Of a DNA stretch of 64,000 nucleotides, positions 1 to 64,000 are shown one piece after another (positions within the stretch are counted from its first letter, which is position 1; each line of letters starts with the position of its first letter). The notes beneath the pieces were generated by a model. The model saw only the letters and a program-made list of their open reading frames with translations. It was not told the origin of the DNA and ran no database searches. Location: positions 1-64,000 of the IMG/VR virus record IMGVR_UViG_3300028392_000049. One strand, 5' to 3'. Origin of the DNA: a virus. The position numbers and the translations under genes are program-made.

Positions 1-19
1 TATAGCAAGCCCAATAAGG

Positions 20-54
20 AAACCCTCTAGCCGAAAGGCTAGGGGGTTTTTTTA
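20..54 (+). terminator. Intrinsic terminator
   Basis: AAACCCTCTAGCC-GAAA-GGCTAGGGGGTTT stem with GNRA loop, followed by a T-run. Confidence 0.85.
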
Positions 55-87
55 TGCCCTCTGCCAGGATCCTGGCCAGGAAGCTGT

Positions 88-152
88 CCCAACACAAACA
101 AGCATCAAGCTCGCCTTTTTGGCGTTATAGCTTGATGCTTGTTTGTGTTGGG
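88..152. repeat. Perfect 24-bp inverted repeat with an inner CGCC-TTTTT-GGCG hairpin
   Basis: CCCAACACAAACAAGCATCAAGCT (88-111) is the exact reverse complement of 129-152. Confidence 0.9.
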
Positions 153-200
153 CACGCGCACCCTTAATAGCCTTGTTAGTTGCACCCACGAAGCAGAGAG

Positions 201-264
201 TTATCCACAGGCTTACAACAAAAAAGTTTCAGCGAAGAGATTTTGAGAGATTTGGGTGTAAGTT
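201..264 (+). promoter_or_regulatory. Early promoter copy 1: DnaA-box-like 9-mer, A-tract and TGGGTG-TAAGTT -10
   Basis: TTATCCACA 201-209, CAACAAAAAAGTTTCA 216-231, TAAGTT 259-264; same layout and spacing at 1349-1412. Confidence 0.6.
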
Positions 265-306
265 TGTTCTTGTGAGCGAGAGATGCTCGCTCCGAGAGGA
301 GACAGC

Positions 307-711
307 ATGGCTGTTAATTGGAGTTGCGAGAATGTTCGCGACTGGCAGACCCTGCACGACGACCCTATTGAGTGGGCTAAGACGGAAGTCTTACTGACTC
401 AAGGCTGGGCGTACGGCTGGTTCGACTCCATTGGTTATGGAAGCATAACCGAGTCCAATGTCGGTGATGTGTGGGTACGCGCAAGCGTCTTACAAGCCCT
501 AGTAGGTGCTCCATTGTCAATGGGTGCTGAAGGGACTAGTAAGCGTGAGCCTATCTACTTCACTAAGGACGACTTCATCAGGCGTATTGGTCTGAGTAGC
601 AATTACTCAACCAAAAGCCACGCGGTGTTCATGAAGGGTGTCAAAGCCATTATGGACGAGCAAGCCAAGCGCATTACGGACTCTGTCCAGAAGCAATTGG
701 TGGACGCATAA
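307..711 (+). CDS. Hypothetical early protein
   Basis: ORF; start moved to ATG 307, which follows a GAGAGGAG SD. Confidence 0.8.
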   Translation: MAVNWSCENVRDWQTLHDDPIEWAKTEVLLTQGWAYGWFDSIGYGSITESNVGDVWVRASVLQALVGAPLSMGAEGTSKREPIYFTKDDFIRRIGLSSNYSTKSHAVFMKGVKAIMDEQAKRITDSVQKQLVDA

Positions 712-719
712 CAGGTTCG

Positions 720-748
720 TTAGTCCTGAGCATGACTAAAAAGGCTCA
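720..748 (+). ncRNA. Intergenic H-type pseudoknot motif, copy 1
   Basis: TTAGTC/GACTAA stem; loop CTGAGCAT can pair with downstream GCTCA. Confidence 0.6.
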
Positions 749-780
749 ACCCCAAAAACTCATCTGAGAGGACAATTAAA

Positions 781-1026
781 GTGAGTGAGAAGTTAGAACT
801 GTATGCAGAAATGCAGGAAATCATTGACTACGTTGGCGAGAGCGCAACGTTTGACTCTAACCATAACTGGCTAATCAAGCAGGCACATGGTCTGAGTATC
901 TGGCGGAAGCTGTCAGAGTTGGTAACGCACTACGGTGAGAGTGATAACTCCGTAGCCGATTACTACGAGTTCCTAAATGGTCTGCCATTGGCAGAACTGT
1001 ACCTGTCAGTCCGTCCAAAAGGTTAA
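781..1026 (+). CDS. Hypothetical protein
   Basis: ORF with GAGAGGA SD and GTG start. Confidence 0.75.
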   Translation: MSEKLELYAEMQEIIDYVGESATFDSNHNWLIKQAHGLSIWRKLSELVTHYGESDNSVADYYEFLNGLPLAELYLSVRPKG

Positions 1027-1036
1027 TAAGTAAGCG

Positions 1037-1063
1037 AGTCCTGAGTATGACTAAAACTGCTCA
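1037..1063 (+). ncRNA. Intergenic H-type pseudoknot motif, copy 2
   Basis: AGTC/GACT stem; loop TGAGTA pairs with TGCTCA (one G.U). Confidence 0.6.
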
Positions 1064-1090
1064 ACCCCAATAATCAGCCTAGGAGGCACA

Positions 1091-1348
1091 ATGAATACAG
1101 CAACAACTATCCATCAGCACTTGGAGTTTGATAAGACTATTACTGTCCAATTCCAAGAGGGTCATCTCAGCAACACCGATTATGATGAGTACTTCATTCT
1201 TACGATTGACGGTAATCACATGTACATGACTCGCGAGCAAGCGTATCTGATTAAGGACTCTATGGAAGACTTCTTCGTGGAAGAACGCCTTGAGTACTTT
1301 GGAGATGTCATTAAGAAGGTTAATAAGACTCTTAGCGAAATCTCTTAG
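1091..1348 (+). CDS. Hypothetical acidic protein
   Basis: ORF with AGGAGG SD. Confidence 0.8.
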   Translation: MNTATTIHQHLEFDKTITVQFQEGHLSNTDYDEYFILTIDGNHMYMTREQAYLIKDSMEDFFVEERLEYFGDVIKKVNKTLSEIS

Positions 1349-1412
1349 TTATCCACAAGCCTGCAACAAAAAAGTTTCACCATGCAATAATCACCCATTC
1401 TGGGTGTAAGTT
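1349..1412 (+). promoter_or_regulatory. Early promoter copy 2: DnaA-box-like 9-mer, A-tract and TGGGTG-TAAGTT -10
   Basis: TTATCCACA 1349-1357, CAACAAAAAAGTTTCA 1364-1379, TAAGTT 1407-1412. Confidence 0.6.
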
Positions 1413-1460
1413 AGTTTCTGTCAGCAAGTCGCTGGCAGAGGTCAATGAGAGGAACTCACC

Positions 1461-1997
1461 ATGACCGAGCAAGAACAGCAAGAACTCATGTCCCAACCAC
1501 TATCTACGCTTATTCAGGTCATTACTGACTTGCGTGCCAATAAAGAACAGCATGCCTACGACCTTGAACAAGCAACCACTAGTGGTCTCAAGCATGCTTA
1601 CAATGCACTCGCAAGTGCTATTGAGGCTAACGTAGACTACGAGGGCGACGAGGAACTCAAGCAACTGGCGTACAACGTCTTCTACTCGTTCCTAAGCAAC
1701 ATCAACAAGCCCTACTGGGTCAATCCATTTGAAATCAAGAAGATGTGGGACGTGGACGTGGTGCTCAATAACGAGTCCTTTACAGTCACTATTGAGGCTG
1801 ATAGCGAGGAGGACGCTATTGAGAAAGTCACCGAGAACCTAGAGGTCAATGGTAAGCGACAGTCATTCTCAGTCACGTTCAAAGATGATGATAACCGCGA
1901 GTCAATGGACTTTGAGTTTGAGGGTGATGACTGTGACATGGAAGATGATGACTGCCTTAGCGGTATCCGTGTGACAGCCGAGCGCAATACAGACTAG
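1461..1997 (+). CDS. Hypothetical highly acidic protein with an 'IEADSEEDA' motif
   Basis: ORF with GAGAGGA SD; D/E-rich C-terminal half. Confidence 0.8.
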   Translation: MTEQEQQELMSQPLSTLIQVITDLRANKEQHAYDLEQATTSGLKHAYNALASAIEANVDYEGDEELKQLAYNVFYSFLSNINKPYWVNPFEIKKMWDVDVVLNNESFTVTIEADSEEDAIEKVTENLEVNGKRQSFSVTFKDDDNRESMDFEFEGDDCDMEDDDCLSGIRVTAERNTD

Positions 1998-2038
1998 GAT
2001 TGTGGGGAGAGCGTAATTCCTCTCCGCAATCTCCACAG

Positions 2039-2066
2039 TAGCCCTGAGCATGGCTAGAAACTGCTC
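2039..2066 (+). ncRNA. Intergenic H-type pseudoknot motif, copy 3
   Basis: TAGCC/GGCTA stem (compensatory change versus copies 1-2); GAGCA/TGCTC second stem. Confidence 0.6.
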
Positions 2067-2070
2067 GCAA

Positions 2071-2122
2071 GCCCCTCACGGAGTAAGCACGTTAGGGTCA
2101 GGTTCAACTCCTGACAGGGGCA
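2071..2122 (+). ncRNA. tRNA-like mini element (acceptor stem plus T-arm, no anticodon arm)
   Basis: GCCCCT...GTCAGG-TTCAACT-CCTGAC-AGGGGC-A; canonical 7-nt TTCRANT loop; only 52 nt long. Confidence 0.55.
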
Positions 2123-2217
2123 CGCTAGATAGGTCTTGCACTAGGTAAGACAGGGTCATTGGAGTGCGTTGCTCCCTCGCCTATCTATCAACCCAACTAT
2201 CGAGAGGACGTAATCAA

Positions 2218-2499
2218 ATGATTACAAAGGAACAAGGCATGGCAATGTACTTGGCTGGGAGCTTCTACCCACCACTACCATTGGACTATGTTAAGCCTGC
2301 TATTGAGGCTAAAGAACTGTGTGAGAATGAGGAATGGGACGTTGAGATCGTCCTGCCCCATGCTATTAACCCAATGCCAAGGCTGGCATACTGGCGCGAC
2401 GGACCACCACGCTGGGTAATTAAGGCTGGAGACCTGGTCAATGCCCTGCGTATCCCAATCTATTCATCTGAAGATGAAGAAGATGAAGCAATGGTTTAA
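2218..2499 (+). CDS. Hypothetical protein
   Basis: ORF; ATG 2218 follows a GAGAGGA SD. Confidence 0.75.
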   Translation: MITKEQGMAMYLAGSFYPPLPLDYVKPAIEAKELCENEEWDVEIVLPHAINPMPRLAYWRDGPPRWVIKAGDLVNALRIPIYSSEDEEDEAMV

Positions 2500-2511
2500 C
2501 TAAGCCACTAA

Positions 2512-2547
2512 GAAAGCCCCTAGCCAATCGGTTAGGGGCTTTTTTTA
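2512..2547 (+). terminator. Intrinsic terminator
   Basis: AAAGCCCCTAGCC-AATC-GGTTAGGGGCTTT followed by a T-run. Confidence 0.85.
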
Positions 2548-2549
2548 TG

Positions 2550-3350
2550 CCAAAAATCAAATGATCAGCTGATTATGCCCTTGTCCGCCCTGCGGGCGGG
2601 GGCTATATGTTTGTGTTGAGCTTGTCCCACAGCCACCCACACGCGCTCTTCTTCCTTTTTACAAAAGGAAGGCAAAATAAGAGAGAGATTTGACTTATTC
2701 AGCCGAGTATGCTAGGCAAAATAAATGGCGTTTGTTATTGACTTATGGCACATTTTGTGGTATGGGGCTCGTCAGAGCCATTTGAGAGAGAAATGAGAGA
2801 GAGAGCCTATTCAGGCTGAGAGAGAGAATGCTGGGGTGGGCAGAGAGAGCCTACCTAGATACATAGAGAGAGCATAGAGAGCCCCCAGAGCCTGCCCAGC
2901 CTACTAAGCACCAGCATAATAAGCCTATTAGTCCACATGCTGACACCGATTTGCGCTTTCGGCTACTACATGCTATGTGCCGAGACTGCAACTGGGCGCA
3001 CCAGCAGGTCTGGGGCATGTTCGCCTGATTAGTTATGTGATAACTGGCAGAAAGGGCAGAAATCCCATTATCATCTAGGTATTGACTTGTCAAGTCTGAG
3101 GAAAGGCTATTTCAGACACTTTCAGCATGAGTGGGTGTAATCACTACTGGAAGCAGGTAATCCTCTCTCTGTGGCTCTCTGTGTCTCTCAGGTGGTTGTG
3201 GATAACTTTCCTCTATGTATCTCTCTATGTAATTGGCTTGTTAGTCAATCTGCAAAACCCCAAAATCCTTTCTAGATAAGGGCTTTAGAAGCGTTATCAA
3301 ACCGTTACCTAAAAAGGGGCATTTGGGCTTGTGTGCTGTCAGCGTAGGTC
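2550..3350. other. Long noncoding control region (candidate origin, packaging site or terminal region)
   Basis: No credible ORF; GA-rich left half, CT-rich right half, 12-bp inverted repeat 2857-2868/3211-3222, reverse DnaA box 3197-3205. Confidence 0.4.
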
Positions 3351-3401
3351 GCTAGAGTGGGTGCATGGCAACACCGCCATACTGATAAAGGAGTCCATGA
3401 C

Positions 3402-3731
3402 ATGGGCGCACGCATTAACCTCGTCTTCAATGACGGGACAGATAACGCAGTTGCTCTGTACTCGCACTATGGGGCAGACGGCTGGGAATACGATTTAACT
3501 CAGGCGATTAACCACGCCAAGCCACGATTGGGTGACTACTCATACTGGACTCGCATGGTTATCTCATACCTAATCAAAGATGAGGTTATGGACGAAACAG
3601 GCTTTGGTATTTATGCTGTCAATCCTGCTAAGCACGACCTCTACGACGCGGTAGTTGTTATTGACCTTGTTAATAACCTTGTTGATGGTATTGAGTTTGA
3701 TACGTTCTGCAAGCAGTCGGTGGGTGTCTGA
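3402..3731 (+). CDS. Hypothetical phage protein
   Basis: ORF; ATG 3402 follows an AAGGAG SD. Confidence 0.8.
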   Translation: MGARINLVFNDGTDNAVALYSHYGADGWEYDLTQAINHAKPRLGDYSYWTRMVISYLIKDEVMDETGFGIYAVNPAKHDLYDAVVVIDLVNNLVDGIEFDTFCKQSVGV

Positions 3732-3886
3732 TGAATACTTATGTAATTAGTTTTGCTCGCACAATCCACTACGGAGATGTTGAGGTGCAAGCCAACAGCA
3801 TTGACGAAGCCTACGAAATGACAGCCGACTGGGGCTCAGACGACCTCACCGAAACTGGTGGGCATTGGGAAATTGAGGTTCAATAA
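3731..3886 (+). CDS. Small acidic protein (51 aa, 'VQANSIDEA' motif), not in the ORF track
   Basis: Translated by hand; TGATG and TAATG coupling on either side. Confidence 0.7.
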   Translation: MNTYVISFARTIHYGDVEVQANSIDEAYEMTADWGSDDLTETGGHWEIEVQ

Positions 3887-3981
3887 TGAGTCTATTTGAT
3901 GATGTCATTGACGAGGACGTACTATCCAGCCTGTCAATCACCGAACTAACCCTACTAGCCGAAGTACTCAAAGGAGTATAA
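3886..3981 (+). CDS. Small hypothetical protein (31 aa)
   Basis: TAATG-coupled ORF that fills the gap. Confidence 0.55.
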   Translation: MSLFDDVIDEDVLSSLSITELTLLAEVLKGV

Positions 3982-3983
3982 CT

Positions 3984-4256
3984 ATGCTATTAACAGCCAA
4001 CTGGTCAATGACCATTGACGAAGACACCCTCATCAAGGAAATGCTCGCCACAGGCGAGTATGGCATTGGTGGCTATCCCATTAGTGAGGAGAGCATGGTG
4101 GAGTTTTTCCGCAACTGGGCTTTTGGGCTTGACCCATTAACTTACAAAGAGGAGTGGGCGCGTAATCCATTGTGCCACTACCACCTAGAACTGACCGAGA
4201 GCGAGACTGACCGCCAACTGTGGGTTCAATCTCATCTCCCCCGAGAGGAAGTGTAA
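3984..4256 (+). CDS. Hypothetical protein
   Basis: ORF with AAGGAG SD. Confidence 0.75.
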   Translation: MLLTANWSMTIDEDTLIKEMLATGEYGIGGYPISEESMVEFFRNWAFGLDPLTYKEEWARNPLCHYHLELTESETDRQLWVQSHLPREEV

Positions 4257-4260
4257 CTAG

Positions 4261-4458
4261 ATGAGTACCCACCTGTCTGACTACACAATAGAACAATTAG
4301 AAGCCACGCTCTGTCAGGACTGCAAGCAAGCCAACATGGCTGAGTATGCTTGCCGTGACGAAATCAAGAGCAACATACCTATCTGTGTAGATTGCTGTCA
4401 TTGTGGCGAGCACGACCAATGTGACCCCTGCGAGTACTGGGTAGAGGTGAAGCACTAA
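4261..4458 (+). CDS. Cys-rich hypothetical protein
   Basis: ORF with several CxxC motifs. Confidence 0.7.
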   Translation: MSTHLSDYTIEQLEATLCQDCKQANMAEYACRDEIKSNIPICVDCCHCGEHDQCDPCEYWVEVKH

Positions 4459-4619
4459 TGACTAACTGGACAAATAACGAGGCTGGAGACCTGCTCCATT
4501 GTGAGCGCGTGGCGTACTGGGCGGACTGTGGCTGTGGAGACGAAATGTGCTCAAAGGCTGTCTGCTCCAAGTGCCAAGAAGAACTATTAGAAGATGACCC
4601 CGAGGGAGTAACAAGATGA
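4458..4619 (+). CDS. Small Cys-rich protein (53 aa)
   Basis: Translated by hand; TAATG and ATGA coupling. Confidence 0.65.
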   Translation: MTNWTNNEAGDLLHCERVAYWADCGCGDEMCSKAVCSKCQEELLEDDPEGVTR

Positions 4620-4849
4620 GTAAGCAACACCATTTCGTAGTGCTTTACGATACCGAGTTCAAGAAGTTCTATGTAGATGATGAGACCCAATTCTTTGAGG
4701 GAACTATCTGGAACAAAGATACCGAGGAGTGGACATTCCGCACCGAGGACGAGGCTGATGAAACTTTAGACGAAACTATCTACAACACGCTACACGCTGT
4801 GCTCGCAGTATTCAACGAGTACGGCTCACTACAAGAAGAGGAAGACTAA
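4616..4849 (+). CDS. Hypothetical acidic protein
   Basis: ORF with GGGAG SD. Confidence 0.75.
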   Translation: MSKQHHFVVLYDTEFKKFYVDDETQFFEGTIWNKDTEEWTFRTEDEADETLDETIYNTLHAVLAVFNEYGSLQEEED

Positions 4850-5035
4850 ATGATTATCTACGCAGTTGTAACTGACGAGTACGAAACAGACGGTATCCCA
4901 GCCCTGTTTCTTGAGGAACAAGAAGCAGAAGCGCACGCAGACGAGTTAAACAACTCAGACATTGAAGACACCAACTACATTGTCGTAGCGACAGAGGTTC
5001 AAGAGCCTAGCAGTCGCTGGACAGATTGCCCATAA
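4850..5035 (+). CDS. Hypothetical acidic protein
   Basis: ORF within the tightly packed operon. Confidence 0.7.
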   Translation: MIIYAVVTDEYETDGIPALFLEEQEAEAHADELNNSDIEDTNYIVVATEVQEPSSRWTDCP

Positions 5036-5046
5036 GGAGAATTAAC

Positions 5047-5481
5047 ATGGCTAATTTCTACGGAACTACACGCTCCAACTACTTTGCAATCAAAGACCCA
5101 GAAGCTTTTGTTGCTGAGATGGCTAAGTACCCTGTTGAGGTAATTGCTGACCCTCACAGAGACGAAGAGGGTAATGAGATTGGTACGCTCTACGGCTTCA
5201 TGGACTCTGATGATGATGGCGGTGGAGACATCTGGACAATCTATGATGACGACAACGAAGAGTACACCGAAGTGGACTGGGCTGATGTGTTCAACCGACA
5301 CCTGCAAGATGACTGGGTAGCAGTCATTCAAAGCGTGGGCGCAGAGAAGCACCGTTACTTATCTGGGTTTGCCGTCTTGTACAACAATAAAGGAGAGACA
5401 CATTCTGTGAACCTTGACAACATCTATCTGTTTGCCGACACTTTCGGTTATGGCAAGCACATCACCAAAGCACAGTACTAG
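5047..5481 (+). CDS. Hypothetical acidic phage protein (MANFYGTTRSNYF family)
   Basis: ORF; AAGGAG SD before ATG 5047. Confidence 0.8.
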   Translation: MANFYGTTRSNYFAIKDPEAFVAEMAKYPVEVIADPHRDEEGNEIGTLYGFMDSDDDGGGDIWTIYDDDNEEYTEVDWADVFNRHLQDDWVAVIQSVGAEKHRYLSGFAVLYNNKGETHSVNLDNIYLFADTFGYGKHITKAQY

Positions 5482-5493
5482 GAGAGTATCCAG

Positions 5494-5616
5494 ATGAACG
5501 CTCAATGTGACACAGGCTGTGGCAACTTCGTCCTTGATGATGGTTGCCCAGTAGCCCTTGAAAACAACGAACTCCTATGCTCGTACTGTTGTACCTGCAC
5601 CCACCACGACGATTAG
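5494..5616 (+). CDS. Small Cys-rich protein (40 aa)
   Basis: Translated by hand; AGGAG SD. Confidence 0.55.
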   Translation: MNAQCDTGCGNFVLDDGCPVALENNELLCSYCCTCTHHDD

Positions 5617-5627
5617 AGAGTATTGAG

Positions 5628-5804
5628 ATGACTAACGACCAACTAGCAGAACTGATTACGAAACGCTTCACACCTTTCGCGTTCACTTGCGACTGTCAGG
5701 GAGACCACCCAGAATGTGTCCGAGTAAAGACCGAAGACACATGGGCGATTGCTCAGGCAGATACTGCATACCGTATTGCCCAGTACATCAGGGGCTTGTC
5801 ATGA
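5628..5804 (+). CDS. Hypothetical protein
   Basis: ORF, start trimmed to ATG 5628. Confidence 0.65.
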   Translation: MTNDQLAELITKRFTPFAFTCDCQGDHPECVRVKTEDTWAIAQADTAYRIAQYIRGLS

Positions 5805-6115
5805 TTGAGGGCGTGAGCGAGAAAGATTTAGGAGTCTGGGTATCAGCAGAGTCTCGCTCACTTACTGAACAGAACCTAGACATTATCAAGCTGGCTATCG
5901 TTGCAGGCTGGAGACAATACAGCGTGGAAGCCTACAAAGAGATGAGAGACCTGTACCTCAACGGAGAGCCCGACATGACTGCTCATGAGGAACTCTCATG
6001 GGTTCTAGACGAAGCGGTGATGTATCTTGACAGCCAAGTACCAGACGGATACTATTTCACTTTCAGCGAAGGTGACTTTATACTCACCCACGAAGACCTA
6101 CCCGAGGAGAACTAA
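5801..6115 (+). CDS. Hypothetical protein
   Basis: ATGA overlap with the previous gene. Confidence 0.7.
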   Translation: MIEGVSEKDLGVWVSAESRSLTEQNLDIIKLAIVAGWRQYSVEAYKEMRDLYLNGEPDMTAHEELSWVLDEAVMYLDSQVPDGYYFTFSEGDFILTHEDLPEEN

Positions 6116-6318
6116 TGAATACCATGAAATGCCTAGACTGTGGCAACAATACCAAGTTTATTATTGCCTACATTGACCGCACCATGACCACGTTCAATGA
6201 ACATGGAGACGTTGAACATGAAGAGTCTGTTAGTTATTGGTCTTATGATGATGAGCGCATTATCTGTGGCATTGACACCTGTGGCTCTGACAACTTGAAC
6301 ATCTACGAGGAGAACTAA
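6115..6318 (+). CDS. Zn-ribbon-like hypothetical protein
   Basis: CxxC...CxxxxC pattern; GAGGAG SD. Confidence 0.75.
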   Translation: MNTMKCLDCGNNTKFIIAYIDRTMTTFNEHGDVEHEESVSYWSYDDERIICGIDTCGSDNLNIYEEN

Positions 6319-6557
6319 TGATACAACAATGGTCACGCGAGACTGTTCTTGAATGTGATGGCTGTAATAAGCCTATGATACCTAACCTGTCCACATGGGA
6401 CGAAGAGGGCTGTGGCTGGTCGTGCACCACCTACGGCTGTGGGGACTTCACAGGCTCAGAGATTGAAGCCGAAGACTTAGAAGCACTAGGCGTTCCTGCA
6501 TGGGTCGCCGAGCGTATGGAAAGCCTTTCCAACGCATTACTAGAGATGGAGAACTAA
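6318..6557 (+). CDS. Zn-ribbon-like hypothetical protein
   Basis: CxxC...CxxxxC pattern; GAGGAG SD. Confidence 0.75.
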   Translation: MIQQWSRETVLECDGCNKPMIPNLSTWDEEGCGWSCTTYGCGDFTGSEIEAEDLEALGVPAWVAERMESLSNALLEMEN

Positions 6558-6559
6558 TC

Positions 6560-6754
6560 ATGGCACGATACCGATTTTCATTTAGCGAAGAAGAATACGG
6601 CTTCATCTATTTTGACGCTGAGTCAAGGGAAGAAGCAGAAAGCTTACTTGATCAAATACAGAACTACGAGATTGACGTAGATGATTTGCCAAGTGGCAAC
6701 AAGAAAGTCAAGAATGGTCAATGCGAATACTACGGAGTAGAGGAAGTTAAATAA
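6560..6754 (+). CDS. Small acidic protein ('FDAESREEA' motif)
   Basis: GGAG SD before ATG 6560. Confidence 0.75.
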   Translation: MARYRFSFSEEEYGFIYFDAESREEAESLLDQIQNYEIDVDDLPSGNKKVKNGQCEYYGVEEVK

Positions 6755-6755
6755 G

Positions 6756-7031
6756 ATGATTACTTATCACGGAGCATGGATAGAGATGGCGTGGAACGAA
6801 GCCCCAGACTCAACCAGAAGCGCGTATGTGTCCTTTGAGCAACCTACTGACGAGCAGTACGAAGATGATGACTTTGACATCTCTGAGTACGTCACGCCTA
6901 GTGGCAAGCATGATGACGACATCTTCTACTACTTTGATAGCCGAGAAGACATGCTCCAGCAGATGGCTGGGGACGAGTTTAAGATTGTAGCCATTGAGGG
7001 CTACCACACAACAGGAGACAACAATGAATAG
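6756..7031 (+). CDS. Hypothetical acidic protein
   Basis: ORF within the operon. Confidence 0.75.
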   Translation: MITYHGAWIEMAWNEAPDSTRSAYVSFEQPTDEQYEDDDFDISEYVTPSGKHDDDIFYYFDSREDMLQQMAGDEFKIVAIEGYHTTGDNNE

Positions 7032-7353
7032 CCAGTTAATTAAACTAAGCCTTTCCGAGTGGGAAGCGCAATTCAAGCCATACACTAATCATCTGGATAG
7101 CAACGCTTCATTCCAGAATGACAATGATGAGGGCATTATGTTTGAGACTTACGGCGACGAACTAGAGTTTGTTTATAGCCATGCTAATAAGTTTATTTGG
7201 ACATACATTGACACCGAAGACGGTGGCACGGCTATCGTGGACGGTTATCACCTAGTCAATCGCATTGGGTATTTCCTTACCCGCGTTGCATGGGAAGACA
7301 GCATGGGCTACGAGATAGCCGTAAGTGACGGTAACAAAGGGGGAGAGAACTAA
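7024..7353 (+). CDS. Hypothetical phage protein (FETYG...VNRIGY motif)
   Basis: AGGAG SD before ATG 7024. Confidence 0.8.
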   Translation: MNSQLIKLSLSEWEAQFKPYTNHLDSNASFQNDNDEGIMFETYGDELEFVYSHANKFIWTYIDTEDGGTAIVDGYHLVNRIGYFLTRVAWEDSMGYEIAVSDGNKGGEN

Positions 7354-7637
7354 TGGCACAAGGATACAAGCACGAAGAGATGACGCTTGCGGAACTATGC
7401 CAGCACATTTACGAAGCTTTTGGTGCGTACGCTGTAATTAACCTCGTAGATGACCGCAAGCGAGAGGGCTATCTGTCTGATGTTACATGGAAAGACTGTG
7501 ATGGCTGTGACTACCGTAGCCCATTTGATACTGATGGCTCATGCCTAATCTGTGGCAGTTGCTCATGTCAAGGCTGCCAAGATACACGCAACGTTGCGCC
7601 AGCAGGGTACTGCGACAATGGTATAGGAGTCATGTAA
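7353..7637 (+). CDS. Cys-rich hypothetical protein
   Basis: TAATG-coupled ORF. Confidence 0.75.
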   Translation: MAQGYKHEEMTLAELCQHIYEAFGAYAVINLVDDRKREGYLSDVTWKDCDGCDYRSPFDTDGSCLICGSCSCQGCQDTRNVAPAGYCDNGIGVM

Positions 7638-7850
7638 ATGAGTAACTCCACACCCCCGAAACTAATGAAAGTAACGCACGTTAAAGAGTACATCTGGCTG
7701 GAGCAAGAGCATTTCTTTGAGTTTTGCAGAGAGCATGGGATTACCTATGAGACTGGTAAAAGCATAGCCAAATCCCGAGTACATAAGTGGCTAGTTGAGA
7801 ACGGCTATCCATTTGAAATTCACCCCGACAAGCCAGCACGAGGAGAGTAA
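7638..7850 (+). CDS. Hypothetical protein
   Basis: ORF with AGGAG SD. Confidence 0.7.
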   Translation: MSNSTPPKLMKVTHVKEYIWLEQEHFFEFCREHGITYETGKSIAKSRVHKWLVENGYPFEIHPDKPARGE

Positions 7851-8089
7851 TGAGATACCTAAATGAATACTTGGGTTTGACTATCAGGCAGGAAAGAGAA
7901 AGACAAAGGCTATCTCTGCGAGATGTATGCAGTATGGCTAACGTCTCTCTGGGCTACCTGAGCGAGGTGGAGCGTGGAAAGAAAGAAGCGTCTGGCTCTG
8001 TCATTAACAGTATTGCTAGCGCATTACATGTAAGCCTAAGTGAACTACTTACTAAGACGGTTACTACAATGGAGAGAGATACAGCATGA
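7850..8089 (+). CDS. XRE-family HTH regulator, ClgR-like
   Basis: SLRDV...VSLGYLSEVERGKKEAS...IASALHVSLSELL closely matches the actinobacterial ClgR HTH as I recall it. Confidence 0.8.
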   Translation: MRYLNEYLGLTIRQERERQRLSLRDVCSMANVSLGYLSEVERGKKEASGSVINSIASALHVSLSELLTKTVTTMERDTA

Positions 8090-8256
8090 CCCGAAAATCC
8101 GTTTTAGGAACTCGTAAGTTTGGCTGGTGCACAGGGCAGGAGAACGAGCAACAACACGAAGCTTGCCCAGTCTCTTATGTAACCACTCACACCACAGCCA
8201 CTCATACGGCTGGGGACATAGTTAAGTGTCAATGTCAATGTCATGGAGATAAATAA
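8086..8256 (+). CDS. Small Cys/His-rich protein (56 aa, CxCxCH near the C-terminus)
   Basis: Translated by hand; ATGA and TAATG coupling. Confidence 0.65.
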   Translation: MTRKSVLGTRKFGWCTGQENEQQHEACPVSYVTTHTTATHTAGDIVKCQCQCHGDK

Positions 8257-8486
8257 TGTACTACATTCACATCAACAGCAACACTATCAAGTCCAATAAG
8301 AAGAGAGATAAAAACGACCCGCCGATAACGATCAGAAAAGGTCGTAGCAAGGTGATAGGCTATGTACACTCAGTTAAGATACTTGGGGAGTCCACAGTAA
8401 AGTACTGCCCTAATAACCCCCTACCTTGCGGTGCTAAGGTATGGATTGAAACAGACTCAGAGATAGAAATTGGAGAGAGACTATGA
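8256..8486 (+). CDS. Conserved hypothetical phage protein
   Basis: IHIN...PPITI...PLPCGAKVWIET. Confidence 0.75.
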   Translation: MYYIHINSNTIKSNKKRDKNDPPITIRKGRSKVIGYVHSVKILGESTVKYCPNNPLPCGAKVWIETDSEIEIGERL

Positions 8487-8764
8487 GCAAGATGAAATAC
8501 GTGCACAATGACTACGACTACATGATAGCGGTTGAGCGTGGGCTTGGAGAGTATTTGGATATTCTTTGGTTCGCTCTGGACGAAGAAGACCATGAAGTTG
8601 AGGGCGTGGAGACAGCAGACGAAACGCTGACAGGCATTTACTTCTGTGGCTGTGACGACTGCATTAGGAGAGAGACTCTCGCCTACCTAATCCCACAGAT
8701 TGTTGATGGGTTCAAAGCTGGCAAGTTTGAAGACAACGAAGAGTACGCAGGAGAGAGCGCATGA
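8483..8764 (+). CDS. Hypothetical protein (CGCxxC)
   Basis: ATGA-coupled ORF. Confidence 0.75.
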   Translation: MSKMKYVHNDYDYMIAVERGLGEYLDILWFALDEEDHEVEGVETADETLTGIYFCGCDDCIRRETLAYLIPQIVDGFKAGKFEDNEEYAGESA

Positions 8765-9087
8765 GCAAGCCAACACAAACTCACGACATGGAACGCTTTG
8801 CTCGCGAAGTTAGTGATTTGCTAATTCAATTAGAGCATGTGCTAATCAGTAAGCAGCGTGACTACGGACCTTACAACATTAGCCGTGCCCCAGGTGGTCC
8901 TCTCAACGGCTTACGCGTGCGTATCTTTGACAAGGTAAGCCGTATTAACAACTTAATTGACACGGGCGCAACGCCAGAAAATGAGTCGCTACGGGACTCG
9001 TTCCTAGACCTAGCCAACTACGGCGTTATTGCACTCATGGTGCTTGACGGCATTTGGCCGACCCTTGACACCGAGGAAGGAAAGTAA
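8761..9087 (+). CDS. DUF1599 / nucleotide-modification-associated (MazG-like helical) domain protein
   Basis: KxxDYG...RIFDKVSRI...ESLRDSFLDLANYGVIAL signature. Confidence 0.75.
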   Translation: MSKPTQTHDMERFAREVSDLLIQLEHVLISKQRDYGPYNISRAPGGPLNGLRVRIFDKVSRINNLIDTGATPENESLRDSFLDLANYGVIALMVLDGIWPTLDTEEGK

Positions 9088-9203
9088 TGGGAAAGCATAA
9101 GGAAAAAATCGCAAAAGCATTAGAACGCCGTATCTCTAACATGCCAAAAGGTACAGGCTATAACAAACCAGGTTCGCTCAACAAAAAGAAAACAGGTTAC
9201 TAA
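9087..9203 (+). CDS. Small basic protein (38 aa)
   Basis: Translated by hand; TAATG coupling. Confidence 0.55.
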   Translation: MGKHKEKIAKALERRISNMPKGTGYNKPGSLNKKKTGY

Positions 9204-9280
9204 AATGAAGTGGATTTATCTAATAACTGGTGGATTTATTGGTTTCATTATAGGTGCAACCATAGACTTTATTAAAGACT

Positions 9281-9502
9281 TTGACGCAGATTACGAGTTT
9301 GATGAGTATGAGTGAAGTAATAAATAAGTTTCAAGCATTATGCGATAGCTACGAATTAACTATTTATGCGCTGGACTCTCAAATAGAAAGGGTGCGTAAC
9401 ATACACGTCCCTAACCCTAAGTATCTTGGCACGGTCATTCCATGTGTATCTTGCAAAGAAACAATGCCTTGTCCAACTATTCAAGCAATAAACGGAGAGT
9501 AA
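9281..9502 (+). CDS. Hypothetical protein (RVRxxH...CxxC...PCxT family); start uncertain
   Basis: Motif shared with 23412..23651. Confidence 0.6.
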   Translation: MTQITSLMSMSEVINKFQALCDSYELTIYALDSQIERVRNIHVPNPKYLGTVIPCVSCKETMPCPTIQAINGE

Positions 9503-9504
9503 TA

Positions 9505-10089
9505 ATGACCGATTTCCCAAACTGGTTTGATGTAACAGCAAAAGATAACTTTGAAAAGTATGTGCCTAGCGTTCCTAACCTTAAGGTGTTGCAAATTGGC
9601 GTTTATACAGGAGACGCTACCGAGTGGTTATTGAATAGCCGAGACATTAAAGCCCTTATAGACGTAGATACTTGGGGCGGTAGTGGAGAAGAAGGTCATG
9701 AGACTATTGACTTTACTGCTGTTGGGGCGCACTACGATAAGCGGTTTGCAGGTAAGTTTGATAAAGAAGGTCCAATAGAAAAACATAAGATGGATAGTGA
9801 TGCGTTCTTTGAAGAAGAGCGTAGCTTTATTGGGTCAGACGCGGCTATTGAGTATGACTTTATCTACATTGACGGTGACCATACTGCTACCCAGACTGCG
9901 CTTGATGGTCTTAACGCTTTTCAGTTTTTAACTAAGGGTGGCGTTATTGCTTTTGATGACCTCACATGGCGATCAGGCAAGGGGAGATTTTACGATCCGC
10001 TTCCAGGTATTGAAGCATTCCAGCATGTATGCCATGAACAGGTGGAACTAATTGTAGCCAACTCACAAGCTTGGTTTAAGAAGAAGTAG
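9505..10089 (+). CDS. Class I SAM-dependent methyltransferase (Methyltransf_24-like)
   Basis: LQIGVYTGD motif I, VDTW, DFIYIDGDH, GGVIAFDD. Confidence 0.85.
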   Translation: MTDFPNWFDVTAKDNFEKYVPSVPNLKVLQIGVYTGDATEWLLNSRDIKALIDVDTWGGSGEEGHETIDFTAVGAHYDKRFAGKFDKEGPIEKHKMDSDAFFEEERSFIGSDAAIEYDFIYIDGDHTATQTALDGLNAFQFLTKGGVIAFDDLTWRSGKGRFYDPLPGIEAFQHVCHEQVELIVANSQAWFKKK

Positions 10090-10098
10090 CACATAAGT

Positions 10099-10131
10099 AA
10101 AGCCCCCTAGTTTTTGCTAGGGGGCTTTCTT
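10099..10131. terminator. Bidirectional intrinsic terminator where the two arms converge
   Basis: AAAGCCCCCTAG/CTAGGGGGCTTT 12-bp stem between convergent genes. Confidence 0.85.
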
Positions 10132-10139
10132 ATTGGTAG

Positions 10140-12158
10140 TTACTTAGGTATCTCGCAGAAGTCCGTGGAGCAGTACTTCTCACCAATAGCATCAGCAGCC
10201 ATTCCAGCATACACATCTGTGAAGTCAATAGGTAGAAGCTTCATGGTGTAAGCCTCGTACTCTTCCTGTGTAATCTGTGCGTATGGCATCTGTGGATAGG
10301 TCTTGTTACCCATAGGCAAGAACGATACTGACTTTAGTTTGCCGTCATACATACGAAGTACCTTAGCCACGTCATCTTTCTCAGTCTTTGCGTTAAACGA
10401 GATAGTTACAGACACCGAGTTATCTGACCAGTAATGCTGAGCCATAGCCGCTAGGTCTACCTTTTCGTAAATACTAACATCCTTTTCAGAACGCTTGGCG
10501 TCAGACTTGATAGGGAAGAACACTACGCTAGTAGTCTTTGGAGACTCACTAGCAGGCTCAACTAGATAGCCAGCGTACTGAAATAACGGAAGCATAGGGT
10601 CATCATTACCCATACGGATTGAGCGCAAGAAGTACTCGCCACCTGGAGTCCAATGCACGCCTGGGCTTTCACCAGCAAGGATTGACACAGTACCTGACGG
10701 CTTTACCGTTGTGGTTTTGATCGACTCACGAATACATAGCCATTCCGAGTAAGTGCGGTCATAAGCAGTAACCGTGGCGTAGCCTACGTTCATCCACTCA
10801 CGAAGCATAGTTAGATTGTGATTGTCCACAAAGTTAGCTACGCCTGACATTGACGTACCAATACGTCGGTTACGTTGCATGATGGCGTTAGTCTCTTCCC
10901 AATGAGTAGGTAGGAGTGTAACAGTCTTGGCATACAGATACGCAAACTTTAACGTACGCTTGTAGTCCTCTAAGCTGTCGTGACGGTTCAGGTATGTCTC
11001 CACCAAAGTACAGCATTCAAATGACTCAAGGCTTTGCTCTGCACAGGGGTTGTATCCCGCCGCTCGCCAGTCCTTGTTGTTCACTCCGTCAGCCAAACGA
11101 CCGTATTGGCGTGTAACATCCATCCATAGGACTCCTGGCTCACCATTGAGGGCAATTCCCTCTACAATGCCAGATAAGTCATCCCCGACTTTTACTTCTA
11201 CGGAGTTGTTGGACATCCAGCCCCAACCTGGGGCTTTCTTGTCGTATGAGTTACGCGCTGGGAATACTTCTGAGTTCTTGAGGTTCAAGAATGACTGATC
11301 GTCTAGTCGTCCCATTAGTAGTTCTGCTGAACGGCGAACGTTACCTGATACCACGCATACGCCGATAAGGTTACCAATGTCAGCGATGTCTACACGGGTT
11401 AGGTCTTCACCATCGCGGTCATTAAATAATCCGCTCAGACGGTTATGCAAGTCCTTAAGTGGAGCTGGACCAGCGGCTGTGCCACCGAATGTCTTGATAG
11501 GCGTGCCTTCTGGGCGGATTTCGCTGTAATCAAATTCAATCGGTCGGTGTTCTGGACGTAGGTAAGAGTTAATCAAATTAACTACTGAGTCTACCCAACC
11601 CTCACGGCTATCTGGGATTACCTCAACTAAAGGTTCTCCCTTTGGTTGATGAATAACAAACCCCTTGTCAGCACCCTTATCGTCAAAGCCTACGCCTACC
11701 CCGAGCATGGACGCTTCCATAAGAAATGCAAATGGCTTGGCAGGATTGTGCTTGTTCATGCTATCCGTAGATACAAACGAGCAGTTCTGTAACGCTGCCG
11801 AGTTCTTTTGCTCGGTAACAATAGGCGTACCCATGATGAATAACCCACGACCTGGTGGCGTCCACTTTAATGTGAATAATCGGTCGTAAGCTTCTTTAGC
11901 CGAAGCCTGCGCCTTATTCTCATTCCACGGCAAACGATTACCTTTACAGTGGTCTTTCTGGATTGAATACATGCCCTCAATAACACGACGGCATACTTCA
12001 GCCCATGTCTCTTTAGTGCCGTCCTCTTTCTTACGTGAATAAGTGCGCAGAAACGTAATCTCGCCTACCGAATTGCCCCCCGCATCTTGGTAACCCCAAG
12101 GTACTTTCTTACCCTCGTATGTTGATACGAAGTCATCTGCTAACTTAAATGACAGCAT
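10140..12158 (-). CDS. nrdJ: Class II (AdoCbl-dependent) monomeric ribonucleoside-triphosphate reductase
   Basis: PPGRGL, LQNC, GVGVGFD, GNVRRSA, NPCAEQ, VKPSGTVS, C-terminal CxxxxC. Confidence 0.93.
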   Translation of the reverse strand: MLSFKLADDFVSTYEGKKVPWGYQDAGGNSVGEITFLRTYSRKKEDGTKETWAEVCRRVIEGMYSIQKDHCKGNRLPWNENKAQASAKEAYDRLFTLKWTPPGRGLFIMGTPIVTEQKNSAALQNCSFVSTDSMNKHNPAKPFAFLMEASMLGVGVGFDDKGADKGFVIHQPKGEPLVEVIPDSREGWVDSVVNLINSYLRPEHRPIEFDYSEIRPEGTPIKTFGGTAAGPAPLKDLHNRLSGLFNDRDGEDLTRVDIADIGNLIGVCVVSGNVRRSAELLMGRLDDQSFLNLKNSEVFPARNSYDKKAPGWGWMSNNSVEVKVGDDLSGIVEGIALNGEPGVLWMDVTRQYGRLADGVNNKDWRAAGYNPCAEQSLESFECCTLVETYLNRHDSLEDYKRTLKFAYLYAKTVTLLPTHWEETNAIMQRNRRIGTSMSGVANFVDNHNLTMLREWMNVGYATVTAYDRTYSEWLCIRESIKTTTVKPSGTVSILAGESPGVHWTPGGEYFLRSIRMGNDDPMLPLFQYAGYLVEPASESPKTTSVVFFPIKSDAKRSEKDVSIYEKVDLAAMAQHYWSDNSVSVTISFNAKTEKDDVAKVLRMYDGKLKSVSFLPMGNKTYPQMPYAQITQEEYEAYTMKLLPIDFTDVYAGMAADAIGEKYCSTDFCEIPK

Positions 12159-12233
12159 TATTTTCCTTTTCTATGTGTTTTTCTGGATACCGCTGTTCCA
12201 CACCTTAGTGTGGGCTTCTTATATGATAAGAGT

Positions 12234-13730
12234 TTAGTCTTCTATGCCCTGTTGAATGATGCGAGTAACTTGCTCCTCGTCCATTCCACCATTGGGTAAC
12301 TGGTTAAGATTTTGCGCCCTTTCGCCAAAAATTTGGGACAAAACACCGCCACCGTTTTTGGCTTCCACCGTCATCTTGACGTACGATGAAGTGTCTTCCA
12401 AATCCTTCATTACCTTAACCAACTTAAACAGTCTATCGACCTCTTGGCTGGTATTTGGATCGGGGTAGCCGCCGTTCAATTCTTCTGAAAACCTTGCAAA
12501 TGCTATACGTTGTCCCTGCATTTCAATGATGGCAGTAAGTAACGCCGACAACTGTTCTTTGGTCTTAACTTCTACTGGCAAATTAAATGCACACGTATTC
12601 TGGGGCTTAAACGCAGGGCAATTTGAGGCTACAAAACAAGTGTCACACATGCGTAAACTGGTGCTGTTTGACCTAATAAGCGGTACGTCTTTAATAACGT
12701 CAAAACCATTTTCATCTTTCTCAATAATGGTTTTAATCTCTGCGCCAAACCCTGGCAAAATAGCCATCTCACCATGTTCGCGCTCAATAAGTTTCCGCAT
12801 GCCAGTACCCTTGTTATCATGTACGGCAGGGGTGTTTTCCGCGTTAGGCGCACTAACAATATCAGCACTGTTATGATATAACTTGTCTTCTTCTTCGTAG
12901 TCGTGTTCAGGGCTTAAGAATGGGTTATTCACCATGTTAAAACGCTCCTCAAACTGGTCATACGACCATAGGGCTAGTTTAGCCACTTCCACGGGATCGT
13001 CTCCCATAATTTTATCAAAATCCAGACCAGCTTTCTCGTACACCGCTTTGTATCTGGGGCGGGCTTGGTCTTTCATCTTCTTTGGGTATCTAACTAGCTT
13101 GTTACCTGTCCATACAATGGTCTCTCCGCGCATCATTGGAGACAGCCACGACTGGGTGCTGGCTGTTGCTACATGGATTTGACGCAAGTTATCGGGCTTA
13201 GCACAGGCTAGCGCATGGAACGTAGTACCATGCTGTGTACTGAGGGCCCTAGTTTTTGCCGCCAACGATACGTCAGCCTCAATGATTGAGTAGGGGATTG
13301 CTACATCCTTGTACTGCTGGCACATGTCCACAATCTCAGCGTAGGAATGGTCGGCTCTGACAGTTGCCCAAAACTTTTCTTCCTCGGCCCATGCTGCATC
13401 TCGTTGCATACTTAGGGCTGATTTATCTAAGGCTGGATGGTCAATCTCTAAAAAGGATGTAATCCTATCCATGTTATGGGCTAGAAAATCTTCGTATTCA
13501 ATAGCAAACGCCTCAACCTCTTCTAGGCTAAGCTGTGCGCTTTCTGGAATACCTGGGTGCACATAAATGTTCATGTACTCTTGAAAGTAATTGCTTAATA
13601 AGTAACGCTTATTCTTCGGTAGACCACGTTTTGTAAGGCGCCAAAAGGAAACACCAACGTTCTTGATGCCCATGCTCTCCAGAATGACACGATTACTAGG
13701 AACATCTGCCCCTAAGTAAATCAGTTCCAT
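12234..13730 (-). CDS. Hypothetical protein: possible degenerate TGT/DpdA-like barrel plus Cys4 cluster and helical C-terminus
   Basis: FHALA...TASTQSWL...G resembles the HxxG...DSxxW pattern; CDTC-x5-C-x8-C; the fold call is tentative. Confidence 0.45.
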   Translation of the reverse strand: MELIYLGADVPSNRVILESMGIKNVGVSFWRLTKRGLPKNKRYLLSNYFQEYMNIYVHPGIPESAQLSLEEVEAFAIEYEDFLAHNMDRITSFLEIDHPALDKSALSMQRDAAWAEEEKFWATVRADHSYAEIVDMCQQYKDVAIPYSIIEADVSLAAKTRALSTQHGTTFHALACAKPDNLRQIHVATASTQSWLSPMMRGETIVWTGNKLVRYPKKMKDQARPRYKAVYEKAGLDFDKIMGDDPVEVAKLALWSYDQFEERFNMVNNPFLSPEHDYEEEDKLYHNSADIVSAPNAENTPAVHDNKGTGMRKLIEREHGEMAILPGFGAEIKTIIEKDENGFDVIKDVPLIRSNSTSLRMCDTCFVASNCPAFKPQNTCAFNLPVEVKTKEQLSALLTAIIEMQGQRIAFARFSEELNGGYPDPNTSQEVDRLFKLVKVMKDLEDTSSYVKMTVEAKNGGGVLSQIFGERAQNLNQLPNGGMDEEQVTRIIQQGIED

Positions 13731-13732
13731 TG

Positions 13733-14224
13733 CTAATCCTCATAATCCTCTACCACATACCCGTCAGAAATTCTGCGGTCGTCTATATATAGACCCTGCT
13801 GTTTATCCATTTCTTCGGTAATTTTTTCCCAGCTTCGAACGCCCTTACGACCATCTGGTCGGAATTCTGGTCGGATGTACCTGGGATGTAGGAACAACAT
13901 GGTAGTAATACCCTGCTCTAATAAGTCTTTTGCTAACTCTGGATCGCTGGTCACTACAAAATCCAACTTACCCCTGCTTCGTAAAGTCTCTACCGTAAGC
14001 AAGAGTGGGTTTTCTAATGGAGTATCCACAATTTGAAATATGTCGTCTAGACTCTTTGCTAAGTTGTTAGTCTTTAACCAAATCTCGGCGCGTTCGCGGT
14101 CGTCCGCTACCAAAATGGTGTGGTAGTTTTCGTTAAACGACTTGTAAATGGCTGAGCCATCCATAATAATTGATTGGTCGCGTTCTTTGCGGAGCACGCC
14201 ATCCATAAATATTACTACTGACAT
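13733..14224 (-). CDS. HAD-like fold protein with a degenerate motif I
   Basis: N-terminal VVIFMDGVL (compare DxDGVL), AEIWL, FVVTSDP. Confidence 0.5.
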   Translation of the reverse strand: MSVVIFMDGVLRKERDQSIIMDGSAIYKSFNENYHTILVADDRERAEIWLKTNNLAKSLDDIFQIVDTPLENPLLLTVETLRSRGKLDFVVTSDPELAKDLLEQGITTMLFLHPRYIRPEFRPDGRKGVRSWEKITEEMDKQQGLYIDDRRISDGYVVEDYED

Positions 14225-14349
14225 GATTTACAGGTCGCCCCATTTCCTGGAGTATAAATGACGGACTCAACTAACGTATGGCATTTGTTGCAGAATACCC
14301 ATATTCTGTCTTCGGGCTCTCCAAAGTACTCTCCGTAAGAGTCGCTCAC
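14215..14349 (-). CDS. Small Zn-ribbon protein
   Basis: CxxC...CxxC; GTGA overlap with the upstream gene. Confidence 0.45.
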   Translation of the reverse strand: MSDSYGEYFGEPEDRIWVFCNKCHTLVESVIYTPGNGATCKSCQ

Positions 14350-15062
14350 TGTAGTTGTCCTAACCCTGCTCCAGCTTCGTTGTGCTGTAGCCATGCAGTA
14401 TGGTGAACGGCGTCCACCCAAATGGTCTTATGGTGTTGAAGGATTGCACCTGTATGGGCAACCATAGGAATATCAAACTGCTGTAGTTTGGCACAGAACG
14501 ACAGGTCTTCTGATAACCACTTGTCCCCACCAATAGGACCATCTTGGAACCAGCACCATGACTGGTTGCTCTCATCGTGGTTATCGCGAATCTTCTTTAA
14601 GGCTGATCGGTGAATAAGTAGGCACCCCGTACCAGCAGCAACTACTGGAATTACTGTATCGGCAGGGTAATCGTCAATGGGGTTTATAGCACCATCTGTG
14701 GTCTGCGTAAAGATTAGGGGTACTGGACGCAAGTTTGGCCCTTCCCACAACGCAGCAAAGTATAACCCTGCAACTACTGGACGAGCAGCCGAGTCAGCAG
14801 TGGCACACAGCAAATCAAACGTAGCAACTGAAATTCGTTCATCATCATCTAGCATTAACAACCAGTCATCTGTGGTGTTATCAAGAAAGTGTTTAATCAT
14901 AATGTTGCGGCTCTTAGCCAACAATCCTAGCCCTTCAACGCAATAAAATGCGCCTACGCGAGCGCCTTTTTCGCGAATAATCTGCATAAGGCTCAAAGCA
15001 AATTCGGTGTCCACGGTGCCTGTGTGGGCCCAACCAATTGCTACGGTTTCTTTTGCTTTCAT
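14346..15062 (-). CDS. GT-A fold (GT2-like) glycosyltransferase
   Basis: SRN, WLLMLDDD (DxD), GTGCLLIHR, SEDLSFC, H..T motifs. Confidence 0.85.
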   Translation of the reverse strand: MKAKETVAIGWAHTGTVDTEFALSLMQIIREKGARVGAFYCVEGLGLLAKSRNIMIKHFLDNTTDDWLLMLDDDERISVATFDLLCATADSAARPVVAGLYFAALWEGPNLRPVPLIFTQTTDGAINPIDDYPADTVIPVVAAGTGCLLIHRSALKKIRDNHDESNQSWCWFQDGPIGGDKWLSEDLSFCAKLQQFDIPMVAHTGAILQHHKTIWVDAVHHTAWLQHNEAGAGLGQLQ

Positions 15063-15107
15063 GTTTACTCCAAATGGTGTCGGTGTTGGTATTAACCTAT
15101 CATACTT

Positions 15108-16037
15108 TTAGTGAACGCGGTATGCCCTTCGCAACAATGTTGCAGCGTCTGGTAAATCAATACCGTATGTTTCTGTGGCAAACCCAGACTTAGCTTCCGC
15201 AGACATTTCGTGCATCTTTTTCATTGCTGGGACTACGCCAGAACGCTTTCCTGATTGCCAACGGTAGTTATAAAAGTCTGCAAATCCTTGCCCTGTGGGG
15301 CTAAACGCTTGATTGCGCGATGTATGAATATCTTCAAACAGTGCCGACCCTTGCTGCACAGCGTTTGCTAATGCTGACTCTGCGTTAAGGCGCATTGCGT
15401 CATTGGCGGCCATTTTAATTTGTTCGTATGCTGTAGCATAACGCTTGACAATTTCAGTCGCTTTAACGCGGTCACGATCAATAGCGGTATCCCACTCAGG
15501 TTGGATAGGCGCTGACTCTTTGGTTGGCGGCACTACCCAAGCATCATTAGTTATTGAGTACGCTGCGTATGGCTTGATGGCTTCAATGTCTGAATTAACA
15601 TTAACGTAAAACGTAAGCTCGTATGTTCCAAGAAATTCATTGGTACGGGGGTGAAGTTCGTTTCTAAAACCTTGGTTGAACTCCGAAGAAATTTCTGCGT
15701 CAGACCAGCCTTTATATTCTTGATTTGATTGGCGAAATTGAACGTAGTCTATGCTAATGAGGCAGTCTAAATCTCCTGGAGCGCGATGTGCGGACCAGTT
15801 GTACGACACGCCAGAGCCTGCTAAGTAAGCAGTTGCCCAAGCCGTGGGTTCGTTGTAACCCAGTTCCAAATGATTAATAAGAAGTGTAAGGATAGCTGTA
15901 CGCACGTACGAGTTGAGCTTGCCATCAGTAAAAAGGCGAGGGTCTAAATCGTCGTCAAGTGTGTGAAAGTACGATGTATCTTCTTCAGCCAAGTTCAATG
16001 TTTCTGCGTGCTGGACTAGCTTGTCGTAAAAACTCAC
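15108..16037 (-). CDS. Pol-beta-superfamily nucleotidyltransferase
   Basis: YLAGSGVSYNW...GDLDCLI (hGS...DxD); YELTFYV third acidic strand. Confidence 0.75.
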   Translation of the reverse strand: MSFYDKLVQHAETLNLAEEDTSYFHTLDDDLDPRLFTDGKLNSYVRTAILTLLINHLELGYNEPTAWATAYLAGSGVSYNWSAHRAPGDLDCLISIDYVQFRQSNQEYKGWSDAEISSEFNQGFRNELHPRTNEFLGTYELTFYVNVNSDIEAIKPYAAYSITNDAWVVPPTKESAPIQPEWDTAIDRDRVKATEIVKRYATAYEQIKMAANDAMRLNAESALANAVQQGSALFEDIHTSRNQAFSPTGQGFADFYNYRWQSGKRSGVVPAMKKMHEMSAEAKSGFATETYGIDLPDAATLLRRAYRVH

Positions 16038-16039
16038 AG

Positions 16040-16234
16040 TTAATCCTTATCGGTAATGCGCAAGTTAAAAGTTTTGGCTGGCTTTGACTCTTCTGCGGGG
16101 ACTTCAGTCATAAATCCGCAGCCAACGTGTGCATTAGAAAATCTATTTACTAGGATCAAGCCCATAGTTTCTTGATGCTCTTTTAATTCAACCTGAATGG
16201 CTGCAGTGCACGAGCACGTCATTTCTATAAACAT
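16040..16234 (-). CDS. Hypothetical protein
   Basis: ORF; TATACT -10 upstream. Confidence 0.65.
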   Translation of the reverse strand: MFIEMTCSCTAAIQVELKEHQETMGLILVNRFSNAHVGCGFMTEVPAEESKPAKTFNLRITDKD

Positions 16235-16273
16235 ATCAGGTCCCTAGGTAGTAAGTCTGGTAACCCAAGTATA

Positions 16274-16816
16274 CTACTTATACAGCCCATGCTTCTTGTT
16301 GTACTTCTCCATAACAACCGACTTCATAGGGCAAAAATCGCATAAATAAACCTTTGGGCCAGATGCACCAGCTTTTTCAAGGCCTGCCTCCTTGCGCTCA
16401 GCGCTAGTATCAGGTTTAAGTAGCTTCTTATCAGACTTATAGTCTGGGCAGCTATCTTTGGGCCTGTTGTGGTCGCCATAGCACGTCATAGCGTCTTCAG
16501 CAAACTGATTCTTAGTAGCGTAAAAGTTGGTTTGGAAGGCATCTAGGCCTTCTGAGCCACCCTTGATTTGCTTGACAATCTCTTCCTGAATCTTTGGCAC
16601 AGCCCAGTACTTAAAAGGAAACTTCATAAGTAGGCCAACATGCTCTACAGGTTTTTGGTGCTTAGATACCAAGATATTCAACAATGTATCAGTTGCTGGA
16701 TCGCCGTCATAATCAGGCAATTCTTCAATAGTTTTGCAGTTACGGCAAACCAAAACGCGAATCATTGGTTCATTTTTGTCAAGTTGACTTAAGTCTGTTG
16801 CTCCGTTAAAATCCAT
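16274..16816 (-). CDS. Cys-containing hypothetical protein, leaderless
   Basis: TGG-TAAAAT-6 nt-ATG; CxxC pairs. Confidence 0.8.
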   Translation of the reverse strand: MDFNGATDLSQLDKNEPMIRVLVCRNCKTIEELPDYDGDPATDTLLNILVSKHQKPVEHVGLLMKFPFKYWAVPKIQEEIVKQIKGGSEGLDAFQTNFYATKNQFAEDAMTCYGDHNRPKDSCPDYKSDKKLLKPDTSAERKEAGLEKAGASGPKVYLCDFCPMKSVVMEKYNKKHGLYK

Positions 16817-16840
16817 GCCCTAATTTTACCACAGTATTGC

Positions 16841-17473
16841 TTAACCGTACTTACACTCACCCGTGTGGTGATCAACTGCCCAAAGCAAACCAGGAATGCT
16901 ATCAATGGGATCAGTGCTGGTAGCCTTACAATGTGAGCAACGTTGAGTTACAGCCGAGCTCTTTGGTGCTTCGGCAGAAGGAGCTTTAACAATCGGAGCA
17001 ACTTTACTAGATGGTGCAGAAGCAATTGATTCATTAGAATTTTTAATGTCATCTTGAACAGCTGCAACTTGAGTTTCTGATTTTTTAGCGTTTCTATTAG
17101 AAACAATACGTTGATGACGCGCGTTGGTTTCCGTAACATCTTCGGGGTGAGCTCCAAAATGTTTTACAAAATCATCAACAGAAAAACTTAAATGGCTACC
17201 ATTTTTTCCTTCAATATTTACGGGAATGTCGCTGCTCATTATTTGAGCATACGTTTTTCCTACGGGAGTTGTGGAAACTATGTGCTTAGAACCTGGAGTG
17301 TTACGACGAAAATTTTTTTGAGATGGCAGCCATTGTCTAGAAGATTCCCAGCCGCGTATTCTACTAGTATCTGGCAACGCAGAGCTTTCTATAGCCATAC
17401 GAGCAGGCTCGTCCTCATTAGCACGAGGTAAATGAACCAGGCCCCTAAAACGCTGTTTAGGCTGCTCTGTCAT
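16841..17473 (-). CDS. Hypothetical protein; start uncertain
   Basis: ORF, start trimmed to MTEQPK. Confidence 0.65.
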   Translation of the reverse strand: MTEQPKQRFRGLVHLPRANEDEPARMAIESSALPDTSRIRGWESSRQWLPSQKNFRRNTPGSKHIVSTTPVGKTYAQIMSSDIPVNIEGKNGSHLSFSVDDFVKHFGAHPEDVTETNARHQRIVSNRNAKKSETQVAAVQDDIKNSNESIASAPSSKVAPIVKAPSAEAPKSSAVTQRCSHCKATSTDPIDSIPGLLWAVDHHTGECKYG

Positions 17474-17475
17474 GG

Positions 17476-18269
17476 TTAATCGCGACCCTGCGCAAAGCAT
17501 GAACGGCAAGGGGTATCCCCATGCATACGTTCAGACATTTCATCGGCTATAGCTGATCCAACATCATGTTTTTCGTAATCTGTAACATGTACAGGATTAG
17601 CACAATCATCGTTCTTACATAGCGCTGGCGAAAGGCTTGGCTGTCCTGATTTACGATAAAGACTGTGAAGCTTTTGCTTGTGCAAGGCTAAATTAGCAAG
17701 GTCTCCTTGCGCATGTGCCATCATAGCATTTTTTAAGTGCTCTTCTGCAATTGACGCTGTAGAACGCTCGTCTGGGCTCGCCAAAGGCTCAACAAAACCT
17801 TTTCCCTTAGGCATAGCGTACGCGCTAGTTCCATTACTAAATGGGGTTCCCTTATGGGGCATTCCTTCTGCAATAGCTGTAGGTACAGAGTGAACACCTC
17901 TAGGAATACCATAAGTTCCTGAAGTAGTATCTACTGTTGGGGTTGGCACGGATGCATCAGCGCCCGTACCCCAACCTGCTGGGGCTTTTCCTCGTCGTTG
18001 AGCACTGGCTTTAGGCCCAACATATGGAGTTACTTCATTTGCTTTGTCTTTAGCTTCTTGCTCTTTTGCTAATTTACGTTCTGCGGCTGTAGCTTCTAGT
18101 TGCGCTTTTACAGAATCTGTGTCTAAGTCGGCATCATAATTAGTTTGCCCATTAACTTTTGGGCGAGCATTACGGACTGCAGCAGTTGCATCGCGTTGTG
18201 CTCTGGCGGCCGCTTCACCTTCAGCAATGACCTGCTTAGTAGTCTTTTTCTTTTTATTGTCAGCCATCT
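17476..18269 (-). CDS. Hypothetical low-complexity protein; start approximate (MADNKK)
   Basis: ORF with AAGGA SD. Confidence 0.65.
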
Positions 18270-18577
18270 TATTGTCCTTCTGGGTGGTTAGACTCATCTT
18301 GCTGGTCTGCTACCTCTGGAGCGTCGCAGCCCCTTTCGCCACACCCGCCACAGCAACTACCGCACGATGGGTAAATGCCATCGCCAGGGCCATTTGTGCC
18401 ATGAGTAGCATCATTGTTACACCATGAGCAAGATGGGCGCTCGTTTTGACCAGTGCAACTTGGGCACTTAGCATCTGACCCCATCATGTGCTGGGCGTGC
18501 AAGCCTGTAGCGTGCTCAAAATCAAGCTGGTTGCGGTGGTGGTTGTCTTTGTTATGAATCTTATGTAGCTTTGGCAT
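18269..18577 (-). CDS. Cys/His-rich hypothetical protein
   Basis: ORF. Confidence 0.7.
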   Translation of the reverse strand: MPKLHKIHNKDNHHRNQLDFEHATGLHAQHMMGSDAKCPSCTGQNERPSCSWCNNDATHGTNGPGDGIYPSCGSCCGGCGERGCDAPEVADQQDESNHPEGQ

Positions 18578-18579
18578 AA

Positions 18580-18957
18580 TTACATTCCTGGCTGACGGCT
18601 AGTATCATCTGAACGATCTTGTGGAGCAAGAACCATGCCGTCTGCTCTACGCTTAGCGTGCTTAGCGTAGAAAGTTGGGTTTCCCATATGGGCAAGGCCT
18701 TCATGGCTAAGCATGTTGTTGTAATCATTTTCAGCAGGTCCTATTAATTCTTTGTTATAGTTACTAGCTTGTCCGTAAGCACCTGCACGATTTGCAGGGA
18801 ACACCATAATTGCGCCATTATCTTTATTTATAACATTTCCGTTATCAGCACGTTTGCTACGCTTGCCGCCTACCATAGAAGGGTCACCTGCACTTAGTGT
18901 GTATGGCCTACGTGGTGAAACAACTTTTTTAGCAGGAGCTGCTTTTTTTGCAACCAT
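18580..18957 (-). CDS. Hypothetical protein
   Basis: ORF. Confidence 0.75.
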   Translation of the reverse strand: MVAKKAAPAKKVVSPRRPYTLSAGDPSMVGGKRSKRADNGNVINKDNGAIMVFPANRAGAYGQASNYNKELIGPAENDYNNMLSHEGLAHMGNPTFYAKHAKRRADGMVLAPQDRSDDTSRQPGM

Positions 18958-18959
18958 AA

Positions 18960-19166
18960 TTATTTACCTGGGTTCACTTTCTGAGGATCTTCAGAGTTAA
19001 TGAAGCCATAGTTCATGTAAGGGTGCAGACCTGCGCGATTAGCGATAGTCTGCTGGTCACCCATTCCTGGGGATACAGTGGTATTTGGGCGGCGCTTACG
19101 GTACTTGCCGTCAGTTGAGCCTTCATTGAGTTCGGAGTTTGACGAACGGCGATGAGGTACGGTCAT
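18960..19166 (-). CDS. Hypothetical protein
   Basis: ATGA-coupled ORF. Confidence 0.75.
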   Translation of the reverse strand: MTVPHRRSSNSELNEGSTDGKYRKRRPNTTVSPGMGDQQTIANRAGLHPYMNYGFINSEDPQKVNPGK

Positions 19167-19399
19167 TCTGCTACCATCCTGTTCTTTAATAGATTTGATG
19201 CCTTACGATGATTACATCCTGAGCAGTATTGGTTATGCAATGCCGTATACGGGTCAAGCATAAGTCCACAAGCTAAGCATGGCTTACTACCATTGTAGTA
19301 GGTATTTTTAAGCATTTCTTGGGTAACTAAATTAACATCGTGGGAGCCGTATTCGCCCTCACCTGTTGAGTCTGTCATTAAACCTGGATCGATAGCCAT
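19163..19399 (-). CDS. Zn-finger hypothetical protein
   Basis: Two CxxC motifs. Confidence 0.75.
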   Translation of the reverse strand: MAIDPGLMTDSTGEGEYGSHDVNLVTQEMLKNTYYNGSKPCLACGLMLDPYTALHNQYCSGCNHRKASNLLKNRMVAE

Positions 19400-19671
19400 T
19401 AGATGTCCTTCAAAGGGCGCTTGTTTTCAGGTTTGTAAACCTTAACTCTATTCTTTACGTACTCAACCGACGCCCGTTTTTCTTCTGGGGTATACATGTC
19501 GCTGTAATCTCTGAGGGTTTGTCTAGCATCACTAAGTAAAGCGCCAGCAGGGCTTACTGAGAACGGAATGCTGTTTTCCTCGTATGGGTGCAAAGGCTGG
19601 TGACGTTCTCCCGACATGCGAGCCTGACGACGGGCATCTCTAGAACGGTCTTTGGGTGAGTCAATAGTCAT
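19399..19671 (-). CDS. Hypothetical protein
   Basis: TAATG coupling. Confidence 0.7.
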   Translation of the reverse strand: MTIDSPKDRSRDARRQARMSGERHQPLHPYEENSIPFSVSPAGALLSDARQTLRDYSDMYTPEEKRASVEYVKNRVKVYKPENKRPLKDI

Positions 19672-19883
19672 TAGAATCCTACTTTAGTTTTTGCTGGCCC
19701 CATAGGAGTAGGCTTAAGCGCAGCACCTGATCCACTAGGTGACTTAGGCTTCTTTGGCTTAACTGATGTACCGCCTTCAGGTGACCTGGGGGGTGTATCT
19801 GGACCAGGATAATTTGGACCATCACCATTAGTCTTTTTCTTGTTAGGGCTTGAGTACGGGCCCCATTGCTTGTTTGGAATCAT
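19671..19883 (-). CDS. Pro/Lys-rich hypothetical protein
   Basis: TAATG coupling. Confidence 0.65.
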   Translation of the reverse strand: MIPNKQWGPYSSPNKKKTNGDGPNYPGPDTPPRSPEGGTSVKPKKPKSPSGSGAALKPTPMGPAKTKVGF

Positions 19884-20230
19884 TAGACGCCGTATCCTAA
19901 CGTGTTGCGAGAACTGGACTCTGCTTGAGCCGCTGGATTTGGAGTGTCCACGCGTTCTGTAACAGGTACGTTCAAGTTTATCATGTCGTCAATGCCATAT
20001 TCCTTTGTTTCATAACCAAATCTTGGCGGAAACAATTGGATCTGAGGAAGGTTTGGGCGAACAAATTCTTGAATCTGTTCACTGGTCATGTTAAATGCCT
20101 GTAATGCCTGAGTCAAATTTTGCTCTTGGTTACTGGCAAAGGGGCCAATATACGCTTGAGGTGGGTAAGCGGCCTCGGGCTTGGCAATCCACGGGCGATT
20201 GGAGTATACGCCATCTGGGGTATTAGGCAT
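19883..20230 (-). CDS. Hypothetical protein
   Basis: ORF with GGAG SD. Confidence 0.75.
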   Translation of the reverse strand: MPNTPDGVYSNRPWIAKPEAAYPPQAYIGPFASNQEQNLTQALQAFNMTSEQIQEFVRPNLPQIQLFPPRFGYETKEYGIDDMINLNVPVTERVDTPNPAAQAESSSRNTLGYGV

Positions 20231-20233
20231 GCG

Positions 20234-20773
20234 CTATCTCCAACTAGGGCGCATGTTAGACAACTGAGCAACACGCTTAGCGTCTATGTTGTACGGCGAA
20301 TCGCTACGTACGTTAGGTCCAGCTTTTCCGTCATTAGGTAAGTGAGGGGCTGGAACTAGCTTTTGGTTTTCGACATGACGCGGGGCTGCCCAGGCGTTTC
20401 CATCAAATTGTGCTTTTTTCTGACGCTTAATACCGCGAGCAGGATCCAAGTCAGTTGGATAGTAATAGTCAGAAGGGTCAATGCGCTCACCGCGATGTAC
20501 TCCTCGTTGGTAGCCACGTTGACCGAGGCGTTGCTTCATGCTATTCAGAACTGTATCTGACGTGCTAGAAGGTCGGCCTCGGTCATCGCGACGACTTCGA
20601 ATAGTGCCTAAGTAGCCATCAGGGTACTCTGCAGATGGTACACGTCCAACGCCAATACGAAGAAAGTCAAGCTCTCCACGTGCAACGGGCATACCGCCGC
20701 CACCAAAGTTGGTGTTAGTGCCATAAAGGCCACTAGCGCCTAAATTTTGGACATTCTGATGTGCTTGAGGCAT
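20234..20773 (-). CDS. Hypothetical protein, leaderless
   Basis: TAAAAT-6 nt-ATG; PSAEYPDGYLGTI motif. Confidence 0.8.
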   Translation of the reverse strand: MPQAHQNVQNLGASGLYGTNTNFGGGGMPVARGELDFLRIGVGRVPSAEYPDGYLGTIRSRRDDRGRPSSTSDTVLNSMKQRLGQRGYQRGVHRGERIDPSDYYYPTDLDPARGIKRQKKAQFDGNAWAAPRHVENQKLVPAPHLPNDGKAGPNVRSDSPYNIDAKRVAQLSNMRPSWR

Positions 20774-20793
20774 GTACCCATTTTACCTCTTAG

Positions 20794-21819
20794 TTACTTA
20801 ATTGACGACCTAAACTCGTTACCAGCATATACAGCCCAGCCATCCATAATATGAATGTTTTCAATAGTAAATGAGTTTGCGCCTTCAAATTCCCCAGACT
20901 CCTTGTACCAAACTAAACCGACACCTTGTTGCCAGTTTTCATACTGGGAAACAGGCATTTCGTTAGCACGAACCCCACCCATAACTGACGGAACTGCTCC
21001 ATCAATACGGCATAGGCTACCTGGACTATAGGCAAGATTCTGTACCATGCCGTGGTAGGTATCGTGGGTCTTGTACATAAGCTCTTGGCGATGTGAGTGC
21101 CCGTAGATAACGCTCTCCATGTGGTTAGCGTTTAGGTACTTGTTTGCTGTTGATCCGTTAGAGTTAGCCTTAGTTCCATGACGAGCCACAAGGCGGTCAT
21201 TAATATAGAACTTATCCGCTGGGTACCCATCTACCATAGTAATGCCCAAATCCTGAAAATTAAGCAGGTGGGAAAGGCTCATTACTAGGTCAGGGGAATT
21301 AACTTGACGCATACGGGAGGCTGCCATAGCCTGCAAGTTCATGTACTTATTAATACGGCAGTCGTGGTTGCCTTCAATAAATACAATTTCTGCTGAAGGG
21401 GCCAAAGCACGCTGGGTAGCCAAAAAATCATGGCAAGCCTTTAATGACTCGTTGATAGTGTTATAGAAAGCGTTTTCTTGAGCGTACTTGCCAAACATGG
21501 GCAAATCAAGGGTATCTCCAAGATTAACTACAAGGTCTACGCCGTACTCGTACTCAAGCATTTCCAGTATTTGCATAGCAACACTGATAGCATGCACATC
21601 GTGAAATGGATCAAGCGTCCCATCTTCGTAACGGCGAAAACCAATTTGGGCATCTGGCAAAAGTACGCCAAGTTTCCAATCATTTTTCTTTTTCTTGACT
21701 TTAGCCTTGGTTAACTTTGGTAGCACGGCGTTTCGTGCAGGAAACACCGTGTTGGATTCTGTTTGCGGTGCAGTAAGAGCTTGTGCTAATACGTCTAGAA
21801 TGTCTTTGGACATGTGCAA
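20794..21819 (-). CDS. Calcineurin-like metallophosphoesterase
   Basis: PDxQ, LGDxxD, EGNHD, HG and GHSHR motifs. Confidence 0.88.
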   Translation of the reverse strand: MHMSKDILDVLAQALTAPQTESNTVFPARNAVLPKLTKAKVKKKKNDWKLGVLLPDAQIGFRRYEDGTLDPFHDVHAISVAMQILEMLEYEYGVDLVVNLGDTLDLPMFGKYAQENAFYNTINESLKACHDFLATQRALAPSAEIVFIEGNHDCRINKYMNLQAMAASRMRQVNSPDLVMSLSHLLNFQDLGITMVDGYPADKFYINDRLVARHGTKANSNGSTANKYLNANHMESVIYGHSHRQELMYKTHDTYHGMVQNLAYSPGSLCRIDGAVPSVMGGVRANEMPVSQYENWQQGVGLVWYKESGEFEGANSFTIENIHIMDGWAVYAGNEFRSSIK

Positions 21820-22037
21820 TTTCCCCTCATATGGGATTTAAAAGTAGTCAACTGAAAATTAATTTCTGATGACCTTAGGTCGCGGTACAAGCCAGAAATA
21901 TTTAAATCAGGCTTTTGCAAAAGCTGAAAGAACAGCGTGTTTACTTTTTCGTCTTGCGCATCTAACCACTTGCCAACTAAACACTTGCTTTGTTTCTTAA
22001 CACCTTCCAGGTGTTCTTGCAGTACATCAGCAATCAT
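21795..22037 (-). CDS. Small HTH-like protein coupled to the metallophosphoesterase
   Basis: C...H..G.CxC pattern; AGGAG SD. Confidence 0.7.
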   Translation of the reverse strand: MIADVLQEHLEGVKKQSKCLVGKWLDAQDEKVNTLFFQLLQKPDLNISGLYRDLRSSEINFQLTTFKSHMRGNCTCPKTF

Positions 22038-22096
22038 GTTCTCTCCTAAGTGTGAGCCGATATGTCAGCCTACCATAACATATGACGACACAACGA

Positions 22097-22124
22097 CAAA
22101 ACCCCGCCCAAAAATTGGACGGGG
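22097..22124 (-). terminator. Probable intrinsic terminator
   Basis: CCCCGTCCAA...TTGGGCGGGG-TTTT on the minus strand. Confidence 0.65.
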
Positions 22125-22140
22125 CGTTGACTAGAGAATG

Positions 22141-22461
22141 TTAGTTGTGGTCTGCTCCACCGATAGCAAAGTTAGGGGCAGTGCGGTTAATTACAGGATT
22201 AAGGATACGTCCGTTAGCCTGAGTGAAACCTGCTTCTGGTGCGGTGTGTGCTTCAAAACCAACTTGAAGACCATACTGAGCACCATTGCGTTCGCGTGGA
22301 GCGTACGGATGCTTTCCAATTGGCTGAATAGCTGGATCAGCATGAGCCGTGTTCTTGCGGGGCATGGCAGTGGTGTTCTTTGACAAAGCTCCAGAAAGAT
22401 TCTGAGCAGTGGCGCTGTCTGGTGCTGAACCAGGCATAGGTGCGAGTGGGCGACTAGCCAT
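22141..22461 (-). CDS. Hypothetical protein
   Basis: ORF with AGAGG SD, followed by a terminator. Confidence 0.75.
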   Translation of the reverse strand: MASRPLAPMPGSAPDSATAQNLSGALSKNTTAMPRKNTAHADPAIQPIGKHPYAPRERNGAQYGLQVGFEAHTAPEAGFTQANGRILNPVINRTAPNFAIGGADHN

Positions 22462-22521
22462 TATGAAACCTCTTTAGTAAATGGGTGACTTATTAAAGTT
22501 TAAGCCGAAAAGTCTAATAAA

Positions 22522-22800
22522 TCAGTCTGAAGTGACAGTAAATACAATTGCTGAAATGTCACCATCGTGGCTTTTAATGGTGGAAAATCCTGGGATGCAT
22601 TTAAGATCTAGGCCGCGTGGAGCAGTATAGCCTCGGGCAATGGCAATAGCTTTAACAGCCTGGTTAACAGCTCCAGCGCCTACGGCACGAAGCTTGCAGG
22701 AATGGTGCTCATAAATAGCATAGGCAATAGCTGAGGCTACTGACTGGGGATTTGACCCTGCACTTACTTTTAGAATTTGGTCTTCTGGTGTTTCCGACAT
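22522..22800 (-). CDS. spoVS: Stage V sporulation protein S (Alba-like fold)
   Basis: ILKVSAGSNPQSVASAIA...LRAVGAGAVNQAVKAIAIARGY.AP.GLDL.CIPGF matches the SpoVS signature. Confidence 0.9.
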   Translation of the reverse strand: MSETPEDQILKVSAGSNPQSVASAIAYAIYEHHSCKLRAVGAGAVNQAVKAIAIARGYTAPRGLDLKCIPGFSTIKSHDGDISAIVFTVTSD

Positions 22801-22857
22801 TGTGTACCTCATAAATGAATGAATATAACGTTTCTATAAGTATGAGGGATAAAATGC

Positions 22858-23412
22858 CTATTTTCCTTGTGAAAGGAGCTTTTCCATAACTTCTTTTTCA
22901 TACTCAAATTCGGGCTTATTTTGAGCAATCTTAGCTAAACCATAAGAATCGGCAGCATTGTCATCTAAAAGTTCTACGCCCCACTTTTTATATACGGCTA
23001 GCATCATCTGGCTTTTACTAACCGCATTACCTTTCCCAGCAACGTACTTTTTAAGACTGGTGGGGGCTACTATCAAAGGGTGTTTAGCTTCTGGGTAATA
23101 CACGCTAAACATATCCCATAAAGTAAGTTTTACTACTGCTCCTAGTTCACCAGCCATGTTAGCCATCTGGCTACCGAATGCATAACCTTCCATAGCAACA
23201 GTTCCTACTAAAAGAGGTTCCAAAAAGTCAACCATAACTTTACGGGCATGTACTAGGCGCTCAACGCCGTTGCCTTCTAATTTCCAAACCTCAGTGTAAT
23301 AATTATTTTTGTCATCTATTGCCGTCATAGCAAATCCGCTGTAAGACTGGTCAATACCAATGGCTACTGCGCCTCGGAGATTTGGAACCCCAAAAATTTT
23401 CTTATTAGCCAC
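22858..23412 (-). CDS. ruvC: RuvC-like Holliday junction resolvase
   Basis: IGIDQS, VAMEG, PTSLKK..GKGNA.K, DDNAADSY. Confidence 0.8.
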   Translation of the reverse strand: MANKKIFGVPNLRGAVAIGIDQSYSGFAMTAIDDKNNYYTEVWKLEGNGVERLVHARKVMVDFLEPLLVGTVAMEGYAFGSQMANMAGELGAVVKLTLWDMFSVYYPEAKHPLIVAPTSLKKYVAGKGNAVSKSQMMLAVYKKWGVELLDDNAADSYGLAKIAQNKPEFEYEKEVMEKLLSQGK

Positions 23413-23651
23413 TACTGCTCGCCGTCTAAAAACAAAATAGTTGTGCAAGGATACTGAGCAGTACCTAACCCTTTAGTAACAGATGCAACTAGCAAACTGC
23501 AAGCCATACAATGACGGCCATCTGTAGTTGGGTGATGCAAGTCACGTACACGCTGGATAGATTCACGTAATGCGTTTACCTGTAGCCACAATTCGTTAGT
23601 AGGCTCAATAGTTATGTTTTGTTTTACTTTATTTCCAACTTCAAGTTCCAT
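23412..23651 (-). CDS. Hypothetical protein (RVRDLH...CxxC...YPCxT family)
   Basis: ORF; paralogous motif at 9281..9502. Confidence 0.7.
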   Translation of the reverse strand: MELEVGNKVKQNITIEPTNELWLQVNALRESIQRVRDLHHPTTDGRHCMACSLLVASVTKGLGTAQYPCTTILFLDGEQ

Positions 23652-23803
23652 TATTTCTCACCACTTAATGCTGAGGCGTAGCCTTCGTGCCAAGCTTTGC
23701 TACACCAACGGCATAACCCATCAATTAATTCAATTGGTACGGTACCTTCTGGTTGATTTTTAATAGCCGAACAAAGTGAGCACAGGTCTTTATGATAACT
23801 CAT
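23651..23803 (-). CDS. Small Zn-finger protein (50 aa)
   Basis: Translated by hand; ATGA and TAATG coupling. Confidence 0.6.
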   Translation of the reverse strand: MSYHKDLCSLCSAIKNQPEGTVPIELIDGLCRWCSKAWHEGYASALSGEK

Positions 23804-24285
23804 GTCGTAAACTTATTCACTCGGCTAAAATTACCTGACGTACGGCGAGTAATTTCACGGCTAATAAAATCGCAGTCAGATTTAATGTTGGTATACATCA
23901 TCTCCATGCCCTTGCGGTAATCATAAGCAAATGCCTGAGCATCTGCTAGTTTTTCAATGGTGGGGTCAGTGGAAATTTTGGCCTTAATAGCCGAAACCGT
24001 CATTTTAGTTCCAGTAAACTCTTCCATAGCCAAAGCCTCAGCCATATCTAAACGCTTCTTGGCATTAGACTCATCAATCTGAGAGCATGTTACTTGGGCC
24101 AGGATAAACTGTAAGTAAGCATTGTACTCTTGATACAAACGCATGACGTTTAAGTCATCAAGATCAGTAATGTCATGAGGCATCATTGGGCTTGAGTTTT
24201 CAAACTCAGACGACAACGTAAATCCCTGAGCACGAATGGTGTCAATAGTCTTCTGGCTTTCCTCAGCCCGTAGTTTAATCGACAT
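23800..24285 (-). CDS. Helical protein, possible UvsY-like recombination mediator
   Basis: Coiled-coil character, SREITRR C-terminus, location in the recombination module. Confidence 0.45.
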   Translation of the reverse strand: MSIKLRAEESQKTIDTIRAQGFTLSSEFENSSPMMPHDITDLDDLNVMRLYQEYNAYLQFILAQVTCSQIDESNAKKRLDMAEALAMEEFTGTKMTVSAIKAKISTDPTIEKLADAQAFAYDYRKGMEMMYTNIKSDCDFISREITRRTSGNFSRVNKFTT

Positions 24286-25171
24286 TGTGAACCTCACATT
24301 TATAGCATGAACCAAATGGATTGATATTACAAGTAGGCGGTACCTGGTCTTTAACTGCCTGCATAATCATAGAGGCTGAGTCAAACAATTCGGTGACACC
24401 GAAGTCACTCTTGCTAACCACAAACTCTTTACGCTTTTGATCTACCTTAGACTCGTATACAAATACAGCTTCTTTAGGGAAGTTAGTAGGGTCCATAATC
24501 TCCAGCAACTTCATGTAAACCTGCGCCTGCATGAGGTGAGAATAAAATGGATTTTTTAACTCTGACCAGTACTTCTTAAAATCGTTGCCTGAATCAATCC
24601 AACCAGTAGGGTCTTCCCAGCGAAATGTTCCTTCACCAACAGATTTAATCTCAAGCAATAGGTCTTCGCCTAAACCAACAATCCAGCCGTCAGCATGACC
24701 TGAAATGCCATGAGCAAGGCTAGACACAGGAACTTCCCTGTACTTTAACTTTTCATTTCCACAAGCCTCGCACTGTGTAGGGCTCAAAGCCCAAAACGTA
24801 TGGCTCTCATCCTTTTGGCACTGCCATAAACCGTACAGGTTACCCATGCCCCAGAACCATGTCTGGTAACGGTCATGAATACGATGGCCTTCTTCAAACA
24901 CCAGCATTTGGTCAATGCTTGCTTTGAATTTGCTTGGGGCAGGCTTAGCACCCTGCAGAGTATAGTACTCAGCACGATGGCACCAATCAGATTTAATCAT
25001 TGCTGATGGATGAATAACGTTAGTGGCTCGGTCACCGTTCATAGGCTGAGCCAATACAAAACGCTCTAGTGAAGTAAGCACACGAGTTTCGCGCTTACCT
25101 GCGTCTACCAATTTCTTAAGCGTTCCAGCGGGGCGGGTTTTCTGGGTTTTCGTGGGGCCTGTGCCAGTCAT
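24275..25171 (-). CDS. Cas4-like PD-(D/E)XK exonuclease
   Basis: HPS..C.R, G..IH, GHADG, LEIKS, Q..VYM, C-terminal C..C..C. Confidence 0.85.
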   Translation of the reverse strand: MTGTGPTKTQKTRPAGTLKKLVDAGKRETRVLTSLERFVLAQPMNGDRATNVIHPSAMIKSDWCHRAEYYTLQGAKPAPSKFKASIDQMLVFEEGHRIHDRYQTWFWGMGNLYGLWQCQKDESHTFWALSPTQCEACGNEKLKYREVPVSSLAHGISGHADGWIVGLGEDLLLEIKSVGEGTFRWEDPTGWIDSGNDFKKYWSELKNPFYSHLMQAQVYMKLLEIMDPTNFPKEAVFVYESKVDQKRKEFVVSKSDFGVTELFDSASMIMQAVKDQVPPTCNINPFGSCYKCEVHNVD

Positions 25172-25385
25172 TTGTTTCTCCCTTTTTATTGTAACTATCT
25201 AATGGCTTGCAAGTATGCCAATCTTTATGCGCTACACGCTTATAGCATTTAGGGCATTGAATCATTGGCCTAGGATTGGTAGGCATATCCCCACCAGGTT
25301 TCTTTACAGGTACTGTATCACAACTATGTGTTGCTGTGCGCCACCAGACTTTACAGTCGGGACATCTAAAAGGTGAGTATTCCAT
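25116..25385 (-). CDS. Zn-finger hypothetical protein
   Basis: CPDC, HSC, CPKC, HTC. Confidence 0.6.
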   Translation of the reverse strand: MEYSPFRCPDCKVWWRTATHSCDTVPVKKPGGDMPTNPRPMIQCPKCYKRVAHKDWHTCKPLDSYNKKGETNDWHRPHENPENPPRWNA

Positions 25386-25700
25386 TCAATTCTCCTCAAG
25401 CCATTGCTCTAACGTTTTACCATTTCGAATAGCTTTACGGACTAAAGCGTTACGCTCTCGTCTGCTAAGCCCTCCCCAAATTCCGTACTCTTCATCCCTA
25501 CCATGCGCGTAAAGTAAACAGTCTTTCTTTACTGGACACGGTGGTCGGCCATCTTTGCCTAAGCATACTGCCTTAGACTGATCAGCAATCACAGTATACA
25601 AGTTTTTATCACGGGGTGGATACCAGTTATTAGTATCCATACCAATGCACTTGGCATCTGCTCGCCAGTTTTCTACATCTAGTGGGTCTCGCACGTACAC
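25386..25700 (-). CDS. whiB: WhiB-family transcription factor
   Basis: W...AKC...C....CPV...C...GIWGGLS..ER. Confidence 0.9.
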   Translation of the reverse strand: MYVRDPLDVENWRADAKCIGMDTNNWYPPRDKNLYTVIADQSKAVCLGKDGRPPCPVKKDCLLYAHGRDEEYGIWGGLSRRERNALVRKAIRNGKTLEQWLEEN

Positions 25701-26011
25701 TCCTGGAGCTTTTGGCGAAGCTCCAGAAAATCATTTTCATCTAACATGACATAGTTCTCACCGTTAAGATGAAAACCAAGGACAGGCATTCGGCCATCAA
25801 GGATGGCTTCTTTGACAATTTTTTCTAGAACTGCCGCTTTGACAGTTACTTGTTGTTTACCCGTCCACTTATGTTCCACTAGCAAGTCAGCACTTCGGAC
25901 ATCGCCTTTGCGACTCCAAAATGCTCCAGAAGCAGCAACGGTGCTGCCTCCAATAGCCTTGGCTAATCTATTTTCGTGCTTCTTAGACTGAATTTGGCCT
26001 TCAGACCGCAT
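25679..26011 (-). CDS. PD-(D/E)XK nuclease, Hjc-like resolvase
   Basis: HE...SGA....GDV.....LVEHK. Confidence 0.7.
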   Translation of the reverse strand: MRSEGQIQSKKHENRLAKAIGGSTVAASGAFWSRKGDVRSADLLVEHKWTGKQQVTVKAAVLEKIVKEAILDGRMPVLGFHLNGENYVMLDENDFLELRQKLQECTCETH

Positions 26012-27059
26012 CAGACACCTCAGATACAATTCCAGAGTCAGCGCGTACAACCGTACGAACATCTTTCTCTAGTGATTCCTTGAGGTCTACCTCTTCTCTA
26101 ATAGATTTTACCACAGCATCGGCACCTTGCCATTTACGGTCACCGTAGCTATAGTAAGCACCTGCTCGCGTAATCAATTTGTAAATAATCCCGAGCGCAA
26201 CAATCTCTTTAGCAAAATCGTACTCACCAGCATTACAAGCATCCGCGTTATCAAAATAGAAATCTACATAAGCAACCTGGGAAGGTGGGGCCGACTTATT
26301 CTTAAGCGTACGAATCTTAATTGTCTGTCCTACCTTGTGCTTTTCCTGACCAGTGCCTTCTTCAAGCCATTCATCACGCTTAACCTCAATGCGGGTAAAG
26401 AAAGCGTAGTTCTTAGCCTCTCCACCTGGGGTGGTACGAGGGTCACCATACATAACGCCAATCTTCATTCGGTACTGGTTGATAAGCAGACCGATGAATG
26501 GTCGTTCGTCTTCTACTAAAGATCGGCGAGCAGCGTGACCCATCTTGCGAAAGAACTTACCCGTAAGTAAAGCCCCACGACCGACTGTAGCTTCGTCCAT
26601 GTTTTTCTCGTCTTCAGTGATAGGTACGAGGGCAGGCAGTGAGTCAATGACTACGCAGTCAACGGACTTACTTTCTACAAGCGCAAGCACGGACTCGTAA
26701 GCTTCTTCCATGATGTTAGTAGCAACTACATACACCCGTGAGACATCAACGCCACACATCTCTGCGTACTGTGGTACCCAAGTCTCAGCGGCTACCCACA
26801 CTGTGGTGAACTCTGGGTCACGGGCCTGATTAGCGGCAACAGTCTTAAGGGCTACTGCTGTCTTACCGTTTGATGCTTCTCCTACAATTTCGTGCCACTG
26901 GTTAACTGGGAAACCTCCACCCAAAACAACGTCAAGAGCAAGGGAGCCTGTAGTCATGCGAACTATTGATTCATCTTTGATGTGTGAACCTAGAACAATC
27001 ATGTCCGAGCCGAACTTCTTATTTAACTGGGCTACTACTTTAGCGAGATCTGCGTCCAT
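26001..27059 (-). CDS. recA: RecA-like recombinase
   Basis: TGSLALDVVLGGG, GEASNGKT, VVIDS, INQ.R.KIGVMYGDP.TTPGG. Confidence 0.93.
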   Translation of the reverse strand: MDADLAKVVAQLNKKFGSDMIVLGSHIKDESIVRMTTGSLALDVVLGGGFPVNQWHEIVGEASNGKTAVALKTVAANQARDPEFTTVWVAAETWVPQYAEMCGVDVSRVYVVATNIMEEAYESVLALVESKSVDCVVIDSLPALVPITEDEKNMDEATVGRGALLTGKFFRKMGHAARRSLVEDERPFIGLLINQYRMKIGVMYGDPRTTPGGEAKNYAFFTRIEVKRDEWLEEGTGQEKHKVGQTIKIRTLKNKSAPPSQVAYVDFYFDNADACNAGEYDFAKEIVALGIIYKLITRAGAYYSYGDRKWQGADAVVKSIREEVDLKESLEKDVRTVVRADSGIVSEVSDAV

Positions 27060-27427
27060 TATATGTGACCTATGATTCCTTGTGGGTTGAAGTTATTGGC
27101 TGTAGTGGATTGACGCGCTGGCATGGTGGGGCCGTTGGCGGAGTTGCCTACACCAGACACACCGCTACCTGCCTGAACTACTGGGTATCCACAGTCATAG
27201 CAACGAGCCTTAGCTTCTGGCGTCACTTGACCATAGTTACCACTACCGCATCCTGGACAGCGAGATGCCACTTGTGCGCTAGCAGGCAGGCGTGCAGGCT
27301 GTCCCTGCGGCATAGGTTGCTGAGGCACAGGATTGTATGGGAGATTGGGCATAGGAGAGGCTGGGGCGGGAGGAGCAGGAGATGGTACACCTGGCCCTAA
27401 CTTACCTGCAAACCAATTATTACTCAT
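27059..27427 (-). CDS. Pro-rich Zn-ribbon protein
   Basis: CPGCGSGNY...RCYDCGYP. Confidence 0.75.
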   Translation of the reverse strand: MSNNWFAGKLGPGVPSPAPPAPASPMPNLPYNPVPQQPMPQGQPARLPASAQVASRCPGCGSGNYGQVTPEAKARCYDCGYPVVQAGSGVSGVGNSANGPTMPARQSTTANNFNPQGIIGHI

Positions 27428-27879
27428 GCCATCGCCTCCATATGAAATGTTCCTGGGTCAACTACTATACCAAGTTTTAAAGCAGCCGAGAATGCTGGAA
27501 CAAGAACTGATACTGCAATACTAGTGTATAGGTCAGACATTACTTCTCGTTCTTCATCTTTATCTAAACCACTGCTCTCAACTCCAAGAGCACTTAAGAA
27601 ATCTGTGAACGTCTCAGTCAAAGTTTGACCTGCAATATCAGACATTAAGGCTAAGAAATCTACGTATGGGTCAAGGGCGCTTAATCGTTCTTGACTTTCT
27701 CTAAGCTCCATCTCTTCGCCCTCTTCACTAATCGGTAAAAAGCCCAGAGACTGTGCATGCTTATTAGGGTTAGGTACGGCACTATCATAAAGATACCAAC
27801 GAAGCAAAGTGCTAGTAGGTACATCAGTCGTTTCCAAAACATATTCTGGGTCATCCTTTTTCCAAAACATCCAACTCAT
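27424..27879 (-). CDS. Hypothetical protein
   Basis: ATGA-coupled on both sides. Confidence 0.75.
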   Translation of the reverse strand: MSWMFWKKDDPEYVLETTDVPTSTLLRWYLYDSAVPNPNKHAQSLGFLPISEEGEEMELRESQERLSALDPYVDFLALMSDIAGQTLTETFTDFLSALGVESSGLDKDEEREVMSDLYTSIAVSVLVPAFSAALKLGIVVDPGTFHMEAMA

Positions 27880-29849
27880 TTAGCTTCACCCCATCGGTTT
27901 ACTGTAGTAATATCTGCAATCAAAGGTACATCTAAAAGTTGGATGCCCTCCATAGCCTCTTTAATAGCTTCCATGGTCTCTTCAACTTTCCCTTCAGGAG
28001 TTAATGTCACAAGTTCATCGTGAACAGTTAGTAGTATACGCGCTTCTTTTGGAATCATAGCATCTGCGCGAATCATTGCCAACTTGATAATGTCAGCGGC
28101 TGAACCTTGAATACGGGTGTTAAATGCCTGACGTTCTGCACTAGACCTAAAGCTTTGATCTTTAGAGTTCAAGTCAGGCAAGAACCGCTTCCGTCCCAGA
28201 ATAGTAGTAACATGTGGAACTGCCTGCTTACGAGCCAACGCCAACAACTTTATTCTATACGAAGATACGGACGAGAACTGTGAGCCAAAACTGTCTAGCA
28301 AGTCACGAGCCTCGGAGACCGTACAACCAATCTGGCTAGCAATCTTAGCTGGCCCTACCCCGTACGCCATAGCAAGTACAAGCACCTTACCAGCCTTACG
28401 GTCTACTCCCATAGTGTTGCCTACAGTTGTGTAGATGTCTCCACCGTCAAGATAGTTCTTCATCATGATGGGGTCTTTAGCCATAGATGCGATGACGCGA
28501 GGTTCAATCTGAGAGTAGTCTGCAACAACCAACTTGTAACCATCGGGCGCGTAGAAGAGGTTTCGGATAGCCTTACCATGCGGCGTGTGAGGGGCGGGGA
28601 CATTTTGAAGGTTAGGGTTGCGACTGCTGAAACGCCCAGTCTCAGCACCATGTTGCACAAAGTCACAATGAATCCGTCCGTTGATAAGAAGGCTTTCTTT
28701 TTGCTCACGCTTTTCTTTACCACCAGTAGTCCTGACAACTTCGCCTCCAAGGTATGGTACTACGTAAGTAGTACTCAGTTTATTAAGGTCAGAGTATTTA
28801 AGTAGAGCCTCTACCAATGGGTCTTTATCTCGGTATAGTTCCAAAGCCTCGGCAGATACAGAGTAATCAGAGAACTGCAAGTCATCAGAGTCTTTCTTCT
28901 GCCCAGCAGTGGTAAGGATCTTTGGCTTAAGCCCACGACCACCTTGGTCCTTGCCTGAGTACAATAAAAACTGCTTCTCCTGGTTGGAGTTAATGTTAAA
29001 GACACGACCAGCAATACGGAAGATGTCTGAACGAGCAACCTCAATATCTTCACGAAGTTGAGCATCAAGAGCGGTTAGCGCCTCTACGTCAATGGGCGCA
29101 CCTGTTAGCTTTATTGTGCACAACACAGCAAGGACGTCCATCTCTAAGTCCATTACCTGGTTGAAGCCACCATCTTCAATCTTTTTTCTAAGAGCTTTCC
29201 ATAGCAGGAATGTGTACTTAGCATCAAGGTAAGCATACTTAGCCACCTCATCAAATGAGTAAACTTCTACTTCCTTGCCTACGCCTTTGACCATCTCGTA
29301 TCCAAACTCACGCTTAAGGCAATCTCCCAAGCCACAACGGTTCTTGTTTCTGTTGTCACTTAGGAATGAAGCAATCATGGTATCAAAGTATGGGCCTACA
29401 GGAACCTGCCCACCGTAGTACTTAGCAACAGATGTCAAGTCAAAGATAAGGTTATGACCAACAGTCAGTACGTCCTTGCTAAACATAAGAGGACGAATTG
29501 TCTCAAATACTTCTGCAGGGTATAGCTGTTTAGGTGGTGCGCCAAAAGTTTTAGTAGCTTTTTTCTTATCGCGTGAGTAATCACTGGGGCGAGCAGTAAG
29601 CCCAGCCTCTACGCGCTTTTCGCCTTGACCAGTTAGCGGGAATCGCTCTTCAATAAAAGCACCATTAGGATGACCCATAGGGATAACATCACAACGGCCG
29701 TGCGTTGCGAAAGTAATCCATAAAACTTCATTAATAGGCGTAAGCCCACGGTTATCTCCTACAGTTTCTACGTCAAATGCAAAAGCATCTTGCGTTAAAT
29801 AAAATTCAACCATCTCATTTAACTGAGACATGCTTGTAATAATGTTCAT
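27876..29849 (-). CDS. polA: Family A DNA polymerase (3'-5' exonuclease plus polymerase, no 5' nuclease)
   Basis: FDVET, HNLIFD, YAYLDA, TGRFSSRNPNLQN, ADYSQIEPR, IQGSAADIIK, VHDEL. Confidence 0.95.
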   Translation of the reverse strand: MNIITSMSQLNEMVEFYLTQDAFAFDVETVGDNRGLTPINEVLWITFATHGRCDVIPMGHPNGAFIEERFPLTGQGEKRVEAGLTARPSDYSRDKKKATKTFGAPPKQLYPAEVFETIRPLMFSKDVLTVGHNLIFDLTSVAKYYGGQVPVGPYFDTMIASFLSDNRNKNRCGLGDCLKREFGYEMVKGVGKEVEVYSFDEVAKYAYLDAKYTFLLWKALRKKIEDGGFNQVMDLEMDVLAVLCTIKLTGAPIDVEALTALDAQLREDIEVARSDIFRIAGRVFNINSNQEKQFLLYSGKDQGGRGLKPKILTTAGQKKDSDDLQFSDYSVSAEALELYRDKDPLVEALLKYSDLNKLSTTYVVPYLGGEVVRTTGGKEKREQKESLLINGRIHCDFVQHGAETGRFSSRNPNLQNVPAPHTPHGKAIRNLFYAPDGYKLVVADYSQIEPRVIASMAKDPIMMKNYLDGGDIYTTVGNTMGVDRKAGKVLVLAMAYGVGPAKIASQIGCTVSEARDLLDSFGSQFSSVSSYRIKLLALARKQAVPHVTTILGRKRFLPDLNSKDQSFRSSAERQAFNTRIQGSAADIIKLAMIRADAMIPKEARILLTVHDELVTLTPEGKVEETMEAIKEAMEGIQLLDVPLIADITTVNRWGEAK

Positions 29850-29864
29850 TGCTGGCTCCCTAAA

Positions 29865-29904
29865 GCCACTAGCCACAGGCAAAGGGGGACCTGTGGCTAG
29901 TGGC
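29865..29904 (-). terminator. 15-bp perfect hairpin between ssb and polA (terminator or attenuator)
   Basis: GCCACTAGCCACAGG / CCTGTGGCTAGTGGC, followed by TTT and then the polA SD. Confidence 0.6.
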
Positions 29905-29917
29905 AGCCTATGTGTTG

Positions 29918-30598
29918 TTAGAGAAGATCGTTTGCAATCTCGGTCAGTTGAGCATGTGTATGCTCATGAATATCTGTACGAGTGTATGGAACCATGGTCT
30001 CAAGAAGAGATTCAACTTCGGAGATATGCATACCGTAGTCCTCTTCAAGGTCGCGTGCCTTAAGTGGCATTAGGTTGTAGACCGTGGTCTGCTTAACTCC
30101 ACTACGGCTCAGTGACCAGAAGTACTTGTTGAGCGGTCCCTGAGGCGAAGCGTTTGCTGAAGCAAGCGCACGGAACAAACGAGGTGTGGCTGTGAGGATC
30201 TGGCGCTTAGGGCCACCCTCTGCGCTGAAGTTCACAATAGTGAACGAGCGCTTATCTTCAGCCTTGTGACCAAGAAGCGTGCAAAGAGGGCAGTCCTTGC
30301 TGTTCTTTGGGTCTAGGCAAACGTATGAACGCTTGCCTTCAGTCTTCTGGGTTAGGAAATGCATCTTGTAAGCTGCAAATGGTCCGTCGCCCAGAAACTT
30401 GATAAGTTGTGGTGCTTCGCTCTGTCGGAATTCAGTTGGAAACTCCGAAGTTGGTGCAGTTAGCTTTTCAGCGTCTTCCCAGCCTGAGCCAATAGCGTTG
30501 GTGCTTGATGTTGTCTGCTCGGGACGAGCATCCAAATCAAAATCCTCACCGAATGAGGTTGCGGATGTGTACTTTTCTTCTGTTGGTTTGACGCTCAC
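29918..30598 (-). CDS. Single-stranded DNA-binding protein (gp32-like, Zn-binding)
   Basis: IKFL...H...YVC....CPLC; adjacent to polA. Confidence 0.6.
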   Translation of the reverse strand: MSVKPTEEKYTSATSFGEDFDLDARPEQTTSSTNAIGSGWEDAEKLTAPTSEFPTEFRQSEAPQLIKFLGDGPFAAYKMHFLTQKTEGKRSYVCLDPKNSKDCPLCTLLGHKAEDKRSFTIVNFSAEGGPKRQILTATPRLFRALASANASPQGPLNKYFWSLSRSGVKQTTVYNLMPLKARDLEEDYGMHISEVESLLETMVPYTRTDIHEHTHAQLTEIANDLL

Positions 30599-30635
30599 GT
30601 CATTATCCTTTGTTCGATTAATGTGTTTAGTGTTA

Positions 30636-31097
30636 TCAGTTGTTTTCAATGCGTAAGTTTCCCCACGCGGTAGAAAGTTCTTGTGGAACATTCTTATAGC
30701 TAGACCACTCTATCCTAACGGAGTCAAGTAACCCATGTGCTGCAAATATTTCTACAGCGGTGGTAATCATATCACGAGTATATAACCACCTGCCTTTTCT
30801 GGTGTCACCGTTTTTATCTATGACATCAGGAAGTCTATACGTTGACACTGGCATATAACCATTTGCAATCCATGTGCGGACTGTAATGATCGGTCTACCA
30901 AGTGCTTCAGCTAGTGCTCCCAATGTAAAGAACTCAACGTCCTTACCATTCAAAGGCTTAATGTAAGGCCGAGAGTCCCAAGACTTTTCTTGAATGTCTT
31001 TGGCACGCTCTACCTTAACATACTCTTTGCGTTTTCGTTTACTACCTGGGTAGTATACATCAACCGCAGAGAACATTTCGTCAATGAGGTCATCCAT
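30636..31097 (-). CDS. MerR-like HTH DNA-binding protein
   Basis: FTLGALAEALGRPIITVRTW...RWLYT. Confidence 0.7.
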   Translation of the reverse strand: MDDLIDEMFSAVDVYYPGSKRKRKEYVKVERAKDIQEKSWDSRPYIKPLNGKDVEFFTLGALAEALGRPIITVRTWIANGYMPVSTYRLPDVIDKNGDTRKGRWLYTRDMITTAVEIFAAHGLLDSVRIEWSSYKNVPQELSTAWGNLRIENN

Positions 31098-31099
31098 GC

Positions 31100-31507
31100 T
31101 TAACTCTTCGACATCACTAACGCCCAGGTTATCTTAGCAGGAAACATCTTGTCAATGTCTTCCTCGGTGATAAGATTTTCCCAGTAGGCAGACATGATTT
31201 CATCTTCGTTAAGCACGGGTACCATTTCAATGCACCGTTCGTGCAGACCTTTGGCTTTGAGGATTTCTTCAGCAACTTCAATATCAAGAGACTTAGATAC
31301 TTTACGCTGCTGCATGACTTCGCGTACGCCGCTAACTTCATCGTTAAGTTCTACTACAAGGTGACCCTTGTCGCTCTCTACGCCAAGATCAGCAACACCC
31401 TCACGGATGTTCTTTTTAATCTCGGACTGGATTGCAGTAAGATCGCTAATACGCTCACTAAGTACTGCATTCTGCCTAACGTAATCAAGGATTTCTGGCA
31501 AGTCCAC
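31100..31507 (-). CDS. Conserved hypothetical phage protein
   Basis: AAGGAG SD and TAAAGT -10. Confidence 0.8.
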   Translation of the reverse strand: MDLPEILDYVRQNAVLSERISDLTAIQSEIKKNIREGVADLGVESDKGHLVVELNDEVSGVREVMQQRKVSKSLDIEVAEEILKAKGLHERCIEMVPVLNEDEIMSAYWENLITEEDIDKMFPAKITWALVMSKS

Positions 31508-31547
31508 GCGGTTACTCCTTTTATGCTAGATGTTACTTTACCACAAA

Positions 31548-31706
31548 TTATTGAGAAGCTCGTGCATTTTTTAAGTATTGTAAAAGGGCATCAATAATGA
31601 TGCTAGTGACGGTGACTCCGTCAATACGGGCCTGTTCTTGAACGGCCTGCCACAATTCGTCATCTACCCGTAGGGTGCGAGTTGGGGTCTTAGGTGCATT
31701 AGGCAT
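31548..31706 (-). CDS. Ribbon-helix-helix DNA-binding protein (52 aa), leaderless, not in the ORF track
   Basis: MPNAPKTPTRTLRVDDELWQAV...; TATAAT-6 nt-ATG. Confidence 0.8.
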   Translation of the reverse strand: MPNAPKTPTRTLRVDDELWQAVQEQARIDGVTVTSIIIDALLQYLKNARASQ

Positions 31707-31748
31707 ACTTATATTATACCTGCCCGTACTGACAAATATAGGGTAAAG

Positions 31749-31820
31749 CTCCCGCTAGTGGATTCGAACCAATAACCCCAGAGTTAACAGCTCTGTGCTC
31801 TGCCGTTGAGCTAAGCGGGA
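31749..31820 (-). tRNA. tRNA-Asn(GTT)
   Basis: Cloverleaf TCCCGCT.../CAGAG-CTGTTAA-CTCTG/TTCGAAT/AGCGGGA-G; no encoded CCA. Confidence 0.9.
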
Positions 31821-31825
31821 TTGAG

Positions 31826-31903
31826 TGGAGTAGCAGAGAATCGAACTCTGGTCCTAGTAATTTCCGCGTGCGGTTTTAATACTAGTCGAAACCTTCCTAC
31901 CCC
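31826..31903 (-). ncRNA. Mini-tmRNA: tRNA-like domain only, no tag reading frame
   Basis: GGGGTAG/CTACTCC-A acceptor with G3.U70, GAAGGTTTCGAC D-loop, CTAGTATT/AATTACTAG helix 2a, GAC-CAGAG-TTCGATT-CTCTG T-arm. Confidence 0.8.
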
Positions 31904-31904
31904 G

Positions 31905-31983
31905 TGCTGGACCTTGGAATCGAACCAAGCGTGCTTTCGCGACAGATTTACAGTCCGTTGCCCCACCTTGGGGCCTGCACAGC
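31905..31983 (-). tRNA. tRNA-Tyr(GTA)
   Basis: ACGGA-CTGTAAA-TCTGT anticodon arm, long variable arm, TTCGATT loop; atypical short D-arm. Confidence 0.8.
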
Positions 31984-31988
31984 TTACG

Positions 31989-32061
31989 AGCCTCAAGCAG
32001 GAATCGAACCCGCGACATCAATATTACAAGTATTGCACTCTGCCAACTGAGTTATTGAGGC
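31989..32061 (-). tRNA. tRNA-Thr(TGT)
   Basis: GCCTCAA/TTGAGGC acceptor, CAATA-CTTGTAA-TATTG anticodon arm. Confidence 0.9.
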
Positions 32062-32068
32062 ACAGCTT

Positions 32069-32539
32069 TTAGCTAACAGCACGTTGTTTAAGTTTAGCAG
32101 ATTCTCTGTATTGATGTTTTCTGGCTTTCATATACTCAGCTTTTTTAGCCTTGCATGGAGCACATGGGCAATTACGTTTACCTGAGTTTCCTCCGCCGTG
32201 CTCTACTGATTCAAGATCCCCTTCTGCGTAACTTTTTTTAATGTGGCACTCTTTACAGAGCACTTGACATTTAGCAAGCTCTGCTTGAACTTTAGCTTCA
32301 CTGCCACCCCCAATAATTTTTCCTATTTCATAGGTTTTATTATTGGCATCAATGTGATCTAATTCAAGACTTTCAATCGATCCACAATGAGCACACTGAC
32401 TACCCAAAGCTTTAATGGCTGCGTCTCTACGTTTTTTATAGCGAAGCCTTTGGTATTCCTTCATATAATTGTTATAACAAGTACGACATTTACCCGAATT
32501 GATTGCGGGCTCTGTTGTGCAGAGGGAGCATATTTTCAT
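32069..32539 (-). CDS. HNH endonuclease, leaderless, directly upstream of the tRNA cluster
   Basis: CAHCG...LELDHID...CQVLCKECH; TGC-TAAGGT-6 nt-ATG. Confidence 0.88.
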   Translation of the reverse strand: MKICSLCTTEPAINSGKCRTCYNNYMKEYQRLRYKKRRDAAIKALGSQCAHCGSIESLELDHIDANNKTYEIGKIIGGGSEAKVQAELAKCQVLCKECHIKKSYAEGDLESVEHGGGNSGKRNCPCAPCKAKKAEYMKARKHQYRESAKLKQRAVS

Positions 32540-32557
32540 GCCCACACCTTAGCATAA

Positions 32558-32740
32558 CTATTCCTGGTCGCGCAAACCGATGGTAATGAGCCACATGACT
32601 AGTGTAAATAGGATAGCTGCACCTACTACGGTTTTAGCACTACCATCAAGAACACACCAAGCAATGAACATACCTAATAGTGTCCATAGCTGATTTAAGG
32701 TTTCAATAAAGGCATTAGCAAACCATTTAAGAAGACTCAT
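32558..32740 (-). CDS. Small membrane protein with two hydrophobic segments
   Basis: Hydrophobicity; overlaps the upstream gene. Confidence 0.7.
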   Translation of the reverse strand: MSLLKWFANAFIETLNQLWTLLGMFIAWCVLDGSAKTVVGAAILFTLVMWLITIGLRDQE

Positions 32741-34037
32741 GGTTTACCCCTCTAACGTTAGATGTTACTGATGATGTGGTTGGAGCCCTGCGAACCAAAG
32801 TAACCGCCGAAGTTCCAGCAATAATCTGAGTAACAACAACAGATGGAATGATAGCCCGCTGTGATTGCTTACGCTGAGCAGGTGTCATATCTGCACCGAT
32901 ATTCATGATGGCTGTAGCGAATTGTCCTGGCCTAGAAAAAAGAGCGTTAATTAAGTCCGAAGGGCTATTAAATAATTGAAGTGCTTGGGCCACTGTGACT
33001 GTAAGCTCAACTCCATTAGACAAAACCATAACTGCATCTACGTTGTTTAAGTTAGGATCTGAGGCTTGGCATACATCTGTGGCATTATCAAGATCTTCAG
33101 TATGCCCATCCCAGAATAAGTTATATCGCTGAGTTGCCGTCCAGCTAACTTCAGAATTATCTATAGGGCTATTACCTGTACAAGGAACTTGTCTGGTCTC
33201 CACTGTAGGTGCGGGTATAGGGAATGTTGGAATAGCAGCAATACATGCAGCAGCTACCGTGTCAATGTCAACCGTATGGTTATCCCAGTATAAGTAGTAA
33301 TGCTGATCAGCCGTACCATCTACTTGAGCCTGAGTGTACGGATTAGTCCAAGTGCATTGAACAGTACGAGTCTGAATGGTTGGGGCTGGTTCTGGGGAAC
33401 ACGTCTGATCTACGGGAATTACTGAGTTGTCCCAGCAAGTGTGGGTCTCTACAGGGCGGCCACCATTGACAGCAAACGTGCTGCTAATGGGAACAATAGC
33501 TTGACCTGATTGGAAACGAATACCACGACGTAGTGTGTTTGGAAGCGGTCCTGAAGAAGTTACTTCTCCATCCCATCCGCCATTAGCATAGCGGGTTACA
33601 TGAAGTTCAATGTAAGTTAAAGTACCCGAGTCACTTGGGTATGGTCGAACAGCCCACTGAACGCAGAGCGTATTGGCTGTGGTTCCGTAACGTAAGTAAG
33701 CACCAGTACCCCAAGTTACCCAGTCATTACCTGCAACAGAAATGCTAGGAGTCTGCGGGTAATCCCAGTAAGTACCATCAGAGATCCCAAATGACAATAG
33801 ACCATTAATGCTGGCGTAAACATTGGTGTAGCTAGTATTGCCAAGATTAAGGTTAAATGGTAGATGCATCTGAAAAGATGAATCGTCTCCTGCTGGGAAT
33901 GTGGTGCTATCACATACAAAAGTAGAGGTGTTTGCTTGAGCAGGTGTTACTAATGGTGCAAACCCAATTAAAGCAAAAACGCTTAGGGAAGCAAAAATTT
34001 TAAAAAGTTTCAATGCTAATTCTCTTCCTAGACTCAA
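32727..34037 (-). CDS. Secreted/membrane-anchored protein (NIDO-like N-domain, two Cys-linked repeats)
   Basis: Signal peptide ending AQA; DD...LPF...G..Y..VY.S.NG..SFG; repeated TRxVxCT...Q.Y.L.WD.HT.D. Confidence 0.65.
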   Translation of the reverse strand: MSLGRELALKLFKIFASLSVFALIGFAPLVTPAQANTSTFVCDSTTFPAGDDSSFQMHLPFNLNLGNTSYTNVYASINGLLSFGISDGTYWDYPQTPSISVAGNDWVTWGTGAYLRYGTTANTLCVQWAVRPYPSDSGTLTYIELHVTRYANGGWDGEVTSSGPLPNTLRRGIRFQSGQAIVPISSTFAVNGGRPVETHTCWDNSVIPVDQTCSPEPAPTIQTRTVQCTWTNPYTQAQVDGTADQHYYLYWDNHTVDIDTVAAACIAAIPTFPIPAPTVETRQVPCTGNSPIDNSEVSWTATQRYNLFWDGHTEDLDNATDVCQASDPNLNNVDAVMVLSNGVELTVTVAQALQLFNSPSDLINALFSRPGQFATAIMNIGADMTPAQRKQSQRAIIPSVVVTQIIAGTSAVTLVRRAPTTSSVTSNVRGVNHESS

Positions 34038-34084
34038 TATTAATTCTACAAGACTTAAGGCGGATAATCAGGGCTTAGGAATAC

Positions 34085-34118
34085 GAAAAGCCCCCTACCT
34101 ATGAGGCAAGGGGCTTTA
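34085..34118 (-). terminator. Intrinsic terminator
   Basis: AAAGCCCC...GGGGCTTTT hairpin after the SLT gene. Confidence 0.7.
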
Positions 34119-34181
34119 AGTTCATCGGTCTAGGATGTAATTTTATTATACACCTTTTACCGAATCGGAGTGTTATTTCGT

Positions 34182-34646
34182 CTAGTACCAGTGATGGCTT
34201 TTCCAAAAGCCCCACGCTTGACAAGGGCTGCCATAGCGATTCTTAACGTATTTTAAACCCCAAGCAATTTGAGTATGGGGATTAGTTTTCCAGTCTTTAC
34301 CCGCGCTTGCCATTTTACTCCCTGGCAATGCTTGTGGGATGCCGTGGGCACCCGAAGGATTATGCGCGTTTACGCGCCATCCACTTTCTTTATTCCATAA
34401 GGTAACAAGACAAGAATATTCTTGTCCGCACCAGCCGTACTGTGTAGCCATGTAATACTGAGCGGCTGCTCTGTTGTAGTTTGGCGTGGCGTACGGTAAC
34501 CGTAGTCCTGCCCGAGATGCCGTTGTAGCGGAATCTTGACAGGATGTTATATGGGTCTTTGCTTGACTCTGGGCAATGGGTAGCGATACGAGCAAGCTCG
34601 CAAGAAGCGCCACTGCGGGAGTCAGGCGTAGTAACTTGCCTAACAT
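34182..34646 (-). CDS. Secreted lytic transglycosylase (SLT, lysozyme-like)
   Basis: Signal peptide; LWNKESGW, GIPQALPGSKM, TNP.TQI.WGL.Y...RYG.PC.AW. Confidence 0.88.
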   Translation of the reverse strand: MLGKLLRLTPAVALLASLLVSLPIAQSQAKTHITSCQDSATTASRAGLRLPYATPNYNRAAAQYYMATQYGWCGQEYSCLVTLWNKESGWRVNAHNPSGAHGIPQALPGSKMASAGKDWKTNPHTQIAWGLKYVKNRYGSPCQAWGFWKSHHWY

Positions 34647-34680
34647 GAACTTCTAGCCTAGCAGACGTCTATCGGCGTGT

Positions 34681-36267
34681 CTAAACTGAAGTGTTAGCGA
34701 CAAATGCCCTAAGAGAACCAAGAGTCAAGTCCACTCCACCCTTGTCATCAATGCCTTCGCCATCCATAACTGCATTGGCTACTGAGTTTTTTTGTTGCAA
34801 AGCGTCGTGTTGCCGTACTTCAATAGACCCATTAACTAAAAAATCTTGAATAACAATGGTTGCCCAAGTTGAAGACGCTCGTTTAATTCTTCCGTTTCTT
34901 TGAGTAGCCAACCCACTAGACCACGGTAAGTCATAGTTTATAAGTAAGTTAGCAGCAGGGAGATCAACACCATAACCCCCAGCATCGCTGCTAACCAAAA
35001 CTCTGATGTCTGGGTTAGTGTTAAAAGAAATTTTGTTATCTTCTTTTGTTTTAGCATCTATACGTCCTGTGTATATAAGAGTTCGGTCAGCGCCGAGTCT
35101 TTCTTGGATAATGCTTACCATGTCAACGTAAGTAGCAAAAATAACTACCTTGTTGTCAGGCCTTTGATCAAGAAAATCTGTAACGTATTCAATAAGCATG
35201 TTAAGTTTAGGGGACGATGTGACGCCGTCCAGTATTCCTGAGTCTACCAAGTCATATGCATATTGTGAACCATCAGGGCCAAGATCGGCAAACTTTTCCG
35301 CACTGGTACGGATAAGATCGGGGTGGGAACACAACATTTTAAGCGCCCCTACTTTAGACATAATAGCTCCGCGCAGTTCGTCAGCCTGTCCGCCGCGTTG
35401 ATTTTCAAACCCATAGTGAGCAAGCATATTAAATGAAGAGCCAAACAGAGCCTGTGCGTTATCCAAATCATAAAGCAAGTCGTTAACAATTTTGCTGTAT
35501 ACCTTGGCAGCTTTTCTATCAAAATGAACAAGAAAAGGATCTTTATGAATAGAGTCAGGAAGGTAAGGAGCTACGTCAGCGTCTTTCTGCGACTTGCGGA
35601 CAGACGCCTCTTTCATCTTGGTGTGTAGTACAGGCAGATTTCGGTAGCGCTCTACACCACCCCAGGTGTTTCGTACAATAAAAGTCTGGTCAAAGATATC
35701 AAAACGACCAAGAACGCTTTGGTCTACAAACTGCATAATGGAGTACAACTCTTCAGGCTTACCGTTTTCAATCGGCGTACCTGTAAGAGCAAACTTGATA
35801 GGAGCATTGGCTAATTTTTTAACTTGCTTTGAACGTTTAGACTTAAACGACTTGATGGCTGTAGCTTCGTCTAACACCACAAAAGATCTTGGTAACTTTT
35901 TGACTATGTCCCAGTCGTTAACTACCTGTTCGTAGTTCATGATGATGTAGTCAACGCCAGACATCTCCCAGTCCATAGCCTCAGCGTATTGAGCATGTCG
36001 TTGCTTAGGAGTTCCATCAATAACGATAGCTTTAGAGGTTCCCCCCGTAAATTTTTCTATGGAGTTAGACCATTGATATTTTAAACTTGATAGGCAAACA
36101 ACTAAACCTGGCCCAGCAATCTTGTCTTCTTGCTGTAGTCGCTCTATTGCAGCAATGGTGAGGACCGTCTTACCTAAACCTAAGTCATATGCAACGAGCA
36201 TCTTCTGCTGTTCGCACATTCGATCTACGGCCTCTACTTGGTAGGGCAGAAGTGTACCTGTAAACAT
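34681..36267 (-). CDS. SNF2-family helicase, leaderless
   Basis: GLGKT, DEAT, LTGTPIEN, Q..GRI.R; TGC-TAGAGT-6 nt-ATG. Confidence 0.92.
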   Translation of the reverse strand: MFTGTLLPYQVEAVDRMCEQQKMLVAYDLGLGKTVLTIAAIERLQQEDKIAGPGLVVCLSSLKYQWSNSIEKFTGGTSKAIVIDGTPKQRHAQYAEAMDWEMSGVDYIIMNYEQVVNDWDIVKKLPRSFVVLDEATAIKSFKSKRSKQVKKLANAPIKFALTGTPIENGKPEELYSIMQFVDQSVLGRFDIFDQTFIVRNTWGGVERYRNLPVLHTKMKEASVRKSQKDADVAPYLPDSIHKDPFLVHFDRKAAKVYSKIVNDLLYDLDNAQALFGSSFNMLAHYGFENQRGGQADELRGAIMSKVGALKMLCSHPDLIRTSAEKFADLGPDGSQYAYDLVDSGILDGVTSSPKLNMLIEYVTDFLDQRPDNKVVIFATYVDMVSIIQERLGADRTLIYTGRIDAKTKEDNKISFNTNPDIRVLVSSDAGGYGVDLPAANLLINYDLPWSSGLATQRNGRIKRASSTWATIVIQDFLVNGSIEVRQHDALQQKNSVANAVMDGEGIDDKGGVDLTLGSLRAFVANTSV

Positions 36268-36285
36268 AAGTTTACTCTAGCACAC

Positions 36286-36312
36286 AAAAAGCCCAGGCAT
36301 AAAGCCTGGGCT
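36286..36312 (-). terminator. Intrinsic terminator
   Basis: AGCCCAGGC-TTTAT-GCCTGGGCT-TTTT on the minus strand. Confidence 0.8.
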
Positions 36313-36326
36313 GATTGCAGTAAAGG

Positions 36327-36752
36327 TTAAACCTTGAATAGAAAATCTGGGTTAAGATGACCATCCCAAGCCCAGTTAGCGGTCTTTTGAACTTCAAAGT
36401 GAAGGTGCTCACCAAAGACGTTGCCATCTTCTGGGTGCCCAGCGCGGCCGCCAGATTCACCAATGTGCTGACCCTTCTTAACGTGGTCACCGACTTTAAC
36501 AAGAGCCTGCATTAAGTGTGCGTATACAGCCCAATACTTCTTACCAGCAACGTCATGCTCAACGATAAGCGAGTGTGTCCCAAAAGCAGCACCCCAAGTG
36601 CCAACTCCTACAACCTTACCGTCAGCAACTGCAAGTACATCTGTACCAGCTTTGCATGGAAAGTCACAGCCTTTATGGACTCCGTGGGACCAAGCGTCCC
36701 CCTTTTCGCCATAGGGCGTTCCGATTTTTCCGCCTGCGATTGGTAATGCCAT
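36327..36752 (-). CDS. M23-family peptidase (endolysin-like, catalytic domain only)
   Basis: HKGCD (HxxxD), YAHL, HLHFEV. Confidence 0.9.
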   Translation of the reverse strand: MALPIAGGKIGTPYGEKGDAWSHGVHKGCDFPCKAGTDVLAVADGKVVGVGTWGAAFGTHSLIVEHDVAGKKYWAVYAHLMQALVKVGDHVKKGQHIGESGGRAGHPEDGNVFGEHLHFEVQKTANWAWDGHLNPDFLFKV

Positions 36753-36834
36753 TGTGTCTCCTAGTGGTTATCAAAATAAAAAAGAATTGCTATGCCAGAC
36801 ATACAAGAAGCAAAAAACATAATATTAAAAAGAG

Positions 36835-37770
36835 TCATGCTGATGCCCCTAAGCCATAGCGAATTGAATGTACAGCTGATTCTACACCATAAATGACTTC
36901 GGCTTTGCTCATTCCACCTATGTCTTTAGCATCAGTATGGCTGTAGTTAAAGAACCGTGCTTCCATTCCCAATTTGTTAATAGTATCAAGGGATTTTGCT
37001 GAGCCTGTTAATCCTGCCTGGTCATTATCTAAAGCAAATATAATACTATCGGCTTTGGCAATGTAAGCCATCTGTTCATCTGAGGTAAGGGCTCCGTAAA
37101 TAGCCACTCCCCCTGAAAACCCAAGAGACTCTAGCCGAACCACATCTAGAGGAGACTCCACAACAATTATGTGACCTGACACATATTTGTCATAGCCAAA
37201 CATAGCTACGCTTTTCTTTATACCTGTTGGGTAGTTCTTAAATGACCTTGTTGCGTAGCCCTTCTCCTGCCAACCCATCAACTTACCTGTGCGTAACTCT
37301 CGCTGCGGGATAATCCAGTTGTTGTTTAAAGTATCCCAAAGCAACTCATGAAAGTCAGCCGCATAAGAAGTAAGGCCACGAGACTTCAAAGCGTCTAAAG
37401 GTGGGCGAACAAAAGCCGATAACGATGCTTCGGAAATGTACTGTAAGTCTTCAAAGATCTCTGTTGGCTTTCTAATAGCGCGTTCAAACATTTCACTGAG
37501 TTCACCGCCATCGTTAAGCCATGACCTAGCCTCATCCCAGTCCTCGTATCCTTTCATGCGAGCAACTAGTGAAACAATGTTTCCCCGAAAATCGCAAGAA
37601 AAACAAATGTGTGCTCCAGTGTCATAGTTAATATACCAAGATGGGTTACGGTCTTGCTTACCTGTACGCTCTTCATGCATGGGGCAAAAGCCCTGCACCT
37701 CAAAGCCATTAACGTTAACGTGTTCGATCCCAAGAGAATCAAGCACTCGTAGCATGTCGTCTTCGGTCAC
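36835..37770 (-). CDS. dnaG: DNA primase (CHC2 Zn finger plus TOPRIM)
   Basis: CPMH...CFSC, VVESPLD, ALDNDQAG, KDIG. Confidence 0.9.
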   Translation of the reverse strand: MTEDDMLRVLDSLGIEHVNVNGFEVQGFCPMHEERTGKQDRNPSWYINYDTGAHICFSCDFRGNIVSLVARMKGYEDWDEARSWLNDGGELSEMFERAIRKPTEIFEDLQYISEASLSAFVRPPLDALKSRGLTSYAADFHELLWDTLNNNWIIPQRELRTGKLMGWQEKGYATRSFKNYPTGIKKSVAMFGYDKYVSGHIIVVESPLDVVRLESLGFSGGVAIYGALTSDEQMAYIAKADSIIFALDNDQAGLTGSAKSLDTINKLGMEARFFNYSHTDAKDIGGMSKAEVIYGVESAVHSIRYGLGASA

Positions 37771-38996
37771 AGGTCATCCTTGTCTAACTCGCGAAAGTTT
37801 CCAGTTGCCCAATCCCATAACAAAGAAGTTTCCATTGGGCTAGTGTTACGACTTGCAAGAATCTTTAACAAACGAGTATCATCTACATTCTCGTCTTCCT
37901 TTTGCAAAGCGTATGCTACGTCAGCGTCTTGTCCAAAAGATGATGAATAACCAATAGAGTCTAAGGTAACGTTACCATTCTTCATCTTCCAATTAAGAAC
38001 CTGAGTAGAGATAACAATAGGAATCTGAAATTGCTGGGCAACATGCTTCAAGTTACGAGTAATGTTTGTCAAAGCAAGCGACGTATTGCGCTCCCCTGAT
38101 TGCTCATCCGTCATAAGGTACACGCCATCAATAAACATAACGTCTGGCTGTAGTGATTGAATCTTGTTGGATATGCCTGAAATGGTATTAGCAGCAACGC
38201 TATCTGTAAGCCAAAACTTGTGACGCATCTGTTTCATACTACGAAGCTTTGCTTGGTAACGAGACTCTTCTTCGGCAGTCAAAGTTCCTGTGGTCAATCG
38301 ATGATGAGACAAACGAGCACGCATAGCATCGTAACGATTAAGTTGTTCGTTGTTGTTCATCTCAAATGACTGGAACACGGGAACAGCACCATGCAAGTGA
38401 ACGTTGTGCGCCCACTGCAAAAGCAAAGTTGACTTACCAGTTTTAGGTGGAGCAACTACAACGATCAACTGACCTGGTTGCATACCACTAGTGGCTTGGT
38501 CAATAGACGGAAAGCCTGTAGGAAGCCCACGAAGACCTCCTGGCAAAGCCTTGCGCTCAAGGTAATCGTCCCAACGCTTCTCGGCGTCAAGGGTAATATC
38601 TAAATCACTAGCTGCGGTAAGCCCGTCTTCATCCATACGAGCAATACCACGTTGAATTTTTCCAACGGCGCCCTCATGGTCTTGGCGAAGTTCTATATCA
38701 GTAATGGCTTCACGAAAAGCATTGTTAATTACGGCAACTCGGCGAGCCTCAACTACTTTGTCTAATAAATAATCAATGCTATCTGGGATAGTTTCAAACT
38801 TGTAAGTGGGAAAGTTATCAAGAATGACAGACTCGCTGGGGCACTCGTGGTACTGGGTGTAGTGGTTCTTAACAAAGTTCCACACACGCTTGTCATCATC
38901 GTTACCAAACCAAGTGTCTTTAACGCCACGCATAAACAGTGGAGATAAATCCCTATCAGCTAACGCTCGGCTTAGTAGTCGGTTTTCATAATTCAT
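37767..38996 (-). CDS. dnaB: DnaB-like replicative helicase
   Basis: PTGF..ID...G.QPGQL, APPKTGKS, SFEM, FIDGVYLM, QDAD. Confidence 0.92.
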   Translation of the reverse strand: MNYENRLLSRALADRDLSPLFMRGVKDTWFGNDDDKRVWNFVKNHYTQYHECPSESVILDNFPTYKFETIPDSIDYLLDKVVEARRVAVINNAFREAITDIELRQDHEGAVGKIQRGIARMDEDGLTAASDLDITLDAEKRWDDYLERKALPGGLRGLPTGFPSIDQATSGMQPGQLIVVVAPPKTGKSTLLLQWAHNVHLHGAVPVFQSFEMNNNEQLNRYDAMRARLSHHRLTTGTLTAEEESRYQAKLRSMKQMRHKFWLTDSVAANTISGISNKIQSLQPDVMFIDGVYLMTDEQSGERNTSLALTNITRNLKHVAQQFQIPIVISTQVLNWKMKNGNVTLDSIGYSSSFGQDADVAYALQKEDENVDDTRLLKILASRNTSPMETSLLWDWATGNFRELDKDDL

Positions 38997-39009
38997 TTAG
39001 TGCTCCCTT

Positions 39010-39405
39010 TTAAAAATCTATACCCAAACTACCGTACATCAATTGATGGGCTGGGTCAATTACTCCGATTACTTCTGGTCGATAAGGTAATTCAGCGACT
39101 AACTTCTTTGGAGAAGCATAGTGGTTATAGTACCTGAACGGATTGGTGCCCGCTCGGTCAATGTCGTTAAACAAAAGCTCTAGTTCTTTGTCATTAAATT
39201 CAAAAGAAATAAGTTCAAGGGTAACTCCTGCATGAGTAGTGTACACATAAAACTTATTTAAAAGAAACTTGTCATACCCAACATGCACGCTCTTTACAGG
39301 AAGTATTTTATATTTCTTTTCAATTACTGGTGTTTTAATAAATAAAATGTCTGCGTTTACAAGAACACGTTTAGGCATGTCATTGCTAATATCCCCTTTG
39401 TACAT
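39010..39405 (-). CDS. Hypothetical protein, possible degenerate HAD-like fold
   Basis: ORF in the replication module. Confidence 0.6.
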   Translation of the reverse strand: MYKGDISNDMPKRVLVNADILFIKTPVIEKKYKILPVKSVHVGYDKFLLNKFYVYTTHAGVTLELISFEFNDKELELLFNDIDRAGTNPFRYYNHYASPKKLVAELPYRPEVIGVIDPAHQLMYGSLGIDF

Positions 39406-39408
39406 AAT

Positions 39409-39720
39409 TTAACAGACCTCAATTTCCCCAAAATTAATTATGAATTCTCGAAAAGATTCAGCGGACTCTTTGGCCCGCTCAGCGTCTTCCTCTGTACAAC
39501 GAGTTGAGATCTTTAAAGGATATACCCCATCATTTCCTTTAACTCTTGCAATTACAAACCGAGTGTGTATGCAAGTACCACGACCTAGGTACCCAGGGCA
39601 GTTGCAAGAAAAAGTTTTATCTTTAGACAAGCTTACTTCAAACACGCCAAGACCTGGCGATGAGTTCTGACTTAGAAAAATCTGGACAAGCCTAGAGTCT
39701 TCCATTATTTCCTCCATCAT
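39409..39720 (-). CDS. SWIM zinc-finger protein
   Basis: CNCPG...C.H. Confidence 0.75.
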   Translation of the reverse strand: MMEEIMEDSRLVQIFLSQNSSPGLGVFEVSLSKDKTFSCNCPGYLGRGTCIHTRFVIARVKGNDGVYPLKISTRCTEEDAERAKESAESFREFIINFGEIEVC

Positions 39721-40409
39721 TTGCGTAGGTCTCCTCTAATAGATTCTAGTTCAATTGTGACAAAAGCTTCATGTATAAACGAACCAGTTGCTACCCCATA
39801 CTCCGATTCCCAAGACTTAACGGGCAAATTTGTAGTCACTATAGTGGGAAGTCCGTTATTAAATCTGGTACGTAAAAGGTGATGGAGCACTGTGCTATTC
39901 CAACCACTAGCGGAAGTATGCTCCTTACCAACATCGTCGATAACAAGCACGCGTACGTTATACGCATCATGGTCGCATGCTCCGTGCATACCTAAAAATA
40001 ACCGCTCTTGCTCATCACTTGCTGAGTGTCCAATGATAGAACCATTCAAGTCAATTACTGAACTAAACGTGGTGAAATAGCAGGGCTTAATTAAAGAGTT
40101 TGCGTCCTCAACTGAAAAAGCTTCGGGAGCAAATGTACGAAGCATCTCTTGAATAATAGTTAAAGCAAAAGCAGTCTTACCTTGACCAGGCTTGCCTACA
40201 AGAAGTAGACCCTTACCACACGCAAGCGCACCCTCAGCACGAATGATATCTCCGCTCTCTACCTTAGACATCCAGCGCTTAACCTTGTCAAGGTCGCTAG
40301 GGGTAACATCCACGCAGTCTGCAAACTCCCAACCAAGTCTGGCTTTAGGAATACCTGCTGCTTGAACCCAAGTCTTACGGCGAACTGGTAAATCATTTAT
40401 CTTTATCAT
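39717..40409 (-). CDS. DnaC/IstB-like AAA+ helicase loader
   Basis: GKPGQGKT, VLVIDDVGKE, R....PTIVTTN. Confidence 0.85.
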   Translation of the reverse strand: MIKINDLPVRRKTWVQAAGIPKARLGWEFADCVDVTPSDLDKVKRWMSKVESGDIIRAEGALACGKGLLLVGKPGQGKTAFALTIIQEMLRTFAPEAFSVEDANSLIKPCYFTTFSSVIDLNGSIIGHSASDEQERLFLGMHGACDHDAYNVRVLVIDDVGKEHTSASGWNSTVLHHLLRTRFNNGLPTIVTTNLPVKSWESEYGVATGSFIHEAFVTIELESIRGDLRK

Positions 40410-40536
40410 TGCTCTCCTTAGACAAATTTTCAATCCAAGCCTGCATCTTTTCCAAAGTCTGTTTGGTGATACCTGCTTCACGCATCATACGCTCTTTCTC
40501 AGCTTCGTCAAGCCACGAATCCTTCATCTTACTCAT
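40393..40536 (-). CDS. Small hypothetical protein
   Basis: 3' part of a tracked ORF that fills the gap between neighbours. Confidence 0.5.
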   Translation of the reverse strand: MSKMKDSWLDEAEKERMMREAGITKQTLEKMQAWIENLSKESNDKDK

Positions 40537-41476
40537 ACAACCACTCCTGTGACTTCTGCGCTTGAGTATCAGCAGCCTCTGCTTCAATCTCTGATCTAAC
40601 CATACCTCTAGCCTTGTTGGCAAGTTCATCTGCCCTAAATAAAAATAATCGCCATACAGGGTCGGCGCTTGTGTACTTTTCAAAGTCCACTGAGTCAAAG
40701 AACAAGTCAAGCATGGCGCACTCAATCTCACCATTGGTGTCAAGCCTATTGCGCATTCCACCAATAGCTTGAATAAAGTTTGTTGATTTAATAGCCCAGG
40801 GTGGAATGTTCCAGTAAAACTCTAGCCGATAAGAAAACTCATACGCAATATCTGAACATGTCCATAGCGAGGTTGCAACTTTTGAACGGTCAGTAATCCG
40901 CCTAGTCGTAATCTCTTTCTTCTGTTGTTTAAAGCGTTCTTTGGCTTTCTTTAAATCTTCGGCACGATCGGCTACATACTCTGAAGTTGGGTTGCTATCA
41001 AAAAAGTCGTACGGCACGTCTGTCCCTTCGCTGACTTGCTCCACTTGAAATGGAAGTGTTTGGTATTCTTCTTTATCGTCTTTAGACCATATCTTACTCT
41101 CTAGCTTATTTAAGTTCTTATAGCTATCTAGCTGACTCTGCCTAAAAAGGCTGTCGGATTTTCCGACACCTACGAATTCACTCCACGGTGTTTGATTATC
41201 AGACCATGTGGCGCTCTCCGATGCTTGAATTTTAGACACCACAGGGGTCATAATGTACTCTCTGCCAAGGTCTGTAATACGACATTCAGTCTGCAGACGA
41301 TTGCCGATTGAGTAAGTCTTGCGAAATAAAAACCCTGCCTGAACTAACTCATCTGTCACGCTGTCCCAGACGTGCCTACCCCCAGACTTAAAGTGATCTT
41401 TAAGCCCTTTGGAAGTAGGGTTCACGTCTGATAGCACACAGGCGTACAGAGCCCCTAGGGCTCGTGCTGATATCAT
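40529..41476 (-). CDS. Putative replication initiator (N-terminal wHTH)
   Basis: ISARALG...ELVQAGFL wHTH-like pattern; directly upstream of the DnaC-like gene. Confidence 0.5.
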   Translation of the reverse strand: MISARALGALYACVLSDVNPTSKGLKDHFKSGGRHVWDSVTDELVQAGFLFRKTYSIGNRLQTECRITDLGREYIMTPVVSKIQASESATWSDNQTPWSEFVGVGKSDSLFRQSQLDSYKNLNKLESKIWSKDDKEEYQTLPFQVEQVSEGTDVPYDFFDSNPTSEYVADRAEDLKKAKERFKQQKKEITTRRITDRSKVATSLWTCSDIAYEFSYRLEFYWNIPPWAIKSTNFIQAIGGMRNRLDTNGEIECAMLDLFFDSVDFEKYTSADPVWRLFLFRADELANKARGMVRSEIEAEAADTQAQKSQEWLYE

Positions 41477-42114
41477 TTGCCAAGTGCCTTGACAATCTCA
41501 GCGGCTAGGGTCTCGGCAAAAATGCCCGCTATGACCCGTACAGCCTCGTAGAGGGGGTCTTCGTACCCCTCTTCATCCTCATCCTCATCAAAGCCTGTTT
41601 CGGCCTCTACGTCCGTTTCTGGCCTTTTTCTAATAGAGAGCTCCTCAAGTGCTGTCAAGGTCTCCATCTCAATAAAGTCTGGGCGTTCAATCTTCGTGAT
41701 TTCTCCAGCAGGTTTAATCTCTACAAGACCATTGGTCAGGTCAAGGGCAAGGTAACCATACTTAGGTAAAACTTCTAATGCCTCTAGGCAGGCTTGATCT
41801 TCGTCATTCCAGATAACAAAAGCCACAAGGTCTTGCACCTCTTCACAGGCGTGTTCAATCGGATACTTGTGCTCTTCACGGGGTATTGTTACTGGTATGC
41901 CAGTCATCTTTGCGCCTGGAACCATGTACGCCTGAACGGTTTTACCATTGTCTTGGGCGTATGTTGCTGCCCAAACCTGACCATCTGATGGGGCATCTTG
42001 AACTGTAATGAATACTTTTAACTCGGGGTTGGCATAGAAGTAATCATCCATCAAAGCTTCAACATTAGCCCTTGTGGTTTGACCACTTCCTACAACCAAA
42101 ATTGCCTCGGTCAT
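41473..42114 (-). CDS. Hypothetical protein, possible SLOG/YspA-like fold with acidic tail
   Basis: ILVVGSG N-terminus; AGGAG SD. Confidence 0.5.
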   Translation of the reverse strand: MTEAILVVGSGQTTRANVEALMDDYFYANPELKVFITVQDAPSDGQVWAATYAQDNGKTVQAYMVPGAKMTGIPVTIPREEHKYPIEHACEEVQDLVAFVIWNDEDQACLEALEVLPKYGYLALDLTNGLVEIKPAGEITKIERPDFIEMETLTALEELSIRKRPETDVEAETGFDEDEDEEGYEDPLYEAVRVIAGIFAETLAAEIVKALGK

Positions 42115-42154
42115 ATTATCTCCTAATCGGTAGGAGACTAAGCATACACATCTT

Positions 42155-42382
42155 TTAGATGTCGTCAAGTTTTTGCACGTAGGCGGATACTACTAGGGAT
42201 AAGAACGCTGCGGCTACTGCTATAACTATGTTGTGCCTAATAGGAAACGGCTCGTATAGTTCAACCGCAAAAGCTGTTAAAGATAAGGAAACAATGGATT
42301 TATAAATACCTAAGAACAAGTATTCAGAAAGTATTACTATAAAAAATGCTGCAAATAATGAGACCGATATAAGCTCCAACAT
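42155..42382 (-). CDS. Small membrane protein (holin candidate)
   Basis: Three hydrophobic segments at the end of the virion module. Confidence 0.5.
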   Translation of the reverse strand: MLELISVSLFAAFFIVILSEYLFLGIYKSIVSLSLTAFAVELYEPFPIRHNIVIAVAAAFLSLVVSAYVQKLDDI

Positions 42383-42390
42383 TTTAATCC

Positions 42391-42873
42391 TTAAGGTCTG
42401 CCATAAATAATGTGGTATGCCCCTAGATTACCATTTTTTTGAGAAGTAGTGCAGAAAGGGTTAACAAAATCCCCAGTGCCAATGCTTAGTGGGCTTCCTG
42501 GATAAGCTGTGTAATAAAAACCAGTAGCTCCAGGAGCTGTAGATGGATTAGTATCAAAGTAGCCATCATTTATACTTGCTGGGCATTTAATGACAAATGA
42601 ATTTTCCCCAACTACTTTTACAATTGGTATATCAGTTAAAGCTAAAAGAGTTTGAGTATAAGGGGTCGGAACCATTGTTGCGTACAATCCATTAATTGTT
42701 ACATTATTTCCCGCAGTAAAGTTATGAGGATCTTCAGTAGTAATTAAGGCGTATTTAGATAGTGTTCCTGGGTAATAACCATAAGTATTAAAGTCATTAT
42801 CTTTAGTAGTAAAGTCTAAAGCAAACCCTACTACTCGGGCAGACAAGGAATCAAAGCTAGCTTTTCTAGGCAT
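42391..42873 (-). CDS. Tail/baseplate-associated protein
   Basis: T..PHNFTAGNNVTI beta-domain shared with the 1206-aa protein. Confidence 0.6.
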   Translation of the reverse strand: MPRKASFDSLSARVVGFALDFTTKDNDFNTYGYYPGTLSKYALITTEDPHNFTAGNNVTINGLYATMVPTPYTQTLLALTDIPIVKVVGENSFVIKCPASINDGYFDTNPSTAPGATGFYYTAYPGSPLSIGTGDFVNPFCTTSQKNGNLGAYHIIYGRP

Positions 42874-45800
42874 AGTACATTCCTTCCAAAACAATTCGAT
42901 CTACAATACCCGTGTTAACTACACGGTTTTGGTACAGGTGACTTCTACTCCAACCAGCTTCTTCTTCCCACATAGAGTCCCTATCTGAAAGGTAGCTATA
43001 CCCATCAAAGTATCCATCAAAATAAGGGTTAATTGAACTTGATTGCTCGGCTAAAATTCCATCTACATATACGCTTGCAGAACTACTTGCTGTGCTCTCT
43101 AGTTTCATGATTGCGTAAGACGCCGTTGCTGGAGCTAGCGCATTGGCAATTCCGACATTAGTCCAGGCAGTATTACTAATGCTTGTTGCCGTACCAGTAG
43201 ATGTGGATAAAAGGTTTGTATTAAAATCATACCAAGAAACTGACATGGTAAACGTCTGGTTTGCTGAACCACCATTAACTTTTAAGTATGCACTAAACGA
43301 ATACGCATTTCCTGGTGTAACTGTTACAGGGACTGGTCTATTGTACGGACCAAAAGTATTATTATCAGTTCCCATTGTCATGCCAAAGCCACTAGTAGCG
43401 CCCGCAACTGACATAAGAAGACATGCTGATGTAGGTCCTACGTAACCAGTGCTAGTGTTGCGAGCAATAGTAGTAGTATACGACGATCCGACTAATCCTG
43501 AAAATCCGATAAGGGATGTGGTTGGGTACAAAGTAGGATTTGGAAATAGATTTGTTCTTGTCGGATTAATTTTTATACTAGTTGTCCGCGCATCTTCAAA
43601 GCCTACTGGAACAGAAGAAACGTATCCAGTTTCAGAAACGTATGTTTCTGCGGTGGCTTGAGTTCCGCCATTGTAAGAGAATGAGTAAACCTTAGCAGGA
43701 GTATTTTGATACACTGCCGTGATTGCTACGTTAGACGTGTTATAGGTCGACGTACTAGTTTTAACTGTGACGCTATTTCCGATAACAAAGTTATGTGGGT
43801 TTGCTGTATACAAAGTGTAATTAGAAAATGTGTATGGAGCGGTTACTCCAAATGCAGCGGTGCTTGACATGGTTACTGTTCCAGAACCTATAGCCGTAAC
43901 TGTTCCACCACCAGCAGGACCACTTACAGCCATGCCTACTACAATCCCTGCTGTTGAAGTAACAGATGTAAGAACATTTGATCCAGTAGTAGCAGTTGCC
44001 GTGCTTACAATTTTTGTAAATAATCGACCAGTTACTGCAATGGGAGGAACTAATTGAGCGGCATCCACCCAGTAACCTGCGGTTGTTAGAGTTTGGATAT
44101 CAAAACGTGGGCAACAGAACGCAGCAGTAGCTGGGCTTAGGTCACTAACCTGTGCCTGTGCCCAGGTGTTGTTTGTTTGAGATGCAGAGGATAAAGTTCC
44201 CACAGCAGACGTGCTAATGAATGCCCCGTTTTTATCGTACCAATCTAATTTAACAGTTGCTGTACGCTTAGTTCCAGATCCGCCATTAAAGTACATTCCA
44301 AATGCGTATGGAGTATTAGGCTCAATTGCCACTCCTGCTGTAATAGCGCTTGAGGAATCTACATTAGGAATATCAGAAAAAATTAACTGTGTTCCAGTTG
44401 GAATGCTTGACACAATATATTGAACGCCATTTTTATCTTTAAAGGCCACGCGTGAAGTTGATGAGTCAATGCTTGATACATAAAGACCTTTTGGTAGACT
44501 ATTATTGGTTTGATCTACTACGTAGTCTCCAACTTTTGCTTTAAAAGGTCTAATAACTATTGCAGTGCTTGAACTAATAGATACAACTTGTGCTCGGCGT
44601 GGGCCCATAACATACGATGCCGTTACCCCAGAACCACTTTCGGTAATAACATATCCAATATTTGAAGTAGTATTGTTAGAAAATGCTAATGAAGACCCAG
44701 CTGATGTTACAGAGGTCGGCGGTTTATTGACATGAATAGTTGTGCTATTAATTACAGCAGTTACTTGCATCTGTGGCGCAGGACTTGTTCCGCTAGTCAA
44801 ATTATATATTTGACTACCTAGCTGGATTTTAGATGAGTCTGTAACGTAAAGAGCAATTCCATTATTGACAACTTGAGAAAGAACTCCAAAAGTTGTGGCT
44901 GTACCAGGAACATTGTTGTTACTTATTGTCACTGTTGTAGAGGTAGTTGCAGTAATTACGCCTTGAGCATTGTAACCAGAAGGAGCCATTCCCACAGCAA
45001 TTGCAGACTGACCTAAAACAAATGGGTGCCCAGATCCCACAGTGTACGTAATGGTACTAGACGTCGTTGATGCTGCAGTAATTGCCCACCCAAATTGAGC
45101 TGAGTTAGTTGTTTTAATTTCGTAAAAAGGCACACCATTACCATATGCTGGGTCGGCTGTTATATTAAAGTAAGATGATACCGACCCTTGAGGCGCAGAA
45201 ACTTTTGCAAACAGTGGTGAATATAGTGTGCGTGTAAACGGGGCTGTTGTAGCCACCGATGACTGGTTATACCCAATGGTAGATGTGTAATCGGGCTGCC
45301 ACCATCCAGTTGAATTGACAAAAGATGAGGTATCATAATCTGGCAAAATATTTTTAGGCTTAGCTATAGTAACCCCGTAGCCTGTGTAGGATTCAATTAG
45401 CTCAGAAAGCCCTAAAGTTGAACCATTGTTTTGATATACCCTAGATATATTTTTAAGCAGCTTGCGAGCTTGGTCAATGGTATTAACATTGCTGTAGTCT
45501 CCACCAAATTGTTGAATCCATTTTTTAAGAAATACTTCGTCTGCTGTTTTAGGGTTACTTAAATTAAGCACGCCTTTATTAAGAGCAGTGTAAGTATCAA
45601 TATGAAAAGCAAGTAGACTAAGAAAAGTTTTAAGATCAGTATTTTCCTTGCCATCATTTGTTAAAGTATAAAATCTAGGAAGATGTGAAGTTAAAATATC
45701 AAGTGTTCCATTATCTGGAACAGCTAGGCAAGAAACTTGACCTATGTTTTTCCAATAAAATTTTGATAATTTTGCTGTATCAACAAGGTCCGCACTAGAA

Positions 45801-46486
45801 AAGGTGCTTGTGGATACCCGAGCAAATAAAGTGTAGTAATACTTTGGAGCAGCGATTACTTTATTATTTCCAGATACAGTATTTACCGCAGTTCCTACTA
45901 CCCCATAGCCTGAATTAGTAGTTTGAGCAGTGGACGTTCCTGTATCAAAAATATGGTAGTTGTTAGCTACTCCCAAAGAAGTAGTTGAGGTACTAGTTGA
46001 TCCTAAGTACTTACCACTAATTCTAATAATATCATTTTGAGAGTACCCAGAACCAACCGCATTAACCACTGCAGTTGATATGCTTCCACTAGAATTAGTA
46101 GTGACAGTAAAGGAAGCTCCACGACCATTGGTGGGGGTAGTGGTACTAGAAACAAAGTTAATTGAGGATGAGGTTGTGGTTACAACAGTTGTTGTGCTGA
46201 CTGTATAAGCGTTTGCTTTTGAGTAAGTAAGAGTCGATCCTGTGATACCGCCATTTGAATCTACAGATGTTACAGTAATTTCAACACTATCTGTGGTAGA
46301 TGTGTAAATTTGCACACCATCATTTGGATTATTTGGATAACCTGAAGTTTTTCTTACTAGTACTAAATCTGTCCAGTTCAATGCTTCTGGAACAGTTGAC
46401 CAACTAATGTGATTAACAAAGTAGTTTGATGGACGTGCATCCATAACTACATCATAGTTTGGATCAACGTTAGTTAAAAACGTCAC
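42866..46486 (-). CDS. Large baseplate wedge / tail-fibre attachment protein with carbohydrate-binding-like modules
   Basis: P2 gpI-like core (LP.FY, FL.LL, Y...GS..GL..LIE..TG); two CBM-like repeats ending YWVDAAQL / VYVDGILAE; Thr/Ser-rich. Confidence 0.75.
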   Translation of the reverse strand: MTFLTNVDPNYDVVMDARPSNYFVNHISWSTVPEALNWTDLVLVRKTSGYPNNPNDGVQIYTSTTDSVEITVTSVDSNGGITGSTLTYSKANAYTVSTTTVVTTTSSSINFVSSTTTPTNGRGASFTVTTNSSGSISTAVVNAVGSGYSQNDIIRISGKYLGSTSTSTTSLGVANNYHIFDTGTSTAQTTNSGYGVVGTAVNTVSGNNKVIAAPKYYYTLFARVSTSTFSSADLVDTAKLSKFYWKNIGQVSCLAVPDNGTLDILTSHLPRFYTLTNDGKENTDLKTFLSLLAFHIDTYTALNKGVLNLSNPKTADEVFLKKWIQQFGGDYSNVNTIDQARKLLKNISRVYQNNGSTLGLSELIESYTGYGVTIAKPKNILPDYDTSSFVNSTGWWQPDYTSTIGYNQSSVATTAPFTRTLYSPLFAKVSAPQGSVSSYFNITADPAYGNGVPFYEIKTTNSAQFGWAITAASTTSSTITYTVGSGHPFVLGQSAIAVGMAPSGYNAQGVITATTSTTVTISNNNVPGTATTFGVLSQVVNNGIALYVTDSSKIQLGSQIYNLTSGTSPAPQMQVTAVINSTTIHVNKPPTSVTSAGSSLAFSNNTTSNIGYVITESGSGVTASYVMGPRRAQVVSISSSTAIVIRPFKAKVGDYVVDQTNNSLPKGLYVSSIDSSTSRVAFKDKNGVQYIVSSIPTGTQLIFSDIPNVDSSSAITAGVAIEPNTPYAFGMYFNGGSGTKRTATVKLDWYDKNGAFISTSAVGTLSSASQTNNTWAQAQVSDLSPATAAFCCPRFDIQTLTTAGYWVDAAQLVPPIAVTGRLFTKIVSTATATTGSNVLTSVTSTAGIVVGMAVSGPAGGGTVTAIGSGTVTMSSTAAFGVTAPYTFSNYTLYTANPHNFVIGNSVTVKTSTSTYNTSNVAITAVYQNTPAKVYSFSYNGGTQATAETYVSETGYVSSVPVGFEDARTTSIKINPTRTNLFPNPTLYPTTSLIGFSGLVGSSYTTTIARNTSTGYVGPTSACLLMSVAGATSGFGMTMGTDNNTFGPYNRPVPVTVTPGNAYSFSAYLKVNGGSANQTFTMSVSWYDFNTNLLSTSTGTATSISNTAWTNVGIANALAPATASYAIMKLESTASSSASVYVDGILAEQSSSINPYFDGYFDGYSYLSDRDSMWEEEAGWSRSHLYQNRVVNTGIVDRIVLEGMYYA

Positions 46487-48174
46487 GAACTGCCGCCTGT
46501 TGTAGTGACTGTAATGTATGAAGGTTCATATACTGGAACTTCATTAGCACTAAAAGTTAGATCACGGTTACCTGCAGTCAGCCCATTGTTTCCTTGAACA
46601 CTGATTGTTGTTCCTGTAGCTGTAGTAGCGGTTGCTCCACTAGATAATGTAAACACAGTAGAACTGGTGATTGAGTTAATGGTTTGACCCACCATTGATG
46701 AAGGTGAATTAATTAATGCTCCTGCGTACAAACCCGCAGTACTATTCACTGTAACAGAAGTTGCTGCAGATGCTGTTGATCCATTTGTTACTGCTGTTTG
46801 ACTATAAATACCCGAAGACGCCGTAGACGCAGGTAGCTTTTCGAAGTCATTAATAGTAATGTAGTTAACGCCATTAACTGCCTTACATGTAGCAAATACG
46901 TCTCCCTCACTAATAAGGTCAGCAAACGTCACATTATCAAATGCAAACAAGCTAGCCAGCGCAGCAGTTACCTGTGCTTGAATATTAGCGGCGTTGTACT
47001 GTGGGAGTACTGCTACTGTTACATTTAAGTATGGAAATGCCTTTGTGTAAGCTACTGGGGTTACAGTCGTGCCTGGAGGAATCTTATCGGAGAACCATGA
47101 CTTAATGCTTGCAAGTAACGTGGAGTCGGGAACGCCAGCATTAGCCAACGCAATGTATAAAGACACACTGCCATATGTGGAGGCTACTGCCGCAGCCTTA
47201 GCCACTGAGGCATATGTCAGTGCAAGTGCTTGATAATCAGCTAAAGATACTGCACGAGTAATTGTACGTGCTGCTAAAGGGGCATTAACTCTGATTGAAT
47301 CTGTAGTCTCAATGTCAGTACCTCCACTAAATGCATTTGCATTTGTTACAGATACTGCGGCCCCAGTAAGGGCGCTTACATCGATGGCTACAATTGATGA
47401 TGCAGGTACATTACCTAATGAACCTGTGGTATCTGAGTAACGGTAGCTAACTGTAATGGATGCCCCGTTTGGAGGTATGGCCCCCGAAACCCCATCGCCA
47501 AAACCTACGTAGGTAACGCCGTTACCATCCGTGTAGTTATAAAATGATTGATCGGTTGACGCGGCGTCAATAATAGATGCTACACGGTTATAAGCATAAC
47601 CATTTACATATACCAAAATAAGATTGCTGGTTAAACTTCCTGGCATTACTCCAGTATTAGCAAGAGCAAACTCTTGGTTAGCAGATCCAGTAGATGTTCC
47701 AACAACTTCATTGGCTACTAATAGACCTTGAGTAACAGTAGCCGTAGTTGAAGTATTGGCTCCAACAGTGAATGCGCTATCTACAGTAAATAGCACAGGA
47801 GTAGTTCCGCTAGAGTACACTTGCGTTCCCGCAGGAATGGCTTGAGAACTTCCGTTAGCATTAGTAAAAGTTACTGTTCCTGTTGCTGGTGTTATGTCAT
47901 TTGGAAAATACCCAAGAAGACTAGCTAGATTAAGAACAGTATCCCGTTGAGTAGCGGTGGACAAAAAAGCTTCATTAGCCGCACGGTCAATTTGAAAATT
48001 AAGCAAGTCACCCATGTAGGAGAACAGTTCAAGCAAAACAATGCCAAAGTCACTGGAGTCAGTAGACTTCCAGTTTGGGGCAAAGTTAGGGATGAGGGCT
48101 TTTAGGTCATCACGAATAGCCGCGTAATCACGTGAAGTATAATCAACCTGTGGCAGGTACATGTTGTCAGCCAT
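46483..48174 (-). CDS. Baseplate wedge protein (gpJ/gp6-like)
   Basis: DYTSRDY, DFGIVLLELFSY, FGDGVSGAIPP, GG.D.ET.DSIR, RAVSLADY. Confidence 0.9.
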   Translation of the reverse strand: MADNMYLPQVDYTSRDYAAIRDDLKALIPNFAPNWKSTDSSDFGIVLLELFSYMGDLLNFQIDRAANEAFLSTATQRDTVLNLASLLGYFPNDITPATGTVTFTNANGSSQAIPAGTQVYSSGTTPVLFTVDSAFTVGANTSTTATVTQGLLVANEVVGTSTGSANQEFALANTGVMPGSLTSNLILVYVNGYAYNRVASIIDAASTDQSFYNYTDGNGVTYVGFGDGVSGAIPPNGASITVSYRYSDTTGSLGNVPASSIVAIDVSALTGAAVSVTNANAFSGGTDIETTDSIRVNAPLAARTITRAVSLADYQALALTYASVAKAAAVASTYGSVSLYIALANAGVPDSTLLASIKSWFSDKIPPGTTVTPVAYTKAFPYLNVTVAVLPQYNAANIQAQVTAALASLFAFDNVTFADLISEGDVFATCKAVNGVNYITINDFEKLPASTASSGIYSQTAVTNGSTASAATSVTVNSTAGLYAGALINSPSSMVGQTINSITSSTVFTLSSGATATTATGTTISVQGNNGLTAGNRDLTFSANEVPVYEPSYITVTTTGGSS

Positions 48175-48591
48175 TTAGTTTACCGCCTTAGTTTCTCCAG
48201 AGTTGGTCAAGCTATTATTATTAATTTTAACAGAATCTACGTCACCTGTGGGCAACTGGTAGTAAATACTTAGGCTAATTGCCCCAGCAGCACTATCAAA
48301 TCCTGATTCAATTCGCACTAGTTTTAGCTCAGGGAGCCATGACGCAAAAGTCTGAGTAATGGCTACCTTGGCATCTTCAATAGCAGCAGTGGATGGCTCA
48401 AATAACAAACTAGTTAGATTAGCGCCATAGTCATAATACCAAACACGCTCGTTAGTTCCAGTGGAGAACACCGAAAGAACTTTATTACGCCAAAACTTTG
48501 GGTCATCATTACGGATGGTATTGACACGCCCGTTGGAAAACGCAAACGGTAAATCAATAATATAATTAACTGTAGTTGATATAATGGTCAT
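48175..48591 (-). CDS. gp25/gpW-like baseplate wedge (sheath initiator)
   Basis: LPF, T..NERV...DYG..L..LLFEP, WLP. Confidence 0.85.
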   Translation of the reverse strand: MTIISTTVNYIIDLPFAFSNGRVNTIRNDDPKFWRNKVLSVFSTGTNERVWYYDYGANLTSLLFEPSTAAIEDAKVAITQTFASWLPELKLVRIESGFDSAAGAISLSIYYQLPTGDVDSVKINNNSLTNSGETKAVN

Positions 48592-49311
48592 TTAGAACGC
48601 TCCTAGCCATAGTGGGAAATTGGGGTCTCCGCCTTCAAACATTACCCAACAGCCATCTCCAGGAGTTGGGGTATAGTTCCCTACAAGGGTGGCGGTAACA
48701 ATCATCGAAGCAACTGCTGGAGATGCGGGTGAAGTAGTTGCTGTTTGTGCTTCTAAAGTATTGGCCGCATCATTGCTCATCCAAACAAATTCAAGGTAAT
48801 CATTTGCAGCCAAAGTAAGCACATAATTCCAAGCAGGAAGAGCATGATGATTCTGATTAGAGGTAGTTATTTCGCCATTTGACCAATCAACATTCGTGCC
48901 ATTTTTACGCAACCAAAAGTTTGCTGTAGAAGTTCCATTGTTTGCCACCTGCGCAGAAAACTGGATATTGTATTCTCCTGCGTAAGTAAACTTAATTCTT
49001 GACTTGTATGTGGAATCTATCGTAATTCCATTATTTTCCGCAGTCGTGTTTAATGTAATAACTTTAGGGGTATTGGCTGCTGTTAAAGTTTGAGTAGTTG
49101 TGTCATAAAAAGACCCATATGGAGTTTTACTATGCACAGGCAAACCAATAATAGGCCAAGCCCAGTTAGTTGCTGTATTACCTAAAATTTGTGGAACTTT
49201 TAATTTAATACGGTGTTGATTGGATGGGTCATCTGTATTGGCTACCACCCCACGGTAAACCCCGTAAAAACGTTGGTCACTAGGATCCCCAATAAAAACA
49301 TCGCTGTACAT
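48592..49311 (-). CDS. Baseplate spike (gp5/gpV OB-fold) with an internal inserted domain
   Basis: YGVYRGVV...DP....RIKLKVP...WAWP and P.PGDGCWVMFEGGDPNFP.WLG halves separated by ~150 aa. Confidence 0.8.
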   Translation of the reverse strand: MYSDVFIGDPSDQRFYGVYRGVVANTDDPSNQHRIKLKVPQILGNTATNWAWPIIGLPVHSKTPYGSFYDTTTQTLTAANTPKVITLNTTAENNGITIDSTYKSRIKFTYAGEYNIQFSAQVANNGTSTANFWLRKNGTNVDWSNGEITTSNQNHHALPAWNYVLTLAANDYLEFVWMSNDAANTLEAQTATTSPASPAVASMIVTATLVGNYTPTPGDGCWVMFEGGDPNFPLWLGAF

Positions 49312-50642
49312 TAGATTGGTATCCCCTTTCCGCGCAGTCGTGTAATAACAGTAGCTGTTCTGTTTTTTACGTCGGTATCTGAATTAGTATTTTTACCTTT
49401 ATCAGCAACATACGAATGAGGAACCCCTTTGGCATCTGTTGATATAGGGGCTCTGTTAGTAATCTGAGTTAAGTTAGTATTTTTGTATGTCCCAGTTCCT
49501 TTAGACAACACTGTGTTGTGCTTAACAGGTATATTGCGCTTATTGGGAGTAATCTTTCTGTATTTAATTCCTTTAGGAGATGAAAGATCTGGGGCATTAA
49601 ACTTTCTAATAGCGCCTAGTGAATCAGTACCTACCTCTAGATACGTTGTGTACTGAAACACGTTAGGTGAAGTTTCAATTACTTTATGCTGTGACGAAAG
49701 CACCATCCAGTAACCAGAGTACACATCGCCAATTCCAGATAAAAACACGGGCTTATCAGGATTAAGATTAGGTGTACCTAACACTTGAATACGTGCTCGG
49801 TAAGGGAATCGGTTGCGTTCATCTGCGGCAGCGGCTTCATAGAAAGCTACTGTTTGATTAGGGCTAACTGTACTGGTAGCAAACGAATCAAAAAGTTCAG
49901 TCTCAGCAGTAACACGTGTAGTGGTTGGGCGTTTGATATTAGTGGCAATACTTGCTACACCTGTGTACGCGTCCACGCCACCAAATTGAACTGCTGACTT
50001 GTAGCCATCTGTGTACTTGTAGCTTTCGCTAAGTATTAAATTAAACGAGTAAAGTGTAGATCCTTGCGGGTCGTTAGCGTTACGCATAATAAAGTTAGGG
50101 GCAGAGTCCTTAAAAGCGTTAAAGTCAGTAGTCAGTTTTTTAAAGTGAATAGCAGTATTCTCAATACGGAATGTATATCCACACTGCTTAGCCAAACGAG
50201 AAAGCAACTGAAGGTCAGTAATTCCTGCTTGAGTAATTTGTGGGTAAACACGTGGATGCTCGTCTACCTCATAAGAAAAGTTATGCGATTTGGCAATGCG
50301 CCTAACTACTTCAGTAGCCGTAGTGTCATGGTATACCCGCTGGCGAGATTGCTTCATCTGGAAAGATGCTCCAATAATTTTGACATTGACAAACCGTTTA
50401 CCTGGAGAAATTTGTGGGTTAATGTCATGCACGTAGCCATAGAACACTCGGTCAGAAATTTCACCACGAAGTGTGCACTTTACAGGATGTCCAGGTTTAA
50501 CTTGAGAATACTGAACGTCCCAGTCTCTAAACTGAATGTCAATAATCTCATGAGCATAACGCTCCTGAGTAACTGTGAATGACGTGATGCGTTGAGGAGG
50601 GTTATCCGCTAGCGCAAAATCAATGGCAACATAATTAAACAT
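49311..50642 (-). CDS. Baseplate hub (gpD/gp27-like)
   Basis: FYGYV, Q.G.TD..LL.RLA...GY, G.P.L.P, YSGYW.V. Confidence 0.85.
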   Translation of the reverse strand: MFNYVAIDFALADNPPQRITSFTVTQERYAHEIIDIQFRDWDVQYSQVKPGHPVKCTLRGEISDRVFYGYVHDINPQISPGKRFVNVKIIGASFQMKQSRQRVYHDTTATEVVRRIAKSHNFSYEVDEHPRVYPQITQAGITDLQLLSRLAKQCGYTFRIENTAIHFKKLTTDFNAFKDSAPNFIMRNANDPQGSTLYSFNLILSESYKYTDGYKSAVQFGGVDAYTGVASIATNIKRPTTTRVTAETELFDSFATSTVSPNQTVAFYEAAAADERNRFPYRARIQVLGTPNLNPDKPVFLSGIGDVYSGYWMVLSSQHKVIETSPNVFQYTTYLEVGTDSLGAIRKFNAPDLSSPKGIKYRKITPNKRNIPVKHNTVLSKGTGTYKNTNLTQITNRAPISTDAKGVPHSYVADKGKNTNSDTDVKNRTATVITRLRGKGIPI

Positions 50643-50916
50643 GAGGTATTCTCAACACCGTGCCGTCTGCAATATGTAAAAAGTCCGTAAGCTCAGGGTT
50701 GTACTCAGCAATAGTCCACCATAAAGCCGCGCTGTGGAAGTACTGTAAAGCAATGCCTTGAAGCGTCTCTCCCTTTGTGTACCTATGAGTAACGTACTTA
50801 ATGTTCTGCAAGTCATCAAACGCATACAAAGTAATTGGGTAAGACTGACCGTACTCTGTTTTGCGGAAGTAATCCACAGTAGAGTCTTCGTAACGAGATC
50901 CAGAATGAATAGGCAT
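50635..50916 (-). CDS. LysM/gpX-like tail protein
   Basis: SRY...GETLQGIA..YF....LWW.IAEYNP...GTVLRIP. Confidence 0.85.
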   Translation of the reverse strand: MPIHSGSRYEDSTVDYFRKTEYGQSYPITLYAFDDLQNIKYVTHRYTKGETLQGIALQYFHSAALWWTIAEYNPELTDFLHIADGTVLRIPHV

Positions 50917-51833
50917 TACTTTGTCGCCAATCCAGCCGTAGCCATAAGATTAAATTGAATGTTTACGTCAGTAACCATAGGTATCATGCCTTTAGTAAAA
51001 GATGTGTGGTTAATGCTCAGGCTATTTACATAGCCAATATAACTTAATGGGCCTAAGTCAATACGCAAAAGTGTAGGGCTCAAGAAGCCGATGTCTGAAC
51101 TAGCTCGACCCGTTGCCTGATTAACCCAGCCTGGTCCATTGATAGCCTTGTACAAGTACTCAATATCAGCAATAGTTCCTAGCTTTTGAAGCTCTTTAAT
51201 TTTATCTTCAAACGTTCCAGAAAATCCTTTATCAAAACTATACGCAGGGTTGTAGAACTCTGATTTGGCATACAACTTTGCGTAAGTGTCATAGCCTTCT
51301 CCAGGTTTTGCTGAAAGAGGCATCGAATGAATGCACGCAAAATCGTTAGTGCGGTCAAGGCGAACGCTGAAAGACAGGTACTCACCGCTAGGGAAAGCCC
51401 CTGCTACGCCTACAAACTTGTCAGCAAAAGAAGGAGTTATCTCCATGTTCATAGCAACACTAGTTTGAATTGACTGCGGGTTCCATAGGAACTGAAATCC
51501 GTAACGGGGGTCGCTGGCGTTGTTACCTATTCCCGTGTTATATGTTTCGCTCTTAATGTAATCGTTGTCTACTCGTGCATACCAGTAGATACGCCCACGG
51601 CGATAGCGATGCTGAGAGCCAAGCGAGTGTGCCGTTGAGTTCTGTACTATAGGATCCACTAGAGAAGGCTCTACGGGCATGCTCCATTGATGTGGGGGCA
51701 GGTTCCACTTGTAACCAGATAACCCTAACGGGCTCTTAGTGCTTTGTGGTTCCTGATTATTAGCTTTTGCCGCTACAACCTTACCAGCTACTTTTTTTCT
51801 ACCCAGGATTCCTCCTGTACCGCCGCCAGCCAT
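50916..51833 (-). CDS. Tail tube initiator / baseplate protein
   Basis: FQFLWNPQSI, GYVNSLSI.HT.F...MIP; located after the tape measure. Confidence 0.7.
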   Translation of the reverse strand: MAGGGTGGILGRKKVAGKVVAAKANNQEPQSTKSPLGLSGYKWNLPPHQWSMPVEPSLVDPIVQNSTAHSLGSQHRYRRGRIYWYARVDNDYIKSETYNTGIGNNASDPRYGFQFLWNPQSIQTSVAMNMEITPSFADKFVGVAGAFPSGEYLSFSVRLDRTNDFACIHSMPLSAKPGEGYDTYAKLYAKSEFYNPAYSFDKGFSGTFEDKIKELQKLGTIADIEYLYKAINGPGWVNQATGRASSDIGFLSPTLLRIDLGPLSYIGYVNSLSINHTSFTKGMIPMVTDVNIQFNLMATAGLATK

Positions 51834-51834
51834 G

Positions 51835-53355
51835 CTATGACCTCGCTGTCAAGGCACTGCTAATAGCAAGGCCATAGGAATAAGGATCAGATGACGGAGG
51901 AGCAGTTACATTAACGGTAATAGCTCCAGTATACAAAGGGCCAGAATTAGATGCAGCAGTTGGCATAAATGAAAGATCGTTAGCATTAGCGGGTCCTGCA
52001 GCGTTAGGACTAGAGCTTGCTCCACTAGGTAGTGCTGCTGCTCCTGCAAGTAATCCAATTCCACTAAGAAGTTTTCCAACACCTCCTGAGCCAAAAGCTG
52101 TTCCAGCTATTCCATTAAGATTTTCAAGAATAGCTTGGCCACCGCCACCACGAGCCCCAGCAAATGTACCTAAAAAAGTACTTAAATCTTGACCTTTATT
52201 AAGCCCAGCCCGCAATGGCCCAGTAGAATTAGCAAAAGTTCCATACGTTGATTGCAAAAAGTTATTAGCATTAACTGTTTGATTAGCAGTGCGCTCAGCA
52301 AAAGATTGAATAAGACCTAGTTCAGCTGTAGAACGGTTTCCTGTAGACGTAACTGCCCCAGTCAAACCACCGCTTTTTGCCAGCATCTCTTTAGTGCCAG
52401 AAGTACGAAGGGATGTTCCTCCGTTGTTAGCCATTTGAACAAGGCCAGAAAGTACAACTTGTTTAAGGTTTTGATCTCCACCAAAGTACTGGTTAAGCAA
52501 ACTATCCAACGCATTACCAGGTTGCATAGAAACAGCGATATCTTTTACTGTAATTGACTTACCTTGAGAAAGTAATTTATAGATCTGCTCAATAATAGAC
52601 GGCAAGTCATTCATTCCAGTACCAGAGCTATTACGAACCTGAACACCCAGCATTCTTAACATGTTAACATTTTGTGCTTGGTTTAATGATCCCATAGCGG
52701 CCATGCCGCCTTGAAGGCCAATGCCAGGGTTCAAGTTTGAAGCAAGTGCGGCTCCACCAAGAACACCTGAGTAACGAGTTGTATCAGTATTGGCTCCAGT
52801 ATTATAGTTAGATAATCCAGGAAGTAATCCCATTCCTACGCCAGCATTTATTGCTGCTCCAGCATCCATAGGGTTAAGGGCAGATCCAGCAGCAGAAAAA
52901 CGTTGCTGCATGTTGTAACCAACTTTTTGATTAGTGCCAAAACTTTGTTGGTTACCGCTATAGAATTTAATACGGTCAGCAAGCTGCTGAGTCATCACTG
53001 CCTCTTGAGATGTAGGCAAGAAAGACATTGCTCCAATAGCAGCTCCTCCTACATTTCCCATAAGTCTATAGAAGTTAGCTGAGCCGTTGGTAAAGCGAGG
53101 AGTGTCCCCAGCCGTGCTAGCTTGGTAAGGGGATCCTCCCCCTCCACCAGTTCCGCCTCCACCTGGGGCTCCTGAGCCACCATTATTGGTAGGTGCTCCA
53201 CGGTTAGCTACTTGAGAAGATGACCCTGCGCCCCTAAGTTTGTCTGCAAACCCCGCAATTTTTTCAAAATTACTTTTTAAACGATCGGAATCATCTGCCA
53301 TCGATGAAACTGATTTTGCAGCGGCGTCTAGTCCGCTATTAACATCTCCAGCCAT
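51835..53355 (-). CDS. Tape measure protein (short)
   Basis: Gly/Ala-rich helical protein downstream of the tail chaperone. Confidence 0.75.
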   Translation of the reverse strand: MAGDVNSGLDAAAKSVSSMADDSDRLKSNFEKIAGFADKLRGAGSSSQVANRGAPTNNGGSGAPGGGGTGGGGGSPYQASTAGDTPRFTNGSANFYRLMGNVGGAAIGAMSFLPTSQEAVMTQQLADRIKFYSGNQQSFGTNQKVGYNMQQRFSAAGSALNPMDAGAAINAGVGMGLLPGLSNYNTGANTDTTRYSGVLGGAALASNLNPGIGLQGGMAAMGSLNQAQNVNMLRMLGVQVRNSSGTGMNDLPSIIEQIYKLLSQGKSITVKDIAVSMQPGNALDSLLNQYFGGDQNLKQVVLSGLVQMANNGGTSLRTSGTKEMLAKSGGLTGAVTSTGNRSTAELGLIQSFAERTANQTVNANNFLQSTYGTFANSTGPLRAGLNKGQDLSTFLGTFAGARGGGGQAILENLNGIAGTAFGSGGVGKLLSGIGLLAGAAALPSGASSSPNAAGPANANDLSFMPTAASNSGPLYTGAITVNVTAPPSSDPYSYGLAISSALTARS

Positions 53356-53364
53356 ATCTAATCC

Positions 53365-53508
53365 TTATCTCGTGGCTCTTGCGATCCAATTGTTTCTTTC
53401 TCTAAAAGAAAGAGAGCGGATGTCGCCCATACTCCAGCCAGGAAATGCTCGGGATAGTAGTTCATAAGAGTCCATTAAATTAACGTAGTCTAAAGGCTTA
53501 TAATCGAA
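53365..53508 (-). CDS. Tail assembly chaperone extension, probably reached by frameshift
   Basis: Short +1-frame ORF (...YELLSRAFPGWSMGDIRSLSFRERNNW) with no SD before its ATG. Confidence 0.6.
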   Translation of the reverse strand, partial: FDYKPLDYVNLMDSYELLSRAFPGWSMGDIRSLSFRERNNWIARATR

Positions 53509-54298
53509 ATAAATCGACCAGACTTAACGATAGATTAATTTTACTATCGCATGCCTCGCAAGTCTTGCTCACCTCCCCAAGGCGTGGGCCTGGGGTCCTA
53601 TCTGATAACTCAGTCACTAGCAGAGTTCGATCTGCCATGCTTAAGTTTAAAGCCGTTGAGCGCCCCATAGAAGGGCTGCCATCTACAGACACAATGCATC
53701 CTGCCAAAATGTCGGTGAACATCTCGGCTGTGGTCTTTTCATCAGAGTCAACCAATTTTTTCTGGGTAACTCCATTAGGCAAAGCCACTACAATTTCCCC
53801 AGCCTTAGCATTGACAGAGAATACTCTGTCCCTGACTGGGTCTTCTAGTTCATCAACCTCAACGTCATGTACTAAATCAATAGTAATGTTTTGTTCGGTA
53901 GCGCATGAAACACATACAACTGGATAGGTAACCGTCTCGCCAAATGTAGCTATCCGAATACCTAGAAGGACGGCATCCCGATCTCCAGTAAGCATCGCGT
54001 CAAGTTCAGTAAGTGTGGGCTTTACGTCACCAATACTTACTAGTCCTCGTTGAAATGCTACCTGCAAAGACTTAGTTGCTGAACCAGCCTTAGCCATAGC
54101 TTCCTCATCGGAACCATTTAGCTCTCTAATTTCAGCGGTCTTAAACAGTTCCCCCGACTTAGTAATAAAGCCCGCAGGCAATGCTACTTCGTTTGAAGGG
54201 GGTTGCTGAGTTTCTATTTCTGCTTGTACGCCACCTGCAGCTTGAAAAGCCGCGATGGCTTGGTCCATATCTGGTAGGCCTAATGTTGTCTCAGTCAT
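53498..54298 (-). CDS. Tail assembly chaperone (T4 gp26-like)
   Basis: LPAG, RELNG.DEE, GDRD..LL.IR..TFG, two CxxC motifs; between tube and tape measure. Confidence 0.8.
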   Translation of the reverse strand: MTETTLGLPDMDQAIAAFQAAGGVQAEIETQQPPSNEVALPAGFITKSGELFKTAEIRELNGSDEEAMAKAGSATKSLQVAFQRGLVSIGDVKPTLTELDAMLTGDRDAVLLGIRIATFGETVTYPVVCVSCATEQNITIDLVHDVEVDELEDPVRDRVFSVNAKAGEIVVALPNGVTQKKLVDSDEKTTAEMFTDILAGCIVSVDGSPSMGRSTALNLSMADRTLLVTELSDRTPGPRLGEVSKTCEACDSKINLSLSLVDLFRL

Positions 54299-54335
54299 AA
54301 TTCTCCTTATTAATACTTATATAGTTTACTACAGA

Positions 54336-54959
54336 TTAGAAGCCAGCAGGTTTAACCGATCCTGCTAGAGGTGTTCCATTAGCATTAACAAACCCGACTG
54401 ACAGGCCTTCATGTACAAGCGTCATGGTTTCGTACATAAGCTCGTTCTGACCAGCGTTAAGGTCGGTGTAGCTTAGGTTAGAAATCCATGCATTGTGCAA
54501 GTAGAATGCCATACGTGGCGTGTTAGTTGTTGATCCAGCCTGTGGGTGGTCCATCAATTCGATAGTAACGTTGACTCGGAAGCCGCCCTTACCTGAATCA
54601 GTAGAGTTAATGCCTTCTCCTGCTGACGCACCAAATAACCCACGCATCCAAGTAATAGCGCTATCATTACCAAACAATGCACCGCGTGAGAATGTCACTG
54701 GGCCAAAGTTGGTCATGCCTGGGATCTGATGAATGGTAGTGTTGTAGCCACCTTCACGGTAAGGAATTGGCGCTACAGAGTATGCCAAACCTGAGATTCC
54801 CGTGAAGCCACCACTGAATGATGTGATGCGGTTATCAAACGTAGTTGTAACACCTTGAGCCACCTTGAAGGTTGCGCGAAACTTGAATACGCGCATCGGG
54901 TCAGTTTGAATGGTGCCCCGTGAATCAATGTAATTGAGGTTCTTCTTTGTTTCTGACAT
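54336..54959 (-). CDS. Tail tube protein (T4 gp19-like)
   Basis: DP...FKF, F..ISGL, YREGG, PG......VTFSRG, E..TLVHEG. Confidence 0.92.
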   Translation of the reverse strand: MSETKKNLNYIDSRGTIQTDPMRVFKFRATFKVAQGVTTTFDNRITSFSGGFTGISGLAYSVAPIPYREGGYNTTIHQIPGMTNFGPVTFSRGALFGNDSAITWMRGLFGASAGEGINSTDSGKGGFRVNVTIELMDHPQAGSTTNTPRMAFYLHNAWISNLSYTDLNAGQNELMYETMTLVHEGLSVGFVNANGTPLAGSVKPAGF

Positions 54960-54972
54960 TGTTTACTTCTCC

Positions 54973-57150
54973 TTAAATAGAAGTGGTTACGGTAGCGCCG
55001 CCATCAGTCTGACCGAGCTTAATGATTACAAATTCCGCTGGTCGCTGCAATGCAACACCAACTTCAATGCGGAGTTCTCCAGCAGAGATTACTGCTGAAG
55101 TATTAATGGATGCGTCACACTTGACGTAATATGCCTGGTCCGCAGTTGCGCCGTAAAGGCCGCCTGCACGCCAGAAGCCATCTAGGTACCCATTGACAAT
55201 GCCAGTAACTTCATTCCAAAGTGTCTGGTCGTTGTTCTCAAACACTGCAAACTGCGTTAACGCACGAAGGTTATTTCCTAAGGAATTAAGGGTTCGGCGT
55301 GTTGAGACATATCGGTCTGAGAAGCCTGAGCTAAGTGTGCGAGCACCCATGATGCAGATTCCTGAACCTGGAACATAACGAATAACGTTTACGTTCTTGG
55401 CTCCCGAGTTGACAAGGTCAAACTCTTGGTTAGTAAGCGAAGGTACGGATACCGCAGAGTTAATAACTGAGTAGTAACCAGCAGGTGCCTTGAACACTCC
55501 ACGAGTTGCGTCTGTAGAAGTATAAACTGCGGCTACCGCTCCACCTGGTGCAACTGCCTTAGTCGCTCCTGCAGTTGATGCAGGGTCAGCAATTGAGACA
55601 AATGGGTAGTAGATAGCACCGTAGTTGTTATTGACTGCACCATAGCCAGATGTCAAAGTAAGCACATCTGATGCTGAGGTATTATTAACCGAAGCGTCAA
55701 GAACTACAAACGAGTCTCCACGATTAGCTGCGTAACCGATAAGCTTAACCGCTGCTGTTTGGTTATTTGTTTGAGTAGCGGCAGCGTCCGCAGCAGCCAG
55801 CGGGAACCGTGAGTTTGACATATCTGGGTAGTTAATCAACAGCGGTGCTGTAATTGAGTCCAGACGAGGCAAGATATCTGTAGCCACGTAAGAACCTACA
55901 GACCCAAGGTCAGCTGCACTTGAGCCTTCTGAGCCAACAATGCCTGCAACGGTACACTTAGTAGTAGTAGTAACTCCTAGACGTACTTTATCAACCTGTG
56001 CAGCTGTTACACCTGTTGCAGAGGTAGAACCTGCAGCAGTGTACGTTGTGCCAGTGATTGAGCTAGTAACTGCTGAGGCTGCCCATACAAATGAACCGTC
56101 TGTTGAATTGACATTAGCCCCAGTAGAAGCCACCGACCAAAGAGTAGTAAACAATGGAAGACGGTTGTAACCAGATGCAGATGAGCCGCCATCAGTTGCG
56201 GTAATCCAAGTAGAATTAGCGTTAATAACATTAACCGCATAGCGAGCATCACTAGATGTCATAGTCAAATTAGTGAAGGACTCAACACGGTCATTAGCAG
56301 TAAGGTCAGATGCTGATGCTACGACACGAGTGGTGTAGTAAACGTTTACATCAAAGTAGTTAGTAGAAGAACTTGGGGTAACAGATACCCAAAGGTTATT
56401 ACCCCAAATACCATGATCAGCCGCATTGAACTGTAAGGTACTTGCAGTGGTAGATGATGTTCCACCATTGATAACAATGCTCGTACCAGTCTGAGTAGTT
56501 TCAGCAATAGTACCTGTTTTATAAATAATAGTAAACGACTTACCATCCGTCGCTACGTCAGCAACAACCCATTGTTTTCCAGGAGCGCTTAGCACCGAAT
56601 ACCCTGTAGTACTAACTCCACTAATAGTTACTACACGACCTGGCTCTAATGTGGAGAACTCAGCAGTGGATGAATAGATAGAGATCTTTCCAGCATTGGC
56701 AGTTCCGTTGAGTGTCCATGTACCTGCCTGGGTAATTCCTTGGTTGCTGTCTTTGAACTTAGCAACAGCTTGGATTGAATCTTTATTAAGATTACGAACA
56801 ATGTAAGCCTGTGAGCCACCATTATCGAAGAATGTCTTGACTGCATACTTAAGGGCAGACGAGGCTGTACCAACAGTGTTGTTGTATGCTTGGCTAGATG
56901 CCGAAGCAACCGTAGCAGTAGCATCAAATGGGCCAACAGTTGAGCCATAGCTGAACTCGTTGACAAAGTCTGACCATGAGCTGACCAAAAGAGGGGTACT
57001 GATGATGCTACCTGCAGCACCAGTAGGGTTACCGCCACGGTCTGCAATACCAATAAATACTGCAACCGAGTCGCCAGTGGTTTGAGCCACAGGCTTATTT
57101 GGGGATAGCGACTCTTGGACGTAGACGCCAGGCTTATTAATTGTAGCCAT
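54973..57150 (-). CDS. Tail sheath protein
   Basis: PGVYVQE, FFDNGG, YYP, RGVFKAPAG, GARTL, FAVFE.N, PAEFVII. Confidence 0.95.
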   Translation of the reverse strand: MATINKPGVYVQESLSPNKPVAQTTGDSVAVFIGIADRGGNPTGAAGSIISTPLLVSSWSDFVNEFSYGSTVGPFDATATVASASSQAYNNTVGTASSALKYAVKTFFDNGGSQAYIVRNLNKDSIQAVAKFKDSNQGITQAGTWTLNGTANAGKISIYSSTAEFSTLEPGRVVTISGVSTTGYSVLSAPGKQWVVADVATDGKSFTIIYKTGTIAETTQTGTSIVINGGTSSTTASTLQFNAADHGIWGNNLWVSVTPSSSTNYFDVNVYYTTRVVASASDLTANDRVESFTNLTMTSSDARYAVNVINANSTWITATDGGSSASGYNRLPLFTTLWSVASTGANVNSTDGSFVWAASAVTSSITGTTYTAAGSTSATGVTAAQVDKVRLGVTTTTKCTVAGIVGSEGSSAADLGSVGSYVATDILPRLDSITAPLLINYPDMSNSRFPLAAADAAATQTNNQTAAVKLIGYAANRGDSFVVLDASVNNTSASDVLTLTSGYGAVNNNYGAIYYPFVSIADPASTAGATKAVAPGGAVAAVYTSTDATRGVFKAPAGYYSVINSAVSVPSLTNQEFDLVNSGAKNVNVIRYVPGSGICIMGARTLSSGFSDRYVSTRRTLNSLGNNLRALTQFAVFENNDQTLWNEVTGIVNGYLDGFWRAGGLYGATADQAYYVKCDASINTSAVISAGELRIEVGVALQRPAEFVIIKLGQTDGGATVTTSI

Positions 57151-57178
57151 TATTTCTCCTTAATAGAATTGATAAGTT

Positions 57179-57865
57179 TTAGACGGGATACATAGTCGTA
57201 GGTACATCACTTTGTACCCAGGATCCAGATGTGTTGTGGTTTACGCTTACAGCCGTTACAATTTGTGACGACACAGCGCTTGCCACAGCAGGAGTCATCT
57301 CACTAACAACTCTTACTGTGAAGGTATTACGTAGCAGTCGCTTATTTCCATTTTCGCCTTCTGCTTTGTCATTCTTAATGACACTGTCTAAGAACATATG
57401 GCGCCGAGCGGTGCTTGTTCCAAGTTCATTCTTGACTTCCAAGTGCCCATACATGGCAGGAAATCTTTGATGCAATGTATAAAGTAGCGTCCTGTCATGC
57501 CGTGGGTGGCGCGAGTAAGACGTGACTTGATACATTAAATCGTATGCAACTGGTACGTCATAACTGTACCAGTTTGCAGGTACACCGTCAGGGTAAGTTT
57601 GGTTTGAGCCTGGGGTTATGTACCAATTGGTAGCAATAGTTCCAGCGTTATCGCTGTCAATAACCAGACCAGAAGACTGCCGTTCACGGGCTTGGCGGAT
57701 GCCAATCAAGTCAATAGTTACAAAGGGAAAGCTCTGCTGGCGGACTTCTACGTCAGGGTAGCCAAACCATACGCTCACTGCTCGGCTTGGGGATTTTTCG
57801 TCCGATACTGTAATGCCCGAAAGGTAAGTTTTAAGGGCAGCATCTTCATTAAGAATAAAAGGCAT
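57179..57865 (-). CDS. Tail terminator / head-tail joining protein
   Basis: ED.ALK, P....FP.VTID, YDL.YQV; directly upstream of the sheath. Confidence 0.65.
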   Translation of the reverse strand: MPFILNEDAALKTYLSGITVSDEKSPSRAVSVWFGYPDVEVRQQSFPFVTIDLIGIRQARERQSSGLVIDSDNAGTIATNWYITPGSNQTYPDGVPANWYSYDVPVAYDLMYQVTSYSRHPRHDRTLLYTLHQRFPAMYGHLEVKNELGTSTARRHMFLDSVIKNDKAEGENGNKRLLRNTFTVRVVSEMTPAVASAVSSQIVTAVSVNHNTSGSWVQSDVPTTMYPV

Positions 57866-58185
57866 TAAAATAAACCTTTTTCTTTAAGGTAATCAGACAG
57901 GGCGGTAAACACGGCTTTACCAACTTCAGGTTGGGCATGCTCTTTGAAATTACGCATTGCCGCTCTAGGGGGAATGCTCTCATCCCCGTACTCGGCCGAC
58001 ATTACTTTGCTGTGCATGCTAGTAGGGTAAGAAAGACCTACGCCATTGCTATGGGAAACTACCTTGACAGCAGAGTGAACATCCTCATCCCAGTGATGTG
58101 CCTGGGCAATATTAGACCAATCATTATTTAAAGTATCGGTTGAGGAGTCAAGCTGAGTTTTTAAAAGCTCTGAAAATGAAGACAT
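57865..58185 (-). CDS. Neck / tail completion protein
   Basis: EYG....PP...MR motif. Confidence 0.55.
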   Translation of the reverse strand: MSSFSELLKTQLDSSTDTLNNDWSNIAQAHHWDEDVHSAVKVVSHSNGVGLSYPTSMHSKVMSAEYGDESIPPRAAMRNFKEHAQPEVGKAVFTALSDYLKEKGLF

Positions 58186-58310
58186 TAATCCCGACCCAAG
58201 CGAAGAAAAGCCCCATACAACAATCCATCCAAGAAACCGCCTGCTTGATGATGCATAGCACCATAGTAGAATGCAGGGAAAGAGGCTTGAGAAACAGTCT
58301 CTTTAGCCAT
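58185..58310 (-). CDS. Small hypothetical protein (41 aa), not in the ORF track
   Basis: AAGGAG SD; TAATG coupling to the next gene. Confidence 0.6.
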   Translation of the reverse strand: MAKETVSQASFPAFYYGAMHHQAGGFLDGLLYGAFLRLGRD

Positions 58311-58392
58311 AGTATTTCTCCTTGGAGGAGTAGCAGGGTTTCGCATGGGTGGTGATGTAGTTCCTGCAGTGGAACTTCTTTAATAGTAAATG

Positions 58393-58414
58393 AAAAAGCC
58401 CCCTTTCGGGGGCT
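58393..58414 (-). terminator. Intrinsic terminator
   Basis: AGCCCCC-GAAA-GGGGGCT-TTTT. Confidence 0.85.
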
Positions 58415-58430
58415 AAATCAATATTAGTTT

Positions 58431-58763
58431 TTACGAAGCCGAACCAGTTTGAACATATGAAGCTAGAACAATACAAGTAGAAGTCATAGCAGCCGAAGCG
58501 TACCCATAGATAGTATCTCCACCATTTGCCCAAAACTGAAGCACACCAACAGCAGAAGTAGCAGCACTACTGGCAGCAGCAGGTACTTTAAGACCACCAT
58601 TGGTAGTTCCAAGACCATCTAAGGTATCATCGCCAATAGCCAAAGCAGCAGTTGTATCTCTATTTTGAATAGTGACATATGCCTGGGTAGCACCCTTAGG
58701 TACTGTGTAAATAAGTGTCTTAGTAGTCGCAGGAAGCGAGACTGTGACGTGGTCAAGAGCCAT
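58431..58763 (-). CDS. Small beta-rich virion/decoration protein
   Basis: IQN......IG...G..V pattern; in the structural module. Confidence 0.65.
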   Translation of the reverse strand: MALDHVTVSLPATTKTLIYTVPKGATQAYVTIQNRDTTAALAIGDDTLDGLGTTNGGLKVPAAASSAATSAVGVLQFWANGGDTIYGYASAAMTSTCIVLASYVQTGSAS

Positions 58764-58975
58764 TACTTCTTGCCCTTAATCTTCTTGGCAAGGGCGGTAT
58801 CCTTCTTGATATCTTCCTTTTTGGACATAGGCTTCTTATCCATCTTCTTGTCTTCCTTAGCAAACTTAGCCTTTTGAGCTGGGGTCATACCCTTCATTGT
58901 CTTGGCATCTTGCTTCTTGTCTGCAGCCTTAGTTGGGCCACATGCACACTTTGCTTTACCGCACTTCTTGCACAT
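58763..58975 (-). CDS. Lys-rich small protein
   Basis: TAATG coupling. Confidence 0.7.
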   Translation of the reverse strand: MCKKCGKAKCACGPTKAADKKQDAKTMKGMTPAQKAKFAKEDKKMDKKPMSKKEDIKKDTALAKKIKGKK

Positions 58976-59091
58976 TATTTCTTACCAGCTTTCTTTGTAG
59001 TAGTTTTCTTAGCAAACTTCTTATTAGCAGCTGCTAGAGTCTTTTGACCGTGCTTATTCTTAGGCTGCTTACAGCCACAGGTTGCGCACAT
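58975..59091 (-). CDS. Lys-rich small protein (38 aa, MCATCGC)
   Basis: Translated by hand; TAATG coupling on both sides. Confidence 0.7.
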   Translation of the reverse strand: MCATCGCKQPKNKHGQKTLAAANKKFAKKTTTKKAGKK

Positions 59092-59327
59092 TACTTGCTC
59101 GCTTTCTTATGAGGATTGTTTTTATGCCAGTCTTTAGTGGCTTTAACCCCAGCCTTGACTGTCTTGGCCCCAGCTTTTTTAGTTAAATCAATCTTGTCGT
59201 ACTTGCCGTTTTCCTTTTTTGAGCCAGCATGATCGACAACTACGTCACCTTTTTTGTCCTTATAGACACGGTGAACTTTACCCGACACTTTAAGTGTAGC
59301 AGGACTTTCTTTTTTCTTAGCGGCCAT
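59091..59327 (-). CDS. Lys-rich small protein
   Basis: TAATG coupling. Confidence 0.7.
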   Translation of the reverse strand: MAAKKKESPATLKVSGKVHRVYKDKKGDVVVDHAGSKKENGKYDKIDLTKKAGAKTVKAGVKATKDWHKNNPHKKASK

Positions 59328-59791
59328 TACGCCTTACCTTTCTTAGTTCCTCGATAAGTACGTGTGTGTGCTTTTGAATCCCCTGTGCCTGCGTCAAGGA
59401 CGGTGTGAGCGGCAACAATGTGAACAGGTGAGCCTGGGCGCACTGTGTGCTCTTGCTCTACAGCGTGTTCATCTGGGGCATTGTATTGAGTGTAAATAGC
59501 GGGTAACTCTTTGTCTGCACGTTCTTTAAGTAATGCGTTGTGCTCTTCACTGCCAGGTTGGATAACATGACGTTTATGAACTCTGGCTTCTAGGACTGTG
59601 CCTTTAGACGACTCAGGCTCCCAAGAATTTGGGTCATCCTCATGTGGGTCTATCCCTAAAGAGAACCCAAACGCAGTTTCTCTATTCGGAGTCCAATGCA
59701 TACCTAAGTTTTCAGTGTCAATGTCGGTGCGTGCTTTATCATTGAAGCCACGATACAAAGTAATGAATTGTGCCCCAGGTTCAACGGCCAT
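59327..59791 (-). CDS. Putative ADP-ribosyltransferase-fold protein
   Basis: TLYRG, GMHWT...A..F, EQE motifs in ART order. Confidence 0.55.
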   Translation of the reverse strand: MAVEPGAQFITLYRGFNDKARTDIDTENLGMHWTPNRETAFGFSLGIDPHEDDPNSWEPESSKGTVLEARVHKRHVIQPGSEEHNALLKERADKELPAIYTQYNAPDEHAVEQEHTVRPGSPVHIVAAHTVLDAGTGDSKAHTRTYRGTKKGKA

Positions 59792-59952
59792 TACTTACCC
59801 TTCTTTTTCTTAGCAGCATTCATATTATCCACAAGATTAGGGTAAGGACGACCAGCAGCCTTAGCCTTTGCTTTGGCAGCAGCCTTTTTCTTAGGTGTAA
59901 GTTTTTTGTCTTTCTTGCTAGGATCAGGTGTGTCCCACACTTCTTTAACCAT
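59791..59952 (-). CDS. Lys/Ala-rich small protein (53 aa, GRPYPNLVDNM)
   Basis: Translated by hand; TAATG coupling on both sides. Confidence 0.7.
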   Translation of the reverse strand: MVKEVWDTPDPSKKDKKLTPKKKAAAKAKAKAAGRPYPNLVDNMNAAKKKKGK

Positions 59953-60257
59953 TATTTTTTCTTTCCATTGTTACGAGCGGTAATAGCCGCAGCCTTCTTC
60001 TTAGCATCGGCCTTGCTAGAAGCGCCCCATGCATTTAATGAAAGCAATAAGCGAGTAGGCTCACCATTTGGTTTATGCTCTGGCCCAGGCATTCCACCCA
60101 TACGGGCAAGGAAAGACGCACGGCGTGGGCTATCTCCAGATTTAACTGGGGCTTTTAGATCTGAACCTGGATGAGACTTCTCGTAAGACTTGCGGCCTTT
60201 TTCATTAAGTCCGCCCTTCTTATTTTGGCCTTCCTTTTTCTGCCATTTTTCAGTCAT
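59952..60257 (-). CDS. Basic conserved phage protein (DUF6321-like)
   Basis: GGLNEKGR...LKAPV...RRASF.ARM.G...SL.AW. Confidence 0.7.
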   Translation of the reverse strand: MTEKWQKKEGQNKKGGLNEKGRKSYEKSHPGSDLKAPVKSGDSPRRASFLARMGGMPGPEHKPNGEPTRLLLSLNAWGASSKADAKKKAAAITARNNGKKK

Positions 60258-60265
60258 AGTAAATC

Positions 60266-61027
60266 CTAATTAGCGTAATACTGGAACTGAGGATCGTTAA
60301 CCAGTTCTTCAGATAGAATCTGCTGGCAATCGAAAGTCAGTAAGGTGTATCTCTCATTAATAATACCAGCATATTGACTGCTGATAGGACGATATACCTG
60401 GTTCTTCCAAACAATGCGGTCACGATTTAGTGGGTCAGGATTCTCAGAATCATTGGGGTCCAGCTTATATAGCATTTCAGGAATGGTGTTAATAAGCACA
60501 TCATGGTCAATAGTGAAATGGATACGGTCAGCGTTGTAGAAACCCTGCTGAACCATGTTAGTTTGACCTTCTTTAAGGACGGCTCGGATAACTGGGACTG
60601 TAATTCCAGGCTTCCATTGGCGACCATCGCTAGTAAAGTTAACAGAAGTTCCCGCACTGATTGGGGCAATATTCTTTAGGGTAAGCTTTACTACTGACCC
60701 AGTTATACTTACTACCACAGCCCCATTGGCTACGCCTACACCATTAACTGCCATACCAACGGTAACTCCAGTAGTAGAAGATACGGTAATATTAGTTGTG
60801 GCAATAGAGCCTGTCATGGTGGTATTAATGCTAGCCCCAGTTGTACTGGTTGCGTAGTTAGACCCGACGTCATAAATTGGATCAATATTGCTTACCGTAG
60901 GATTCCATACAAACCACTGCACAGTTGTACCAGCAGGATTAGTTAAATCTTTAGTGATGGCATCATGGATTTCCCCAGTTTCAAAGTCGGTGTCAAACCG
61001 ACCGCTAGGGGTATATGGCCTACTCAT
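60266..61027 (-). CDS. Head-tail connector/neck protein with an inserted beta-domain
   Basis: DPIYDVG...[insert]...W, GFYN.D, DRIVW..QVYRP, EELVNDPQF. Confidence 0.6.
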   Translation of the reverse strand: MSRPYTPSGRFDTDFETGEIHDAITKDLTNPAGTTVQWFVWNPTVSNIDPIYDVGSNYATSTTGASINTTMTGSIATTNITVSSTTGVTVGMAVNGVGVANGAVVVSITGSVVKLTLKNIAPISAGTSVNFTSDGRQWKPGITVPVIRAVLKEGQTNMVQQGFYNADRIHFTIDHDVLINTIPEMLYKLDPNDSENPDPLNRDRIVWKNQVYRPISSQYAGIINERYTLLTFDCQQILSEELVNDPQFQYYAN

Positions 61028-61122
61028 CGTACCCTCAAACTTGTTTTATCAATATTGATACCACGGCAGCAAGCTGCGTAGTCTTCACAGTCCTGAGTTG
61101 GACAACCTGTTCTACAAGCCAT
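61024..61122 (-). CDS. Small Cys-rich protein (32 aa, CRTGCPTQD)
   Basis: Translated by hand; TGATG and ATGA coupling. Confidence 0.55.
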   Translation of the reverse strand: MACRTGCPTQDCEDYAACCRGINIDKTSLRVR

Positions 61123-61271
61123 CATTCCCACTCTTCCTCAGTCTTTACAGGAGTACTGTACGTATAGCATCCACCACATAGAGTTTTATCCCCAGCATCA
61201 ACAAGGCGAGTTTCCTCATTGAACACGGGGCATTCATGGTTTTTGCAAGTCGCTATATAAATATACCTCAT
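61122..61271 (-). CDS. Small Cys-containing protein (49 aa), possible fibre chaperone
   Basis: Translated by hand; TAATG coupling after the fibre gene. Confidence 0.55.
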   Translation of the reverse strand: MRYIYIATCKNHECPVFNEETRLVDAGDKTLCGGCYTYSTPVKTEEEWE

Positions 61272-62614
61272 TACGCAGCCTCATATGTAACAACAAAGTT
61301 AAAGTGATCAGCATTAGCCCATGTTCCAGGAATGGTAGAAGACATACTGGTAAATGAAGCATATGTTCCAGCAGCATTACCAATAGTCATTGACCATGTT
61401 GTTGTTGCGTTCAAGTATCCTGTACCAGAAAAAGCGGCACCACCAGAAAGCACCATTGCTTGATGTGGAAAGTAGTATGCTCCACCAACCTTGGCAGTTA
61501 CTGGCAAAGTTAATATCGGATTACCTGAAACAGTTGTACCACTCAAAGTAAATTTACAACGCCAAGTAACTGTTTTACCAATTTGAGTGTAAAAAGAATC
61601 AAATGTCCCACTGCCCTTAGTCCAGTTAGTCATTACTGGAGTAAATGTACTCCAAGCACTAACAATACTTGTGCCATTTAATTGAATATCACTTGTATGG
61701 TTAACTGTAGTAGCAGTAATAATATTAGCGCTAAAGTTACCTGAACCATCACGAATAACAAGTGCATTATTAGTAGCTGCTGACGTAGCAGACACACTAT
61801 TCATTTGAACAGTAGTTCCATTAACTGTGGTAGCAGTAACAGTAGTAGCAGTTACCGTAGTGGCTGTAACAGCGGTGGCTGTTAATGAGCCTGAACCAAG
61901 AGAAAGACTGTTATTGGTAGGAGATGCGGCATTGCTTAGATCTGTCCACATAGTTGTTTTTGACGCATTTGTAGCGGTAGCAAAAATTAAAGATGTTCCA
62001 GATACCCACATGTCACCAATAACATAGTTACCAGAAGTAGGAACAGTTCCAGATGCTGGAATATTTACAGATGCTCGGTTAGTTGCCGTAGTTGCAAGGC
62101 TAAGTTTTCCAGTAAGAGTGGCTGTTGTAGCATTAACCGTAGTGGCATTTACAGTTGTAGCAGTTACAGTAGTTGCAACAACAGCGTTAAAAGTTCCCGT
62201 AGCAGTAAATGAAGCCGTAGTTCCCGAAATAGTATTTGCTGATAAAGAATTATTACCTGCAGTAAGTGCTAAAGTTCCAGAGTTATTTTGGAATGCAAAA
62301 GAACGACTTGCGGTAAGTGAGCCAACAGAAAAACTAGCACCCCAAGAATTAGTTGAGTCATATATAAAAGTATTTCCACTTAAATAGGTAGTTGTGTTAG
62401 CGCTTCCTAAACTCAGCGTTCCATCGAATGTTCCATTAGAAGGGTTAATGCTGATGTCACCTGTAACAGATGCCGCTGAAGCATATATCTGAGCAGGTGT
62501 TACATACGGACCTTCTAGGATTCCTGTAAAACTCATATTAGCTATATTTGACAATCCAGACGTAGTAAACGTCTGAGCACCAACAGACAAACCACTAAGA
62601 AATTTTTTGGACAT
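61271..62614 (-). CDS. Tail fibre / receptor-binding protein
   Basis: (V/T)xATT pentad repeats; C-terminal W..FTP...YTQIGKTV...LTLPV...YEAA domain. Confidence 0.8.
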   Translation of the reverse strand: MSKKFLSGLSVGAQTFTTSGLSNIANMSFTGILEGPYVTPAQIYASAASVTGDISINPSNGTFDGTLSLGSANTTTYLSGNTFIYDSTNSWGASFSVGSLTASRSFAFQNNSGTLALTAGNNSLSANTISGTTASFTATGTFNAVVATTVTATTVNATTVNATTATLTGKLSLATTATNRASVNIPASGTVPTSGNYVIGDMWVSGTSLIFATATNASKTTMWTDLSNAASPTNNSLSLGSGSLTATAVTATTVTATTVTATTVNGTTVQMNSVSATSAATNNALVIRDGSGNFSANIITATTVNHTSDIQLNGTSIVSAWSTFTPVMTNWTKGSGTFDSFYTQIGKTVTWRCKFTLSGTTVSGNPILTLPVTAKVGGAYYFPHQAMVLSGGAAFSGTGYLNATTTWSMTIGNAAGTYASFTSMSSTIPGTWANADHFNFVVTYEAA

Positions 62615-62623
62615 ACTACTAGT

Positions 62624-64000
62624 TTATCCTATAATTACAGCAGTGTATGAAGTCGCCGTAGTAGCCGCTACTGCAAATGTGACAGTAGTTGAGTTAGTTA
62701 CGGTAACATCTAGTTCTACAAGAACACCAGATGGATCAAATACCTGAACCAAAACTGCGGTGGTTCCTAGTGTGTGGGTAACTGTAGTGCTGGTTACCGA
62801 TGAGAAGTTTAGAGTTCCAGTTGCCTTAGATGTAGATGTGCTAATACCCAAAAGCGTACGTACTGAAGATGTAGAGGTAGGAACATACTTAGTTCCATCG
62901 CCAACAGCAAAGTAGTTATTAGTAGCAGTAGCCGAGTTGCCTGTACCACCCTGAGCCACAGTCAAAGCAGTTGTAAGTCCAGTAATGCTGGTGATATCTG
63001 AGTTAGCGCCCGATCCCGCTGCTGATAAAGCTGTACGAGCAAGTGCAGCCGTAGTTGCCGCAGTTCCACCCTGAGCAATAGATAGCGCAGTTGTTAAACC
63101 TGTAATGCTTGTGATATCTGAGTTAGCCCCTAATGAAGCAGCGCTAAGTGATGTGCGAGCAAGGGCAGCCGTTGTAGCAGCAGTACCACCTTGAGCAATT
63201 GATAATGCAGTAGTCAAACCGCCAAGGCTAGTAATATCAGTATTAGCACCTGAAGCGGCTGCTGACAAAGATGTGCGAGCAAGAGCAGCCGTTGTTGCCC
63301 CAGTACCACCATTAGGAACAGAGAGTGCAGTAGTAAGAGTTGTGATACCGCTTGCGGTAATATATCCCGAGGCATCTACTTTAGCAACAGCAGTAGACGT
63401 ATTTCTCCATTGTTGAAGATCGGCCGTTTGACTTGTAGTTCCGTATACACTCAACGGAACTGAGTTGGTAGCCACTGATTGGATAAGAACACCATTAGTA
63501 CCTGGGTTAGAAATACCAACACCAATAGAGTTAAACTGTGCGTTGGATCCAGTTCCTAAATTTAATGCAGTAGCAGCTTGTGTAGCAGTTATTTGACCCG
63601 TACCACCTTGACCAATAGACAGAGCAGTTGTTAAACCAGATAGCTGTGTAATGTCTGAGTTAAGCCCAGAGGCCGCTGCAGATAAAGCTGTGCGAGCAAG
63701 AGGGGCCGTAGTAGCCCCCGTACCACCATTAGCAATAGCTACGGTACCTGTTACGTTTGCGGCATTGCCCGTGATATTTCCTGAAATTGCAGAACCAGGA
63801 ACTGAGGTTGAGGCTGTTACGGCACTAGCGCCGTTACCATACAAGAACCCTGTTAGACCTGTAAGAGTTGCTCCAGCAAATGTTGGGCTGGCACTAGTAG
63901 CCACAGATTGTGGAATACCAATTTGTAGAGTACCTGAGCCAACAGTGGCAGTGATGTTGCTAGTTGAAAGTGAAGCAACCGTGTAGTTAGTGCCGTTACC
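62624..64000 (-). CDS. Tail fibre protein, 5'-partial (frame open to the window end)
   Basis: GGTGATTA..ART.L repeats; VTHTLGT..V.VQV C-terminus. Confidence 0.8.
   Translation of the reverse strand, partial: GNGTNYTVASLSTSNITATVGSGTLQIGIPQSVATSASPTFAGATLTGLTGFLYGNGASAVTASTSVPGSAISGNITGNAANVTGTVAIANGGTGATTAPLARTALSAAASGLNSDITQLSGLTTALSIGQGGTGQITATQAATALNLGTGSNAQFNSIGVGISNPGTNGVLIQSVATNSVPLSVYGTTSQTADLQQWRNTSTAVAKVDASGYITASGITTLTTALSVPNGGTGATTAALARTSLSAAASGANTDITSLGGLTTALSIAQGGTAATTAALARTSLSAASLGANSDITSITGLTTALSIAQGGTAATTAALARTALSAAGSGANSDITSITGLTTALTVAQGGTGNSATATNNYFAVGDGTKYVPTSTSSVRTLLGISTSTSKATGTLNFSSVTSTTVTHTLGTTAVLVQVFDPSGVLVELDVTVTNSTTVTFAVAATTATSYTAVIIG
62945..63310 (-). repeat. 120-bp (40-aa) tandem repeats within the fibre gene
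   Basis: GT(G/A)ATATC at 62991, 63111 and 63231; a further copy near 63600-63730. Confidence 0.85.

Follow-up and report, generated by a model that had tools for sequence, protein, structure and literature searches.

What kind of gene lies between the tRNA-Tyr and tRNA-Asn genes of the virus analysed here? The DNA under study is a stretch of 64,000 nucleotides, positions 1 to 64,000 of IMG/VR record IMGVR_UViG_3300028392_000049 (the window), in which a first-pass annotation had described a short element within the phage tRNA cluster as a tag-less "mini-tmRNA" reduced to the tRNA-like domain (TLD). Trans-translation is the main bacterial ribosome-rescue pathway, and what becomes of truncated proteins depends on it. 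Any small RNA with which a phage blocked or short-cut this pathway would be a compact tool for host takeover, as well as a naturally occurring inhibitor of a process under exploration as an antibiotic target. We show below that the element is almost certainly a TLD-only tmRNA in standard order, of the same family as an element of Mycobacterium phage DS6A, and that the mini-tmRNA class is common in phages and almost never annotated.

Architecture of the element

The mini-tmRNA gene is 78 nt long and covers positions 31826 to 31903 on the minus strand of the window. CCA is not encoded, the discriminator A being followed by CTC. Read from 31903 to 31826, the gene opens with the 5′ strand of the acceptor stem, GGGGTAG (31897 to 31903), evident from the sequence and from covariation in the family, which forms 7 bp with CTACTCC; the 3′ strand together with the discriminator A73 (31826) spans 31826 to 31833, and the G3.U70 pair is made by G3 at 31901 and U70 at 31829. 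A stemless D-loop follows, GAAGGTTTCGA (31886 to 31896), which terminates in GGTTTCGAC; its final GA and the next C make up the conserved GAC, and the Rfam alignment places the segment on the tmRNA consensus GGaUUCGAC.

Helix 2a is formed by CTAGTATT/AATTACTAG, eight positions with a single T.T mismatch. Its 5′ strand, CTAGTATT, lies at 31878 to 31885 on the evidence of anchored pair counts and covariation, and its 3′ strand, ATTACTAG, at 31854 to 31861 on that of pair counts, the model-based alignment A3, and RNAalifold. The arm contains an A-rich internal loop, AAAA (31874 to 31877), whose consensus is AAA(A/G) in alignments A1, A2, and A5, and an apical hairpin, CCG-CACG-CGG (31864 to 31873), predicted by RNAalifold and 94% paired in A3. 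Beyond helix 2a come the linker GAC (31851 to 31853), which with the preceding G corresponds to the conserved GGAC in the Rfam alignment, and the T-arm, CAGAG-TTCGATT-CTCTG (31834 to 31850), with a TTCGA-type loop and a T-stem that is 100% paired in A3. Every part named in the first-pass annotation is in place on the minus strand: the 7-bp acceptor with G3.U70 and A73, the stemless D-loop, the helix 2a equivalent, the GAC linker, and the T-arm.

A strict motif pattern matched the window only once and matched none of 100 shuffled sequences. The single-sequence minimum free energy of the element was −24.1 kcal/mol (z of −2.34), with 8 of 200 shuffles scoring as well, and the predicted fold did not recover the T-arm. 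Because the single-sequence fold is uninformative here, the structure is argued from comparative data.

Identity among RNA families

The Rfam tmRNA model RF00023 matched the element at 52.1 bits, against a gathering threshold of 47 (E value of 1.2e-19), from model position 1 to 374, and in this alignment 10 nt stand in for the 302 model positions that hold the tag message and the pseudoknots. Pseudoknots PK1 to PK4 are absent from the element, and so is the mRNA-like domain with its resume codon, tag frame, and stop; the 30 nt between GAC and GGAC are nearly all paired. The permuted-tmRNA model RF04321 reached only 20.3 bits against its cut-off of 47. ARAGORN run over the window called three tRNAs and not the mini-tmRNA, and RF00005 alone, run over the whole 88,679-bp genome at an E value of 0.001 or lower, returned the three neighbouring tRNAs and no match to the mini-tmRNA. 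The element does not form a cloverleaf, having neither a D-stem nor an anticodon arm with a 7-nt loop. The RNAalifold consensus consists of an arm of 8 bp that leads through an internal loop to a hairpin of 3 bp with four loop nucleotides.

From the outcomes with RF00023, RF04321, ARAGORN, and RF00005, the element is a standard-order tRNA-like domain without message, pseudoknots, or anticodon arm. The outcome that the first-pass annotation had forecast for Infernal and ARAGORN, a tmRNA match lacking the middle and no anticodon arm, is what we obtained, and its description of a tag-less, non-permuted tmRNA confined to the tRNA-like domain and set in a phage tRNA cluster is borne out by RF00023, A3, RNAalifold, and the lack of a conserved tag frame.

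This last point was examined because the window does contain a readable frame starting at the apical hairpin, GCA-CGC-GGA-AAT-TAC-TAG (ARGNY*, five codons and a stop). Of the 51 members of the family that have GCN at that place, only 11 encounter a stop in frame before GGAC is complete, and 82 of 133 members have no GCN there. A hidden ultra-short tag was discarded since the frame is not conserved. We also discarded, for want of sufficient support, the idea that the element arose from a full tmRNA through a deletion bounded by direct GCAYG repeats in helix 2b; among 78 full-length bacterial tmRNAs, GCAYG occurs in the 5′ part of 19, in the 3′ part of 21, and in both parts of 10.

Genomic context

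The cluster begins with tRNA-Thr(tgt) at 31988 to 32061, continues with tRNA-Tyr(gta) at 31904 to 31983, and resumes downstream of the mini-tmRNA with tRNA-Asn(gtt) at 31748 to 31820, all on the minus strand and all found by both ARAGORN and Rfam RF00005. The spacing noted at first reading, 1 nt to tRNA-Tyr and 5 nt to tRNA-Asn, agrees with the Rfam coordinates, in which tRNA-Tyr ends at 31905; ARAGORN sets this end at 31904, leaving 0 nt. Across the whole 88.7-kb genome there are three tRNAs (RF00005) and a single copy of the mini-tmRNA (covariance model R1, described below). Promoter-like sites between 31300 and 32800 were not above chance (4, against 2.7 ± 1.6 expected), and neither were terminator-like sites in the same interval (1, against 1.1 expected). 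An upstream open reading frame of 158 amino acids has two related loci, both distant.

The source record is a complete 88,679-bp virus genome with direct terminal repeats. It codes for a tail sheath, baseplate proteins, and tail fibres, for a family A DNA polymerase (PolA), RecA, SNF2 and DnaB helicases, and ribonucleotide reductase, and for a queuine tRNA-ribosyltransferase-like protein. Neither an SmpB gene nor a tyrosine integrase was found in the complete 88,679-bp genome. The best matches of PolA are in the Streptomyces phages LuckySocke, Alone3, GiJojo, pSt2308, and BRock, with ∼39% identity over 98% of the length. We tentatively infer an actinobacterial host from the similarity of PolA and of the RNA to those of Streptomyces and Mycobacterium phages.

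A freshwater metagenome run (X1) contains 69% of the sampled words, and an independently assembled Logan contig of 293 nt from this run covers 31725 to 32017 with zero differences and zero joints, although X1 may be the source sample itself. An assembly deletion is very unlikely given this contig, which is weak evidence because of its possible origin in the source sample, and given the large family described below. Two further runs (X2 and X3) contain small shares of the words, and their coverage consists of short tRNA-like pieces only. No RNA runs were among the sequencing runs listed as containing these words.

A large family in viral genomes

We searched viral contigs with two patterns. The first was GGGG...GGNTTCGAC...GGAC-T-arm...CTCCA within 62 to 82 nt and matched at least 119 viral contigs. 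Acceptor pairs 5 to 7, which this pattern leaves unspecified, were complementary in all 120 of the matches listed (the 119 contigs and the window copy). The second pattern left the entire acceptor unspecified and matched at least 120 viral contigs, 71 of those listed being new. Fifty of these 71 combine a 7-bp acceptor with a T-stem of at least four pairs. The 21 rejected comprise matches by chance, other sequences that resemble tRNAs, and a small number of copies that are damaged or cut. Taken together, the two patterns gave at least 169 validated viral contigs and at least 132 distinct sequences of the same architecture, with G+C contents from 0.45 to 0.75. The distance from GAC to GGAC is 28 to 31 nt in 104 of 133 sequences, and a minority are of a short form, 62 to 69 nt, with a plain hairpin.

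Sixty of the at least 169 loci were scanned with ARAGORN. At least one tRNA gene was found in 18, a same-strand tRNA lay within 150 nt of the mini-tmRNA in 14, and the fetched flank was free of tRNAs in 42. The mini gene itself was called at none of the 60 loci; at one (L007), a 343-nt tmRNA was called that shares its 3′ end with the mini-tmRNA. Routine annotation, ARAGORN included, overlooks the class.

A blastp comparison of the 2,233 open reading frames within 3 kb of 133 loci revealed no conserved partner protein, consistent with an RNA that relies on host factors. The largest neighbour cluster is present at 15 of the 133 loci; the clusters that rank highest represent ordinary phage genes, namely those for prohead protease, portal, terminase, capsid, SNF2 helicase, and endonuclease VII. 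In bacterial genomes, an acceptor-free core pattern gave at least 120 matches. Only 6 of the 120 listed show the mini architecture; of the 114 that did not pass the mini test, 78 were traced as full-length tmRNA genes. Among the matches listed, the small form therefore appears to be chiefly viral.

Selection on structure and alanine identity

The acceptor-free second pattern does not impose any identity of the acceptor stem, and all 50 homologues that it yielded nevertheless keep G3.U70 and A73, with pair 4:69 being G-C, C-G, A-U, or U-A. Throughout the family, G1-C72, G2-C71, and G3.U70 are invariant and acceptor positions 4 to 7 covary. Both search patterns require the D-loop and the GAC/GGAC motifs, so that the conservation of these parts in the present sets is built in.

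Helix 2a was assessed by anchored counts that need no alignment. The first six pairs after the conserved C-G are formed in 82 to 99% of the sequences (n = 133) and include all four Watson-Crick types, and shifting the register by one lowers pairing to 29 to 49%. A MAFFT alignment of the 133 sequences (A1) has misaligned, ragged 5′ ends and was excluded from pair counts for this reason. An ungapped MAFFT alignment of 16 members of the same length (A2) gave, with RNAalifold, exactly the proposed structure, with compensatory changes on both sides in 15 of 23 pairs.

The covariance model R1 was built from the 16 members of A2, DS6A not included, and found 101 matches in 100 sources, the window copy scoring 95.4 bits. 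In the alignment derived from R1 (A3), which is fitted to the structure of the model and hence biased towards it, 96.9% of cells are paired, compared to 65.8 ± 0.7% after shuffling and 39 to 50% with slid partners. Both sides have changed in 17 of 23 pairs of A3, including seven of the eight pairs of helix 2a and four of the five pairs of the T-stem, and the covariation score reaches 0.727, compared to 0.146. The structure of A3 is also in agreement with two checks that do not depend on this alignment. The nearest relative of the window copy (L089) stands in the same Tyr-mini-Asn order and differs from it by three base changes, two of which face each other in helix 2a and replace the T.T mismatch with a G-C pair.

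The expectation that homologues would keep G3.U70 and that helix 2a would covary is thus upheld, the former by the 50 unforced cases and the latter by anchored counts, A3, and RNAalifold. The structure of the mini-tmRNA is under purifying selection, and the alanine identity set is invariant while the neighbouring pairs vary.

Proposed function

G3.U70 with A73 directs charging by alanyl-tRNA synthetase (AlaRS), SmpB binds the surface of tmRNA made up of the D-loop, helix 2a, and the T-arm, and EF-Tu binds the charged acceptor and T-arm. The explanation that we favour as a whole, at a probability of roughly 0.55, is that the element is a functional TLD-only tmRNA that is processed, charged with alanine, and occupies host SmpB, thus competing with host tmRNA. 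We infer its processing, charging, SmpB binding, and host effect as follows. The mini-tmRNA and the three phage tRNAs would probably be transcribed as one precursor, from which host tRNA-processing enzymes may excise the mini-tmRNA across the spacers of 0 to 1 nt and 5 nt, and the host would add CCA. Host AlaRS would then charge it with alanine, a step proposed on the strict conservation of G3.U70 and A73. Together, the D-loop, helix 2a, and T-arm are predicted to present the SmpB-binding surface of full tmRNA. As the mini-tmRNA would have this surface and the phage does not encode SmpB itself, the charged molecule may keep host SmpB (and EF-Tu) occupied and so compete with host tmRNA. The expected outcome would be a lowering of ssrA tagging and of normal trans-translation during infection.

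A different use of the same molecule would be rescue without a tag. Here the alanine-charged mini-tmRNA would enter stalled ribosomes with SmpB and EF-Tu and accept the nascent chain, which would be released without a degradation tag, whether through drop-off and peptidyl-tRNA hydrolase or with the help of an Arf-type factor, so that ribosomes would be freed and phage proteins would avoid ssrA-directed proteolysis. The strict retention of G1-C72, G2-C71, G3.U70, and A73 in 50 of 50 unforced cases speaks for it, as do the fully intact stack of acceptor and T-arm and the narrow arm length (104 of 133 sequences at 28 to 31 nt), which suggests a steric constraint such as fitting the ribosome. The jakobid mitochondrial tag-less tmRNAs, which in the account of PMC11915505 persist with SmpB, offer a parallel. 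No release route is known for a peptidyl-mini-tmRNA, however, and no hydrolase or release-factor gene is conserved within 3 kb of the 133 loci; we regard tag-less rescue as a tentative and rather unlikely reading. RNAs of phages that resemble tRNAs have often been proposed to counter defences directed at tRNAs, and the element could be a decoy or ligand for another host factor that reads acceptor/T-arm shapes independently of trans-translation, for example AlaRS itself, a defence nuclease that targets tRNAs, or an acetyltransferase toxin. In favour of this, conservation of the apical hairpin and of the A-rich loop exceeds what the solved SmpB-TLD contacts are known to require. Such a role is improbable, since the positions that are conserved coincide exactly with those of the tmRNA TLD (the D-loop GG..UUCGAC and a helix 2a closed by GAC/GGAC), which are not tRNA features.

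The element could also be what is left, decaying and without function, of a full-length phage tmRNA gene that suffered an internal deletion, or else an artefact of assembly; covariation and a narrow length range across at least 132 distinct sequences with G+C contents from 0.45 to 0.75, the facing changes that replace T.T with G-C in L089, the occurrence of the 78-nt form in three cultured Streptomyces phages, and the bridging of the element by an independent Logan contig render this highly improbable. Its position in a tRNA cluster would suit an unusual tRNA, with a long arm or an intron, and many integrating elements carry the 3′ end of ssrA, according to PMC10865867 and PMC9004378, as would a phage that had taken up a fragment of host ssrA as its attachment site. 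Against these stand the ARAGORN, RF00005 (E value of 0.001 or lower), and anticodon-loop results, a tRNA-like domain whose 5′ and 3′ halves are both present and paired, and a complete genome that has direct terminal repeats and lacks a tyrosine integrase; we consider the pair scarcely credible.

Within the favoured reading of a charged competitor for host SmpB, one observation stands out. A sponge for SmpB would need no charge, given the report of Hudson et al. (PMC4131195) that uncharged molecules inhibit as well, but the alanine identity set is kept and the acceptor and T-arm are intact, which argues that charging matters. Because an uncharged inhibitor also works and G3.U70 is nonetheless strictly conserved, this conservation hints at a function beyond pure titration. 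A bolder formulation, which we advance as a speculation with the odds well against it, is that mini-tmRNAs are a widespread phage RNA class of hundreds of lineages that become charged with alanine, enter stalled ribosomes, and end translation untagged or with the addition of alanine only. If true, phage proteins and ribosomes would be shielded when mRNA-cleaving host defences or phage-induced mRNA decay create non-stop complexes, and the alanine identity set, the fixed arm length, the A-rich loop, and the apical hairpin would be the functional parts of a distinct tag-less rescue pathway.

Comparison with known systems

The two mechanisms put forward in the first-pass annotation, sequestration of SmpB and untagged entry into stalled ribosomes, are plausible proposals. 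Its further statement that either would represent a novel way for a phage to control ribosome rescue is not supported. Hudson, Lau, and Williams listed Mycobacterium phage DS6A as "TLD only" in 2014 and, citing Mao et al. (2009), noted that a similar molecule inhibits tmRNA strongly in E. coli, "perhaps acting by titrating SmpB" (PMC4131195). Nawrocki, Petrov, and Williams (2025) count in their survey 97,179 unique tmRNAs, of which 79 are from bacteriophages, with 9 sequences classed as "Standard, no CDS" and 72 as "Permuted, no CDS," and repeat the idea of SmpB titration for the DS6A form (PMC11915505). The kind is therefore already published, and the window adds one more member to the DS6A-type family. 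The class has barely appeared in print, with one phage example in 2014 and those 9 sequences in 2025, compared to the at least 132 distinct viral sequences assembled here. Our search, mostly of non-subscription journals, found no literature on the breadth of the TLD-only phage tmRNA family or on tests of a natural phage copy.

We located the DS6A element with R1 at positions 28478 to 28557 of JN698994.1, between gp33 and gp34, where it is unannotated (60.3 bits, E value of 4.6e-14, model positions 1 to 78). Like the window copy, it is phage encoded, ∼80 nt long, and without a tag message, and it has in the same order an acceptor with G3.U70 and A73, a stemless D-loop, helix 2a, an A-rich loop, and a T-arm; its apical hairpin is also CCGCACGCGG, the apex GAAAACCGCACGCGG being common to both. 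The two differ in that DS6A has GGTCGAC and GGCAC and a longer D-loop, whereas the window copy has TTTCGAC and GGAC. DS6A scores 43.2, below the Rfam cut-off of 47 that the window copy exceeds, and its element stands alone between two protein genes instead of in a tRNA cluster. The host of DS6A is Mycobacterium.

Standard bacterial tmRNA (ssrA, RF00023) shares with the window copy the alanine acceptor, the D-loop, helix 2a closed by GAC/GGAC, and the T-arm. It differs by its resume codon, tag frame, and pseudoknots, in whose place the window has 30 nt where ∼300 nt would be expected. Mitochondrial CDS-less tmRNAs are permuted two-piece genes, and those of jakobids were reportedly described by Jacob et al. 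in 2004. The survey cited above (PMC11915505) mentions that the tag-less tmRNAs of jakobid mitochondria persist alongside SmpB and that Mallomonadaceae have CDS-less plastid tmRNA genes of ∼65 bp. Both are, like the window copy, tag-less tRNA-like molecules that persist under selection, but they are organelle genes, whereas ours is a phage gene in standard order. The E. coli TLD-only molecule of Mao et al. (2009), as presented in PMC4131195 and PMC11915505, is a laboratory construct of similar architecture. It is active as an inhibitor whether chargeable or not, as reported by Hudson et al. (PMC4131195), whereas the natural family strictly keeps the alanine identity elements.

Counterparts are also present in cultured phages. 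All three of the Streptomyces phages that we examined with R1 gave a match of 78 nt: LuckySocke at OR725497.1 17977 to 18054 (98.9 bits with R1, 57.1 with the Rfam tmRNA model), pSt2308 at PV588686.1 33356 to 33433 (89.4 and 61.0 bits), and BRock at KX925554.1 97143 to 97220 on the minus strand (87.1 and 64.5 bits). These copies have the architecture of the window copy, including the apical hairpin CCGCACGCGG, lie in tRNA arrays, and exceed the Rfam tmRNA threshold; among cultured phages, the PolA proteins of these three are the nearest to that of the window, at ∼39% identity. They follow tRNA-Val(tac), whereas the window copy follows tRNA-Tyr, and their acceptor and helix 2a sequences differ from those of the window, with compensation. 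The mini-tmRNA is unannotated in the GenBank records of BRock, LuckySocke, pSt2308, and DS6A, and we know of no paper on the copies in the three Streptomyces phages. What is new here, compared to the single published phage example, is that the family is large, strongly selected, missed by annotation, and present in cultured, tractable Streptomyces phages. The last of these is the most practical result: because cultured Streptomyces phages with tractable hosts have the same 78-nt gene, its function is directly testable.

Mini-tmRNA copies in phages and bacterial contigs

The Streptomyces phages LuckySocke (OR725497.1, 17977-18054), pSt2308 (PV588686.1, 33356-33433), and BRock (KX925554.1, 97143-97220, minus strand) each carry a 78-nt mini-tmRNA, detected both with R1, the covariance model built from 16 same-length members of the family (87 to 99 bits), and with the Rfam tmRNA model (57 to 64.5 bits). 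In these cultured phages, the copy is preceded by tRNA-Val(tac) within a tRNA array, and none of the three records annotates it. Second tmRNA-like or R1 matches, below threshold at 26 to 30 bits, were also observed in LuckySocke (12707-12782) and pSt2308 (PV588686.1, 28249-28324) and may represent tRNA-Ala or another RNA resembling the tRNA-like domain.

Among the matches listed, the mini form is found in six bacterial genome or MAG contigs (L206, L258, L279, L292, L303, and L306), four of which encode the CCA. Their sources include Butyrivibrio and Bacillota MAGs, and the contigs are possibly prophage or misbinned viral sequence.

The viral contig IMGVR_UViG_3300017527_000281 (L169) harbors two mini-tmRNA copies ∼1.3 kb apart, at 5-81 (43.7 bits with R1) and 1317-1392 (54.2 bits). 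In the viral contig L007, ARAGORN predicts a tmRNA of 343 nt (2976-3318) that encodes a 30-residue tag and shares its 3′ end with a complete 82-nt mini-tmRNA (3234-3315). This longer prediction may be a genuine long form in which a second 5′ half is present, or it may have been extended falsely.

Other features of the window

A 52-nt element resembling an acceptor stem and T-arm, with the loop TTCAACT, sits in an intergenic RNA-rich stretch at 2071-2122 (plus strand). On inspection of its sequence, it lacks G3.U70, the alanine identity pair invariant in the family, and it is unrelated to the mini-tmRNA.

Directly upstream of the tRNA cluster, a 158-aa ORF (32069-32545, minus strand) contains the Cys- and His-rich motifs DHIDANNK and CKECHIKK, which are reminiscent of HNH endonucleases. 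A Pfam search gave no match at an E value of ≤0.001, and its only relatives in viral contigs are two distant ones. A 498-aa protein (12234-13730, minus strand) matches the PHROG family "queuine tRNA-ribosyltransferase" (phrog_887; E value, 3.1e-43) and may be part of a deazaguanine DNA-modification pathway.
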